Program-made: the position numbers and the translations under genes | DNA from: an uncultured Mycoplasmatota bacterium | GTDB lineage: Bacteria > Bacillota_I > Bacilli_A > RF39 > UBA660 | Length of the DNA: 28,551 bases | Direction of reading: 5' to 3' | Assembly (NCBI GenBank): GCA_946499755.1 | Contig: CAMMTE010000001.1 | Location: forward strand, 1-28,551 | Notes under the pieces: model-generated | The model's database searches: none | Told to the model about the DNA's origin: nothing | What the model saw: the letters and a program-made list of their open reading frames with translations, nothing else | In this document: positions 1 through 28,551 of the stretch, one piece after another | Layout of the letters: each line of letters begins with the position of its first letter | Numbering within the stretch: position 1 is the first letter of the stretch

Positions 1-2
1 AA

Positions 3-2147
3 TAGTTTAACCATTTCATCATTATATGGTTTTATAACATCAAAAAGGGTTGTTTCAACACGTTTATTAGTAACGGCTTCAATACGATAAGTATTACTTC
101 CTTTAGATTCAAAATTATAGATAGCAAATTTTTTAATATCTTTAGTATTAGCGATATGAGTACCACTACAAAGTTCTATAGATTTATCTATTTTAACAAC
201 TCTAACTGTATCACTATATTTTTCTCCAAATAAAGCCATTGCTCCTAATTCTTTCGCTTTATCAAGAGGCATTACTTCAGTAGATGTTATAACTCCTTTT
301 TTAATTATATTATTTACCATCTCTTCGGTTTTAACTATTTCTTCATCACTTATTTTAGATGGACAAGTAAAGTCAAATCTAAGTTTAAATTCATCTACAT
401 AACTACCTGCTTGTCTTATGTTTTTATCAACTACTTGTTGTAAGCAATATTGAAGAATGTGAACACTTGAGTGATTCGCTTCTATTTCTTTTCTTCTTTG
501 TTTATCTATAATTACTTCTACTTCATCATTAACAGTTATTTTACCATCTAATAGTTTTATTTTATGGACATGTTGTCCATTAGGACCTTTAAAGACATCT
601 ACTACTCTTGCTTTAAAGTTTTTACCAACAATCATACCAGTATCAGATACTTGACCACCAGATTCATAATAGAAACAAGTTCGCTTTAAGATAATATAGC
701 CATCATGATCAAGTGTTTTTTCAAGACTATCTTTACTTACTATAGCAAGAACACTACTCTTTAGACGATATAGGCCATAGACAAAGGTAGATGGTTTAGT
801 AAAGTCCATTAAGACTTTCTTTTGACTAGCCATAGATGTTTTAGTACGTGAGGCTTTCTTAGCAGTTTCTCTTTGTTTTTCCATATATTGATAGAATTCT
901 TCACGATTAACAGTAAAGCCACTTTCTAATGCTATTTCTTCTGTTAATTCTAATGGAAATCCAAAAGTATCGTATAGTTTAAAGGCATCATAACCACCTA
1001 TTACTTTATCATTATCATCTTTCATTAATTCTTTAAGACGTCTTTCTCCATCTTCTAAAGTATTTAAGAATAATTTCTCTTCATCTAAGATATAGACAGC
1101 GACATCACCTGATTTTTGTTTTAATTCAGGATATGCTTCACCCATAACTTTTACAACAGTAGGAACTAGTTTATAAAGGAATGGTTCTTTGAAACCTAAT
1201 TTACGACCAAATCTAACACTTCTTCTAACTAATCTTCTTAAGACATAATCTCTACCTGTATTACCAAAACTAGCACCATCTGTAAGAGCGAAAGTAACCG
1301 CTTTCATATGATCAGCGATAACTTTAAATGCTGGTTCACCATTATATAAAACTCCACTTAGTTCTTCAATTTTTTCAATTATTGGCATAAATAAATCTGT
1401 TTCAAAGTTAGAATCAGCATTTTGAAAGATACAAGCCCAACGTTCAAGCCCTGCACCAGTATCGATATTTTTATGAGGTAATTCTTTATATTTAGAACGA
1501 GGTACCCCTTCTTTAGAATTAAATTGACTAAAGACATTATTCCAAATCTCTACATAACGATCTTGATCTTCATCTTTAATAAATTTATCCCAAGCATCAC
1601 CATCTTTATCAAAACTTTCTCCCTGATCATAAAATATTTCACTATCAGGTCCACATGGTCCTTCTCCTATTTCCCAGAAGTTACCTTCAAGTCTTACAAT
1701 ATGGTCTTTAGGCATACCTAATTCAACCCATTTATTATAAGCATCATTATCGTCGGTATAAACAGTAACATATAGTTTTTCTATAGGTATATCAAACCAT
1801 TTTTTACCTGTTAGAAGTTCAAAAGCAAATTCAATCGCTTCATCTTTAAAGTAATCACCTATAGAAAAGTTGCCCATCATCTCAAAGAATGTTTGATGTC
1901 TTTTAGTTATACCAACATTTTCTATATCATTAGTTCTAATACATTTTTGAATATTAACAATTCTACGTGATTCTGGAGTAACACTACCATCAAAATATTT
2001 TTTTAATGGGGTAACACCTGCATTTATCCAAAGTAAGGAATCATCATTAATAGGAATAAGAGGTGCTGATTTAACATACTTATGTCCATGTTCTTCAAAG
2101 TATTTAACCCACATCTTTCTAATTTCATTACTAGTCATATATCTCAT
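3..2147 (-). CDS. alaS: Alanine--tRNA ligase (3' end runs off the window)
   Basis: Manual translation from ATG 2147: MRYMTSNEIRKMWVKYFEEHGHK..DDSLLWINAGVTPLKKYFDG, later AFKLYDTFGFPLELT, FYYESGGQVSDTG and editing-domain motifs NHSSVH..ELCSGTH. No stop in the window, so it is absent from the ORF track. Confidence 0.97.
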   Translation of the reverse strand, partial: MRYMTSNEIRKMWVKYFEEHGHKYVKSAPLIPINDDSLLWINAGVTPLKKYFDGSVTPESRRIVNIQKCIRTNDIENVGITKRHQTFFEMMGNFSIGDYFKDEAIEFAFELLTGKKWFDIPIEKLYVTVYTDDNDAYNKWVELGMPKDHIVRLEGNFWEIGEGPCGPDSEIFYDQGESFDKDGDAWDKFIKDEDQDRYVEIWNNVFSQFNSKEGVPRSKYKELPHKNIDTGAGLERWACIFQNADSNFETDLFMPIIEKIEELSGVLYNGEPAFKVIADHMKAVTFALTDGASFGNTGRDYVLRRLVRRSVRFGRKLGFKEPFLYKLVPTVVKVMGEAYPELKQKSGDVAVYILDEEKLFLNTLEDGERRLKELMKDDNDKVIGGYDAFKLYDTFGFPLELTEEIALESGFTVNREEFYQYMEKQRETAKKASRTKTSMASQKKVLMDFTKPSTFVYGLYRLKSSVLAIVSKDSLEKTLDHDGYIILKRTCFYYESGGQVSDTGMIVGKNFKARVVDVFKGPNGQHVHKIKLLDGKITVNDEVEVIIDKQRRKEIEANHSSVHILQYCLQQVVDKNIRQAGSYVDEFKLRFDFTCPSKISDEEIVKTEEMVNNIIKKGVITSTEVMPLDKAKELGAMALFGEKYSDTVRVVKIDKSIELCSGTHIANTKDIKKFAIYNFESKGSNTYRIEAVTNKRVETTLFDVIKPYNDEMVKL

Positions 2148-2148
2148 A

Positions 2149-2706
2149 TTACTTCTCTCCTTCTTGTTCTATTTCTCTAAGTATTTCTTCTAATCTATTA
2201 TAATAATTAGTAAGATCACCATTATTTAAAATATAATAATCAGCATAAGCGATAGGACCACCTTTAGCAGAGTTTTCAATCTCAGCGACATCTCTTTTTA
2301 TTATTTCTTCATTATTAAGTGGCCTTATTTTTCTTTTACTTACTCTTTCATATCTGATTTTTTTATCACAACAAATACAAATCATTTTTAAGTTAGTAAA
2401 TTTTTCTTTAAGTATTAAATACTCATCCCAAGAATATAAACCATCTAAGACAGTATCACCATTTTTATAAGCTTCTTCTATTTTAGGAAGTAAAATTTTG
2501 GCGATAACACCCATACCATGTTCTTTTCGCAAGCTTTCACGTAATTTTTTTTCATTATCAGGAGTTATTTCTATTCCTTCTTCTTTCATTTTATCATAGA
2601 TAACTCCTCCAAAATATATTTTAGTATAACCTTTCTCTTCTAAATAAGTAGTTGCAACACTTTTACCACTACCACTCATACCAACTACAGCGATTAATTT
2701 ATTCAT
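2149..2706 (-). CDS. P-loop nucleoside-monophosphate/dephospho-CoA kinase-like protein (UPF0200/CoaE-like)
   Basis: N-terminal Walker A VVGMSGSGKS, then YFGG, DGLYS and RYER motifs of the NMP-kinase fold. Start placed at ATG 2706, which overlaps the upstream stop (ATGAATAA). Substrate not determinable. Confidence 0.7.
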   Translation of the reverse strand: MNKLIAVVGMSGSGKSVATTYLEEKGYTKIYFGGVIYDKMKEEGIEITPDNEKKLRESLRKEHGMGVIAKILLPKIEEAYKNGDTVLDGLYSWDEYLILKEKFTNLKMICICCDKKIRYERVSKRKIRPLNNEEIIKRDVAEIENSAKGGPIAYADYYILNNGDLTNYYNRLEEILREIEQEGEK

Positions 2707-3256
2707 ATAAATATTCAACCTCACTTTCCTTTATTATCTTATCTGCTTGTTTATATAACTCTTCTTTTGATGTATTATTAACAGTATAATCATAATTATT
2801 ATATAAATCTGCTTCCATCTCAGTAACATGATTCTTTTCTTTCTCTGATAGATTATTATTACAGTTTTCTCTTATAATATGAATTATTTTAATATTACTT
2901 TTAAAACGTTTCTTTAACTCATCAAATTCATCTATTAGTCTCCCATCAGTAATTATAAAGACATCAAAGTAATGTTTTAATATATCTATATCTTCACATA
3001 ATCTATCTATTAGAAAGAATTTCTTACCTAGTTTATTTTTTATTACTTCAATTCCCATCTCTTGTAAGAATTCTCTAGGTTTATCTTTCATATCACCATC
3101 CCAACTAAAATAGTTTTTAGCATATTCATATAAAGGGGTTGTTATATGAAGAATACAAGCATCTTCTCCCATATAATCAAATCTATTTTTCATATAACTT
3201 CCCATTAAGTCTTTACCACAACCAGCTTTTCCTGCTAATAAAAATATTTTCATCAC
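2699..3256 (-). CDS. P-loop kinase resembling deoxynucleoside-monophosphate kinases
   Basis: LAGKAGCGKD Walker A, PREFLQEMG and IITDGRLIDE motifs resemble the R..LQ..G and D.R..E motifs of dNMP kinases. SD AAGGAG upstream. Confidence 0.6.
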   Translation of the reverse strand: MMKIFLLAGKAGCGKDLMGSYMKNRFDYMGEDACILHITTPLYEYAKNYFSWDGDMKDKPREFLQEMGIEVIKNKLGKKFFLIDRLCEDIDILKHYFDVFIITDGRLIDEFDELKKRFKSNIKIIHIIRENCNNNLSEKEKNHVTEMEADLYNNYDYTVNNTSKEELYKQADKIIKESEVEYLYE

Positions 3257-3262
3257 TTACCA

Positions 3263-3462
3263 ACTCCTTATTACATAAAAAAGACCTATGTAGGAGCATA
3301 TAAATTTATACACGGTACCATCCTACTTCGGTCTTAATTAAAGATAAAGGTCTCCCTACAAAACTAAAGAAATAGCTTTCCAAAAGGATAAAGGTTAATT
3401 TGCACCAAACATTAACTCTCTTTAACAATATCTTCTTTTGTACTTTTTTTCTCATACGTTTT
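3263..3462 (-). promoter_or_regulatory. T-box riboswitch with Ala (GCU) specifier
   Basis: Stem I: AGTA/GAA loop-E, CAAAAG/CTTTTG helix, AGAG bulge, GGTGCAA distal loop, specifier GCT at 3376-3374 followed by A. Antiterminator: TAGGA-TGGTACC(3320-3314)-GTG...TGC-TCCTA with a 7-nt bulge. alaS lies downstream. Confidence 0.9.
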
Positions 3463-4617
3463 CTTATTATTATTTTGATAGTCATTAAACTTTTCGCCAA
3501 GAGTTGTATTCTCTAAAATAAATTCAAATATTATTTTTAAAGTAGCGATCACAGGTGTTGCAACTATCATTCCTATCATACCAAAGAAATAATTAAAAAT
3601 CAAGAGTCCAAGCATAATTGTAACAGGATGTAATTTCATGGTTTTACCCATAATTAATGGTTGATAGAAATTGTTTTCTAATAGTTGACAGATAAGTACT
3701 GATACTAAACAGAATACTCCTACCATCGGATCAATTGTAAAGCCTACTATTACAGCAGGAGCACCTCCAATCCATGGACCAATATATGGAATTATATCGG
3801 TAATAGCACAGAACAAGGCAAATAAGAATGGAGCGGAAAGTCCTGCTAAAGAGAAGCCAATAGACTGAGTTACAAAGACAAGGAAGCAAATAAGTAGTAC
3901 TCCGCCAACATAACTTCTTAATTTACCATTTACTCTACTCATTAAGTCTTTAGTATTCATATGCCATTTTTTAGGAATAAGACTTAATAAATGTCCTTGA
4001 AATTTACGAAAATCGAATAATAAGTAGAACCCTATCATAATACCTAAAACAATATTAGCAGCACCATTTACAAAGCCTTTACCAAAATTCCAAATAGTAT
4101 TAGGTAGTGCGCTTGCAATAGATGCACCTGTCTCTTCTATTTTTTCTAAAATAGTATCTTTATAATCTTCAAGTTCTTTACTATCTCCTAATCCTTCTAT
4201 AGCATCACTTACAAAGTCTTGAGCATTATCAACGATATCTGGAACAACAGAAACAATATCAGAAATACCACTAGAAAAAGTTGGTACAGTAAATGATATT
4301 ATTAAAATAAGTCCACCAAAGATAATTAAGTATGTTAGGATACAGGCGAGAACTCTTGGCATTTTAGTAGAAAACTTAGTAGCGATAGGATCAAGTAACC
4401 AAGCGATAACAAAACCAATAAAGACTGGTGATATTATTGATAAGATAGTACCTATAATACCAAGTATATTCCATTCTTTAATTAAGTAAGTACCTACTAA
4501 TACTACAAGAATTATTACTAATACTCCTACAAACTTTAAGATGTTATTAGAAGTATTAAAGAATGAATTAATAGCATTATAATCTAATTCACTATTTTTA
4601 TTATTTTTACGAAACAT
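3412..4617 (-). CDS. AI-2E family (PerM/YhhT-like) transporter
   Basis: Multi-TM protein with IPYIGPWIG, QLLENNFYQPLIMGKTMKLHP and GMIVATP motifs. Confidence 0.9.
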   Translation of the reverse strand: MFRKNNKNSELDYNAINSFFNTSNNILKFVGVLVIILVVLVGTYLIKEWNILGIIGTILSIISPVFIGFVIAWLLDPIATKFSTKMPRVLACILTYLIIFGGLILIISFTVPTFSSGISDIVSVVPDIVDNAQDFVSDAIEGLGDSKELEDYKDTILEKIEETGASIASALPNTIWNFGKGFVNGAANIVLGIMIGFYLLFDFRKFQGHLLSLIPKKWHMNTKDLMSRVNGKLRSYVGGVLLICFLVFVTQSIGFSLAGLSAPFLFALFCAITDIIPYIGPWIGGAPAVIVGFTIDPMVGVFCLVSVLICQLLENNFYQPLIMGKTMKLHPVTIMLGLLIFNYFFGMIGMIVATPVIATLKIIFEFILENTTLGEKFNDYQNNNKKTYEKKSTKEDIVKES

Positions 4618-4637
4618 AGTATTCCTCCTTGTCCTTT

Positions 4638-4666
4638 ATTTTAGCATATTAATTTAATACTGTAAA
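4638..4666 (-). promoter_or_regulatory. sigma-A promoter of the AI-2E gene
   Basis: TTTACA-17 nt-TAAAAT with extended -10 TG. Confidence 0.6.
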
Positions 4667-4704
4667 TTATATTAATAGTATTAACAATAAATATAAATTG
4701 ATAC

Positions 4705-4736
4705 AAAAAGAACTAAGTAATTTAGCTACTTAGTTC
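4705..4736 (-). terminator. Intrinsic terminator overlapping the stop codon of the DGR-target gene
   Basis: GAACTAAGTA-7 nt loop-TACTTAGTTC (10-bp perfect stem) followed by TTTTT. Confidence 0.8.
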
Positions 4737-6606
4737 CAAGAATAAATGGATCAGTTTTAGTTCCATCCCCTCCTGTTATTACTACATTGGATTTTAGATT
4801 TATGGATGGCCGGACACCGCCCGAAATGGTCGGAGCGCTGTAGTACGCAATGCCATCGTAGTACACGTAACGCACGTAAGACGAACTATATGGTGTTAAG
4901 GTCCAATAATTAGTTGTTAACCCTGTACTTGAATAGCTACCTTTTACGGCATATCTTTCAAATTGTCCCGCCATTAATTCTCCAAACCTTAGTAATCCTA
5001 CTTTAGCATTTGTAGTAGTAGAAACTGTACTACTCATATTAGTATCTGTATATTTGGCTAGTTTATATGAATCACTACTTCCTACTGTTCCTAGATACCA
5101 AGTTGTACTATCTTCTATCATATCACTATAAGCATTTCCTACATAATTAGTTAGATATTCCCCATTTAAAAATGTTCCAATTGTATTTGTACTTGAAAAT
5201 GTAGTTGTATCTCCAAATGCACTTATTATAAATGTTCCAGAATTTTTTAGGGGTTCAGCACTAGTTATCTTAGTCAAACCTAAAGTCTCATGACTTACTA
5301 TTCTATATAGATTATTCTCATCATTTCCAAATCTTACATACTCACCACTATATCTACTTGAAAGTAATGTACCTGATAGACTTGTATCATTATCTCCTTC
5401 TAAGCGATAGGGATTTTCTATTGTTCCATTACCATCTACGATACGAACGCTAGATTTTAGATTTATTGATGGCCGGACACCGTACGAATCGGCCGGAGTT
5501 TTGTTGTACGCAACGCCATAGCCGCTCACGCCACGCACGTCAGACGAACTATATGGTGTTAAAGTCCACCAAGTAAGACCATTATTTAAATAACCATTAC
5601 CATATGTAGTTCCTGTATAACTTGTCTGATATTCATATATATTTAAAAGCCCCACGGCTTTGCTTACTGTTGTTGTTCCATTTGGTCTTGTTATACTTCC
5701 TAGACTAGTGGCATCTAATGTAGCATCCCATACTGCATCTGTTACTATAAAGTCCCCATAATTTCTTAAATTACCCAAAAAGCCATCAACACTTGTATCA
5801 TTTAACCATTCTTCCATATAACTTCCTTCAAAATTAGTTTGATTATCAGGATTATAGTTAATTGCACTTATATTCCACTGTGTTACTAACTTAGTAGTAT
5901 TCGCTTCTTTATTAACAGATACTGCTCTCCATAATTTTCCACTATACCATATATAATTATTAGGATCTTCTCCAGTTATAAATGTATCTATCCCATCATC
6001 ATAAAGATTATCTTTAGGTATATTTGCTAACAATGTTTCTGCTACTGTTGGTCTTTCTTGAGATACTTCTACTCTTAACTTACCACTAAATACTTGACCT
6101 GAATAATTTCCATCTACTTCATCTGTTATCCAGAGATTTAAACTATATTTATTAGTTCCTCCTCCTTCTATAGTTCCACTATCTAAGACTCTATTAGGGT
6201 TAGTTCCTGTCTTAGTTAAAAGTGTCGCTCCACTGTCAGTTCCATTCTTATTTAAATTATACTTTAAATACTTATCATCTATTCTTGTATCAGTATCACT
6301 TATTGTATTATCATCTAAATAAATTGTATAATCTACTGCTTTATTCCCATTATTTCTTAATTCAAATGTTGATCCATCTAAAGACATACCTTTACTATCA
6401 CTTATACCTACTGCATTATCTAAACTTATCCCTTCACTTGTTTCATCTAATACTAATTCTAACTCTCCTACTTTTACTATTTGATCTTTACCAGATAATT
6501 GTGTAGAAAAGTATGCATATGTAAGTGCAAGTAATAGAATTATTACTATTAATATACTTATAACTATTACTGTTACCTTTTTCTTTTTATCGTTATCTTT
6601 TTCCAT
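4726..6606 (-). CDS. Surface protein: TasA/camelysin-like N-terminus plus two tandem DUF6273/C-type-lectin-like domains; putative DGR target
   Basis: Basic N-terminus, hydrophobic helix and ALTYAYFS cleavage-type motif. Two homologous domains end in WWTLTP..GVRPSINL and YWTLTP..GVRPSINL, a motif typical of Bacillota DGR target domains. Domain names come from motif recognition, not a search. Confidence 0.75.
   Translation of the reverse strand: MEKDNDKKKKVTVIVISILIVIILLLALTYAYFSTQLSGKDQIVKVGELELVLDETSEGISLDNAVGISDSKGMSLDGSTFELRNNGNKAVDYTIYLDDNTISDTDTRIDDKYLKYNLNKNGTDSGATLLTKTGTNPNRVLDSGTIEGGGTNKYSLNLWITDEVDGNYSGQVFSGKLRVEVSQERPTVAETLLANIPKDNLYDDGIDTFITGEDPNNYIWYSGKLWRAVSVNKEANTTKLVTQWNISAINYNPDNQTNFEGSYMEEWLNDTSVDGFLGNLRNYGDFIVTDAVWDATLDATSLGSITRPNGTTTVSKAVGLLNIYEYQTSYTGTTYGNGYLNNGLTWWTLTPYSSSDVRGVSGYGVAYNKTPADSYGVRPSINLKSSVRIVDGNGTIENPYRLEGDNDTSLSGTLLSSRYSGEYVRFGNDENNLYRIVSHETLGLTKITSAEPLKNSGTFIISAFGDTTTFSSTNTIGTFLNGEYLTNYVGNAYSDMIEDSTTWYLGTVGSSDSYKLAKYTDTNMSSTVSTTTNAKVGLLRFGELMAGQFERYAVKGSYSSTGLTTNYWTLTPYSSSYVRYVYYDGIAYYSAPTISGGVRPSINLKSNVVITGGDGTKTDPFILGTK
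4790..4905 (-). repeat. Putative DGR variable repeat VR-C (C-terminal); variable core 4819-4878
   Basis: 116-nt ungapped copy of 5453-5568 with 20 mismatches, 18 of them in a 60-nt core. Core is 55% GC in an AT-rich gene. Confidence 0.85.
5453..5568 (-). repeat. Putative DGR variable repeat VR-N (internal); variable core 5482-5541
   Basis: In-frame partner of 4790-4905, offset 663 nt (221 codons). Core is 60% GC. Confidence 0.85.
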
Positions 6607-6674
6607 ATCTTAATTCACTCCTAATAATTAGTATATAACTATTTCTATTCTTAATACTCTAATCTTATAATAAA

Positions 6675-6704
6675 ATGATATCACCAAATATAAGGACAAT
6701 GCAA
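6675..6704 (-). promoter_or_regulatory. Candidate promoter of the DGR-target gene
   Basis: TTGCAT-18 nt-TATCAT with extended -10 TG. Confidence 0.45.
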
Positions 6705-6762
6705 GCAATATTTATAGTTATGTAAAAAAATAAAATTTATATGAATTTTAAAAATTGCTTGT

Positions 6763-6791
6763 TTGCATTACTTTTTCCCCTATGTTAGAGT
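6763..6791 (+). promoter_or_regulatory. Candidate promoter of the Rpn-family gene
   Basis: TTGCAT-17 nt-TAGAGT with extended -10 TG. Confidence 0.5.
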
Positions 6792-6833
6792 GTAGGCATC
6801 TACGTAGAAATATTAAAATTTTTGGAGTAATTA

Positions 6834-7670
6834 ATGAAACAAGAAGAAAAGAAATTTATTAGTCTTTTAAGTGACACTACCTTTAAACATTTCTTTAAAA
6901 TAGAAGACTATAAAGAATTCTTTAATACTATTATTAAACCTATTATAAATATGGATATTAATGATTTTAAATTATATGATACGGAGTTAAACAGTGGTAA
7001 TGAAAAACGTGATTATCGGCTTGATATATTATTAGTAAGTGATTTAGTTGATATAATTATATCAATAGAGATGAATCAGTTTCCTAGTGAAGAGACAAAG
7101 TATAAAGATAGATTATATGTATATGGTTTACTTGCTAAAGGTCTAAATAGTGGTGAAGATATTAAGAAGAAGAAAGTCATTCAAATAAACTTTAATAAAG
7201 AAAAGCATCCTTATGTCAGTAAAGGTTCATTTTATTTAATGGATAAGGTAACTAATAGAGAAATAAAAGATTTTGAAATACACGAAGTGTATCTTGAAAA
7301 TTACAAAGGAATAAGATATAATGGAGACAATAAAGAAGAAGCATATCTATCTTTATTTACTGCTAATTCTTATGAAGAGTTAAGAGAAATAGCAGGAGAT
7401 GATAAGGAGGCATTAAAGATTGTGGATGAATTAGAAAGACTAGGGATTGATGATGAATTTGGAGTAGTCTATGATAATGAGGCAATGCAGAAAAGAATGA
7501 TTAATACTGCTCGTAATTGGGGTTATGATGATGGTAAAGCAGATGGTGCTAGAGCAGAAAAACTTTCTATTGCTAAAAATTTCCTTAAAGATGGTATACC
7601 TATAGAAGTAGTATCTAAAAATACTGGTTTAAGTGTAGAAGAATTAGAAATAATAAATAAAGAAGCATAA
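6834..7670 (+). CDS. Rpn family recombination-promoting nuclease / putative transposase (PD-(D/E)XK, PDDEXK_2-like)
   Basis: LSDTTFKHFF start motif, RLDIL..IEMNQ catalytic core, and the typical tail IAKNFLKDGIPIEVVSKNTGLSVEELE. Confidence 0.85.
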   Translation: MKQEEKKFISLLSDTTFKHFFKIEDYKEFFNTIIKPIINMDINDFKLYDTELNSGNEKRDYRLDILLVSDLVDIIISIEMNQFPSEETKYKDRLYVYGLLAKGLNSGEDIKKKKVIQINFNKEKHPYVSKGSFYLMDKVTNREIKDFEIHEVYLENYKGIRYNGDNKEEAYLSLFTANSYEELREIAGDDKEALKIVDELERLGIDDEFGVVYDNEAMQKRMINTARNWGYDDGKADGARAEKLSIAKNFLKDGIPIEVVSKNTGLSVEELEIINKEA

Positions 7671-7687
7671 CTGCTTCTTTATTTATT
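7652..7687. terminator. Bidirectional terminator between convergent rpn and divIB
   Basis: 16-bp perfect inverted repeat AATAAATAAAGAAGCA-taac-TGCTTCTTTATTTATT spanning both stop codons. Confidence 0.85.
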
Positions 7688-8366
7688 GCATAATCTGAAA
7701 ATGATTTCCAGAATCTAAATATAAATAACCTTTTCTGCCATCTAATTGTGGTAGTACTTCATTATAATAGTCTAATCTTTCAAATTTAGTAATAGTTAAA
7801 TAAACACTATTTCCATCATCCATATATAATAAAAATCTATCTTTATCATAATCATTAGGATCATATTTAATTTCACTAATTTCTTCTCTTATATCTTTAT
7901 CTATTCTTTTATAATATTTAATAAAACTATTTATTTTATTATTAGGTATTTCATTAATTAATCTTGGAATCATATATGGTATATCATTATCTAAAGTTAT
8001 TTCTTCTTTACTTTCTAATACGTATTTACCATTATCTTCTCTTTTATATAGTATTTCATATTCTTCTATTTCAATATCAAAAATATGATAGAAATCTCTA
8101 TTTACATCTACACTTTTTACTAAAGGATTTTCTTTTATTTTCTTTTCTATTGTTCTAGTACTTGTCTTATAGAAACTTGGATAATTAGTAAGTCCTGCTC
8201 TATTAATTATTTCTTCATCAGATATAATATCATTACCAGTAATTATAATATTTTCTACTTTAGTATCTAATAAAAATAATACAACAAAGACAATAATTGC
8301 TATTACTAAGATAAAGATAAGAAATGGTAATAGTCTTAATTTTTTCTTTTTAATTACTTTAGCCAT
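7683..8366 (-). CDS. divIB: Cell division protein FtsQ/DivIB
   Basis: Basic N-terminus, single TM helix, POTRA-like ITGNDIISDEEI..NPLVKSVDV segment, C-terminal GYLYLD. Directly follows murB. Start ATG 8366 with SD GGGAG. Confidence 0.85.
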   Translation of the reverse strand: MAKVIKKKKLRLLPFLIFILVIAIIVFVVLFLLDTKVENIIITGNDIISDEEIINRAGLTNYPSFYKTSTRTIEKKIKENPLVKSVDVNRDFYHIFDIEIEEYEILYKREDNGKYVLESKEEITLDNDIPYMIPRLINEIPNNKINSFIKYYKRIDKDIREEISEIKYDPNDYDKDRFLLYMDDGNSVYLTITKFERLDYYNEVLPQLDGRKGYLYLDSGNHFQIMQ

Positions 8367-8368
8367 AT

Positions 8369-9277
8369 CTACTCCCAATTAACAAATTCTTGTTCTATTT
8401 TTAAATCTATACCATAATGATCTTTTACGGCGTCTTTTACAAATAAAATTAAATCATGTATATCTTTAGCACTAGCATTATTTTTATTAATTATAAAGTT
8501 AGCATGAACTTCACTAACTTCTGCTCCTCCTTTAGTTAATCCTTTAAGTCCAATATCTTCTATTAACTTACCAGAAGGATCAGCATTAGGTGGATTTCTA
8601 AAGACACTACCAGCACTTGGATAATTTAGAGGTTGTGATTTCATTCTTCTTTGCTTTCTATCTTTAACTACTTCTTCTAAAGCACTTTTATCGCCTTTTT
8701 CAAGTCTTATAGTTGCTTCTAAACAGATGTAATTTGGATGAGTCTGCAAGAAACTACTACGATAGTGAAAATCCATCTCTTCATTAGTTAAAGTAATAAT
8801 CTTAAAATCATCTGTTAAGACTTTAACACTTCTTGTAACATAACCCATATCACTCTTATAAGCTCCTGCATTCATATAAATAGCACCACCAATAGTACCT
8901 GGTATACCTGTTGCAAATTCTAAGCCTGCTAAACCTCTTTTAATAGATTCTCTAGCTACCTTCATTAAAGATGCTCCCGCTCCACAGATTATTTTATTAT
9001 CATAAAATTCTATTTTATTAAATTCATCTAACTTAATTAAAACTCCTTCATAAGTCTTATCACTAAATAATAAATTACTTCCATTACCTAATATTTTATA
9101 TTTAATATTATATTTTTTTATCAATTTACATAATAGTACTAACTTTTCTATAGTCTTAGGATAAATAATCGCTCTTACAAGTCCTCCTACTTTATAAGTA
9201 GTATATTTACTTATAAAAACATCTTTAACTATTTTTCCTATATCATTAGATTCTACTTCATTTAAAAATTCTTTCAT
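8369..9277 (-). CDS. murB: UDP-N-acetylenolpyruvoylglucosamine reductase
   Basis: TTYKVGG, LGNGSNLL, GIPGTIGGAIYMNAGAY, QPLNYPSAGSVFRNP and HANFIIN motifs. Confidence 0.97.
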   Translation of the reverse strand: MKEFLNEVESNDIGKIVKDVFISKYTTYKVGGLVRAIIYPKTIEKLVLLCKLIKKYNIKYKILGNGSNLLFSDKTYEGVLIKLDEFNKIEFYDNKIICGAGASLMKVARESIKRGLAGLEFATGIPGTIGGAIYMNAGAYKSDMGYVTRSVKVLTDDFKIITLTNEEMDFHYRSSFLQTHPNYICLEATIRLEKGDKSALEEVVKDRKQRRMKSQPLNYPSAGSVFRNPPNADPSGKLIEDIGLKGLTKGGAEVSEVHANFIINKNNASAKDIHDLILFVKDAVKDHYGIDLKIEQEFVNWE

Positions 9278-9278
9278 C

Positions 9279-10355
9279 TTATTCATCCCCTACTACATCT
9301 AAAATTACATCATATATTTTACTAGCACTATCACTTATCTTCATTTTTAATAATTCTTTGCTCATACTATTTAATTTCTTTTTATCATTAATTAATTTAT
9401 CTACTAAAGGTATTAAAGTATCTTTACTAAAGTTCTCTTCTTCTAGTATTTCTACACCCTTACCTAAAGCTTTTGCATTCTTATATTGATGATTATTAGT
9501 AACATATGGACTAGGTACCATAATAGCAGGTAAACCTATACTAGTAAGCTCTGAGATAGTAGATGCTCCACTTCTAGTAATCATTAAATCTGCATCTTTC
9601 ATAAGAGCGATTAAATTATCATAGAAAGGTAATAGTTTTACATTATTACTTAGTTTTATATCTTTATAATCGTCATAATAGTTCTTACCTGTTATTAATA
9701 ATACTTGATAGTTTTTATTATTAAATAGTGGTAATATTTCTTTTAATTTATTAGTCATAGTTAAAGAACCAAGAGACCCCATTACTATAATTACTAAAGG
9801 TAAATCTTTAATAAAACCTAAAGATGTCTTAGATACTTTTTTAATGTCTTTTATTTGTTCACTTCTAGGATTTCCTGTATATATTACTTTATCTTTAGGA
9901 AAGTATTCACTACTTTCTTTGAAAGACACTAATATTTTATCTACATAGCGAGATAAGAATTTATTAGAAACACCAGGAATAGAATTTTGTTCGTGAATAA
10001 TAGTTTTTATTTTAAGTTTAGAAGCAGAATAAATAACTGGTGCTGATATATAACCACCAAAGCCAATAACGACATCTGGTTTAAACTTAGATAATTCTTC
10101 TTTCGCTTTCTTACAAGCTCTATAATATGTTTTCATTACTTCAATATTTTTAAAAGGATTCTTACGGTTTAAACCTATCATTTTAATACCAACATAATTT
10201 ATATTTTGTTTAGGAATAATATCTTTTTCCATTCTATCAGTTGTACCAATATAAAGAATATCTACATCTTTATCTTTTTCCTTAAGCTTAGAGATTAATG
10301 CTAAAGCGGGAAATATATGTCCACCAGTTCCTCCTGCTGTAATAACTATCTTCAT
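9279..10355 (-). CDS. murG: Undecaprenyl-PP-MurNAc-pentapeptide GlcNAc transferase
   Basis: AGGTGGHIFP, HEQNSIPG, TGNPRS, GSLGS, RSGASTISE and HQYKNA motifs. Confidence 0.97.
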   Translation of the reverse strand: MKIVITAGGTGGHIFPALALISKLKEKDKDVDILYIGTTDRMEKDIIPKQNINYVGIKMIGLNRKNPFKNIEVMKTYYRACKKAKEELSKFKPDVVIGFGGYISAPVIYSASKLKIKTIIHEQNSIPGVSNKFLSRYVDKILVSFKESSEYFPKDKVIYTGNPRSEQIKDIKKVSKTSLGFIKDLPLVIIVMGSLGSLTMTNKLKEILPLFNNKNYQVLLITGKNYYDDYKDIKLSNNVKLLPFYDNLIALMKDADLMITRSGASTISELTSIGLPAIMVPSPYVTNNHQYKNAKALGKGVEILEEENFSKDTLIPLVDKLINDKKKLNSMSKELLKMKISDSASKIYDVILDVVGDE

Positions 10356-10385
10356 TTTATTCATCCTTCCTAGTATAAGATATGT

Positions 10386-11759
10386 TTATTTGTTATATTT
10401 AGTAATTAAACTTTCAAATTCTAATTTTATTTCTTGTAATCTCTCATTATTAACCGCTTCATATCTACCGGTAATATTAGGTCCTGTATTACTAGCTCTT
10501 ACACTAGCCCAACCATCAGGAAATGTTACTCTAACACCATCTATATTATTATAAGAATAATTCTTTTCTTTACAATAATCTTCTATTTTTTTAACTACTT
10601 CATATTTTAACTCATCAGTAGATTTATATTTAGTCTCAGGTGTAGAATAATATCTATTAATACCATCTAATAATTCATCTACTGACTTATTGGTATTAGA
10701 TAGTATCTCTAATAATCTAAGCCCTGCATAAATACCACTATCAAAGCCTAAGAATTTATCTCTAAAATAAACATGACCTGATAATTCTCCCCCAAAAGCA
10801 AGATCTAATTCTTTTACTTTCGCTTTAGTATAAGAGTTACCTGTTCTATAACAGCAAGGTGTTCCTCCTAGTTTAATAATTTCATCTTCTAGGCTCTTAC
10901 TACATTTAACATCGTATAAAAATGTTTTATTATTAACTTTATTAATGATATCTCTAATTATTATAATCATATAATAATCAATAGGAATAAATTCTCCCAT
11001 ACTAGAAATAACTCCTACTCTATCACCATCACCATCAAAAGCAAGACCAACATCGGCTTTAGTATTTTTAACTACTCTTTTTAATTCTTCTAAATTACTT
11101 TCAATAGATGGATCAGGATGATGATTAGGAAATGTTCCATCGCTTTCACCATTAATTATTTTGTAACTAACAGGAACATTTTTAAATAGGTCATCTAAAA
11201 GAATAGAAGTTGTCCCATTACCTGGATCTAATACTACTTTAACTTTTCTATTACCAAAAGATAAATTATCTAAAAGAGCTTTAAAGTAATCAGCTTTAAC
11301 ATCACATTTAGTAATAGAGCCTTTACCAGTTACAAAGTTTCCTTTTTCTATATAATCATAGAAATCAGTTATCTCTTTTCCTTTAGCATTATCAAAATTA
11401 GAAAAAGCAATTTTAAAACCATTTTCATCTTTAGGATTATGACTAGCAGTTATCATAATACCAGAATCAATATTAAGATCTATACAAGCATAATAATACA
11501 TAGGAGTAGTTGTTAAAGATAAATCATAGACATTAATACCTGTTTCAATTAATCCTTGAATTAAGGCTTGATGCAAATCAGGAGAAGATATTCTATTATC
11601 ATGACCAACAACACACTTAACTTTACCCAATTCTTTTAGTTTACTACCAAAAGCAAGACCGATAGTATAGGAAGTATCGACATCTATATCTGTTGGTACT
11701 ACACCTCTAATATCATAAGCTCTAAAAATGTTTTTATTAATATCTTTTTTTATTTTCAT
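10386..11759 (-). CDS. Phosphomannomutase/phosphoglucomutase
   Basis: IFRAYDIRG, ITASHNP (phosphoserine loop), FDGDGDR (metal loop), GELSGH and VRASNT motifs. Confidence 0.95.
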   Translation of the reverse strand: MKIKKDINKNIFRAYDIRGVVPTDIDVDTSYTIGLAFGSKLKELGKVKCVVGHDNRISSPDLHQALIQGLIETGINVYDLSLTTTPMYYYACIDLNIDSGIMITASHNPKDENGFKIAFSNFDNAKGKEITDFYDYIEKGNFVTGKGSITKCDVKADYFKALLDNLSFGNRKVKVVLDPGNGTTSILLDDLFKNVPVSYKIINGESDGTFPNHHPDPSIESNLEELKRVVKNTKADVGLAFDGDGDRVGVISSMGEFIPIDYYMIIIIRDIINKVNNKTFLYDVKCSKSLEDEIIKLGGTPCCYRTGNSYTKAKVKELDLAFGGELSGHVYFRDKFLGFDSGIYAGLRLLEILSNTNKSVDELLDGINRYYSTPETKYKSTDELKYEVVKKIEDYCKEKNYSYNNIDGVRVTFPDGWASVRASNTGPNITGRYEAVNNERLQEIKLEFESLITKYNK

Positions 11760-11838
11760 TATGATCCCTCTTTCTAAATTATAACATATTTTAAACTATT
11801 TATTTTTTATGACATATAGTATCTACAAAACTTTACAA

Positions 11839-12549
11839 TTATTTTTTCTTCTTTATAGCATATTTTTTTAAAATACTTAAAGAATTTGTTCCTTTTATAT
11901 CTATTTTAGGGAAAGCATTTAACATATGACGAACAAAGAAGTTAGTCTTAATTTTTCTTGACTTTAATTCATTTCTTATTATTTTAGTAAGTTCCATTGT
12001 TACATCTTTACTCTTAAACTTTAATGTAGATATTTTTACTTGACAAAGAGTTGTTATAGTAATAATTACATCTGTTAAGAAGATAATTAAAAGAATAATT
12101 GATACTATTCTAAAAGCTAAATGAGGAAGAATGTTTATAATAGTTGTAACTAAAGGATTTAGTATGTAAACAAAAGCGATGCCTCCTAAACCAAATAAAA
12201 AGGCATTAAATAGACAGACTCTTCCTTCTATATTAAATTTACGATCAGAATAATCCCACCATCTAGCTTTAAAGATTTTCTCTAAGATATAACTAGTAAT
12301 ATATTCTAGAGTTGTAGAGATAAAAGCACTCATGACAAAGACTGTAAATAAATCATTTTTATATCTTAGAATAAATAGTTCCATTAAAAGACAAGAGATA
12401 CCATATATAGGTAAATATGGTCCCAAAAAGAAACCTCTATTTAAAACTAATTTCTTTTCTCTTAAAGAACAGTTAGTTATTTCAATAATATATCCTAAAA
12501 AAGAATAAATCATAAATGATAAGAATAGATATAGTATTTTATCTAACAT
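11839..12549 (-). CDS. Putative ABC transporter permease (CmpB-like membrane protein)
   Basis: YSFLGYIIE, RGFFLGPYLPIYG, LEYITSYILEKIFKARWWDYS and GRVCL motifs. Confidence 0.8.
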   Translation of the reverse strand: MLDKILYLFLSFMIYSFLGYIIEITNCSLREKKLVLNRGFFLGPYLPIYGISCLLMELFILRYKNDLFTVFVMSAFISTTLEYITSYILEKIFKARWWDYSDRKFNIEGRVCLFNAFLFGLGGIAFVYILNPLVTTIINILPHLAFRIVSIILLIIFLTDVIITITTLCQVKISTLKFKSKDVTMELTKIIRNELKSRKIKTNFFVRHMLNAFPKIDIKGTNSLSILKKYAIKKKK

Positions 12550-12560
12550 AAAACTCCCCC

Positions 12561-13310
12561 TTAAATTAATAAACTAAGTAATAAAAGTATAACTCCTGTA
12601 ATAAGACCTATTATAGTTATTTTTTTATTTTTAGATTTTATTACTTTAGGCCATAATTCAAAGATAATTATATATAGAAGCATTCCTAAAGTAAGTGAAA
12701 GAAGAGAACCTATAACTGTATCACTTACAGTATTTAAATTTAATAAATATGGGATAAGTCCTCCGACAAAGCTTGATAAGAATAGACTTCCTAAAAGAAT
12801 AAGATAATCTTTACTTTTAGCATCACTTGCTCTTAATGTAGTAGTTATAATAATACCTAAAGGAATATTATGTAGTCCTACTCCTATACTCATAATAAGA
12901 CCTAAAGAAATATCATTACAAGCTGATAGGTAGATAGCCATACCTTCAACTATATTATGAATAATTAAAGCAATGGTAGCAAGTAAACCAATATGAACAT
13001 AATTTTTTTTAACTTCATTTTTAGTTAGTTTATGATCTTCATGAAGAGGAATAAAATCATCTATTACTTTAAATACTAATAGACCTAACATACCAAATAA
13101 TAGGAATAAATAGATATAAGTAATCCCTAAATGTTCTATTATTTCTGGAAGTAAATCTAATATTATTAACATAGTTAATAAAGATAGAGCAAAAGCAAAG
13201 ATAAAGTCTAGGACTTTTCCTTGTTTTCTTATAAAAAAGGAGATAATTGTTCCTATTAAGATAAATACTCCTAAAAGAAATGTTATAAATAAAGCTAGTG
13301 TGTTACTCAT
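12561..13310 (-). CDS. ZIP family divalent metal transporter
   Basis: DLLPE, IHNIVEGMA and GVGLHNIPLG motifs; 8-TM pattern. Confidence 0.88.
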   Translation of the reverse strand: MSNTLALFITFLLGVFILIGTIISFFIRKQGKVLDFIFAFALSLLTMLIILDLLPEIIEHLGITYIYLFLLFGMLGLLVFKVIDDFIPLHEDHKLTKNEVKKNYVHIGLLATIALIIHNIVEGMAIYLSACNDISLGLIMSIGVGLHNIPLGIIITTTLRASDAKSKDYLILLGSLFLSSFVGGLIPYLLNLNTVSDTVIGSLLSLTLGMLLYIIIFELWPKVIKSKNKKITIIGLITGVILLLLSLLI

Positions 13311-13316
13311 AAGTTA

Positions 13317-13810
13317 TCACTCCTCATCTATTTTTAAGCATTCTAGCATTTTATATTCTAATTCTTTTTCCTTATAGTCTTCAGTTAATTCAATTAAATC
13401 GAAAACATAGGGCTCTTTCATAATATTATTAGCAAGATCACTATTTTATTTTAAAATTATTATGTTTTATATTTTTAACTTTTTTGAATTAAGAGAATAT
13501 TGTGTTTCCATGGTATTTGTGCAACCAGTTGCACAAATTCATCATCATCTTTATACTCGTTATAAAACGCTTTCATATACTTTAAATTACGAACAGAAAA
13601 ACCTTTTAAATTAGGAAATGTTATTTTTAGTTCTTTAGCGACATTATCAATAAATTTATTTCCCCATTTGCTATTTTCTTCTAATGTTTTACCTATACTA
13701 TAATAAAGATTTACTAACTTATTATTAGCATTTATCATAATCTCTAATTGTGTTTTAGTTATTGCACTTTTAATGTTGTTAGTTACTTCCACAAATGACT
13801 TATCTAGCAT
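13317..13810 (-). pseudogene. Degenerate YhcG/DUF1016 family gene
   Basis: Intact N-terminal domain (LYYSIG..WGNKFI..GFSVRNLKYMKAFY..VAQIPWKHN) stops at 13475. An out-of-frame remnant SDLANNIMKEPYVFDLIELTEDYKEKELE follows at 13442-13317. The nuclease domain is missing. Confidence 0.8.
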
Positions 13811-13829
13811 AGTGTTCCCTCCTTAAAAT

Positions 13830-14645
13830 TTAAAGTATTACAGTTATAATAACTATTAAAGCTAAGATAATACGATATATCATAAATAGTTTAAAGTCAT
13901 GGCCTCTTAAATATTGTAATAAGAATTTAATACAAATTAAACCAGTAATAAATGATATTACAATACCTAATATAAAGATAAAAGCATTATCTATTATTAA
14001 ACTAATAGTACCACTATCTAATAGTTGCAAAGTAGCAGCGCCTAAAACAACAGGTGCAGATAGATAGAAAGAAAATTTAGCAGAGGATTCTCTATCAACT
14101 TTTAGAGCTCTAGCACAAGCGATTGTTGTACCACTACGAGAAAAACCTGGTATTAGGGCAAATACTTGCGAACAACCTATTAAAATAGCATCTTTAAAAG
14201 ATATTTCTTTAGTATTTTTTTCTTCTTTACTTTTTTTATCTACTAAATAAATAATTACACCCATAACTATTAGAGCACAAGCGATTAAGATATAATTAGT
14301 TCTAATAGCTTTTTCTATTACATCTTCAAATAAAACTCCAACGATAGCAGCAGGAATAGTTGCAACAACTATTTGCCAAAATAACTTACCATCACTTGTT
14401 TTAACACCTTTAGTAACTCCTTTTATTACCATATTTAAAAAGTCTTTAAAGAAAAATACGGCAATAGCTAAAAGAGTACCAACGTGTAGTGCTAAATCAA
14501 AACATAAGTCAATTTTAGATGACATTGATGCTCCTATTCCAAATAAATCTCTAAAGATTATTAAGTGAGCACTACTTGAAATTGGAAGGAACTCTGCTAT
14601 TCCTTGTATAATTCCTAAAATAATTGTATTAATAATATCTTGCAT
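13830..14645 (-). CDS. uppP: Undecaprenyl-diphosphate phosphatase (BacA)
   Basis: GIIQGIAEFLPISSSAH, LHVGT and PGFSRSGTTI motifs. Start ATG 14645 after SD GAGG. Confidence 0.95.
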   Translation of the reverse strand: MQDIINTIILGIIQGIAEFLPISSSAHLIIFRDLFGIGASMSSKIDLCFDLALHVGTLLAIAVFFFKDFLNMVIKGVTKGVKTSDGKLFWQIVVATIPAAIVGVLFEDVIEKAIRTNYILIACALIVMGVIIYLVDKKSKEEKNTKEISFKDAILIGCSQVFALIPGFSRSGTTIACARALKVDRESSAKFSFYLSAPVVLGAATLQLLDSGTISLIIDNAFIFILGIVISFITGLICIKFLLQYLRGHDFKLFMIYRIILALIVIITVIL

Positions 14646-14955
14646 AAATCTAACCTCTTTTCTACTTAATAAGTATAGCATTAAAAAGAAATAATTTAAA
14701 GGACTAGAAAAACAATTAGACACATCTAAACACTAACCACCTAAGTAATAATGAGCAACTAATGTCTTAATTTTACTATTATCAATATCTGTAGTATATC
14801 CAGTATTATTACGATACATTGGTGTTGTAACATCATCATTACCTGAAATGTGAATCTCATATTTTGTTCGTTCTAAAGCATCACTAAAATATTTTTCATA
14901 AAATCATTAGCAATTTTAGAACTATAAGAATTAGTTGTTCTTTTAGGTTTAGGAT

Positions 14956-15450
14956 TTAAAATTCTATTAATTCATCTCTTGCAACATCTGCTGTTACTAT
15001 TCCTTTTACTTCTGTTTCAAAGGTTTCTTGATATAATTTTTTATCACACAAAAAATCTAGGCAAGGATCAAAAGTATATTCTCTATCTTTATATTTAAAA
15101 TTAATCCAAGCATGCCAATAATCACTGAGATTATCGAGTTTTAAATTACCTCTTTCTATATAGTCGTCATTATTTAGAAAAACTATAGAACTTTCTGTAG
15201 TTTGCCAACACCATCCTTCTAGACCTCTATTTTTCATTAAATCTAGGACTTTACCTTTATAATCACCACAAACTTCTATTGTTAAATTCTCTAATTTTTC
15301 CTTTAAATATTTATATATTTCAATATCTGCTCTATTTTCTTCTAAGAGTTTAAATCGTTTTTGTCTATCAAGGTTAGCTTTATAAATTTCATAACGTGGT
15401 TTATCTAAAATTAAATCCAACACATCTTTATAAGTTAATCCTTCTTTCAT
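14956..15450 (-). CDS. Hypothetical protein with transglutaminase-like Cys/His/Asp motif order; possibly 3'-truncated by frameshifts
   Basis: GWCWQT..WHAWINF..TFDP. Coding-like out-of-frame sequence continues to 14733. Confidence 0.45.
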   Translation of the reverse strand: MKEGLTYKDVLDLILDKPRYEIYKANLDRQKRFKLLEENRADIEIYKYLKEKLENLTIEVCGDYKGKVLDLMKNRGLEGWCWQTTESSIVFLNNDDYIERGNLKLDNLSDYWHAWINFKYKDREYTFDPCLDFLCDKKLYQETFETEVKGIVTADVARDELIEF

Positions 15451-15491
15451 TTTACACCTCTTTTTAATAAAATATTATAAAACAAGTAAAG

Positions 15492-15516
15492 AAAAAAGTA
15501 TAGTCAACACTATACT
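15492..15516 (-). terminator. Intrinsic terminator after ppaC
   Basis: AGTATAGT-4 nt-ACTATACT stem plus U-tract, overlapping the TAG stop. Confidence 0.75.
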
Positions 15517-17137
15517 ATTTTTCAAAACTAGCCATTAGAACAGGAACAACATTTTTCTTACGAGATACACAATCTTGTAAGTATTCTCCTTCTTTAAAGT
15601 CCATATCATAAGCTTGATCCATTAAGTCTTTAGCTTTTCTGTTATAAATAACATAAGAACCATTCTTAATAATATCTGTAATATATAAAGCAAGTAAACT
15701 ATAATTATTCGCTTCTGCTTCTTTATCTAAAACAGATAAATAGTTTTCTAAGTCTTTAGAAATTTCATCAAAGTTAGTTGTAAAGAATTGTCCTATTCCT
15801 AAAGTCTTATCATCTACTGTATATAATTTAAAGTCATTATATAAGACATCTACAGGTTCCATTCCATCTAAAGAAGTTCCTGCTTTTATTAAGTTAAGAC
15901 CATATTCTTCATAATTAACACCAGCGATTTTAGATAATTCTTCTACGGCTTTTCTATCTATATCAGTTGTTGTAGGTGACTTTAATATTAAAGTATCTGA
16001 TACAATTCCTGATAACATAAGACCTGCTATTTTCTTAGGTATTTCTACATTTCTTTCTTTATATAGAGAATAAACAATAGTACAACTAGAACCTACAGCC
16101 ATATTTCTAAAGTTAATAGGGTTACTTGTAGTGATACTACCTAAATTATGATGATCTATTATTTCCATAATTTCCGCTTCGTCTAAGCCTTCAGCACTTT
16201 GTTTCTTTTCATTGTGATCTACTAATATTACTTTTTTAGGATTTTTAGAATCTAAATCAGTAATTTTTAAAAGTCCTAAACATTTACCAGTTTTACTATC
16301 TACAACAGGATAGTTAGTGTGTCTTAATTTTTTATTAATATCTAAGATATCATCAACATAAGTAAATTCATCAAAGTAAACACTATCTTTAGTAGATTTT
16401 TTCATAGTCATAATAAAATTAGCAAGACTAATTAATTTAGCGATATGATAAGTATCATAACTACTTCTAATAATATTTACCCCATTTTCTTTTGCAATTT
16501 TAATATGTTCATCTTTAATATAAGAGTCTCCTGATAGAATAATTAATTTAACTTTAGAATTAACAGCATATTCAATAATACTATGTCTATCTCCTACTAT
16601 TAAGATATCATCATGAGTTAATTTTACATTAGTAATAAATGTTGTACTACGATAAGCGACAGCAAGGATATTACCTTTAATCTCTTCATCTACTCTATTT
16701 ATTTCTTTACCATGTAATACTTCTAATAAATTACTATAACTAGTATCTAAGTGTTCTACTTTAGTATCAATAAAAGCATGAGCTAAATCTTTAATAGTAA
16801 CTATTCCTTTATACATATTATTATCATCAACAATAGGTACACCAGTAAGACCTTCTTTTAACATATAAAGATAACTATCATAAGTAGATTCTTTTTCATT
16901 TAAGAAATAACCTTTATGATAATTAACATCTTTTAATTGCAATTTTACATCATTTAAGTATTTTGGTTCTTTTACTTTAAAATAATCTAAGGCATATTTA
17001 GTCTCTTTATTAATAGCACTTAATATTCTTGGTTCTGTATTAAAACCTAATTCTTTTTTTAAGTTAGCATAACTAATCGCTGCACTAACTGAATCTGTAT
17101 CAGGTTTACGATGCCCAAATACAAATATTTTATCCAT
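15515..17137 (-). CDS. ppaC: Mn-dependent family II inorganic pyrophosphatase with CBS-DRTGG-CBS insert
   Basis: GHRKPDTDS, LVDHNE, IIDHH, GIVSDTL and VSRKK motifs, with a CBS pair and VGDR insert. Confidence 0.93.
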   Translation of the reverse strand: MDKIFVFGHRKPDTDSVSAAISYANLKKELGFNTEPRILSAINKETKYALDYFKVKEPKYLNDVKLQLKDVNYHKGYFLNEKESTYDSYLYMLKEGLTGVPIVDDNNMYKGIVTIKDLAHAFIDTKVEHLDTSYSNLLEVLHGKEINRVDEEIKGNILAVAYRSTTFITNVKLTHDDILIVGDRHSIIEYAVNSKVKLIILSGDSYIKDEHIKIAKENGVNIIRSSYDTYHIAKLISLANFIMTMKKSTKDSVYFDEFTYVDDILDINKKLRHTNYPVVDSKTGKCLGLLKITDLDSKNPKKVILVDHNEKKQSAEGLDEAEIMEIIDHHNLGSITTSNPINFRNMAVGSSCTIVYSLYKERNVEIPKKIAGLMLSGIVSDTLILKSPTTTDIDRKAVEELSKIAGVNYEEYGLNLIKAGTSLDGMEPVDVLYNDFKLYTVDDKTLGIGQFFTTNFDEISKDLENYLSVLDKEAEANNYSLLALYITDIIKNGSYVIYNRKAKDLMDQAYDMDFKEGEYLQDCVSRKKNVVPVLMASFEK

Positions 17138-17177
17138 AATAATTCCTTCTTTCTACTTGTAGATTATATCATACTTT

Positions 17178-17723
17178 TTAATTATTTAAAATAGAAAAAA
17201 GTGCTTGATCATAATATCTATCTTGGTATTTATAACTCTCTTTTCTAATTCCTTCATAAGTCATATTAAGTTTCTTAACTAATTTTAAAGATTTTAAATT
17301 ATCTGTAACTACCTCTGCTTCTATTCTATGAATTGGTAAATTATTAAAAGAAAACTCTATTATTTTATTTAATGCTTCTTCCATATACCCATTATGTTGA
17401 TAGTTTTTACCTAGAATATAACCTAATTTACAAGCATCATTTAACATATCTTTACTATGTAACTGTACTATTCCTATCATCTCATTAGTTTCTTTTAATA
17501 CTAAACCCCATCTAAAGTAGTTACCATTAAGATAATAATCATCATAGCTTTCAACTAATTTATAATATTCTTCAAAATTTTCAAAGGGTAATGAATAATA
17601 ATATTTATAGTAATCTATATCACTATAAATATAATCATATAGATTTTTAGCATAAGTTACATCTATCTTTTTTAAATATAGTCTTTCTGTTTCTAATTCT
17701 TTAAATAAATCAACATTTTCCAT
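17178..17723 (-). CDS. GNAT N-acetyltransferase, RimJ/RimL type
   Basis: LETERLYLK, GYILGKNYQHNGYMEEAL, HRIEAEV, NLKSLKLVKKL and YEG motifs. Confidence 0.85.
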   Translation of the reverse strand: MENVDLFKELETERLYLKKIDVTYAKNLYDYIYSDIDYYKYYYSLPFENFEEYYKLVESYDDYYLNGNYFRWGLVLKETNEMIGIVQLHSKDMLNDACKLGYILGKNYQHNGYMEEALNKIIEFSFNNLPIHRIEAEVVTDNLKSLKLVKKLNMTYEGIRKESYKYQDRYYDQALFSILNN

Positions 17724-17736
17724 AATTAATTCCTTT

Positions 17737-18594
17737 CTAGATTGGATTAACGTGTATTACTGTTAAATATATTTCATCAAATTGTTCTAGTTCACGTTCT
17801 ATTTTATTAGCAATATCGTGAGAAGCATATGTAGACATATTACCATCAACAAAGATTGTAAATGATATTTGATATTTATAACCTACTGGGGTGGCATTAA
17901 AATGATTTATCTTCTTTACTTCACTATATTTTTTTACAACATTTAAAACTTTTTCTTTGGTAATGTCATCTATTGATTTATCCATTAAAACATCATAACT
18001 TTCTTTAAATATTTTAATACCACTAACTAATATCCATAAGGAAATTAAGACTCCTACTACTCCATCGATAAAATAGATACCTATATTAGTTAGAAATATT
18101 GATATAAGGTTAATCATCGTAATAATAGCATCATATAAATGATCTTTAGAGTTAGCTTTTAATAATAGACTATTTAAACTCTTAGATAGTTTATTAGTGT
18201 ATATAAATAGTGATATTTTAACTACGATAGTAATAATGCAGACTATTATTAACATATATGAAAATGTATAATTACTTCTATTAAATATAGATTCAAATGA
18301 ATCTTTAAATAAAGTAAGTGCTACTAGTATTATAACAATACTAATTAATAGTGAATAAATATATTCTGCTTTACCGTGACCTAAGTTATGATCATCATCT
18401 TTCGGTTTACTTGCTATTTTATTACCTATTAAAGTCATTAGGGATGAGAAGATATCACCTAAACTATTAATTGCATCTGCTATCATCGCTTGACTTGAAG
18501 TTATAAATGCTGCGATGAATTTAATTATAAAAAGAAATAGATTAAAAAATATTCCTAAAAAACTAGCTATTTTAGTTGCTTTAAATCTTTTCAT
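17737..18594 (-). CDS. Cation diffusion facilitator (FieF-like) transporter
   Basis: AMIADAINSLGD, HNLGHGKAE, DHLYD and C-terminal SHDIA..VIHVNP motifs. Confidence 0.9.
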   Translation of the reverse strand: MKRFKATKIASFLGIFFNLFLFIIKFIAAFITSSQAMIADAINSLGDIFSSLMTLIGNKIASKPKDDDHNLGHGKAEYIYSLLISIVIILVALTLFKDSFESIFNRSNYTFSYMLIIVCIITIVVKISLFIYTNKLSKSLNSLLLKANSKDHLYDAIITMINLISIFLTNIGIYFIDGVVGVLISLWILVSGIKIFKESYDVLMDKSIDDITKEKVLNVVKKYSEVKKINHFNATPVGYKYQISFTIFVDGNMSTYASHDIANKIERELEQFDEIYLTVIHVNPI

Positions 18595-18595
18595 A

Positions 18596-19834
18596 CTATC
18601 TAACTTGCCCTTCTCCTTTAATAATATATTTATAAGTAGTTAATTCATCAAGTCCCATTGGGCCTCTTGCGTGTAATTTCTGAGTAGATATACCAATCTC
18701 TGCACCAAAACCAAAGCATTCTCCATCAGTAAATCTTGTAGAAGCATTAACATAGACACAAGATGAATCAACTAAGTCAGTAAACTTAGTAGCAGTCGTA
18801 TAATTTTCAGTAATAATCGCTTCTGAGTGTTTAGTACTATATTTATTAATATGATTAATCGCTTCATCTACATTATCTACGGTTTTAATAGAAATAATTA
18901 AATCTAAATATTCTTTAGCATAATCTTCTTCTATAGCTTCTTTTATATAATTAGAATATTTTCTAGACGTTTCATCTCCTCTTATTTCAACATTATGTTT
19001 TTTTAATACTTCTACTAATTTAGGAATAAACTCTTTACAAATATCTTTATTTATAACTAATGATTCACAGGCATTACATACTCCTACTCTAGAGGTTTTA
19101 GCATTTTCTATTATTTTTAATGCCATATCAAAGTTAGCATCTTTATCTACATAAATATGACAATTACCAGTACCTGTTTCAATTACAGGAATAGTACTAT
19201 TATTTACAACACTTTTAATTAAAGAAGCACCTCCTCTTGGTATTAAAACATCTACATAACGATTTAATTTCATAAATTCTAAAGTAGTTTCTCGTTTTAC
19301 ATCTTCTATTAAAGCGATAATATTTTCATCTAAATTATTTTTCTTTAAAACATCTTTTATTGTTTTTACAAGAATAATATTAGAATTTATCGCATCACTT
19401 CCACCTTTTAATATTGTAGCATTATTAGTTTTAAAACATAAACTAAAGACATCTACTGTTACATTAGGACGTGATTCATAAATTACTCCTACTACCCCTA
19501 AAGGTACACATACTTTATATAGATTTAGTCCATTAGATAATCTTTTACCATAATATGTTTTACCTATAGGTGTAGGTAATTTAACTATTTTCTCTAAAGC
19601 TTTAGCCATATTATCTATTCTATCATTAGTTAGTCTTAAACGATCTATTAATGATTCTTTCATTCCTTTTTCTTTAACAGTTTTTATATCTATATCATTA
19701 GCTTCTATTATTTCTTTTTTATTATCTAATAAAGCTTTACTTAGATCTAAAAGTGTTTTATCTTTTAGATTCTCATCTATATTAACTATACTTTTACTAG
19801 CTTCTTTTACTTTACTTCCAATTTCCTCTAACAT
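18596..19834 (-). CDS. proA: Gamma-glutamyl phosphate reductase
   Basis: VPLGVVGVIYESRPNVT, LKGGSDA, TGTGNCHIY, CNACES, NASTRFTDG and EIGISTQKLHARGPMGL motifs. Confidence 0.97.
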   Translation of the reverse strand: MLEEIGSKVKEASKSIVNIDENLKDKTLLDLSKALLDNKKEIIEANDIDIKTVKEKGMKESLIDRLRLTNDRIDNMAKALEKIVKLPTPIGKTYYGKRLSNGLNLYKVCVPLGVVGVIYESRPNVTVDVFSLCFKTNNATILKGGSDAINSNIILVKTIKDVLKKNNLDENIIALIEDVKRETTLEFMKLNRYVDVLIPRGGASLIKSVVNNSTIPVIETGTGNCHIYVDKDANFDMALKIIENAKTSRVGVCNACESLVINKDICKEFIPKLVEVLKKHNVEIRGDETSRKYSNYIKEAIEEDYAKEYLDLIISIKTVDNVDEAINHINKYSTKHSEAIITENYTTATKFTDLVDSSCVYVNASTRFTDGECFGFGAEIGISTQKLHARGPMGLDELTTYKYIIKGEGQVR

Positions 19835-19843
19835 AATTTTCTC

Positions 19844-20686
19844 CTATTTTAAATATTTTTCTAATTTAAAGTTTTCTCGTTTCTTTGCAACAAATAAGGT
19901 TCCACTTCTTTTACCATTAACTATTCTTAAAACATTATTAAGTCTATTACTATTAGTAACAACCATATCAATACCAGCATCATTAACTATTTCTGAGGCT
20001 TTTATTTTTGTATACATTCCACCTGTTCCAACATCACTTGTCGTATTAGTAGCGATCTTATATAGTTTTGGCTTCTTACCTACAACAGTATCTATTAATT
20101 TAGCATTTTTATTAAGATGAGGATCTTCTGTATAAAGGCCATCTATATCTGTTAAAATGATTAATAGTTCTGCTTTAGCTAGAACAGAAATAATTGCTGA
20201 TAAGGTATCATTGTCACCAAATACTATTTCTTCTGGTGAGACAGTATCATTTTCATTAGCGATAGGAACTGTATCTAATTTTAATAAGGCTTCAATAGTG
20301 TTAGATATATTTTCACAACAATGATCCATTTGTAAACCAATTTTAGTTATTAATATTTGTGCTGTTTTTTCATTATATTCTTTAAATATTTTGCCATATA
20401 TAGTCATCAAAGTACTTTGCCCTATAGCAGCGCAAGCTTGTTTTTCGTCTAAAGTTAAGGGTTTCTTTTTTATTTTAAGTTCTTTTCTTCCAATAGCAAC
20501 TGCACCTGATGAGACTAATATTACTTCTTTACCCATATTTTTTAAATCACAAATTAGTCTTGTTAATTTTTCTATTTTATTATAATTAATTGCTCCAGTA
20601 TTTTTATGTATTAAAGATGATGAACCTATTTTTATAACAATTCTTTTTTTATTTTTAAGAGAAAACCAATAATCTATATGTTTCAT
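19844..20686 (-). CDS. proB: Glutamate 5-kinase (short form, no PUA domain)
   Basis: IKIGSSSL, LVSSGAVAIG, AAIGQ, NENDTV, GDNDTLSA and GTGGMYTKI motifs. Confidence 0.96.
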   Translation of the reverse strand: MKHIDYWFSLKNKKRIVIKIGSSSLIHKNTGAINYNKIEKLTRLICDLKNMGKEVILVSSGAVAIGRKELKIKKKPLTLDEKQACAAIGQSTLMTIYGKIFKEYNEKTAQILITKIGLQMDHCCENISNTIEALLKLDTVPIANENDTVSPEEIVFGDNDTLSAIISVLAKAELLIILTDIDGLYTEDPHLNKNAKLIDTVVGKKPKLYKIATNTTSDVGTGGMYTKIKASEIVNDAGIDMVVTNSNRLNNVLRIVNGKRSGTLFVAKKRENFKLEKYLK

Positions 20687-20711
20687 ATTATCTCCTCTTA
20701 TAATTATTAAT

Positions 20712-21512
20712 TTATTTTTTACCTAATTCTCTACTTCTTTTAGTTGCTTTCTTTACAGCTTCCATTAGAGCATAACGAAAGTTATTCTCTTCTAAAGCTT
20801 TAACTCCTTCGATAGTAGTACCTGCGGGGGATGTAACCATATCTTTTAATTCTCCAGGATGAATATGTAAGTCTCTTACCATTTTAGCACTACCAAGTAT
20901 GGCTTGAGAGATGAATTTATAGGCTTTATCACGAGAAAGCCCCTCTTTAACAGCAGCATCTGCCATAGCTTCTATCATTATAAAAACATATGCAGGAGAT
21001 GAACCACTTATACCTGTTACAACATCCATTAAAGATTCATCAATAAGTTCTGATTTACCAAAACTATTTAAAATAGCTTGTACTGCTTCTAAATCTTTAT
21101 CTGTAATATTTTTATTAATACTAAATCCTGACATTGCTTCATTTACTAAAGCTGGAGTATTAGGCATTACTCTTACTATTTTTTTATCACTTTCTAAAGA
21201 GTTTTCTATAGTATTTATAGTAATACCTGCCATTATACTAATAATTACTTCATTAGTTACATAATCTTTTATTTCTTTAAAGATATCTCTACTTACATTA
21301 GGTTTAACTGCTAATATTAAAATATCTATATTATTTATTAAATCTTTAATTATCGGGGAAACATTAATACCTAATTCTTCTTTTAATTTAGTAGTCTTGG
21401 TACTATCTTTATCATAAACATAAATATTAGTACTATCAGTTAAATTATTATTAACTATTCCTTTAATAATAGCGCTTCCCATATTTCCACTACCAATTAT
21501 TCCAATTTTCAT
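20712..21512 (-). CDS. proC: Pyrroline-5-carboxylate reductase
   Basis: IGSGNMG, LAVKP, RVMPNTP, SGSSPAY and VTSPAGTTI motifs. Confidence 0.97.
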   Translation of the reverse strand: MKIGIIGSGNMGSAIIKGIVNNNLTDSTNIYVYDKDSTKTTKLKEELGINVSPIIKDLINNIDILILAVKPNVSRDIFKEIKDYVTNEVIISIMAGITINTIENSLESDKKIVRVMPNTPALVNEAMSGFSINKNITDKDLEAVQAILNSFGKSELIDESLMDVVTGISGSSPAYVFIMIEAMADAAVKEGLSRDKAYKFISQAILGSAKMVRDLHIHPGELKDMVTSPAGTTIEGVKALEENNFRYALMEAVKKATKRSRELGKK

Positions 21513-21570
21513 AATGTTTCCTCCTCTTTTTGAAAATTTACTATAATTATACAGGAAATTAATTTAAATG

Positions 21571-21597
21571 AAAAGAAGAAACTATAAATTAGTTTCT
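21571..21597 (-). terminator. Probable terminator between the orphan paralog and proC
   Basis: AGAAACTA-5 nt-TAGTTTCT stem followed by TCTTTT. Confidence 0.6.
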
Positions 21598-21644
21598 AAA
21601 TTATGTTTTATATTTAATTTTAACAATTATTAAAACTTCCAACA

Positions 21645-22208
21645 TTACCAAAGTGACATTTTCTTGGTTCTATCTTCTTTTCTTTCATCACTTGTTTCTT
21701 TATTTCTAATATCTTCTAAGGCAACTTTAAAATATTTAGCGGCAAGTTCATCATCAATATCAGGTTTAGCTTCTTTTATTTTAGAATATATAGATATTGC
21801 TAAATCTAAATTGCAAGTAAGTTCAGTATCTATGCCTTTTTCAATACCAAAACTCAATCCTTGTAAATAACTAAGCATTATCTTTTGATCCTCAGAAAGA
21901 GTACTGATATCTCTATCCCTAACATTTTCATTCAATCCGCATTTCATACATCCTTTTCTTCTATAAGTATGGCCACCATAATCTTCACTAACTGTTTCAG
22001 TATATACTAAAATATGGTCACACGAATCAAATTGTTCTATTCGTAGTTTTCGATATAAATCGTTCTCTTCCTTATAAATTTTTTCACGTTGTTCTTGTAA
22101 AGTAAGATATCTCTTAACTACTTCGCTTTCTTCTAAAGCTTGCAACTCTTTACTAATATTTTTTCTTTTTCCTTGTACTTCTTTTAATTCTTCCTCTAAT
22201 TCACTCAT
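21645..22208 (-). CDS. Hypothetical protein, coiled-coil plus CxH..CxxC putative Zn site (paralog A)
   Basis: SD GGGAGGG and extended -10 promoter. Motif CDH..CMKCG. Similar to 22337-22927. Confidence 0.7.
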   Translation of the reverse strand: MSELEEELKEVQGKRKNISKELQALEESEVVKRYLTLQEQREKIYKEENDLYRKLRIEQFDSCDHILVYTETVSEDYGGHTYRRKGCMKCGLNENVRDRDISTLSEDQKIMLSYLQGLSFGIEKGIDTELTCNLDLAISIYSKIKEAKPDIDDELAAKYFKVALEDIRNKETSDERKEDRTKKMSLW

Positions 22209-22336
22209 ATATAACCCTCCCTTGTATTCATTGTACCATATATTGGTTTATAATGCTAGGGTAAATTAATTTGAGCTTTTGTTGTTATAAAAAAACATTA
22301 ATAATTTTAATCGTTTTCTCAATATATAATTACATA

Positions 22337-22927
22337 TTAATTCCACCTATTAAAATCTCTTCTTAAACCTAATCTTTTCGCTCTACTCTTCTTTCTTTCA
22401 TCACTTACTTCTATATTTCTAATATCATCTAATGCTATCTCAAAATACTTAATAACTGTTTTATCATCAATATCAGGATGATATTCTCTAATCTTTTTAT
22501 AAAGAGCCATAGCAAGTTCTCTATCACAGACTATATTTATATCAGAATCATCATTATAATCATGCTCTTCTAAAACAGATGCCATAACTCTCTCATCAAA
22601 AGAAAAACTGTCTTCTTTTCCTCTATTAGATAATTTCATGGTTTTATCATTTATACCACATTTAACACAAAAACAATCATATTCACCATATTCATTCATA
22701 GAAAGACCCCATAAGTGCTCACAGTTTTCATACTCACCATATTTCATTAATCTATATAGGTTTTTCCTTTTAGTAGCTAATTCGCTTTTCTTTTTTTGTA
22801 GTCCTAAATATTTTTTTACTATCGGAACCTCTTCTAATCCCCATATTTCTTGTTCTATTTTTTTATATTCATTATCTATATCACTAAAGTCATCCCTTAT
22901 ACATTCCAAATCTTTTTTACTAATCAT
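22337..22927 (-). CDS. Hypothetical protein, coiled-coil plus CxH..CxxC putative Zn site (paralog B)
   Basis: SD GGAGG. Motif CEH..CVKCG. C-terminal 55 aa are 30/55 identical to paralog A. Confidence 0.7.
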   Translation of the reverse strand: MISKKDLECIRDDFSDIDNEYKKIEQEIWGLEEVPIVKKYLGLQKKKSELATKRKNLYRLMKYGEYENCEHLWGLSMNEYGEYDCFCVKCGINDKTMKLSNRGKEDSFSFDERVMASVLEEHDYNDDSDINIVCDRELAMALYKKIREYHPDIDDKTVIKYFEIALDDIRNIEVSDERKKSRAKRLGLRRDFNRWN

Positions 22928-23022
22928 AACAATACCTCCAAGTAAGTATATTGTATCATATCTTTATGGTTTTTTTAAACAAAATAAAAACCCTTATAAA
23001 ATAAGGATTATATACAGAAGCT

Positions 23023-23032
23023 GTGCGGGTAA
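23023..23032 (-). repeat. 10-bp direct repeat of the tRNA-Leu 3' end (att-like remnant)
   Basis: TTACCCGCAC on the minus strand matches 24052-24043. Confidence 0.4.
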
Positions 23033-23057
23033 ATTGTAGAAAATTTCTTTTATATAT

Positions 23058-23897
23058 TCAATTACTATTTTTTCTCTTATCTACATAATTTAATTTCTTT
23101 TGAAGACTTTCATATTCTTTTTTATCATTAGATGTATCAAACCATTCTTTACATATTCTTGATATATTGTAATTTAATGTATCATTAGAATTAGCATAAT
23201 AAAATATAGCATTTATATCATCTTTCAAGTCATTTATTAATTTTTTCATATCATTAATAACATTTTTCTTAGTAAATTTTTTTCTTAATAGTTCACCAAA
23301 TAATTGATAATTATTAATAATAAATTGAGATAAATTATTGCTATAATCATTAATATCAATATCTAAAATTGATAATTCTTCATATTCTTCTTTTTCAAAC
23401 TCTTGATTATCCATAATTTCTTCTGATTCTTGTTTTAATATAACAATATTCTTTGTCTCTACCATTTCTTTTATCTCATCTTTTGTATATATTTTATTAT
23501 AATCATATTTTACATCACTTGTCGCTACTACATTATAATAAACTTGATAAAGTTGTTGCCACCAACTAAAGTTATTACCATGTCCTTCTTGTTTTGTATC
23601 ATAAAAAGTAAGAGTAGTAGGAATTCTATAAAAAAGAGTATATTCTTTATTATATCTTTTAGAAAGCATTTCTAAATAATCTTTATCATCAAGATAGATT
23701 TCATAAACTTTAGTCAATAATTCGTATAATTCTTTATCAGTTAACTTCTCAAAATCAGCTTCAACTATCTCTTTTATTGTTCTAATGTATTCTTTTACTT
23801 CCCTTTTAAATTCTTCAGCATTTTCTTCATCACTTGAACGTCCAAAATATGCATATGTGTCTTCTAATAATGACATTCTTTTTCTTTCACTCTTCAT
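23058..23897 (-). CDS. Hypothetical acidic protein
   Basis: 279-aa ORF with SD AGGAGG and a TG-n-TATAAT promoter. No recognisable motif. Confidence 0.7.
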   Translation of the reverse strand: MKSERKRMSLLEDTYAYFGRSSDEENAEEFKREVKEYIRTIKEIVEADFEKLTDKELYELLTKVYEIYLDDKDYLEMLSKRYNKEYTLFYRIPTTLTFYDTKQEGHGNNFSWWQQLYQVYYNVVATSDVKYDYNKIYTKDEIKEMVETKNIVILKQESEEIMDNQEFEKEEYEELSILDIDINDYSNNLSQFIINNYQLFGELLRKKFTKKNVINDMKKLINDLKDDINAIFYYANSNDTLNYNISRICKEWFDTSNDKKEYESLQKKLNYVDKRKNSN

Positions 23898-24007
23898 AAA
23901 AGCCTCCTGTTTGGTTTTATTATATCACCTATTTAAGAAATGTATATATTTTATATGAATTAATTTAATGAAAATAATTATTAATAGACAACAACTTTTT
24001 TAAATAC

Positions 24008-24028
24008 AAAAAAAGACCAACAAGGCCT
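24008..24028 (-). terminator. Probable terminator of the tRNA pair
   Basis: AGGCC-TTGTT-GGTCT stem (one G-U) followed by a U-run. Confidence 0.5.
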
Positions 24029-24040
24029 CTATTTCTATAG

Positions 24041-24124
24041 TGGTGCGGGTAACAGGAGTTGAACCTGCACGTCTAAGACACTAGATCCTAAGTCTAGCGC
24101 GTCTGCCAATTCCGCCATACCCGC
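24041..24124 (-). tRNA. tRNA-Leu (anticodon TAG), CCA encoded
   Basis: GCGGGTA/TACCCGC acceptor stem, CTAGA-CTTAGGA-TCTAG anticodon arm, long variable arm, GGTTCAA T-loop. Confidence 0.97.
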
Positions 24125-24131
24125 ATGATAA

Positions 24132-24208
24132 TGGTGGACCCTGATGGACTCGAACCATCGACCGTCCGGTTATGAGCCGGATGCTCTAACCAACTGAGCT
24201 AAGGGTCC
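24132..24208 (-). tRNA. tRNA with CAT anticodon, most likely tRNA-Ile2 (lysidine-modified)
   Basis: TCCGG-CTCATAA-CCGGA anticodon arm. The GGACC..GGTCCACCA acceptor and CTCATAA loop match the Bacillota Ile2 type rather than initiator or elongator Met. Confidence 0.88.
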
Positions 24209-24228
24209 AGATCAATCACTGCTATTTA

Positions 24229-24257
24229 ATATTAGCATAAATTCTAAACTTCTGCAA
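24229..24257 (-). promoter_or_regulatory. sigma-A promoter of the tRNA pair
   Basis: TTGCAG-17 nt-TAATAT with extended -10 TG. Confidence 0.65.
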
Positions 24258-24267
24258 GTCTTTTTGC

Positions 24268-24298
24268 AAAAAAAATAGTCATGCTTCTATGACTATTT
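24268..24298 (-). terminator. Intrinsic terminator overlapping the stop of the 24293 gene
   Basis: AAATAGTCAT-6 nt-ATGACTATTT stem plus U-tract. Confidence 0.75.
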
Positions 24299-24712
24299 GT
24301 TTAGCATATTTAATAAGTTGATTTTAAACATATCTTTTTCAGGATGAGTTTTAGAAATCATTACTCCTTTATAAGTAGATAATTCAGCCATATGACCTTC
24401 ATTTAAAATACCTTCTGGAGTAATATTTGTTAATAAAATAACATTCTTATCAAGATAAACTGTATAATGAACTCTTATTTCTCCATGAACTTTTGCAAAT
24501 AATGCATCAGTTGGTAATTTTAATTCATAATTAACAGTATTATTCTTTTTGTCTTCTCCTACTTTTTCTCCTAAAAAATGACCACGTCTTAATTCTGGAT
24601 AATATTCAAATGTTAGTTTTTTATAAGCTAACATATTATATTTTCTCACAGAACGTTCTCTTTTTCTAAAATCATTCTCATCTAAATACTCAAATATATA
24701 TGACTTCTCCAT
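24293..24712 (-). CDS. Hypothetical protein (139 aa)
   Basis: Start ATG 24712 after SD AAGGGGG. Has its own promoter and terminator. No recognised domain. Confidence 0.75.
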   Translation of the reverse strand: MEKSYIFEYLDENDFRKRERSVRKYNMLAYKKLTFEYYPELRRGHFLGEKVGEDKKNNTVNYELKLPTDALFAKVHGEIRVHYTVYLDKNVILLTNITPEGILNEGHMAELSTYKGVMISKTHPEKDMFKINLLNMLNK

Positions 24713-24759
24713 ATGTAAAACCCCCTTTATTAAAACCCCCATATCTTGAAGTTGCTTGT

Positions 24760-24788
24760 ATTATACTACAAAATTAGCAATTTGTCAA
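24760..24788 (-). promoter_or_regulatory. Perfect-consensus sigma-A promoter overlapping the addA stop codon
   Basis: TTGACA (24788-24783)-17 nt-TATAAT (24765-24760). Confidence 0.85.
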
Positions 24789-27700
24789 ATTTTCTCGAAA
24801 ACTTCATCTATTATCGAATATAAATAACAACTAGTTGGTAGATTTAATTTATTACTAATTACTTCTTTATAGCCATTAAGTTGGTCTATATAAGCTTTAT
24901 CTTTAGTATTTTTTAATTTGTAATCAATAATAATAGATTCTTTATCTCCTACTAATAATAAGTCTATTTTACCATGATAAGTTTTATTACTATTTTCATA
25001 AATAAATTCATATTCTTGATATTTTTTATAGTCTTTATATTGTCTCATAAAACTACTATTAAGAAACTTAGTAAGTTTATCTTTATAATAATTATCTTCT
25101 ATATAAGGTAACTTATTATTAGTAAAGTCAATTCTTTCAAATAAAGTATGAACAACTCTTCCTACTTCTAGAAGTTTCAACTCATTATTAGTTTTAATAT
25201 CATCGCTTTCTTTATGATATGTTTCTTTTTCTAAAACACTATTATCATAAATAGAAGGAATAATCTCTAACTCTTTAATATTATTATTTATTTTAGAATC
25301 TACCTTCTTAACTTCTAAGTAAGCTTTAGATATATCTTTAATATCAGTTATTTCTTTAGTTTTATTTTTAAATAGAGAGGCTACACTAATAACCATCTTA
25401 GCAAAGTTAGTATAGTTAAGTCTATCATAAGTACTAACAACACTACCTATTTCTTTATCATTTTCGATATTAGACATAACTATAATCATTTTCTCTCTGG
25501 CACGAGTTAAAGCGACATATAAAAGTCTAATCTTTTCACTAATATCTTTTTGTTTTAACTTCTCTAAGGAAAGAGTCTTAGTAATTAGTTTATTATTAGT
25601 ATCTACTTCATCTATAATGATACCGTAATCTTCATCAAATAAGACATTACTCTTATACTCATCTTTATTAAAGTCTTTATAAAATCCTGCAAAGTAACAG
25701 ATAGGATATTCTAGTCCTTTAGATTTATGAATAGTCATAATCTTAACACTATTACTATCTTCTTTACTAATAGCAAGCTTTATCTCTAACTTAAGATTAT
25801 TAATTTTTTCTAAGTAATCACATACATCAAGGATAGTAAAATTACTGTTTTCAAGATTTGTTATTAAGTTATAGAAGTATTCCATTCTACTTGAATTAAT
25901 CTCGACATTACCTATTAGAGTAAGTTTATCTAGATAATTTAGTTTATCTAAAACATTTTCTAAGTAAGTAACTGGTGTTAACAAATCAATATTTTCTAAT
26001 ATTTCCTTAAATAGTTTAAAGACACTTGTCTCTTTATAAGTATTATTAACTAAACACTGATAGATTTCATCATCTGTATAAGAGAAAAGAAAACTACGAG
26101 CGATGGAAGTGAAAGCTAGACTAAACTTAGTATCATAAGTGTTAGCAATAATAGATTTTGCTATAATAAAGAAGTTTTTTAATAAATATAAATCTGTACT
26201 ACCACTAGTCTTTTCATCTTCATACAAAGTAATAGGTAGTCCTAAATATTCAAAGACTTGTTTATAAGTAGTAAAATCAGTCGCTCTATCTAAAAGTATA
26301 ACAAAGTCCCAATACTCTATTTCTCTTAAAGTATCTTCATCTTTATCATAGACTAAGTACTTACTATTAACTTTTTCTTTAATATCATTTGCAATAATAA
26401 AGGCTTCTTTTTCTAGTTTACTAAACTCCTTATCTTTAGCATCATAAGTATATATCTCCAAGTAATTATTATTAGTAGTTTTGGCACTAGTCTCATAAGT
26501 CATATTACCAAAGACCATCGCGTGACCATTATTATAATCTGCTTCTCCTAAATAATCATCCATGATATGAGAAAAGAATAGATTAATATCTTCTAAGACT
26601 TCTCTTCTACTTCTAAAGTTCTTAGCAAGGTCTATTACTCTACCTCCAATACCTTTCTTATAGTTATCATACTTATCTTTAAAAATAGAAGGATTAGCAT
26701 TACGGAAACGATAAATAGACTGTTTAATATCGCCTACCATATAGACATTATCTTTACTAATATAACTAATAAAGGTCTCTTGGATATCATTAGTATCTTG
26801 ATATTCATCAATTAATATTTCTTTAAAACCATTCTTTACTTCTTCTCTAATCTCTAAATTATCACGGACAAGACTAATAGCAAGCTTCTCTATATCCATA
26901 AAAGTATAGTAGTTATTTTGCCTCTTATATAGAGTGAATCTCTTATCTAATTCTTTAACTAGTTCTAAAATACAAGAGATATATTCTTTAGTCTTAATAA
27001 TACTAACTTTAATATCATCAACACTTTCATATATAACTAAGTCTTTAAACTCTTTTAGTAATGCTGTTAAATTATCTCTAGTCTCTTTAGAATCACTATC
27101 TACACCTGTTCTTGCTCTAGGTAATGATGTAAAAATAGTTCTTCTTAACTCTTCATAAGTACTAGCATTTATAAAAGGTAAAAACGCCTCTTCTAACTGT
27201 TCTAAATATTTACTAGATGTTAAAGCCCTAACTTCTTCATATAGATTTATAATCTCATTCTTCTTAGTCTTAAGAAGTTCTAAATATTCATTTATATATT
27301 TATCTATTACTTCATCACTATAATATTTAGAGATATAAGTATTAATAAATTCCTCTTTATCTAATTTTAAATCTAAACTACTATCAAGTTCTAATATTCT
27401 TTTCTTAAGAGTTTTATCATCTTTAAGACAAAATTTAGTAATTAAATTAAGAAAATCATTAGGACATCTATCATAATAATCCGAAAATATCTCATCTAAT
27501 ATTTCTTTTTTAGCAAGTTCTAAGACACTAGATTCGGCAATTGTTATATTACTTGATAAGTGAATAGTATCAGCATATTTTTTAACTAAAGCAAGGGAAT
27601 AAGCATCAAAGGTGGTGATATAACTACTATCAAGTAAATCTAACTCATCTAATATTTCATTTTCTTTAAGTTTTTTTCTAACCCGCTCTTTCATTTCAAG

Positions 27701-27880
27701 GGCAGCTTTATTAGTAAATGTTAAGATTAAAAGTTCGTTAATATGGGTACCTTCTTTTATTTTTCTTAAGACTCTTTCGGTTAAAACAGCAGTTTTACCA
27801 CTCCCTGCTCCGGCACTAACTAAAATGTTAGAACCTTCTAAATCTATCGCTTTTTGTTGATCTTCAGTAAACTTAGGCAT
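24785..27880 (-). CDS. addA: ATP-dependent helicase/nuclease subunit A (AddA/RexA-like UvrD family)
   Basis: SAGAGSGKT, LTFTNKAA, LIDEYQD, VGDIKQSIYRFRNA, NFRS, MTIHKSKGLE, YVALTRA and the C-terminal GKIDLL..IIDYK nuclease motif. Start ATG 27880 overlaps the addB stop. Confidence 0.92.
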   Translation of the reverse strand: MPKFTEDQQKAIDLEGSNILVSAGAGSGKTAVLTERVLRKIKEGTHINELLILTFTNKAALEMKERVRKKLKENEILDELDLLDSSYITTFDAYSLALVKKYADTIHLSSNITIAESSVLELAKKEILDEIFSDYYDRCPNDFLNLITKFCLKDDKTLKKRILELDSSLDLKLDKEEFINTYISKYYSDEVIDKYINEYLELLKTKKNEIINLYEEVRALTSSKYLEQLEEAFLPFINASTYEELRRTIFTSLPRARTGVDSDSKETRDNLTALLKEFKDLVIYESVDDIKVSIIKTKEYISCILELVKELDKRFTLYKRQNNYYTFMDIEKLAISLVRDNLEIREEVKNGFKEILIDEYQDTNDIQETFISYISKDNVYMVGDIKQSIYRFRNANPSIFKDKYDNYKKGIGGRVIDLAKNFRSRREVLEDINLFFSHIMDDYLGEADYNNGHAMVFGNMTYETSAKTTNNNYLEIYTYDAKDKEFSKLEKEAFIIANDIKEKVNSKYLVYDKDEDTLREIEYWDFVILLDRATDFTTYKQVFEYLGLPITLYEDEKTSGSTDLYLLKNFFIIAKSIIANTYDTKFSLAFTSIARSFLFSYTDDEIYQCLVNNTYKETSVFKLFKEILENIDLLTPVTYLENVLDKLNYLDKLTLIGNVEINSSRMEYFYNLITNLENSNFTILDVCDYLEKINNLKLEIKLAISKEDSNSVKIMTIHKSKGLEYPICYFAGFYKDFNKDEYKSNVLFDEDYGIIIDEVDTNNKLITKTLSLEKLKQKDISEKIRLLYVALTRAREKMIIVMSNIENDKEIGSVVSTYDRLNYTNFAKMVISVASLFKNKTKEITDIKDISKAYLEVKKVDSKINNNIKELEIIPSIYDNSVLEKETYHKESDDIKTNNELKLLEVGRVVHTLFERIDFTNNKLPYIEDNYYKDKLTKFLNSSFMRQYKDYKKYQEYEFIYENSNKTYHGKIDLLLVGDKESIIIDYKLKNTKDKAYIDQLNGYKEVISNKLNLPTSCYLYSIIDEVFEKI

Positions 27881-28550
27881 TCTCTTCACCTTCTTTCTTA
27901 TCAAGATAAACATAGTCACTAGGACTTACAAAACATACTTCTTTAAAGGGACAAAACTCGCAAGAAATATTTTTATTATTAATTACTTTAGGAGCGATAT
28001 CAAAGAGATTATTATCTATTATGTTAAGAGATTTATCTAAAGCCTTATTAATAGAGTTCATTATATCTTCTACTTCACTATCACTTAATACTTTACTTCT
28101 ACTAGATAACTCTCCATCTTTTTTTACACTTAAACCTTTAACAAAAGAATTAGTCTCATAGTCTTCATCTAAATAGGAAAGTATTACTTTATCATCAGTA
28201 GTATAACCTACTAGTTTTAAATTCTTAAGTTGTTCTTCTTTATCTTTATAGTTTTGTAATAAGTATTGATAAAAGAAGCCAACAAAAGTAGGATTAGAAA
28301 ACAAATTACTTTTATTAATTAGATAAATATATAAAGGTAGTTGTAAATATAGTCCCTCATCTAAATAGTCTAAGTTTAGTGTGGCACTACCTGTCTTATA
28401 ATCAAACACAGCATAATAAGTTTTATCATGAAATGATTTAAAGAGTATCTTATCAATAAAACCTTTTAACGTGGCATGACTACTTAATGGTATCTCTAAT
28501 CTCTTTTCGCCATAAAACTCAGTAAGAAAACTTCTTTTTTCTACCTCTTT
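27873..28550 (-). CDS. addB: AddB/RexB-like PD-(D/E)XK nuclease subunit (C-terminal part; 5' end outside the window)
   Basis: The frame is open to the window edge: EKRLEI..KGFIDKI..VFDYKTG..LQLPLY and the C-terminal CEFCPFKEVC Fe-S motif. Coupled to addA. Confidence 0.85.
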   Translation of the reverse strand, partial: KEVEKRSFLTEFYGEKRLEIPLSSHATLKGFIDKILFKSFHDKTYYAVFDYKTGSATLNLDYLDEGLYLQLPLYIYLINKSNLFSNPTFVGFFYQYLLQNYKDKEEQLKNLKLVGYTTDDKVILSYLDEDYETNSFVKGLSVKKDGELSSRSKVLSDSEVEDIMNSINKALDKSLNIIDNNLFDIAPKVINNKNISCEFCPFKEVCFVSPSDYVYLDKKEGEENA

Positions 28551-28551
28551 A

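Follow-up and report, generated by a model that had tools for sequence, protein, structure and literature searches.

The window, the whole stretch of 28,551 nucleotides that was analysed, comes from a chicken-gut bacterium with a genome of ~1.1-1.5 Mb, whose assembly is 68% complete. Positions 4726-6606 of the window form a single ORF for a 626-aa protein in which an N-terminal signal is followed by a TasA-like, beta-rich N-domain of ~150 aa and by two DUF6273 domains (Table 1), and more than 3,200 full-length homologs of this protein were detected at E ≤ 1e-5. All the elements that an earlier note had read in this ORF are present, namely KKKK (residues 7-10), a hydrophobic stretch (11-28), ALTYAYFS (27-34), the beta-rich domain, and FSGKLRV (173-179). 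The gene is flanked on one side by alaS, kinase genes, and an AI-2E transporter gene and on the other by ftsQ-murB-murG; this position among housekeeping genes bears out the reading of a chromosomal, non-phage locus. The putative terminator, found by a pattern scan, consists of a 12-pair stem followed by a T-run. Neither an RT gene nor sipW was found within the window, the latter as previously stated, and no C-terminal anchor motif was found in the sequence of the protein.

Table 1. Features of the gene encoding the 626-aa protein, in coordinates of the window
Feature	Position	Strand	Basis and remarks
Whole gene (protein P0001)	4726..6606	-	Single 626-aa ORF; ORF list and translation
Shine-Dalgarno AGGAG	6618..6622	-	11 nt 5' of the ATG; read from the sequence
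Signal, residues 1-31: Lys-rich leader, hydrophobic helix, T-Y-A	6514..6606	-	Sequence; predicted cleavage after Ala31, before YFS
Beta-sandwich N-domain, residues 32-185	6052..6513	-	AlphaFold2 model, TasA structural match, hhalign, paralog alignment
DUF6273 domain 1, residues ~196-405	5392..6021	-	Pfam PF19789, best stretch 254-385
VR1, residues ~353-378	5472..5548	-	In register with sister-genome TRs; variable core 5483-5541
DUF6273 domain 2, residues ~406-626	4729..5391	-	Second Pfam stretch
VR2, residues ~574-599	4809..4885	-	Same register as VR1; alignments
Terminator-like hairpin	4709..4737	-	Spans the stop codon, ~70 nt 3' of VR2; predicted function

Signal Sequence and N-Terminal Domain

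The leader MEKDNDKKKK runs straight into VTVIV, and the hydrophobic stretch ends in L-T-Y-A31/Y-F33-S (the slash marking the predicted cut), matching the pattern of SipW-cognate signals, in which a hydrophobic end of the form small-x-Ala is followed by x-Phe. Ala31 is kept in at least 90% of an 82-member alignment of the N-domain family, and both Ala31 and Phe33 are invariant across 120 close homologs. Conservation in the family peaks at the C-terminal end of the hydrophobic region and over the next 20 residues, the conserved positions at this end being Ala31, Phe33, and, in the small subunits described below, Gly27. An NCBIfam scan of the protein returned no SipW-signal model at E ≤ 1 and nothing relevant. 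There is no Cys within the first 190 residues and no lipobox or Arg-protease site such as those of Type V pilus adhesins.

A genome-wide search located sipW on contig C45, together with about 20 genes carrying the N-domain. The peptidase gene (C45:4024-4695), the only one of SipW type in the genome, matches the SipW/archaeal-type model TIGR02228 at 98.1 bits (cut-off 51.85) and has five N-domain paralogs of ~200-205 aa upstream, with signals of the form SFAAF[ST]YS, and a sixth such paralog downstream; all six align with residues 1-190 of the 626-aa protein. The remainder of the family in this genome comprises at least 13 long proteins with differing C-terminal modules. The 626-aa gene and sipW lie on separate contigs and are not adjacent, and the signal of the 626-aa protein is probably cut after Ala31 by this SipW-type peptidase. 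When Rpn-like genes were checked for systematic adjacency to genes of the N-domain family, only 2 of their 10 copies lay on an assembled contig near such a gene, most copies being located near contig ends.

An AlphaFold2 model of residues 1-195, built on the 82-sequence alignment (mean pLDDT 86.7), contains a helix at residues 5-39 and nine beta strands between residues 42 and 182. Among 48,161 chains compared by VIA-align, the TasA fibre subunit 8aur_A ranked first with a Z of 7.3, a value in the range that the tool calls common (rmsd 4.2, 139 residues aligned); the receptor-binding (R) domain of diphtheria toxin, an unrelated beta-sandwich, lay within 1 Z of this match (Z 6.3-6.9), and CanA and the Pyrobaculum bundling pilus were found at Z 5.5-6.2. 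However, when the model was compared with the PDB and Swiss-Prot models by Foldseek, TasA was absent among the matches listed, which were generic beta-sandwiches only (CBM6/35, diphtheria-toxin R domain, emp24). Matches of the N-domain among AFDB clusters include proteins named "SipW-cognate class signal peptide" and "Alternate signal-mediated exported protein".

At the sequence level, Pfam Peptidase_M73 (PF12389) was found at 17.0-17.3 bits (E 0.005), which does not pass the gathering threshold of 22.5, over roughly the first 100 residues only (residues 8-105 against profile positions 3-92), and the model was touched at E ≤ 0.1 by only 4 of the 82 family members. Using hhalign, the 82-member family was matched to a reference set of SipW-operon proteins, 9 of 12 of which pass PF12389, with a probability of 96.7% and an E of 3.6e-10 over 94 columns, a match that may be inflated because these columns include the hydrophobic signal. 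Within the PDB, the sequences matched by the reference set itself included TasA (5of1, 8aur; E 0.014-0.018) and archaeal bundling pilins, with E values spanning 3e-4 to 0.018. These comparisons give moderate support to the N-domain being a distant relative of SipW-dependent TasA/camelysin-type subunits, and it is treated as a distant relative rather than as a family member because its score lies below the Pfam cut-off. The TasA/camelysin-like domain proposed by the earlier note is supported in part, as a distant relationship, by the link to sipW, the hhalign match, and the first rank of the TasA fibre, but not by the Pfam score or the Foldseek list, and the Z value is only 7.3. A profile of the domain recovered 6,581 cluster representatives from public data, invariably with the domain at the N-terminus; these proteins range in length from 200 aa to over 1,700 aa, and the fusion partners of the domain are Big_2, Flg_new, or DUF285/LRR modules.

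The same domain could also be read as an archaeal-type type IV pilin-like subunit, with a retained helix and a sandwich head, assembled by a pilus machine and unrelated to TasA, although this appears very improbable. Such an origin would fit the "lollipop" shape of helix plus sandwich in the AlphaFold2 model, the matches of the N-domain profile to PDB sequences, which were all weak and fell on the archaeal pilins 6nav (E 0.02) and 8tib (E 0.12) and on transmembrane helices, and the fact that Pfam Pilin_N was touched by 2 of the 82 family members (E 0.08). However, no prepilin-peptidase motif (G followed by F/M-x-x-x-E, or the archaeal [KR]-G/A) precedes the hydrophobic helix, unlike in the canonical pilin with KGFTLLE encoded on contig C6 of the same genome, and conservation is located at the end of the helix and not at its start. 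In addition, the paralogs adjoin a SipW-type signal peptidase I and not a pilus ATPase or platform gene, and the 50 best structural matches, headed by TasA, include no type IV pilin.

Variable Regions and Retroelement Cassettes

Pfam assigned two stretches of the C-terminal part to DUF6273 (PF19789) at 35.9 bits (cut-off 23.5), and the two domains are 39% identical by tblastn. An Atlas feature search with domain 1 returned DUF6273 clusters at 0.97; a profile of the two domains found nothing among PDB sequences at E ≤ 10, and hhalign showed no similarity (probability 0.5%) between them and the FGE/CLec-type heads of paralogs on contigs C18, C25, C10, and C2. The AlphaFold2 model of residues 190-626 (53-row alignment) reached a mean pLDDT of 51.2, unfit for fold searches or exposure mapping. 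Because of this failed model, a C-type-lectin fold and exposure of the variable regions (VRs) are suggested here by other DUF6273 proteins, those of gut phages, whose domain reportedly folds like a C-type lectin and presents the VR on a hairpin at the surface (PMC10743442).

Each DUF6273 domain carries one VR of ~75 nt at its C-terminal end, in agreement with the two DGR-type variable sites per protein that had been proposed. The VRs are contained in direct repeats of 153 nt each (4760-4912 and 5423-5575; 76% identical), and column entropy among the 120 homologs is highest at VR positions, the variable residues being 356-375 and 578-597. Both form GC-rich, A-poor patches within an AT-rich gene, with a GC-rich 3' end kept in both.

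A candidate source of this variation is encoded on contig C6, where an ORF at 20283-21233 matches RVT_1 (74.6 bits) and overlaps a 126-aa ORF assigned as putative avd by position and size only; both ORFs are intact. RTs of the same type in the sister genomes G015 and G005 are 78-90% identical to the C6 RT and are found in the order target, template repeat (TR), 112-aa ORF, avd, RT, the adjoining target having the same N-domain and two DUF6273 domains with two VRs. In these genomes, TR-to-VR mismatches affect 10-17 of 24-26 adenines, compared with 0-2 of 41-43 other bases. When the VRs, and also the sister-genome TR together with its flanks, were used to search the 68%-complete assembly, no matching TR was recovered, only paralogous VRs and a relic, a truncated TR at C21:1-100. 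The expected TR is missing from the assembly because contig C6 stops ~300-600 nt before the site where the sister genomes have it. With the TRs of G015 and G005 as a proxy, 16-17 of 18 differences of VR1 and VR2 fall on adenine columns (Fisher p 7e-8 and 1.4e-8). A second, complete DGR is located on contig C18, with 13 of 16 TR1-to-VR substitutions at adenines and a target that has the same N-domain. That both variable sites of the 626-aa gene are genuine DGR variable regions is well supported by these alignments. Given its distance from the C6 cassette, the gene would be a remote (trans) target.

Gene conversion or recombination among paralogs, or ordinary diversifying selection, could in principle have produced such patches with no retroelement involved. 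The genome offers material for this, with 15 or more paralogs having similar flanks and with N-domains that swap between genes, as indicated by the 82% identity between the N-domain of the 626-aa protein and that of a gene on contig C2 with another C-terminal module. However, this origin is highly unlikely, as the VR1/VR2 differences coincide with sister-TR adenines (p about 1e-8), the two VRs share their scaffold bases even though the domains around them are just 39% identical, the base composition of the VRs (GC-rich, A-poor) departs from that of the AT-rich gene, and cognate RT-avd-TR cassettes adjoin orthologous targets.

Allele Stability and Expression

The VR1 and VR2 alleles are letter-for-letter identical in contigs of three other studies, and a second database protein, P0002, differs by one residue outside the VRs. 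In a chicken-gut metatranscriptome, four contigs are identical to parts of the gene, with zero VR differences in these RNA-derived contigs, which gives a weak hint that the gene is expressed. Because the VR alleles are identical across the three other studies, the locus looks static at present and active diversification was not seen. Rewriting at VR1 and VR2 is rare, tightly controlled, or over, since both alleles are fixed in the sampled populations. Low-frequency diversification may nevertheless occur, because assembled contigs drop rare variants. Some metagenome contigs match both VR1 flanks but skip the VR1 core exactly (5472-5553), and such joints may stem either from variant alleles or from the flank-sharing paralogs on C103 and C13.

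Whether the gene is a frozen or orphaned target, with VRs written by a DGR in the past, a copy that is no longer rewritten, and family variation that is historical, is close to an even call, leaning slightly towards no. The unchanged alleles in other studies and in RNA-derived contigs, the position of the P0002 difference, and the remoteness of the gene from the cassette are all consistent with it, and the truncated TR on C21 indicates that cassettes do decay in this genome. In the opposite direction, C6 has intact RT and avd ORFs, with 90-92% identity between its RT and sister-genome RTs adjoining TR-VR pairs, the GC-rich 3' end is kept in both VRs, and both the loss of rare variants from assembled contigs and the contigs matching only the VR1 flanks, if variant alleles rather than paralogs, would hide or represent ongoing change.

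Proposed Architecture and Relation to Known Systems

The reading that we favour, with reasonable though not high confidence, is an exported surface protein of three modules (SipW-type signal, TasA-like N-domain, and two DGR-written DUF6273 heads) that acts as a variable adhesin or receptor. The signal would be removed at T-Y-A/Y-F-S by the SipW-type peptidase; the beta-sandwich of ~155 aa that follows comes from a family that is very large, has no name, and is, with moderate support, a distant relative of the TasA/camelysin fibre subunits. The two VRs were, with good support, written by a DGR, and the cognate element would be the avd-RT cassette on C6, acting on the gene in trans. Most likely, the protein binds ligands as an adhesin or receptor whose two heads vary independently of each other. 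The protein may be held at the surface by inserting into, or capping, a fibre of the small TasA-like subunits through strand exchange, a serious possibility that falls somewhat short of an even chance, or by its own N-terminus. A complex prediction for a mature C45 small subunit and the mature N-domain scored 0.00, which gives no verdict and is evidence neither way.

Extended to the whole family, the fibre option would give, in these small-genome gut Bacilli, a SipW-processed TasA-like fibre made of the small sipW-operon subunits, into which at least a dozen alternative adaptor subunits could insert or which they could cap, each bearing one or two lectin heads open to rewriting by two separate DGRs, a combinatorial hypermutable adhesive organelle of a monoderm bacterium; this we regard as a tentative proposal, rather unlikely as it stands. 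A monomeric adhesin tethered to membrane or wall is given a similarly low probability; its helix would be an uncleaved signal-anchor, or would be cleaved and the protein released, and the sandwich would serve only as a stalk with no fibre formed. Consistent with a tethered adhesin, the gene lies far from sipW as a monocistronic unit that has an RBS and a predicted terminator to itself; the N-domain elsewhere bears very large cargoes, reaching 1,743 aa, that include Big_2 and Flg_new repeats, as is common in stalked surface proteins; and residues 5-39 form one unbroken helix in the AlphaFold2 model. However, conservation sits where the signal peptidase I site and the donor strand would be, the single SipW-type peptidase has six free-standing members of this family around it, and the 626-aa protein lacks a C-terminal anchor motif.

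The favoured three-module protein resembles TasA (the B. subtilis biofilm fibre, 8AUR/5OF1), CalY/camelysin, and the archaeal bundling pilins AbpA/AbpX (7UEG) in the end of its signal, small-x-Ala followed by x-Phe. Further points of likeness are a SipW-type peptidase in the genome that is flanked by small paralogous subunits, a predicted beta-sandwich fold for which the TasA fibre subunit came first among PDB chains (Z 7.3), and a profile-profile link to Peptidase_M73-positive proteins. It differs from these systems in scoring under the Pfam cut-off, in aligning by sequence over only the first ~100 residues, in not being encoded beside sipW, and in a C-terminal cargo of 440 aa that is absent from TasA and CalY; its fibre would be a prediction.

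DUF6273 domains are also DGR targets in phages, namely in the tentaclins of phages nd4 and nd12 (PMC10743442) and in Faecalibacterium prophages (PMC11792537), where the domain reportedly has the C-type-lectin-like fold and the surface-hairpin VR mentioned above (PMC10743442, PMC11792537). The same Pfam domain is found here, with the VR likewise at its C-terminal end. However, the phage targets serve in receptor binding or as parts of the tail and have Ig-like or tail-fibre domains, whereas the gene described here is a chromosomal cellular gene amid housekeeping genes, with a SipW-type signal, a TasA-like domain, and a family of about 20 genes in the same genome.

The tip adhesins BfrT, BthT, and BunT of Bacteroides Type V pili are DGR-diversified and combine an N-terminal pilin module, which undergoes proteolysis-activated strand exchange, with a C-terminal lectin head whose ligand-binding residues are rewritten by the DGR; pilus genes in Bacteroides are many and scattered genome-wide, and some elements are tightly controlled (bioRxiv 10.1101/2024.11.15.621889). 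The common logic is a pilin-type base with a DGR-variable head, by analogy only. Unlike these adhesins, the 626-aa protein belongs to a monoderm Bacillota host, has no lipobox or Arg-protease site, is built on a TasA-like and not a FimA-like scaffold, carries two variable heads instead of one, and is encoded remote from the cassette. The arrangement in Treponema denticola is similar in that a single cellular DGR of TvpA type serves several surface-protein genes, some far from the cassette; those targets differ in being lipoproteins, each with a single VR and a lectin fold of the FGE type.

To our knowledge, DGRs are the only prokaryotic system of targeted protein hypermutation, and we know of little on the roles of cellular, non-phage DGR targets outside the Bacteroides Type V pili. 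In the literature searched, no paper was found that joins TasA or SipW to DGRs. The DUF6273 two-head proteins would lend themselves to use as scaffolds for libraries of two-site binders. For the bacterium itself, a genome of ~1.1-1.5 Mb spends roughly 20 genes and two retroelements on one surface-protein family with a TasA-like base. Should this base prove to be a fibre subunit, fibres of the TasA type would serve for modular display and not just as biofilm matrix, and the design of a pilin base plus a hypermutable lectin head would have arisen independently in monoderm gut bacteria. If the fibre with adaptor subunits is real, it would be a Gram-positive counterpart of the DGR-diversified Type V pili.

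A probable surface-protein gene with a modular architecture

A single ORF on the minus strand fills positions 4726-6606 and encodes a 626-aa protein (P0001), in which the features named in the earlier note (KKKK, hydrophobic helix, ALTYAYFS, and FSGKLRV) were all found, together with two stretches matching DUF6273 of Pfam (35.9 bits vs. a cut-off of 23.5). The gene is flanked on one side by alaS, two kinase-like genes, and an AI-2E transporter, and on the other by an Rpn-family gene, ftsQ, murB, and murG. As these neighbors are housekeeping genes, the locus is chromosomal and not phage-like, as had been supposed. Neither a reverse transcriptase (RT) gene nor a signal peptidase gene was found within the window, which agrees with the earlier reading that sipW is absent there. 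Homologs of the protein are named after Candidatus Onthousia, a genus of Bacilli from the chicken gut, and the gene was found in public runs from chicken-gut metagenomes.

Features of the window gene and of the C18 retroelement (L013 is a locus on contig C18)
Feature	Position	Location	Remark
Shine-Dalgarno AGGAG	11 nt upstream of ATG	window gene (-)	sequence reading
Terminator-like hairpin, 12-pair stem	4709-4737	over stop codon of window gene	pattern scan
KKKK	residues 7-10	window protein	
Hydrophobic stretch	residues 11-28	window protein	
ALTYAYFS	residues 27-34	window protein	
FSGKLRV	residues 173-179	window protein	
VR1	5472-5548	window gene (-)	same register as sister-genome TRs
VR2	4809-4885	window gene (-)	same register as sister-genome TRs
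Tandem 333-nt units, ~5 (4.9) copies	6972-8607	L013	each with a TR-like, Asn-codon-rich segment
avd-like ORF	8614-8985	L013	C18 element
RT	8970-10040	L013	C18 element

The genome search for sipW and paralogs proposed earlier (assembly of 1.15 Mb, 138 contigs, 68% complete) located both. The only SipW/archaeal-type signal peptidase lies at C45:4024-4695 (TIGR02228, 98.1 bits vs. a cut-off of 51.85), directly downstream of five tandem genes, each of ~205 aa, whose products have at the N-terminus a hydrophobic helix preceded by a short polar leader and followed by SFAAF[ST]YS. Directly downstream of sipW is a sixth, more divergent copy of 180 aa without the A-x-F motif. The six proteins of this sipW operon align to residues 1-190 of the window protein with 20-26% identity and common positions throughout. 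Two small membrane proteins without family assignment (239 and 147 aa) are also encoded downstream of sipW; these and the divergent 180-aa member, which together occupy C45:2351-4027, are candidates for a fiber anchor or assembly factors.

An HMM search found ~20 family genes in this genome, of which at least 13 are long; the short ones are the six on C45 and two more. The long members differ in their C-terminal parts, which are a pair of DUF6273 domains, a lectin head of the FGE-sulfatase-like type, DUF285/LRR, or unassigned. In the wider family census, a profile built from the alignment of the N-domain with the C45 proteins matched 6,581 cluster representatives (E ≤ 1e-3; 1.84 billion proteins searched). 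The domain is always N-terminal in these matches, the proteins ranging in length from ~200 to over 1,700 aa, and the long ones bear surface modules such as Big_2 or the Listeria-Bacteroides repeat. A 597-aa protein at C2:21210-23003 (L016:2211-4004) has an N-domain that shares 82% identity with the window protein's and an FGE-sulfatase-like head instead of DUF6273, which suggests recent module exchange between family members. The same N-domain is joined to a DUF285/leucine-rich-repeat (BspA-like) module in a 488-aa protein at C76:2233-3699 (L041).

Probable distant relationship of the N-domain to TasA

A signal peptidase I site fits the end of the hydrophobic region, with Thr at -3, conserved Ala31 at -1, and then x-Phe, and family-wide conservation sits at this same end and the next residues. 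The stand-alone N-domain paralogs flanking sipW favor likeness to TasA. The reference set consisted of 12 small proteins encoded in SipW-bearing operons elsewhere in the class, in genomes other than this one; nine of these proteins pass Pfam Peptidase_M73. In hhalign the N-domain family matched this set with 96.7% probability (E 3.6e-10, 94 columns), although the aligned columns include the hydrophobic signal, which can inflate the match. Among PDB sequences, the set in turn matched AbpX, a further archaeal bundling protein, and TasA (5of1, 8aur), at E 3e-4 to 0.018. The best structural match of the AlphaFold2 model of residues 1-195 (pLDDT 86.7), in an exhaustive comparison with 48,161 PDB representatives, was the TasA fiber subunit 8aur_A, with a Z-score of 7.3 (rmsd 4.2 Å, 139 residues) that is less than 1 above those of diphtheria-toxin receptor domains and in a range rated common by the alignment tool. 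The cannula protein CanA and a Pyrobaculum bundling pilin reached Z 5.5-6.2, and some of the clusters matched in AlphaFold DB carry an annotation as SipW-cognate signal proteins. However, the window protein does not reach Peptidase_M73 (17 bits vs. a cut-off of 22.5), and Foldseek returned only generic beta-sandwiches among the matches listed. A match to 6nav (E 0.02) and the lollipop shape of the predicted model weakly suggest a type IV pilin instead, but the prepilin motif is absent and the sipW context speaks against it. Weighing the evidence for and against, we consider the N-domain to be probably a SipW-associated module distantly related to TasA/camelysin subunits; the TasA/camelysin likeness claimed earlier thus stands as probable distant kinship and not as membership of the Pfam family.

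Variable regions, retroelements, and present-day alleles

Each DUF6273 domain has at its C-terminal end one copy of a 153-nt direct repeat. The two copies are 76% identical, and each holds a GC-rich stretch of ~75 nt whose scaffold is identical in both and which differs at 18 positions, while the DUF6273 domains around these stretches are only 39% identical. The genome has two RT genes, on contigs C6 and C18. Orthologs of the C6 RT (≥75% identity) occur in 11 of 24 sampled genomes of the genus, many at contig ends, and an intact locus of this cognate cassette type is present in the sister genomes G015 (L029) and G005 (L033), comprising the target, a non-coding template repeat (TR) of ~75 nt, a 112-aa ORF, the accessory gene avd, and RT. 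The 663-aa target has the same N-domain as the window protein, two DUF6273 domains, and two variable regions (VRs), with TR-to-VR mismatches at 13/24, 12/24, 17/26, and 10/26 adenines vs. 2/43, 0/43, 0/41, and 0/41 other bases. With the sister-genome TRs, 16 or 17 of the 18 differences between VR1 and VR2 lie in columns where the TR has adenine (Fisher p 7e-8 and 1.4e-8), and column entropy among 120 homologs is highest at the VR positions. The window gene therefore carries the signature of a diversity-generating retroelement (DGR) at two sites, bearing out the earlier claim.

Contig C6 ends within the homolog of the 112-aa ORF, ~300-600 nt short of the site of the TR in sister genomes, so the TR is missing from this assembly because the contig breaks off ahead of it, and real absence is not implied. 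Lying away from the C6 cassette, the window gene would therefore be a remote target. At C21:1-400, the upstream flank and first ~30 nt of a DUF6273-type TR (remnant at C21:1-100) give way to a hairpin and then an Rpn-family gene, and thus resemble what is left of a DGR cassette after decay.

The C18 element (L013:3797-10040) is a complete DGR, ordered as target, unrelated minus-strand gene, tandem TR-like units, avd-like ORF, and RT. Its 625-aa target shares the TasA-like N-domain and has a C-terminal VR of the FGE/CLec type (5546-5659, L013), and 13 of 16 substitutions between TR1 and VR are at adenines. It is unusual for a DGR to have several TRs in an array. Three more genes (on C25, C10, and C2) share this head type at 60-73% identity.

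Rpn-family (TIGR01784-like) genes lie beside the window gene (6834-7670, plus strand), the C6 RT (C6:19162-20106), the C18 target (C18:2711-3664), and the RT of G015 (L029:6855-7736), and the region upstream of them is a dispersed repeat (e.g., window 6736-6775). Proximity to a TasA-like family gene could be established for only 2 of 10 copies, most copies being near contig ends.

The window gene was compared with contigs from one metatranscriptome and from three DNA studies, none of these three being the probable source. Pieces covering VR2 (4700-5070, 4727-5315, and 4748-4937) and VR1 (5449-5572, 5441-5720, and the RNA-derived 5449-5822) showed zero or one difference, and a second database protein differs at residue 296 only; the dominant VR alleles are thus the same across samples, contigs being blind to rare variants. 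Short contigs from two chicken-gut metagenomes align to both VR1 flanks and not to the 65-80-nt core (window 5472-5553); these may be alternative VR1 alleles or the paralogs on C103/C13, which share the flanks. We conclude that the VRs of this gene are rewritten rarely, in a controlled way, or no longer; since the RT and avd ORFs are intact, rare or controlled rewriting could still occur. The RNA contigs hint weakly that the gene is transcribed.

Possible surface display and comparison with known systems

Following Sec export, the protein would be cleaved by SipW after Ala31 and would present its two lectin-like, variable heads on the cell surface. By analogy with published models of phage proteins, DUF6273 may adopt a C-type-lectin fold with its VR at the surface (PMC10743442, PMC11792537). 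Strand exchange with the small C45 subunits could retain the protein as a tip or lateral subunit of a TasA-like fiber, which we propose tentatively; retention by the protein's own N-terminus instead is a slightly less likely alternative.

A full-text literature search found no paper treating TasA or SipW together with DGRs. DUF6273 domains are already known as DGR targets in gut phages and prophages (PMC10743442, PMC11792537); the domain is common to both settings, whereas the window gene sits among chromosomal housekeeping genes. The Type V pili of Bacteroides are likewise known to carry lectin heads diversified by DGRs, on pilin bases that undergo strand exchange (bioRxiv 10.1101/2024.11.15.621889); the present system differs from them in its monoderm host, SipW/TasA-like base, and two variable heads per protein. 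It is the combination of these features with ~20 paralogs and two DGRs for two head types that appears to be new here.

Follow-up and report, generated by a model that had tools for sequence, protein, structure and literature searches.

Two DGR-type variable repeats in one gene for a tandem DUF6273 protein of a chicken-gut Candidatus Onthousia

The gene at 4726..6606, on the minus strand of the window (the whole 28,551-nucleotide stretch of DNA analysed here), contains two in-frame copies of one short sequence that differ from each other almost exclusively where the encoded amino acid changes. The question that this locus raises is what process wrote such a pair into a single protein, and whether a diversity-generating retroelement (DGR) was responsible for both copies. 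The source bacterium is a Candidatus Onthousia of the chicken gut, with 27% GC and a genome of about 1.2-1.5 Mb. The assembly that holds the window, as contig C1, comprises 1.15 Mb in 138 contigs with 27% GC and is 68% complete. The gene has genes for an AI-2E transporter, FtsQ, MurB, and MurG as neighbors. These housekeeping neighbors indicate that it is chromosomal and lies outside any prophage.

A repeat finder placed the direct copies at 4760-4912 and 5423-5575, in frame and with a spacing of 663 nt, the sole outstanding repeat in the window. An earlier note on this DNA had described a 116-nt in-frame repeat pair; BLAST aligned the copies over 116 nt at 83% identity, and the core sequences that the note quoted were exact. 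The template-homologous part of each copy is a 79-nt stretch that runs from AGT to CGGC on the minus strand. The internal variable repeat, designated VR-N, occupies 5472-5550 (hypervariable core, 5482-5541), and the C-terminal variable repeat, designated VR-C, occupies 4809-4887 (hypervariable core, 4819-4878). The 150 nt preceding the two modules are unrelated, with 33% ungapped identity. The repeat pair is far from what chance would produce.

VR-N and VR-C differ at 18 sites of the 79-nt stretch. Codon position 1 accounts for 11 of these, position 2 for 6, and position 3 for a single one, a departure from a uniform spread (P = 0.007). Within the core, 12 codons differ non-synonymously and 0 synonymously; the only 2 synonymous changes between the repeat copies are in the flanks. 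Recomputation thus returned the counts given previously (17 of 18 mismatches at codon positions 1-2 and all 12 codons non-synonymous), while the accompanying statement that a third-position C or T is invariant holds in general but not for one codon pair, AAA/AGC, which has a third-position difference that the count of 17 out of 18 already entails.

Adenine-specific mutagenesis of AAY codons is characteristic of the prototype DGR of Bordetella phage BPP-1, which consists of Mtd, Avd, TR, and bRT. Adenine is scarce where VR-N and VR-C agree: it occupies 6 of the 61 invariant positions, whereas the base composition of this gene would give 24.6 (P = 1.4e-7). Both repeat copies are GC islands (0.53-0.62) in a gene that elsewhere has ~0.3 GC, and GC at third codon positions (GC3) is 0.63-0.67 in the repeats versus 0.12 in the remaining gene. 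The repeats have a GC-rich IMH-type 3' end, GGTGTCCGGC, that is common to templates. Homology between template and repeat stops at ..CGGC, and the flanks that follow, at 5452-5471 (-) for VR-N (CATCAATAAATCTAAAATC..) and at 4789-4808 (-) for VR-C (CATCCATAAATCTAAAATC..), are near-invariant in the 20 copies discussed below. The VR-N flank, where repeats and templates diverge, is a candidate target-recognition element. No hairpin was found after the repeats, the 90 nt 3' of each folding like shuffled sequence (z = 0.06 and 0.37). Not every DGR has a hairpin or cruciform after the repeat.

A chimeric or collapsed contig might also have created the internal repeat, and contigs of this genome do often end at such repeats (C13, C103, C101, C6, and C21). 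However, the gene is also present in a second, independent ENA assembly, in a version that departs from this one at 2 nt, neither of them in a repeat. It is covered, too, by long Logan contigs from other studies, and the two-repeat architecture was found again in hundreds of homologs. The chance that the pair is an assembly artefact is negligible.

The 626-amino-acid product, P0001, was delimited from the list of open reading frames and its translation and consists of a membrane anchor and beta-sandwich followed by two tandem DUF6273 domains. It matched Pfam DUF6273 (PF19789) in two stretches with 35.9 bits (cut-off, 23.5), and most of the 120 homologs listed have a precomputed PF19789 match. 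The N-terminal part (amino acids 1-195; 6022..6606, minus strand) has in its translation a lysine-rich start, a transmembrane helix, an 'AYFS' motif, and a beta-sandwich. It was modeled as a helix at residues 6-36 and then strands. Its similarity to Peptidase_M73/camelysin is weak (E = 0.0056, under the cut-off), as are its fold matches to donor-strand pilins. The internal DUF6273 domain (amino acids 196-395; 5422..6021, minus strand) and the C-terminal one (amino acids 396-626; 4729..5421, minus strand), which corresponds to the second stretch of the Pfam match, are ~40% identical to each other (tblastn). Each of the two domains terminates in one of the 79-nt GC-rich, adenine-poor repeats.

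The full-length model of P0001 (pLDDT 60) was too poor for fold assignment, and a single-domain model was used instead. The AlphaFold2 model of residues 196-395, made with 56 diverse homologs, had a pLDDT of 94.5 and a pTM of 0.90 and placed VR-N in the last three or four beta-strands, at residues about 160-182 of 200. This model matched 21 phage proteins at E <= 1e-3, most of them annotated as DUF6273 and some as receptor-binding or tail-fibre proteins. Among solved structures it matched a Thomasclavelia ramosa IgA peptidase domain (9qa6, E = 5e-6), and its similarity to classical C-type lectin domains was weak (E about 1).

P0001 is a member of a large family. At least 13 two-domain paralogs are present in its own genome, and genomes of the genus have as many as about 20 copies of the DUF6273 repeat module, nearly always paired ~650 bp apart. 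In the genome that holds the window, copies on C1, C8, C13, C101, and C103 have a GC-rich, A-poor segment of 37-38 codons, and copies on C30, C62, C64, C65, and C134 encode the same segment with ordinary AT-rich codons. The normal codon usage of the latter paralogs indicates that the odd composition of the repeats is not demanded by the protein fold.

A scaffold pattern was made from the invariant bases of the window's repeats, with N at the variable sites. Within its own genome the pattern matched the two repeats only. Across the genus it recovered 20 distinct copies, which belong to five Candidatus Onthousia species and have 0-3 scaffold mismatches. This identity is in part by construction because the copies were picked by the pattern; the reversed control pattern had 0 matches in the genus. 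Copies at internal and C-terminal positions share this scaffold despite upstream domain sequence that cannot be aligned. None of the 22 hypervariable columns among the 20 copies falls on a third codon position, and adenine is the most frequent base in them (A 209, G 104, T 101, and C 26; n = 440). Only 1 of the 35 invariant columns is adenine. Variable codons end in C or T in 236 of 240 cases (98% NNY), and stops are absent (0/240).

A comparison with orthologs, which the earlier note had proposed, provided an unbiased check, in contrast to the copies selected by pattern. The positional ortholog in genome G053 (G053:C2) has an AI-2E transporter gene downstream, as in the window. Its scaffold is identical to that of VR-C at 43 of 43 positions, whereas only 12 of 23 variable bases are identical, and the 2 kb of DNA around VR-C is 78% identical (P about 2e-5). 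The perfect scaffold across species suggests that homing was recent on an evolutionary scale.

A process without a retroelement can be envisaged in which paralogous segments were homogenised by gene conversion while positive selection acted on ligand-contacting residues. The size of the family is compatible with this, and recombination among copies does occur, as seen from the mosaic structure of the paralogs, in which blocks of 100% identity lie beside blocks of 60-80%. However, gene conversion would be expected to homogenise the variable sites too. Selection does not account for A-free invariant positions, for a GC3 of 0.65 versus 0.12, for 98% NNY codons without stops, or for adenine being the most frequent base in each variable column. 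The AT-rich paralogs keep normal codons in the repeat segment, and in relatives the template is directly visible, as described below. Gene conversion with selection is therefore a very improbable origin of the repeats.

Two reverse transcriptase (RT) genes are present in the genome, on contigs C18 and C6. The C6 RT gene (20280-21230, minus strand), which is of DGR type, has an RVT_1 match of 74.6 bits, and the best solved-structure match of its product is a 328-amino-acid RT, 8ub7_A (E = 4.8e-20), which we take to be the Bordetella phage enzyme. The C6 motif PIGNYTSQF aligns to PIGSLTSQL of 8ub7_A, and YMDD is intact. Directly upstream, overlapping the start of the RT gene, is an open reading frame for an Avd-like protein of 113 amino acids. 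It matched bAvd with E = 0.0045 and 17.9 bits, under the cut-off of 40, and had no NCBIfam match; its size and position are conserved in the relatives G015, G006, G023, and L072. A further small open reading frame of about 117 amino acids, an ORF117 homolog, lies ahead of the Avd-like one. Look-up of the exact C6 RT and Avd-like proteins in other assemblies returned none on record. Contig C6 stops ~590 nt upstream of the RT gene, which by comparison with relatives is about 330 nt before the expected template site. The C18 locus is a complete classical DGR: its Avd exceeds the NCBIfam cut-off, its template is at C18:8017-8124, and its variable repeats are on C18 and C25. It was rejected as a donor for VR-N and VR-C because its template is from an unrelated sequence family.

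The arrangement that is interrupted on C6 is intact in relatives. In G015 (Candidatus Onthousia excrementipullorum), G006, and G023, a two-repeat gene of the P0001 family is followed ~1.1 kb downstream by a gene for an RT that is 89-92% identical to the C6 RT, and the same arrangement of two-repeat gene and RT is present on the ENA contig L072. The template in these relatives is non-coding and A-rich, has flanks of its own, and lies between the stop codon of the target and the small open reading frame, ~260 nt after VR-C and ~900 nt after VR-N. In G023, 13 of 13 template mismatches to VR-N and 10 of 11 to VR-C are at template adenines. The corresponding counts are 14 of 17 and 15 of 19 for L072, 14 of 22 and 13 of 19 for G015, and 14 of 29 and 12 of 18 for G006, counts that include several non-adenine mismatches from initial bases that are not part of the true homology. 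These mismatches show directly that, in C6-type cassettes, one template serves both the internal and the C-terminal repeat of one gene. Templates beside other RT paralogs in the relatives belong to unrelated families.

Thus, the earlier proposal that both repeats are products of one template is directly demonstrated in the relatives, most clearly in G023 and L072, and for P0001 is supported by analogy, since no search turned up a matching template. A template with the window's scaffold was not found in its own genome assembly or in four genomes with the same scaffold. Exact and degenerate template patterns gave 0 matches in 185k species genomes, a search in which the control, the G015 template, was recovered, and both scans of JGI metagenomes with template patterns were empty. 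A template-junction pattern found templates of the C6-cassette family in 12 of 53 genomes of the genus, none of them with the window's scaffold; the nearest, in G043, has 7-8 non-adenine mismatches to the window's repeats. A genome-wide screen for adenine-biased repeat pairs, noisy at 27% GC, returned the C18 system and no template for the window. Longer contigs with close RT homologs (L072-L074) had other scaffolds or no template.

Public contigs with a C6-type RT are mostly just 1-5 kb long. In G053, with its 11 copies of the same scaffold, the contig with the orthologous RT begins ~900 nt upstream of the RT and likewise breaks at the template site. Assemblers probably break at the template because of its many near-copies. 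Such breaks in short-read assemblies imply that finders that need template, variable repeat, and RT on one contig miss DGRs of this kind.

A sequence at C21:27-120, which starts AGTACGTCT..TGCGTAACG, is a decayed template remnant. It was rejected as the template for VR-N and VR-C because its similarity is lost after about 40 nt. The flank on its 5' side matches that of the G023 template at 100% identity, and the remnant is fused to sequence that follows the RT on C6, which suggests a second cassette that has lost its genes. Other repeats in the same genome, on C13 and C103, fit a template of the G023/G006 type at 81-85%.

Our preferred reading is that P0001 is a cell-surface protein whose ligand-binding part consists of two tandem DUF6273 (C-type-lectin-like) domains, in each of which the terminal beta-hairpin region is a DGR variable repeat; we consider this highly probable. 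The mutational signature, the RT cassette, the relation of one template to two repeats in relatives, and the conservation of the scaffold across species strongly support a DGR as the source of both repeats. The claim of DGR-type adenine mutagenesis in the earlier note is likewise borne out by the A-free scaffold and NNY-only variable codons of the 20 copies, by the ortholog comparison, and by the cassette. By analogy with the relatives, VR-N and VR-C of this gene would also have been written from one template.

From the known working of DGRs, a non-coding template repeat would be transcribed, and the DGR RT with its Avd-like partner would copy the template RNA to cDNA, misincorporating opposite template adenines. 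The cDNA would then replace each variable repeat separately, so that NNY codons arise from the AAY codons of the template and the A-free scaffold is restored unaltered. The enzyme would most likely come from the C6 cassette (ORF117 homolog, Avd-like gene, and RT), acting on the gene at a distance. The missing C6 template would then carry the window's scaffold, with the predicted sequence AGT ACG TCT AAC GTG CGT AAC GTG AAC AAC AAT GGC AAT GCG AAC AAC AAC ACT CCG ACC AAT TCG AAC GGT GTC CGG.

If the DGR still acts on this gene, as we infer, the repeats might be expected to vary between samples, and read-level or strain-level variation was the check that the earlier note had asked for. None was seen at the contig level in four studies and the second assembly, all near-clonal. 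The comparison was made with Logan contigs, which are consensus sequences that hide minor variants. Contigs from runs X2 (study P1; 3400-5124), X4 (study P2; 3570-5070), and X6 (study P3; 4727-5315), which cross VR-C, had 0, 0, and 1 differences, respectively, and a contig from run X7 (study P4; 5441-5720), which crosses VR-N, had 0. All populations sampled thus share one dominant sequence. The samples compared differ by only 0-2 positions per 1.5-1.9 kb, and the flanks are as identical as the repeats. The strains are therefore near-clonal, and the test has little power. Short contigs with the flanks of VR-N and another core were also seen (joints 5475>5543 and others); these are indistinguishable from paralogs.

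The same observations bear on the possibility that the repeats are fossils or orphans, written by a DGR in the past, whose matching template has since been lost or changed, leaving sequences that are now fixed and under ordinary coding evolution. The sameness of the repeats in all four studies and the second assembly would fit this, as would the absence of a matching template wherever it was searched for and the C21 remnant, which looks like a cassette without its genes. In addition, the fit of the C13 and C103 repeats to a G023/G006-type template raises the possibility that the template on C6 also belongs to it. However, unchanged repeats say little when samples are near-clonal and contigs conceal minor variants. 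The scaffold has not decayed: it is intact in the ortholog while neighboring DNA has diverged, and VR-N and VR-C agree at all 61 scaffold positions. The break at the template site in G053 as well suggests assembly failure rather than loss. We regard fossil repeats as possible, though on the unlikely side.

DGR writing of both repeats, the reading that we prefer, can be compared with systems already described. In the BPP-1 prototype a lectin-like fold ends in the variable repeat, an RT with IGxxxSQ and YMDD motifs is preceded by a small helical accessory gene, the template lies between avd and the RT, and template and variable repeat have a GC-rich 3' end in common. The Onthousia system is alike in its adenine/AAY mutagenesis, domain-end repeat, accessory gene before the RT, RT motifs, and GC-rich 3' end. 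Unlike BPP-1, it has no hairpin after the repeats, its target is remote from the RT, the template precedes an extra ~117-amino-acid open reading frame as well as the Avd-like gene, and the accessory protein matches bAvd weakly. Cellular DGRs of the Treponema denticola/Legionella type have several remote targets with FGE- or DUF1566-type lectin folds and one repeat per gene. One cassette with many chromosomal surface-protein targets on a common scaffold is a likeness (G053, with its 11 copies, is an example), whereas P0001 has two repeats per gene rather than one.

DUF6273 is a known DGR target domain in gut phages, where it is found in tentaclins and small targets of nd4/nd12-like phages (PMC10743442), and it is a DGR target in the Faecalibacterium prophages Lelie, CP11, Roos, and Pioen (PMC11792537). 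These phage targets share the Pfam domain of P0001, their variable region maps to a surface beta-hairpin at its C-terminal end, and one template is able to serve two variable repeats. The P0001 domain model correspondingly matches phage DUF6273 and receptor-binding proteins. In contrast, the phage repeats are in two genes of a prophage cassette, whereas here they are in one chromosomal gene far from the RT. P0001 also differs in being one of at least 13 paralogs and in having, in place of Ig domains or a tail module, a membrane anchor and beta-sandwich at the N terminus. Single open reading frames in which one template serves more than one variable repeat are also on record: this was the case in 31 of 271 DGRs with multiple variable repeats in one survey (PMC6642488), and 4 genes with two variable repeats were found in another (PMC11661182). 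Some of these cases are adjacent or overlapping repeats or are atypical in not being adenine based, and neither survey described a tandem-domain arrangement with one repeat per domain.

Thus, DGRs, DUF6273 as their target, one template for several repeats, and several repeats per open reading frame were all published previously. Specific to this case are a repeat that ends each of two tandem DUF6273 domains in a chromosomal gene far from the cassette, the genus-wide expansion of such genes, the extra small open reading frame in the cassette, and the lack of a hairpin after the repeats. The locus provides a clean cellular, rather than phage, example of a DGR writing two sites of one protein, in a small-genome genus of chicken-gut Bacilli with massive expansion of a DUF6273 target family. 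If the system is active, P0001-type proteins would be candidate surfaces for interaction with the host or phages that change fast in the poultry gut. A scaffold-pattern search over paralogs and species can recover DGRs of this kind and predict their template.

A bolder extension, which we consider rather doubtful, is that one template, systematically unassembled, drives a whole multigene repertoire in Onthousia, in which a genome would have as many as 11 repeats of one scaffold spread over at least 7 genes. Each protein would present two independently diversified lectin-like heads on a TasA/camelysin-like N-terminal module that could polymerise. If so, a gut bacterium with a reduced genome would display hypervariable surface fibres resembling a combinatorial receptor repertoire.

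The close paralog P0003 resembles the G053 ortholog in its pattern of divergence: it is 99-100% identical to P0001 over the ~300 nt before VR-C, with repeat cores that are 65-80% identical. P0003 was considered as an allele of P0001, but its flanks differ, which identifies it as a paralog.

The best match among solved structures for the internal DUF6273 domain of the 626-aa protein P0001, taken from an AlphaFold2 single-domain model of residues 196-395, was PDB 9qa6 (E=5e-6; TM 0.61), a domain from the IgA peptidase of Thomasclavelia ramosa. This model-based similarity suggests that the DUF6273 fold may serve gut Bacillota in host-protein recognition. Tandem stretches of the same domain were found in P0270 and other proteins, with 3, 4, or up to 14 stretches per protein, and one of these multi-stretch proteins is 4,905 aa long.

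The N-terminal part of P0001 (residues 1-195; window 6022-6606, minus strand) includes a transmembrane helix with the motif 'AYFS'. It matched camelysin/Peptidase_M73 only weakly (E=0.0056, under the cut-off), and the low-confidence full-length model gave weak fold matches to donor-strand pilins and to archaeal filament subunits. A TasA-like module, possibly fibre-forming, is considered here as a lead rather than a result.

Comparison of the P0001 gene (window 4726-6606) with the gene for its close paralog P0003 (L069:179-2065) revealed a mosaic, in which blocks of 100% nucleotide identity were interleaved with blocks of 60-80% identity. This sequence pattern indicates that members of the family recombine frequently, in addition to carrying the signature of a diversity-generating retroelement (DGR).

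A gene of ~300 aa with weak matches to PDDEXK_2 was regularly located 3' of the reverse transcriptase (RT) gene of this cassette, at L009:278-1222 on contig C6 of the same genome, at L072:3205-4101, and at L073:1628-2554. It was also present on contig C21 (340-1212), 3' of a decayed remnant of a template repeat that lies outside the window (C21:27-120). The gene may be a component of the element or a favoured neighbour. The 5' flank of the C21 remnant is identical to the template flank in the relative genome G023. Because the remnant runs straight into the sequence found after the RT on C6 and into the PDDEXK_2-like gene, it looks like a cassette from which the ORF117, Avd, and RT genes have been lost.

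Several contigs of the genome terminate ~100 nt or less from variable repeats or the template site, at the ends of C13 (16684), C103 (4583), C101 (4714), and C6 (21823) and at the start of C21. The repeat family appears to be a main cause of breaks, both here and in the assemblies of related genomes.

A complete second DGR, of a family unrelated to the window repeats, was found outside the window at C18:5546-10040 and C25:2394-2510. It has an Avd above the NCBIfam cut-off together with an RT, a template (C18:8017-8124), an A-rich second copy (C18:7018-7134), and variable repeats at C18:5546-5659 and C25:2394-2510, in which template adenines account for 72-81% of the mismatches.

The window also contains a 144-nt direct repeat (21664-21807 and 22377-22520; 70% identity). 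The copies lie within adjacent minus-strand ORFs (21645-22208 and 22337-22927) that are probably tandem paralogs.

Follow-up and report, generated by a model that had tools for sequence, protein, structure and literature searches.

In this study, we analysed a 28.5-kb stretch of DNA (hereafter the window), which is the entire contig C1 of a 138-contig MAG (G000; 1.15 Mb, 68% completeness, 27% GC), and found that both 77-nt repeats of one of its genes are almost certainly variable repeats (VRs) of a diversity-generating retroelement (DGR). Taken as a whole, we read the gene with moderate confidence as a remote target that was written by a DGR, evolutionarily recently, and that is now orphaned or dormant with no detectable rewriting. 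A sequence-only reading had regarded the repeats as a DGR target lacking both a template repeat (TR) and a reverse transcriptase (RT) in the window, and indeed neither was found on the 28.5-kb contig. RVT_1 matches of the MAG were confined to contigs C6 and C18, and the window is therefore without an RT.

In the proposed mechanism, both VRs would have been written by mutagenic retrohoming from one Asn-codon-rich TR of an Onthousia-type DGR, named here after the related genomes of Candidatus Onthousia. The TR transcript would be reverse-transcribed with random bases placed opposite adenines, and the cDNA would replace the VR as far as its GC-rich 3′ block. The window gene would be a remote target, its own template lying beyond the assembled sequence searched, and contig C6 of the same MAG most likely carries a different template.

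Target gene and structure of its product

The target gene is surrounded by housekeeping genes, i.e., its context is that of the core chromosome. The encoded protein consists of a Lys-rich N-terminal segment with one transmembrane helix, a beta-rich N-domain, and two DUF6273 modules (Table 1). By motif resemblance, the N-terminal segment is possibly a SipW-type signal; an NCBIfam search gave no match. Pfam DUF6273 was detected in two stretches (E 8.7e-9; 35.9 bits vs. a cut-off of 23.5 bits), and with a score above the gathering threshold and the fold of the family the protein belongs to DUF6273. More than 3200 homologues were found, and the named ones come from Candidatus Onthousia.

Table 1. 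Target gene, protein modules, and variable repeats in the window, with the basis of each assignment.
Feature	Position	Strand	Basis
Target gene, 626 aa (P0001)	4726..6606	-	ORF list and translation
N-terminal signal/anchor, residues 1-35 (...ALTYAYFST)	6502..6606	-	helix 4-29 in whole-protein model
DUF6273 module 1, residues 195-392, C-type-lectin-like fold	5431..6024	-	AlphaFold2 model
DUF6273 module 2, residues 405-612	4771..5394	-	second Pfam stretch and internal repeat
VR1, 77-nt core, residues 354-379	5471..5547	-	core comparison
VR1 GC-rich 3′ end GGTGTCCGGCC, IMH-like boundary	5471..5481	-	identical in all VRs compared
VR2, 77-nt core, residues 575-600	4808..4884	-	core comparison
VR2 GC-rich 3′ end GGTGTCCGGCC, IMH-like boundary	4808..4818	-	identical in all VRs compared

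The AlphaFold2 model of the whole protein was poor (pLDDT 47) and was set aside for a domain model of residues 195–400, which was computed with 65 diverse homologues aligned and reached a mean pLDDT of 96.6. In VIA-align comparisons, module 1 of this model matched the N-terminal DUF6273 domain of the Thomasclavelia ramosa IgA peptidase with a Z of 18.1 (9qa6; rmsd 2.5 over 182 residues), followed by the C-terminal domain of Legionella Lcl (Z 7.7), the DGR variable protein TvpA (2y3c; Z 7.0), many C-type lectin domains (Z 5–6), and Mtd (1yu0; Z 4.9). VR1 maps onto the last beta-strands of the module. Thus, a feature of DGR targets was found here, namely a C-terminal VR in a lectin-like domain that is closed by a GC-rich, IMH-like block. 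When 42 homologues were aligned, the two VRs accounted for 26 of the 40 columns with the highest variability. The gene product is best explained as a predicted secreted or surface protein carrying two C-type-lectin-like DUF6273 modules.

Two variable repeats on an adenine-poor scaffold

Both VR cores sit within a 153-nt direct repeat with 76% identity and a spacing of 663 nt. Exactly two copies each of GGTGTCCGGCC and ACGTGCGT are present in the window, compared to 0.01 and 0.04 copies, respectively, expected by shuffling. The earlier observation that there is no third copy could be extended to the whole MAG, in which none was detected even when 15 substitutions at the 59 fixed positions were allowed.

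The VR1 and VR2 cores are identical at 59 of 77 positions, and of the 18 differences 11 are at codon position 1, six at position 2, and one at position 3. This is the DGR feature of variation confined to positions 1 and 2 of AAY-type codons on a fixed, adenine-poor scaffold: every core adenine is part of a codon that varies either between the window VRs or across a comparison of 15 VR copies (see below), and 12 of the 14 invariant core codons are without A, compared to 17% of the codons in the rest of the gene. The cores also differ from their surroundings in base composition, with a GC content of 0.53–0.62 vs. about 0.25–0.35 in the flanks and a GC3 of 0.71 in the 14 invariant codons vs. 0.12 across the rest of the gene. 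The codons TCG, GTG, CGT, GGC, CCG, and CGG are used 0–1 times each in the gene outside the cores. Just beyond the core edges, synonymous-site differences between the two copies set in. The GGTGTCCGGCC block is identical in both window VRs and in the 15 VRs, which come from four genomes, and may act as IMH; a search for hairpins or cruciforms downstream of the VRs revealed no significant one (z −1.2, +0.5, and +0.8).

DGR cassettes in Candidatus Onthousia

VR-like cores were present in 31 of 36 sampled congeners (Candidatus Onthousia, chicken gut) but absent from 24 further genomes of the class, and they are usually paired at a distance of about 640 nt. The layout in this genus is a two-VR DUF6273 gene, a leader, the TR, a spacer, an ORF termed ORF112, avd, and the RT gene. 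In genome G015, for example, the two-VR gene is followed after about 90 nt by the leader and the TR (L042:5811-5886, minus strand), a spacer of about 280 nt, the conserved 112-aa ORF, avd, and a 316-aa RT. The homologous genes of G015 and G018 form TR-VR pairs with mismatches almost only at TR adenines: within the first 68 nt, each of their four VRs shows 13–15 A-site and 0–2 non-A differences to the single adjacent TR. This is the defining pattern of a DGR, with a single template serving two sites per gene. TR and VR sequences of the congeners diverge just after the GC-rich 3′ block, the TR having a specific tail (CATTTCC...) in which GGTGTCCGGC is followed by ATTTCC and not by CATC.

Intact TRs of the same family adjoin the RT in congeners. 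About 22 of the 53 congeners have an RT of the Onthousia type, which is intact in about 15 of them and broken or truncated in about seven; many of these RTs are located at contig ends, and some congeners have two cassettes of this type. Truncated TR remnants were found in at least five congeners (G020, G025, G034, G061, and G067). Their TRs break off at a common point about 40 nt in (L055, L056, L057, L059, and L024, belonging to G061, G034, G020, G067, and G025, respectively), and the sequence runs on into the palindrome TATAAGACATGTCTTATAAT and shared downstream sequence. The template is killed here by a deletion or insertion that either recurred or was inherited. One metagenome lineage has an IS200/IS605-type Y1 transposase gene (L114:2168-2599) inserted between the RT gene and an avd shortened to 83 aa, and the TR of this lineage has lost about six codons.

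ORF112 was always located between the TR spacer and avd (L042:5194-5532; L071:255-593; at the end of C6, L009:2652-2942). It gave no Pfam match and was represented by only 55 protein clusters in 5.8 billion sequences; the named members are from Candidatus Onthousia and most others from gut-metagenome contigs. It is a candidate for a lineage-specific accessory factor of the Onthousia-type DGR. Many cassette contigs (L094, L098, L101, and L103) start just upstream of ORF112 at a T-run of at least 20 nt in the spacer. This T-run together with the repeated leader and TR is probably the reason why the TR is often missing from short-read assemblies.

GC content of the template

The GC-rich cores had been attributed to a template from a higher-GC donor. 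This was not borne out: the avd, RT, and ORF112 genes have a GC content of 18–22% and the spacer of 23%, and only the TR reaches about 51%, with 77% GC among its non-adenine bases. With AT-rich cassette genes and the TR alone being GC-rich, GC richness is therefore a property of the template and does not reflect foreign origin. At the fixed sites of the TR, adenine is avoided and G and C are preferred. GC-rich fixed sites may stabilise the pairing of cDNA and target in a very AT-rich genome.

These data also bear on an explanation without any retroelement, in which domain duplication, gene conversion, and diversifying selection on loops shaped the repeats and the GC-rich DNA came from a higher-GC donor. 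Although it would agree with the paralogy of the two modules and with cores that are GC-richer than the host DNA, we consider it very improbable, as gene conversion would not produce a pattern in which 18 differences are scattered among 59 identical positions and 17 of these differences fall on codon positions 1 and 2. Moreover, the core codons are nearly absent elsewhere in the gene, the congener cores differ from the adjacent non-coding template only at adenines, and cassette genes of such low GC content do not point to a GC-rich donor.

Shared scaffold and predicted template

Taking the repeats as DGR VRs, we compared copies with the same scaffold. With a threshold of at most three mismatches to the window scaffold, 15 distinct VRs were collected from four genomes, i.e., G029 (a Bacilli MAG), Candidatus Onthousia excrementipullorum, a third MAG, and the window. 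At nearly all variable sites, these VRs contain three or four different bases, and A is the most frequent or among the most frequent ones. The template is thereby predictable, as the sequence-only reading had proposed: placing A at the variable sites of the 15 VRs rebuilds 25 of the 26 codons of the string predicted there, and only its codon 16 has to be changed (AAC, not AAA). The TR of G015 differs from the predicted template in only two of the first 15 codons.

For the window gene and its homologue in Candidatus Onthousia excrementipullorum (L080), the scaffold is identical at 101 of 104 positions, while identity is 88% at other sites, 80% at third codon positions, and 38% at variable sites. 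Such a conserved scaffold combined with so divergent variable sites indicates that rewriting from a conserved template continued after the lineages had split.

A dispersed network of targets sharing the scaffold had also been suggested. Such a network does exist in the congener G029, where 10 contigs together carry at least 13 VRs with a perfect window-type scaffold (loci L061-L070), but not in the window MAG, where only the two window VRs carry this scaffold. As an additional observation, the cognate RT of G029 (L071:896-1633, on G029:C52) is truncated right after YMDD and has 245 aa instead of 316 aa. Either this truncation is very recent or another RT serves the at least 13 VRs of this genome.

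Cassettes and relics in the window MAG

The MAG contains two RTs, on C6 and C18, both with the motifs LPIGNYTSQ and YMDD and with an avd gene upstream. C6 carries a partial ORF112, a weak bAvd-like gene, and an intact RT of 316 aa, and the Avd encoded on C18 next to the RT matches the NCBIfam DivGenRetAVD equivalog. Hence, an RT of the DGR clade ([I/L/V]GxxxSQ, YxDD) and Avd are present in the same genome, and neither cassette is linked to the window VRs. When the C6 RT was compared by sequence with solved structures, the 328-aa reverse transcriptase 8ub7_A ranked first (E 4.8e-20), ahead of the RTs of group II introns, retrons, and Drt systems; we take it to be the Bordetella DGR RT. The C6 RT is 90% identical to the RT of G015, which adjoins an intact TR. 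No exact match to the Avd or RT protein of C6 was found in other assemblies.

C6 stops about 330 nt short of the expected end of the TR, and C6, G014:C57, and G029:C52 all break at the same place beside the TR. The nearest relatives of the C6 ORF112, avd, and RT genes carry TRs of a GTT-CGG group, either of the L095 type (via P0281) or of the G020:C9 type (via P0291). RT identities separate the TR types weakly (92.4% vs. 90.7–90.9%). The part of C6 that holds ORF112 is a mosaic and 99.7% identical to G016, whose TR is also unassembled. A VR on C103 of the window MAG differs from the L095-type TR (L095:2120-2205) at eight A sites and at no other site. Because its relatives carry GTT-CGG TRs, and these fit C103, C6 probably serves the VRs of C103 and C13 and not the window gene.

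We therefore judge it unlikely that the C6 cassette is the donor and that its unassembled TR has the window scaffold. In favour of this explanation, the MAG has no other intact cassette of the right family, and the assembly lacks the C6 TR. The nearest relatives of C6, however, carry the GTT-CGG-TAT-GTC scaffold, which exceeds the window scaffold by 3 nt and matches the VR on C103 of this MAG without any non-A mismatch.

The DGR on C18 was rejected as donor, since its templates belong to an unrelated group, the classical lectin type with RGG...FRLV. C21 starts with a leader and a decayed, truncated TR fused to sequence that is normally found after the RT, which makes it a dead cassette.

Search for the matching template

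Neither the 68%-complete MAG nor 53 congeners and the two further MAGs G077 and G078 contained a TR with the window scaffold, and a pattern scan of JGI metagenome contigs did not detect one either. Scaffold-pattern scans matched VRs only, in three other MAGs, and no TR. In total, 23 distinct full TRs were gathered from congeners and metagenome contigs, including those reached via ORF112 homologues; none of them fits the window scaffold, and the best have 7–9 non-A mismatches to the window VRs. Viral contigs (IMG/VR) gave no match to the leader-TR sequence or to the scaffold. Carriage of the system by a phage was rejected, considering this lack of an IMG/VR match and the core-chromosomal context of the window.

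As the MAG is 68% complete and C6 ends short of the TR, the matching template may be unassembled. Alternatively, the template of the window scaffold could be located on a mobile or unbinned element shared among Onthousia species. This would explain an identical scaffold of roughly 50 nt in at least four species despite a divergence of 12–20% in the flanking sequence of the gene, as well as the absence of the TR from 55 MAGs in which other TR types assemble beside the RT. If true, dozens of surface lectins in different species would owe their diversity to a single “broadcast” template; we regard this as improbable.

Activity of the locus

Our preferred reading, an orphaned or dormant target, results from the finding that no assembled sequence reached contains the matching template and that the C6 template is probably a different one. 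VR2 is spanned by Logan contigs of four chicken-gut runs (three studies), which show 0, 0, 0, and 1 differences from the window and an identical VR, and VR1 is spanned with 0 differences by contigs of three of these runs. In a second assembly, the encoded protein differs by a single substitution, T296P, outside the VRs. VR diversity within or between populations of one strain, as expected for an active DGR, was thus not seen in Logan contigs, which drop rare variants. The identity of the VRs across independent samples indicates that the dominant haplotype is fixed, and rare variants could escape Logan contigs. Skip joints at 5472–5553, which occurred in all runs, are tentatively read as paralogues sharing flanks and not as VR alleles. 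Two points speak against dormancy: the MAG is incomplete, and none of the 59 scaffold positions has decayed despite the 27% GC content of the genome, so that the last writing was recent on the evolutionary scale. Given identical VRs and no matching template, we lean towards the window VRs being relic or dormant rather than rewritten in trans.

A live remote target is a possible, somewhat doubtful alternative. In this case, a template in the unassembled third of the genome, either past the end of C6 or in a second cassette, would still rewrite the VRs in trans, rarely enough for one haplotype to dominate the sampled flocks. The window VRs with their undecayed scaffold and intact 3′ block would be in line with this, as would the intact 316-aa C6 RT with YMDD and 90% identity to an RT located beside an intact TR, the assembly breaks next to the TR in C6, G014:C57, and G029:C52, and the occurrence of two Onthousia-type cassettes in some congeners. 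Yet a matching TR is absent among 23 distinct TRs and 55 genomes, the VRs are identical in four runs of three studies and in one further assembly, and decay of cassettes is common in the genus (about seven of 22 RTs broken, TRs truncated in at least five congeners). We keep to the reading of a real remote target that is probably dormant.

Comparison with known systems

The DGR of Bordetella phage BPP-1 (mtd-avd-TR-brt) is the prototype of these elements. The Onthousia system shares with it the adenine-specific transfer from TR to VR, the pair of avd and RT, the GC-rich block at the 3′ end of the VR, and the C-terminal VR on a lectin-like fold. It differs in its order (target, TR, spacer, ORF112, avd, RT) with the extra conserved 112-aa ORF, in having two VRs per gene, and in that no significant hairpin follows the window VRs.

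In gut phages and in Faecalibacterium prophages, DUF6273 has already been described as a lectin-like domain targeted by DGRs, with a C-terminal VR (PMC10743442, PMC11792537). Examples are the tentaclins and Mtd-like targets with DUF6273 in phages nd4 and nd12 (PMC10743442) and the DUF6273 DGR targets of the Faecalibacterium prophages Lelie, CP11, Roos, and Pioen (PMC11792537). The window gene shares with these targets the Pfam domain, the VR at the C-terminal end, and the C-type-lectin-like fold. In contrast to them, it is located in the chromosome among housekeeping genes and not in a phage tail module, it consists of two modules, each with a VR, behind a signal/anchor and a beta-rich N-domain, and it has no adjacent cassette.

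The DGR of Treponema denticola has TvpA and up to seven non-adjacent targets (PMC5758913, PMC4891356), and in a survey from 2017 this number of remote targets was the highest, found in Treponema (PMC5758913). Both systems are cellular, with a single template for remote targets and a lectin-like variable protein (Z 7.0 to 2y3c). The T. denticola targets are of the FGE-sulfatase type, whereas the window family is DUF6273, and the TR and RT of T. denticola are known and match the remote VRs, whereas the matching TR of the window was not found.

Hence, remote DGR targets and DUF6273 targets in phages are already documented, and particular to the system described here are the chromosomal, genus-wide setting in Onthousia, the paired VRs per gene, ORF112, and the many sites per small genome. 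For the window itself the result is modest, being a probably dormant but real remote target of a known system. To the DUF6273 targets, which so far came from phages, the study adds a chromosomal, genus-wide DGR of chicken-gut Bacilli with small genomes, in which both binding modules of a protein are rewritten from one template and more than a dozen sites can be present in one genome of 1.6 Mb. As the genus spans stages from intact cassette via truncated template to orphaned target, it provides a natural series on how long DGR-written patches survive without their writer.

Further DGR-related loci in the MAG

About a dozen two-module DUF6273 genes are present as paralogues in the MAG (contigs C8, C13, C29, C30, C62, C64, C65, C73, C96, C101, C103, and C134). 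The GC content of the VR region is 0.46 in the window gene, 0.42 in those of C13 and C103, 0.35–0.40 in C8 and C101, and 0.26–0.33 in most others. This gradient looks like a decay series of former DGR targets.

The second DGR of the MAG (C18; L045:3797-10040) comprises a target gene (3797-5674) with a classical lectin-type VR at about 5553-5659, one adenine-poor unit at 6699-6791, and a tandem array of five Asn-codon-rich, TR-like units of about 330 nt, which start near 7005, 7335, 7668, 7998, and 8338. The array is located directly upstream of avd (8614-8985) and the RT gene (8970-10040). Its units differ from each other at non-adenine sites too and may be several distinct templates, which would be unusual. 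A further VR-like copy was found at C25:2394-2506.

Finally, an Rpn-like gene (recombination-promoting nuclease/transposase-like) adjoins the window target at 6834-7670 (plus strand). Other Rpn-like genes are located downstream of the C6 RT (L009:278-1222, minus strand) and beside the C21 relic (from about 383), and HTH_Rpn_C was found at the same position in other cassettes. The C-terminal parts of the Rpn-like proteins are homologous (32% identity over 106 residues, E 1e-12), and a link of these genes to the dispersal or decay of DGR loci is possible.
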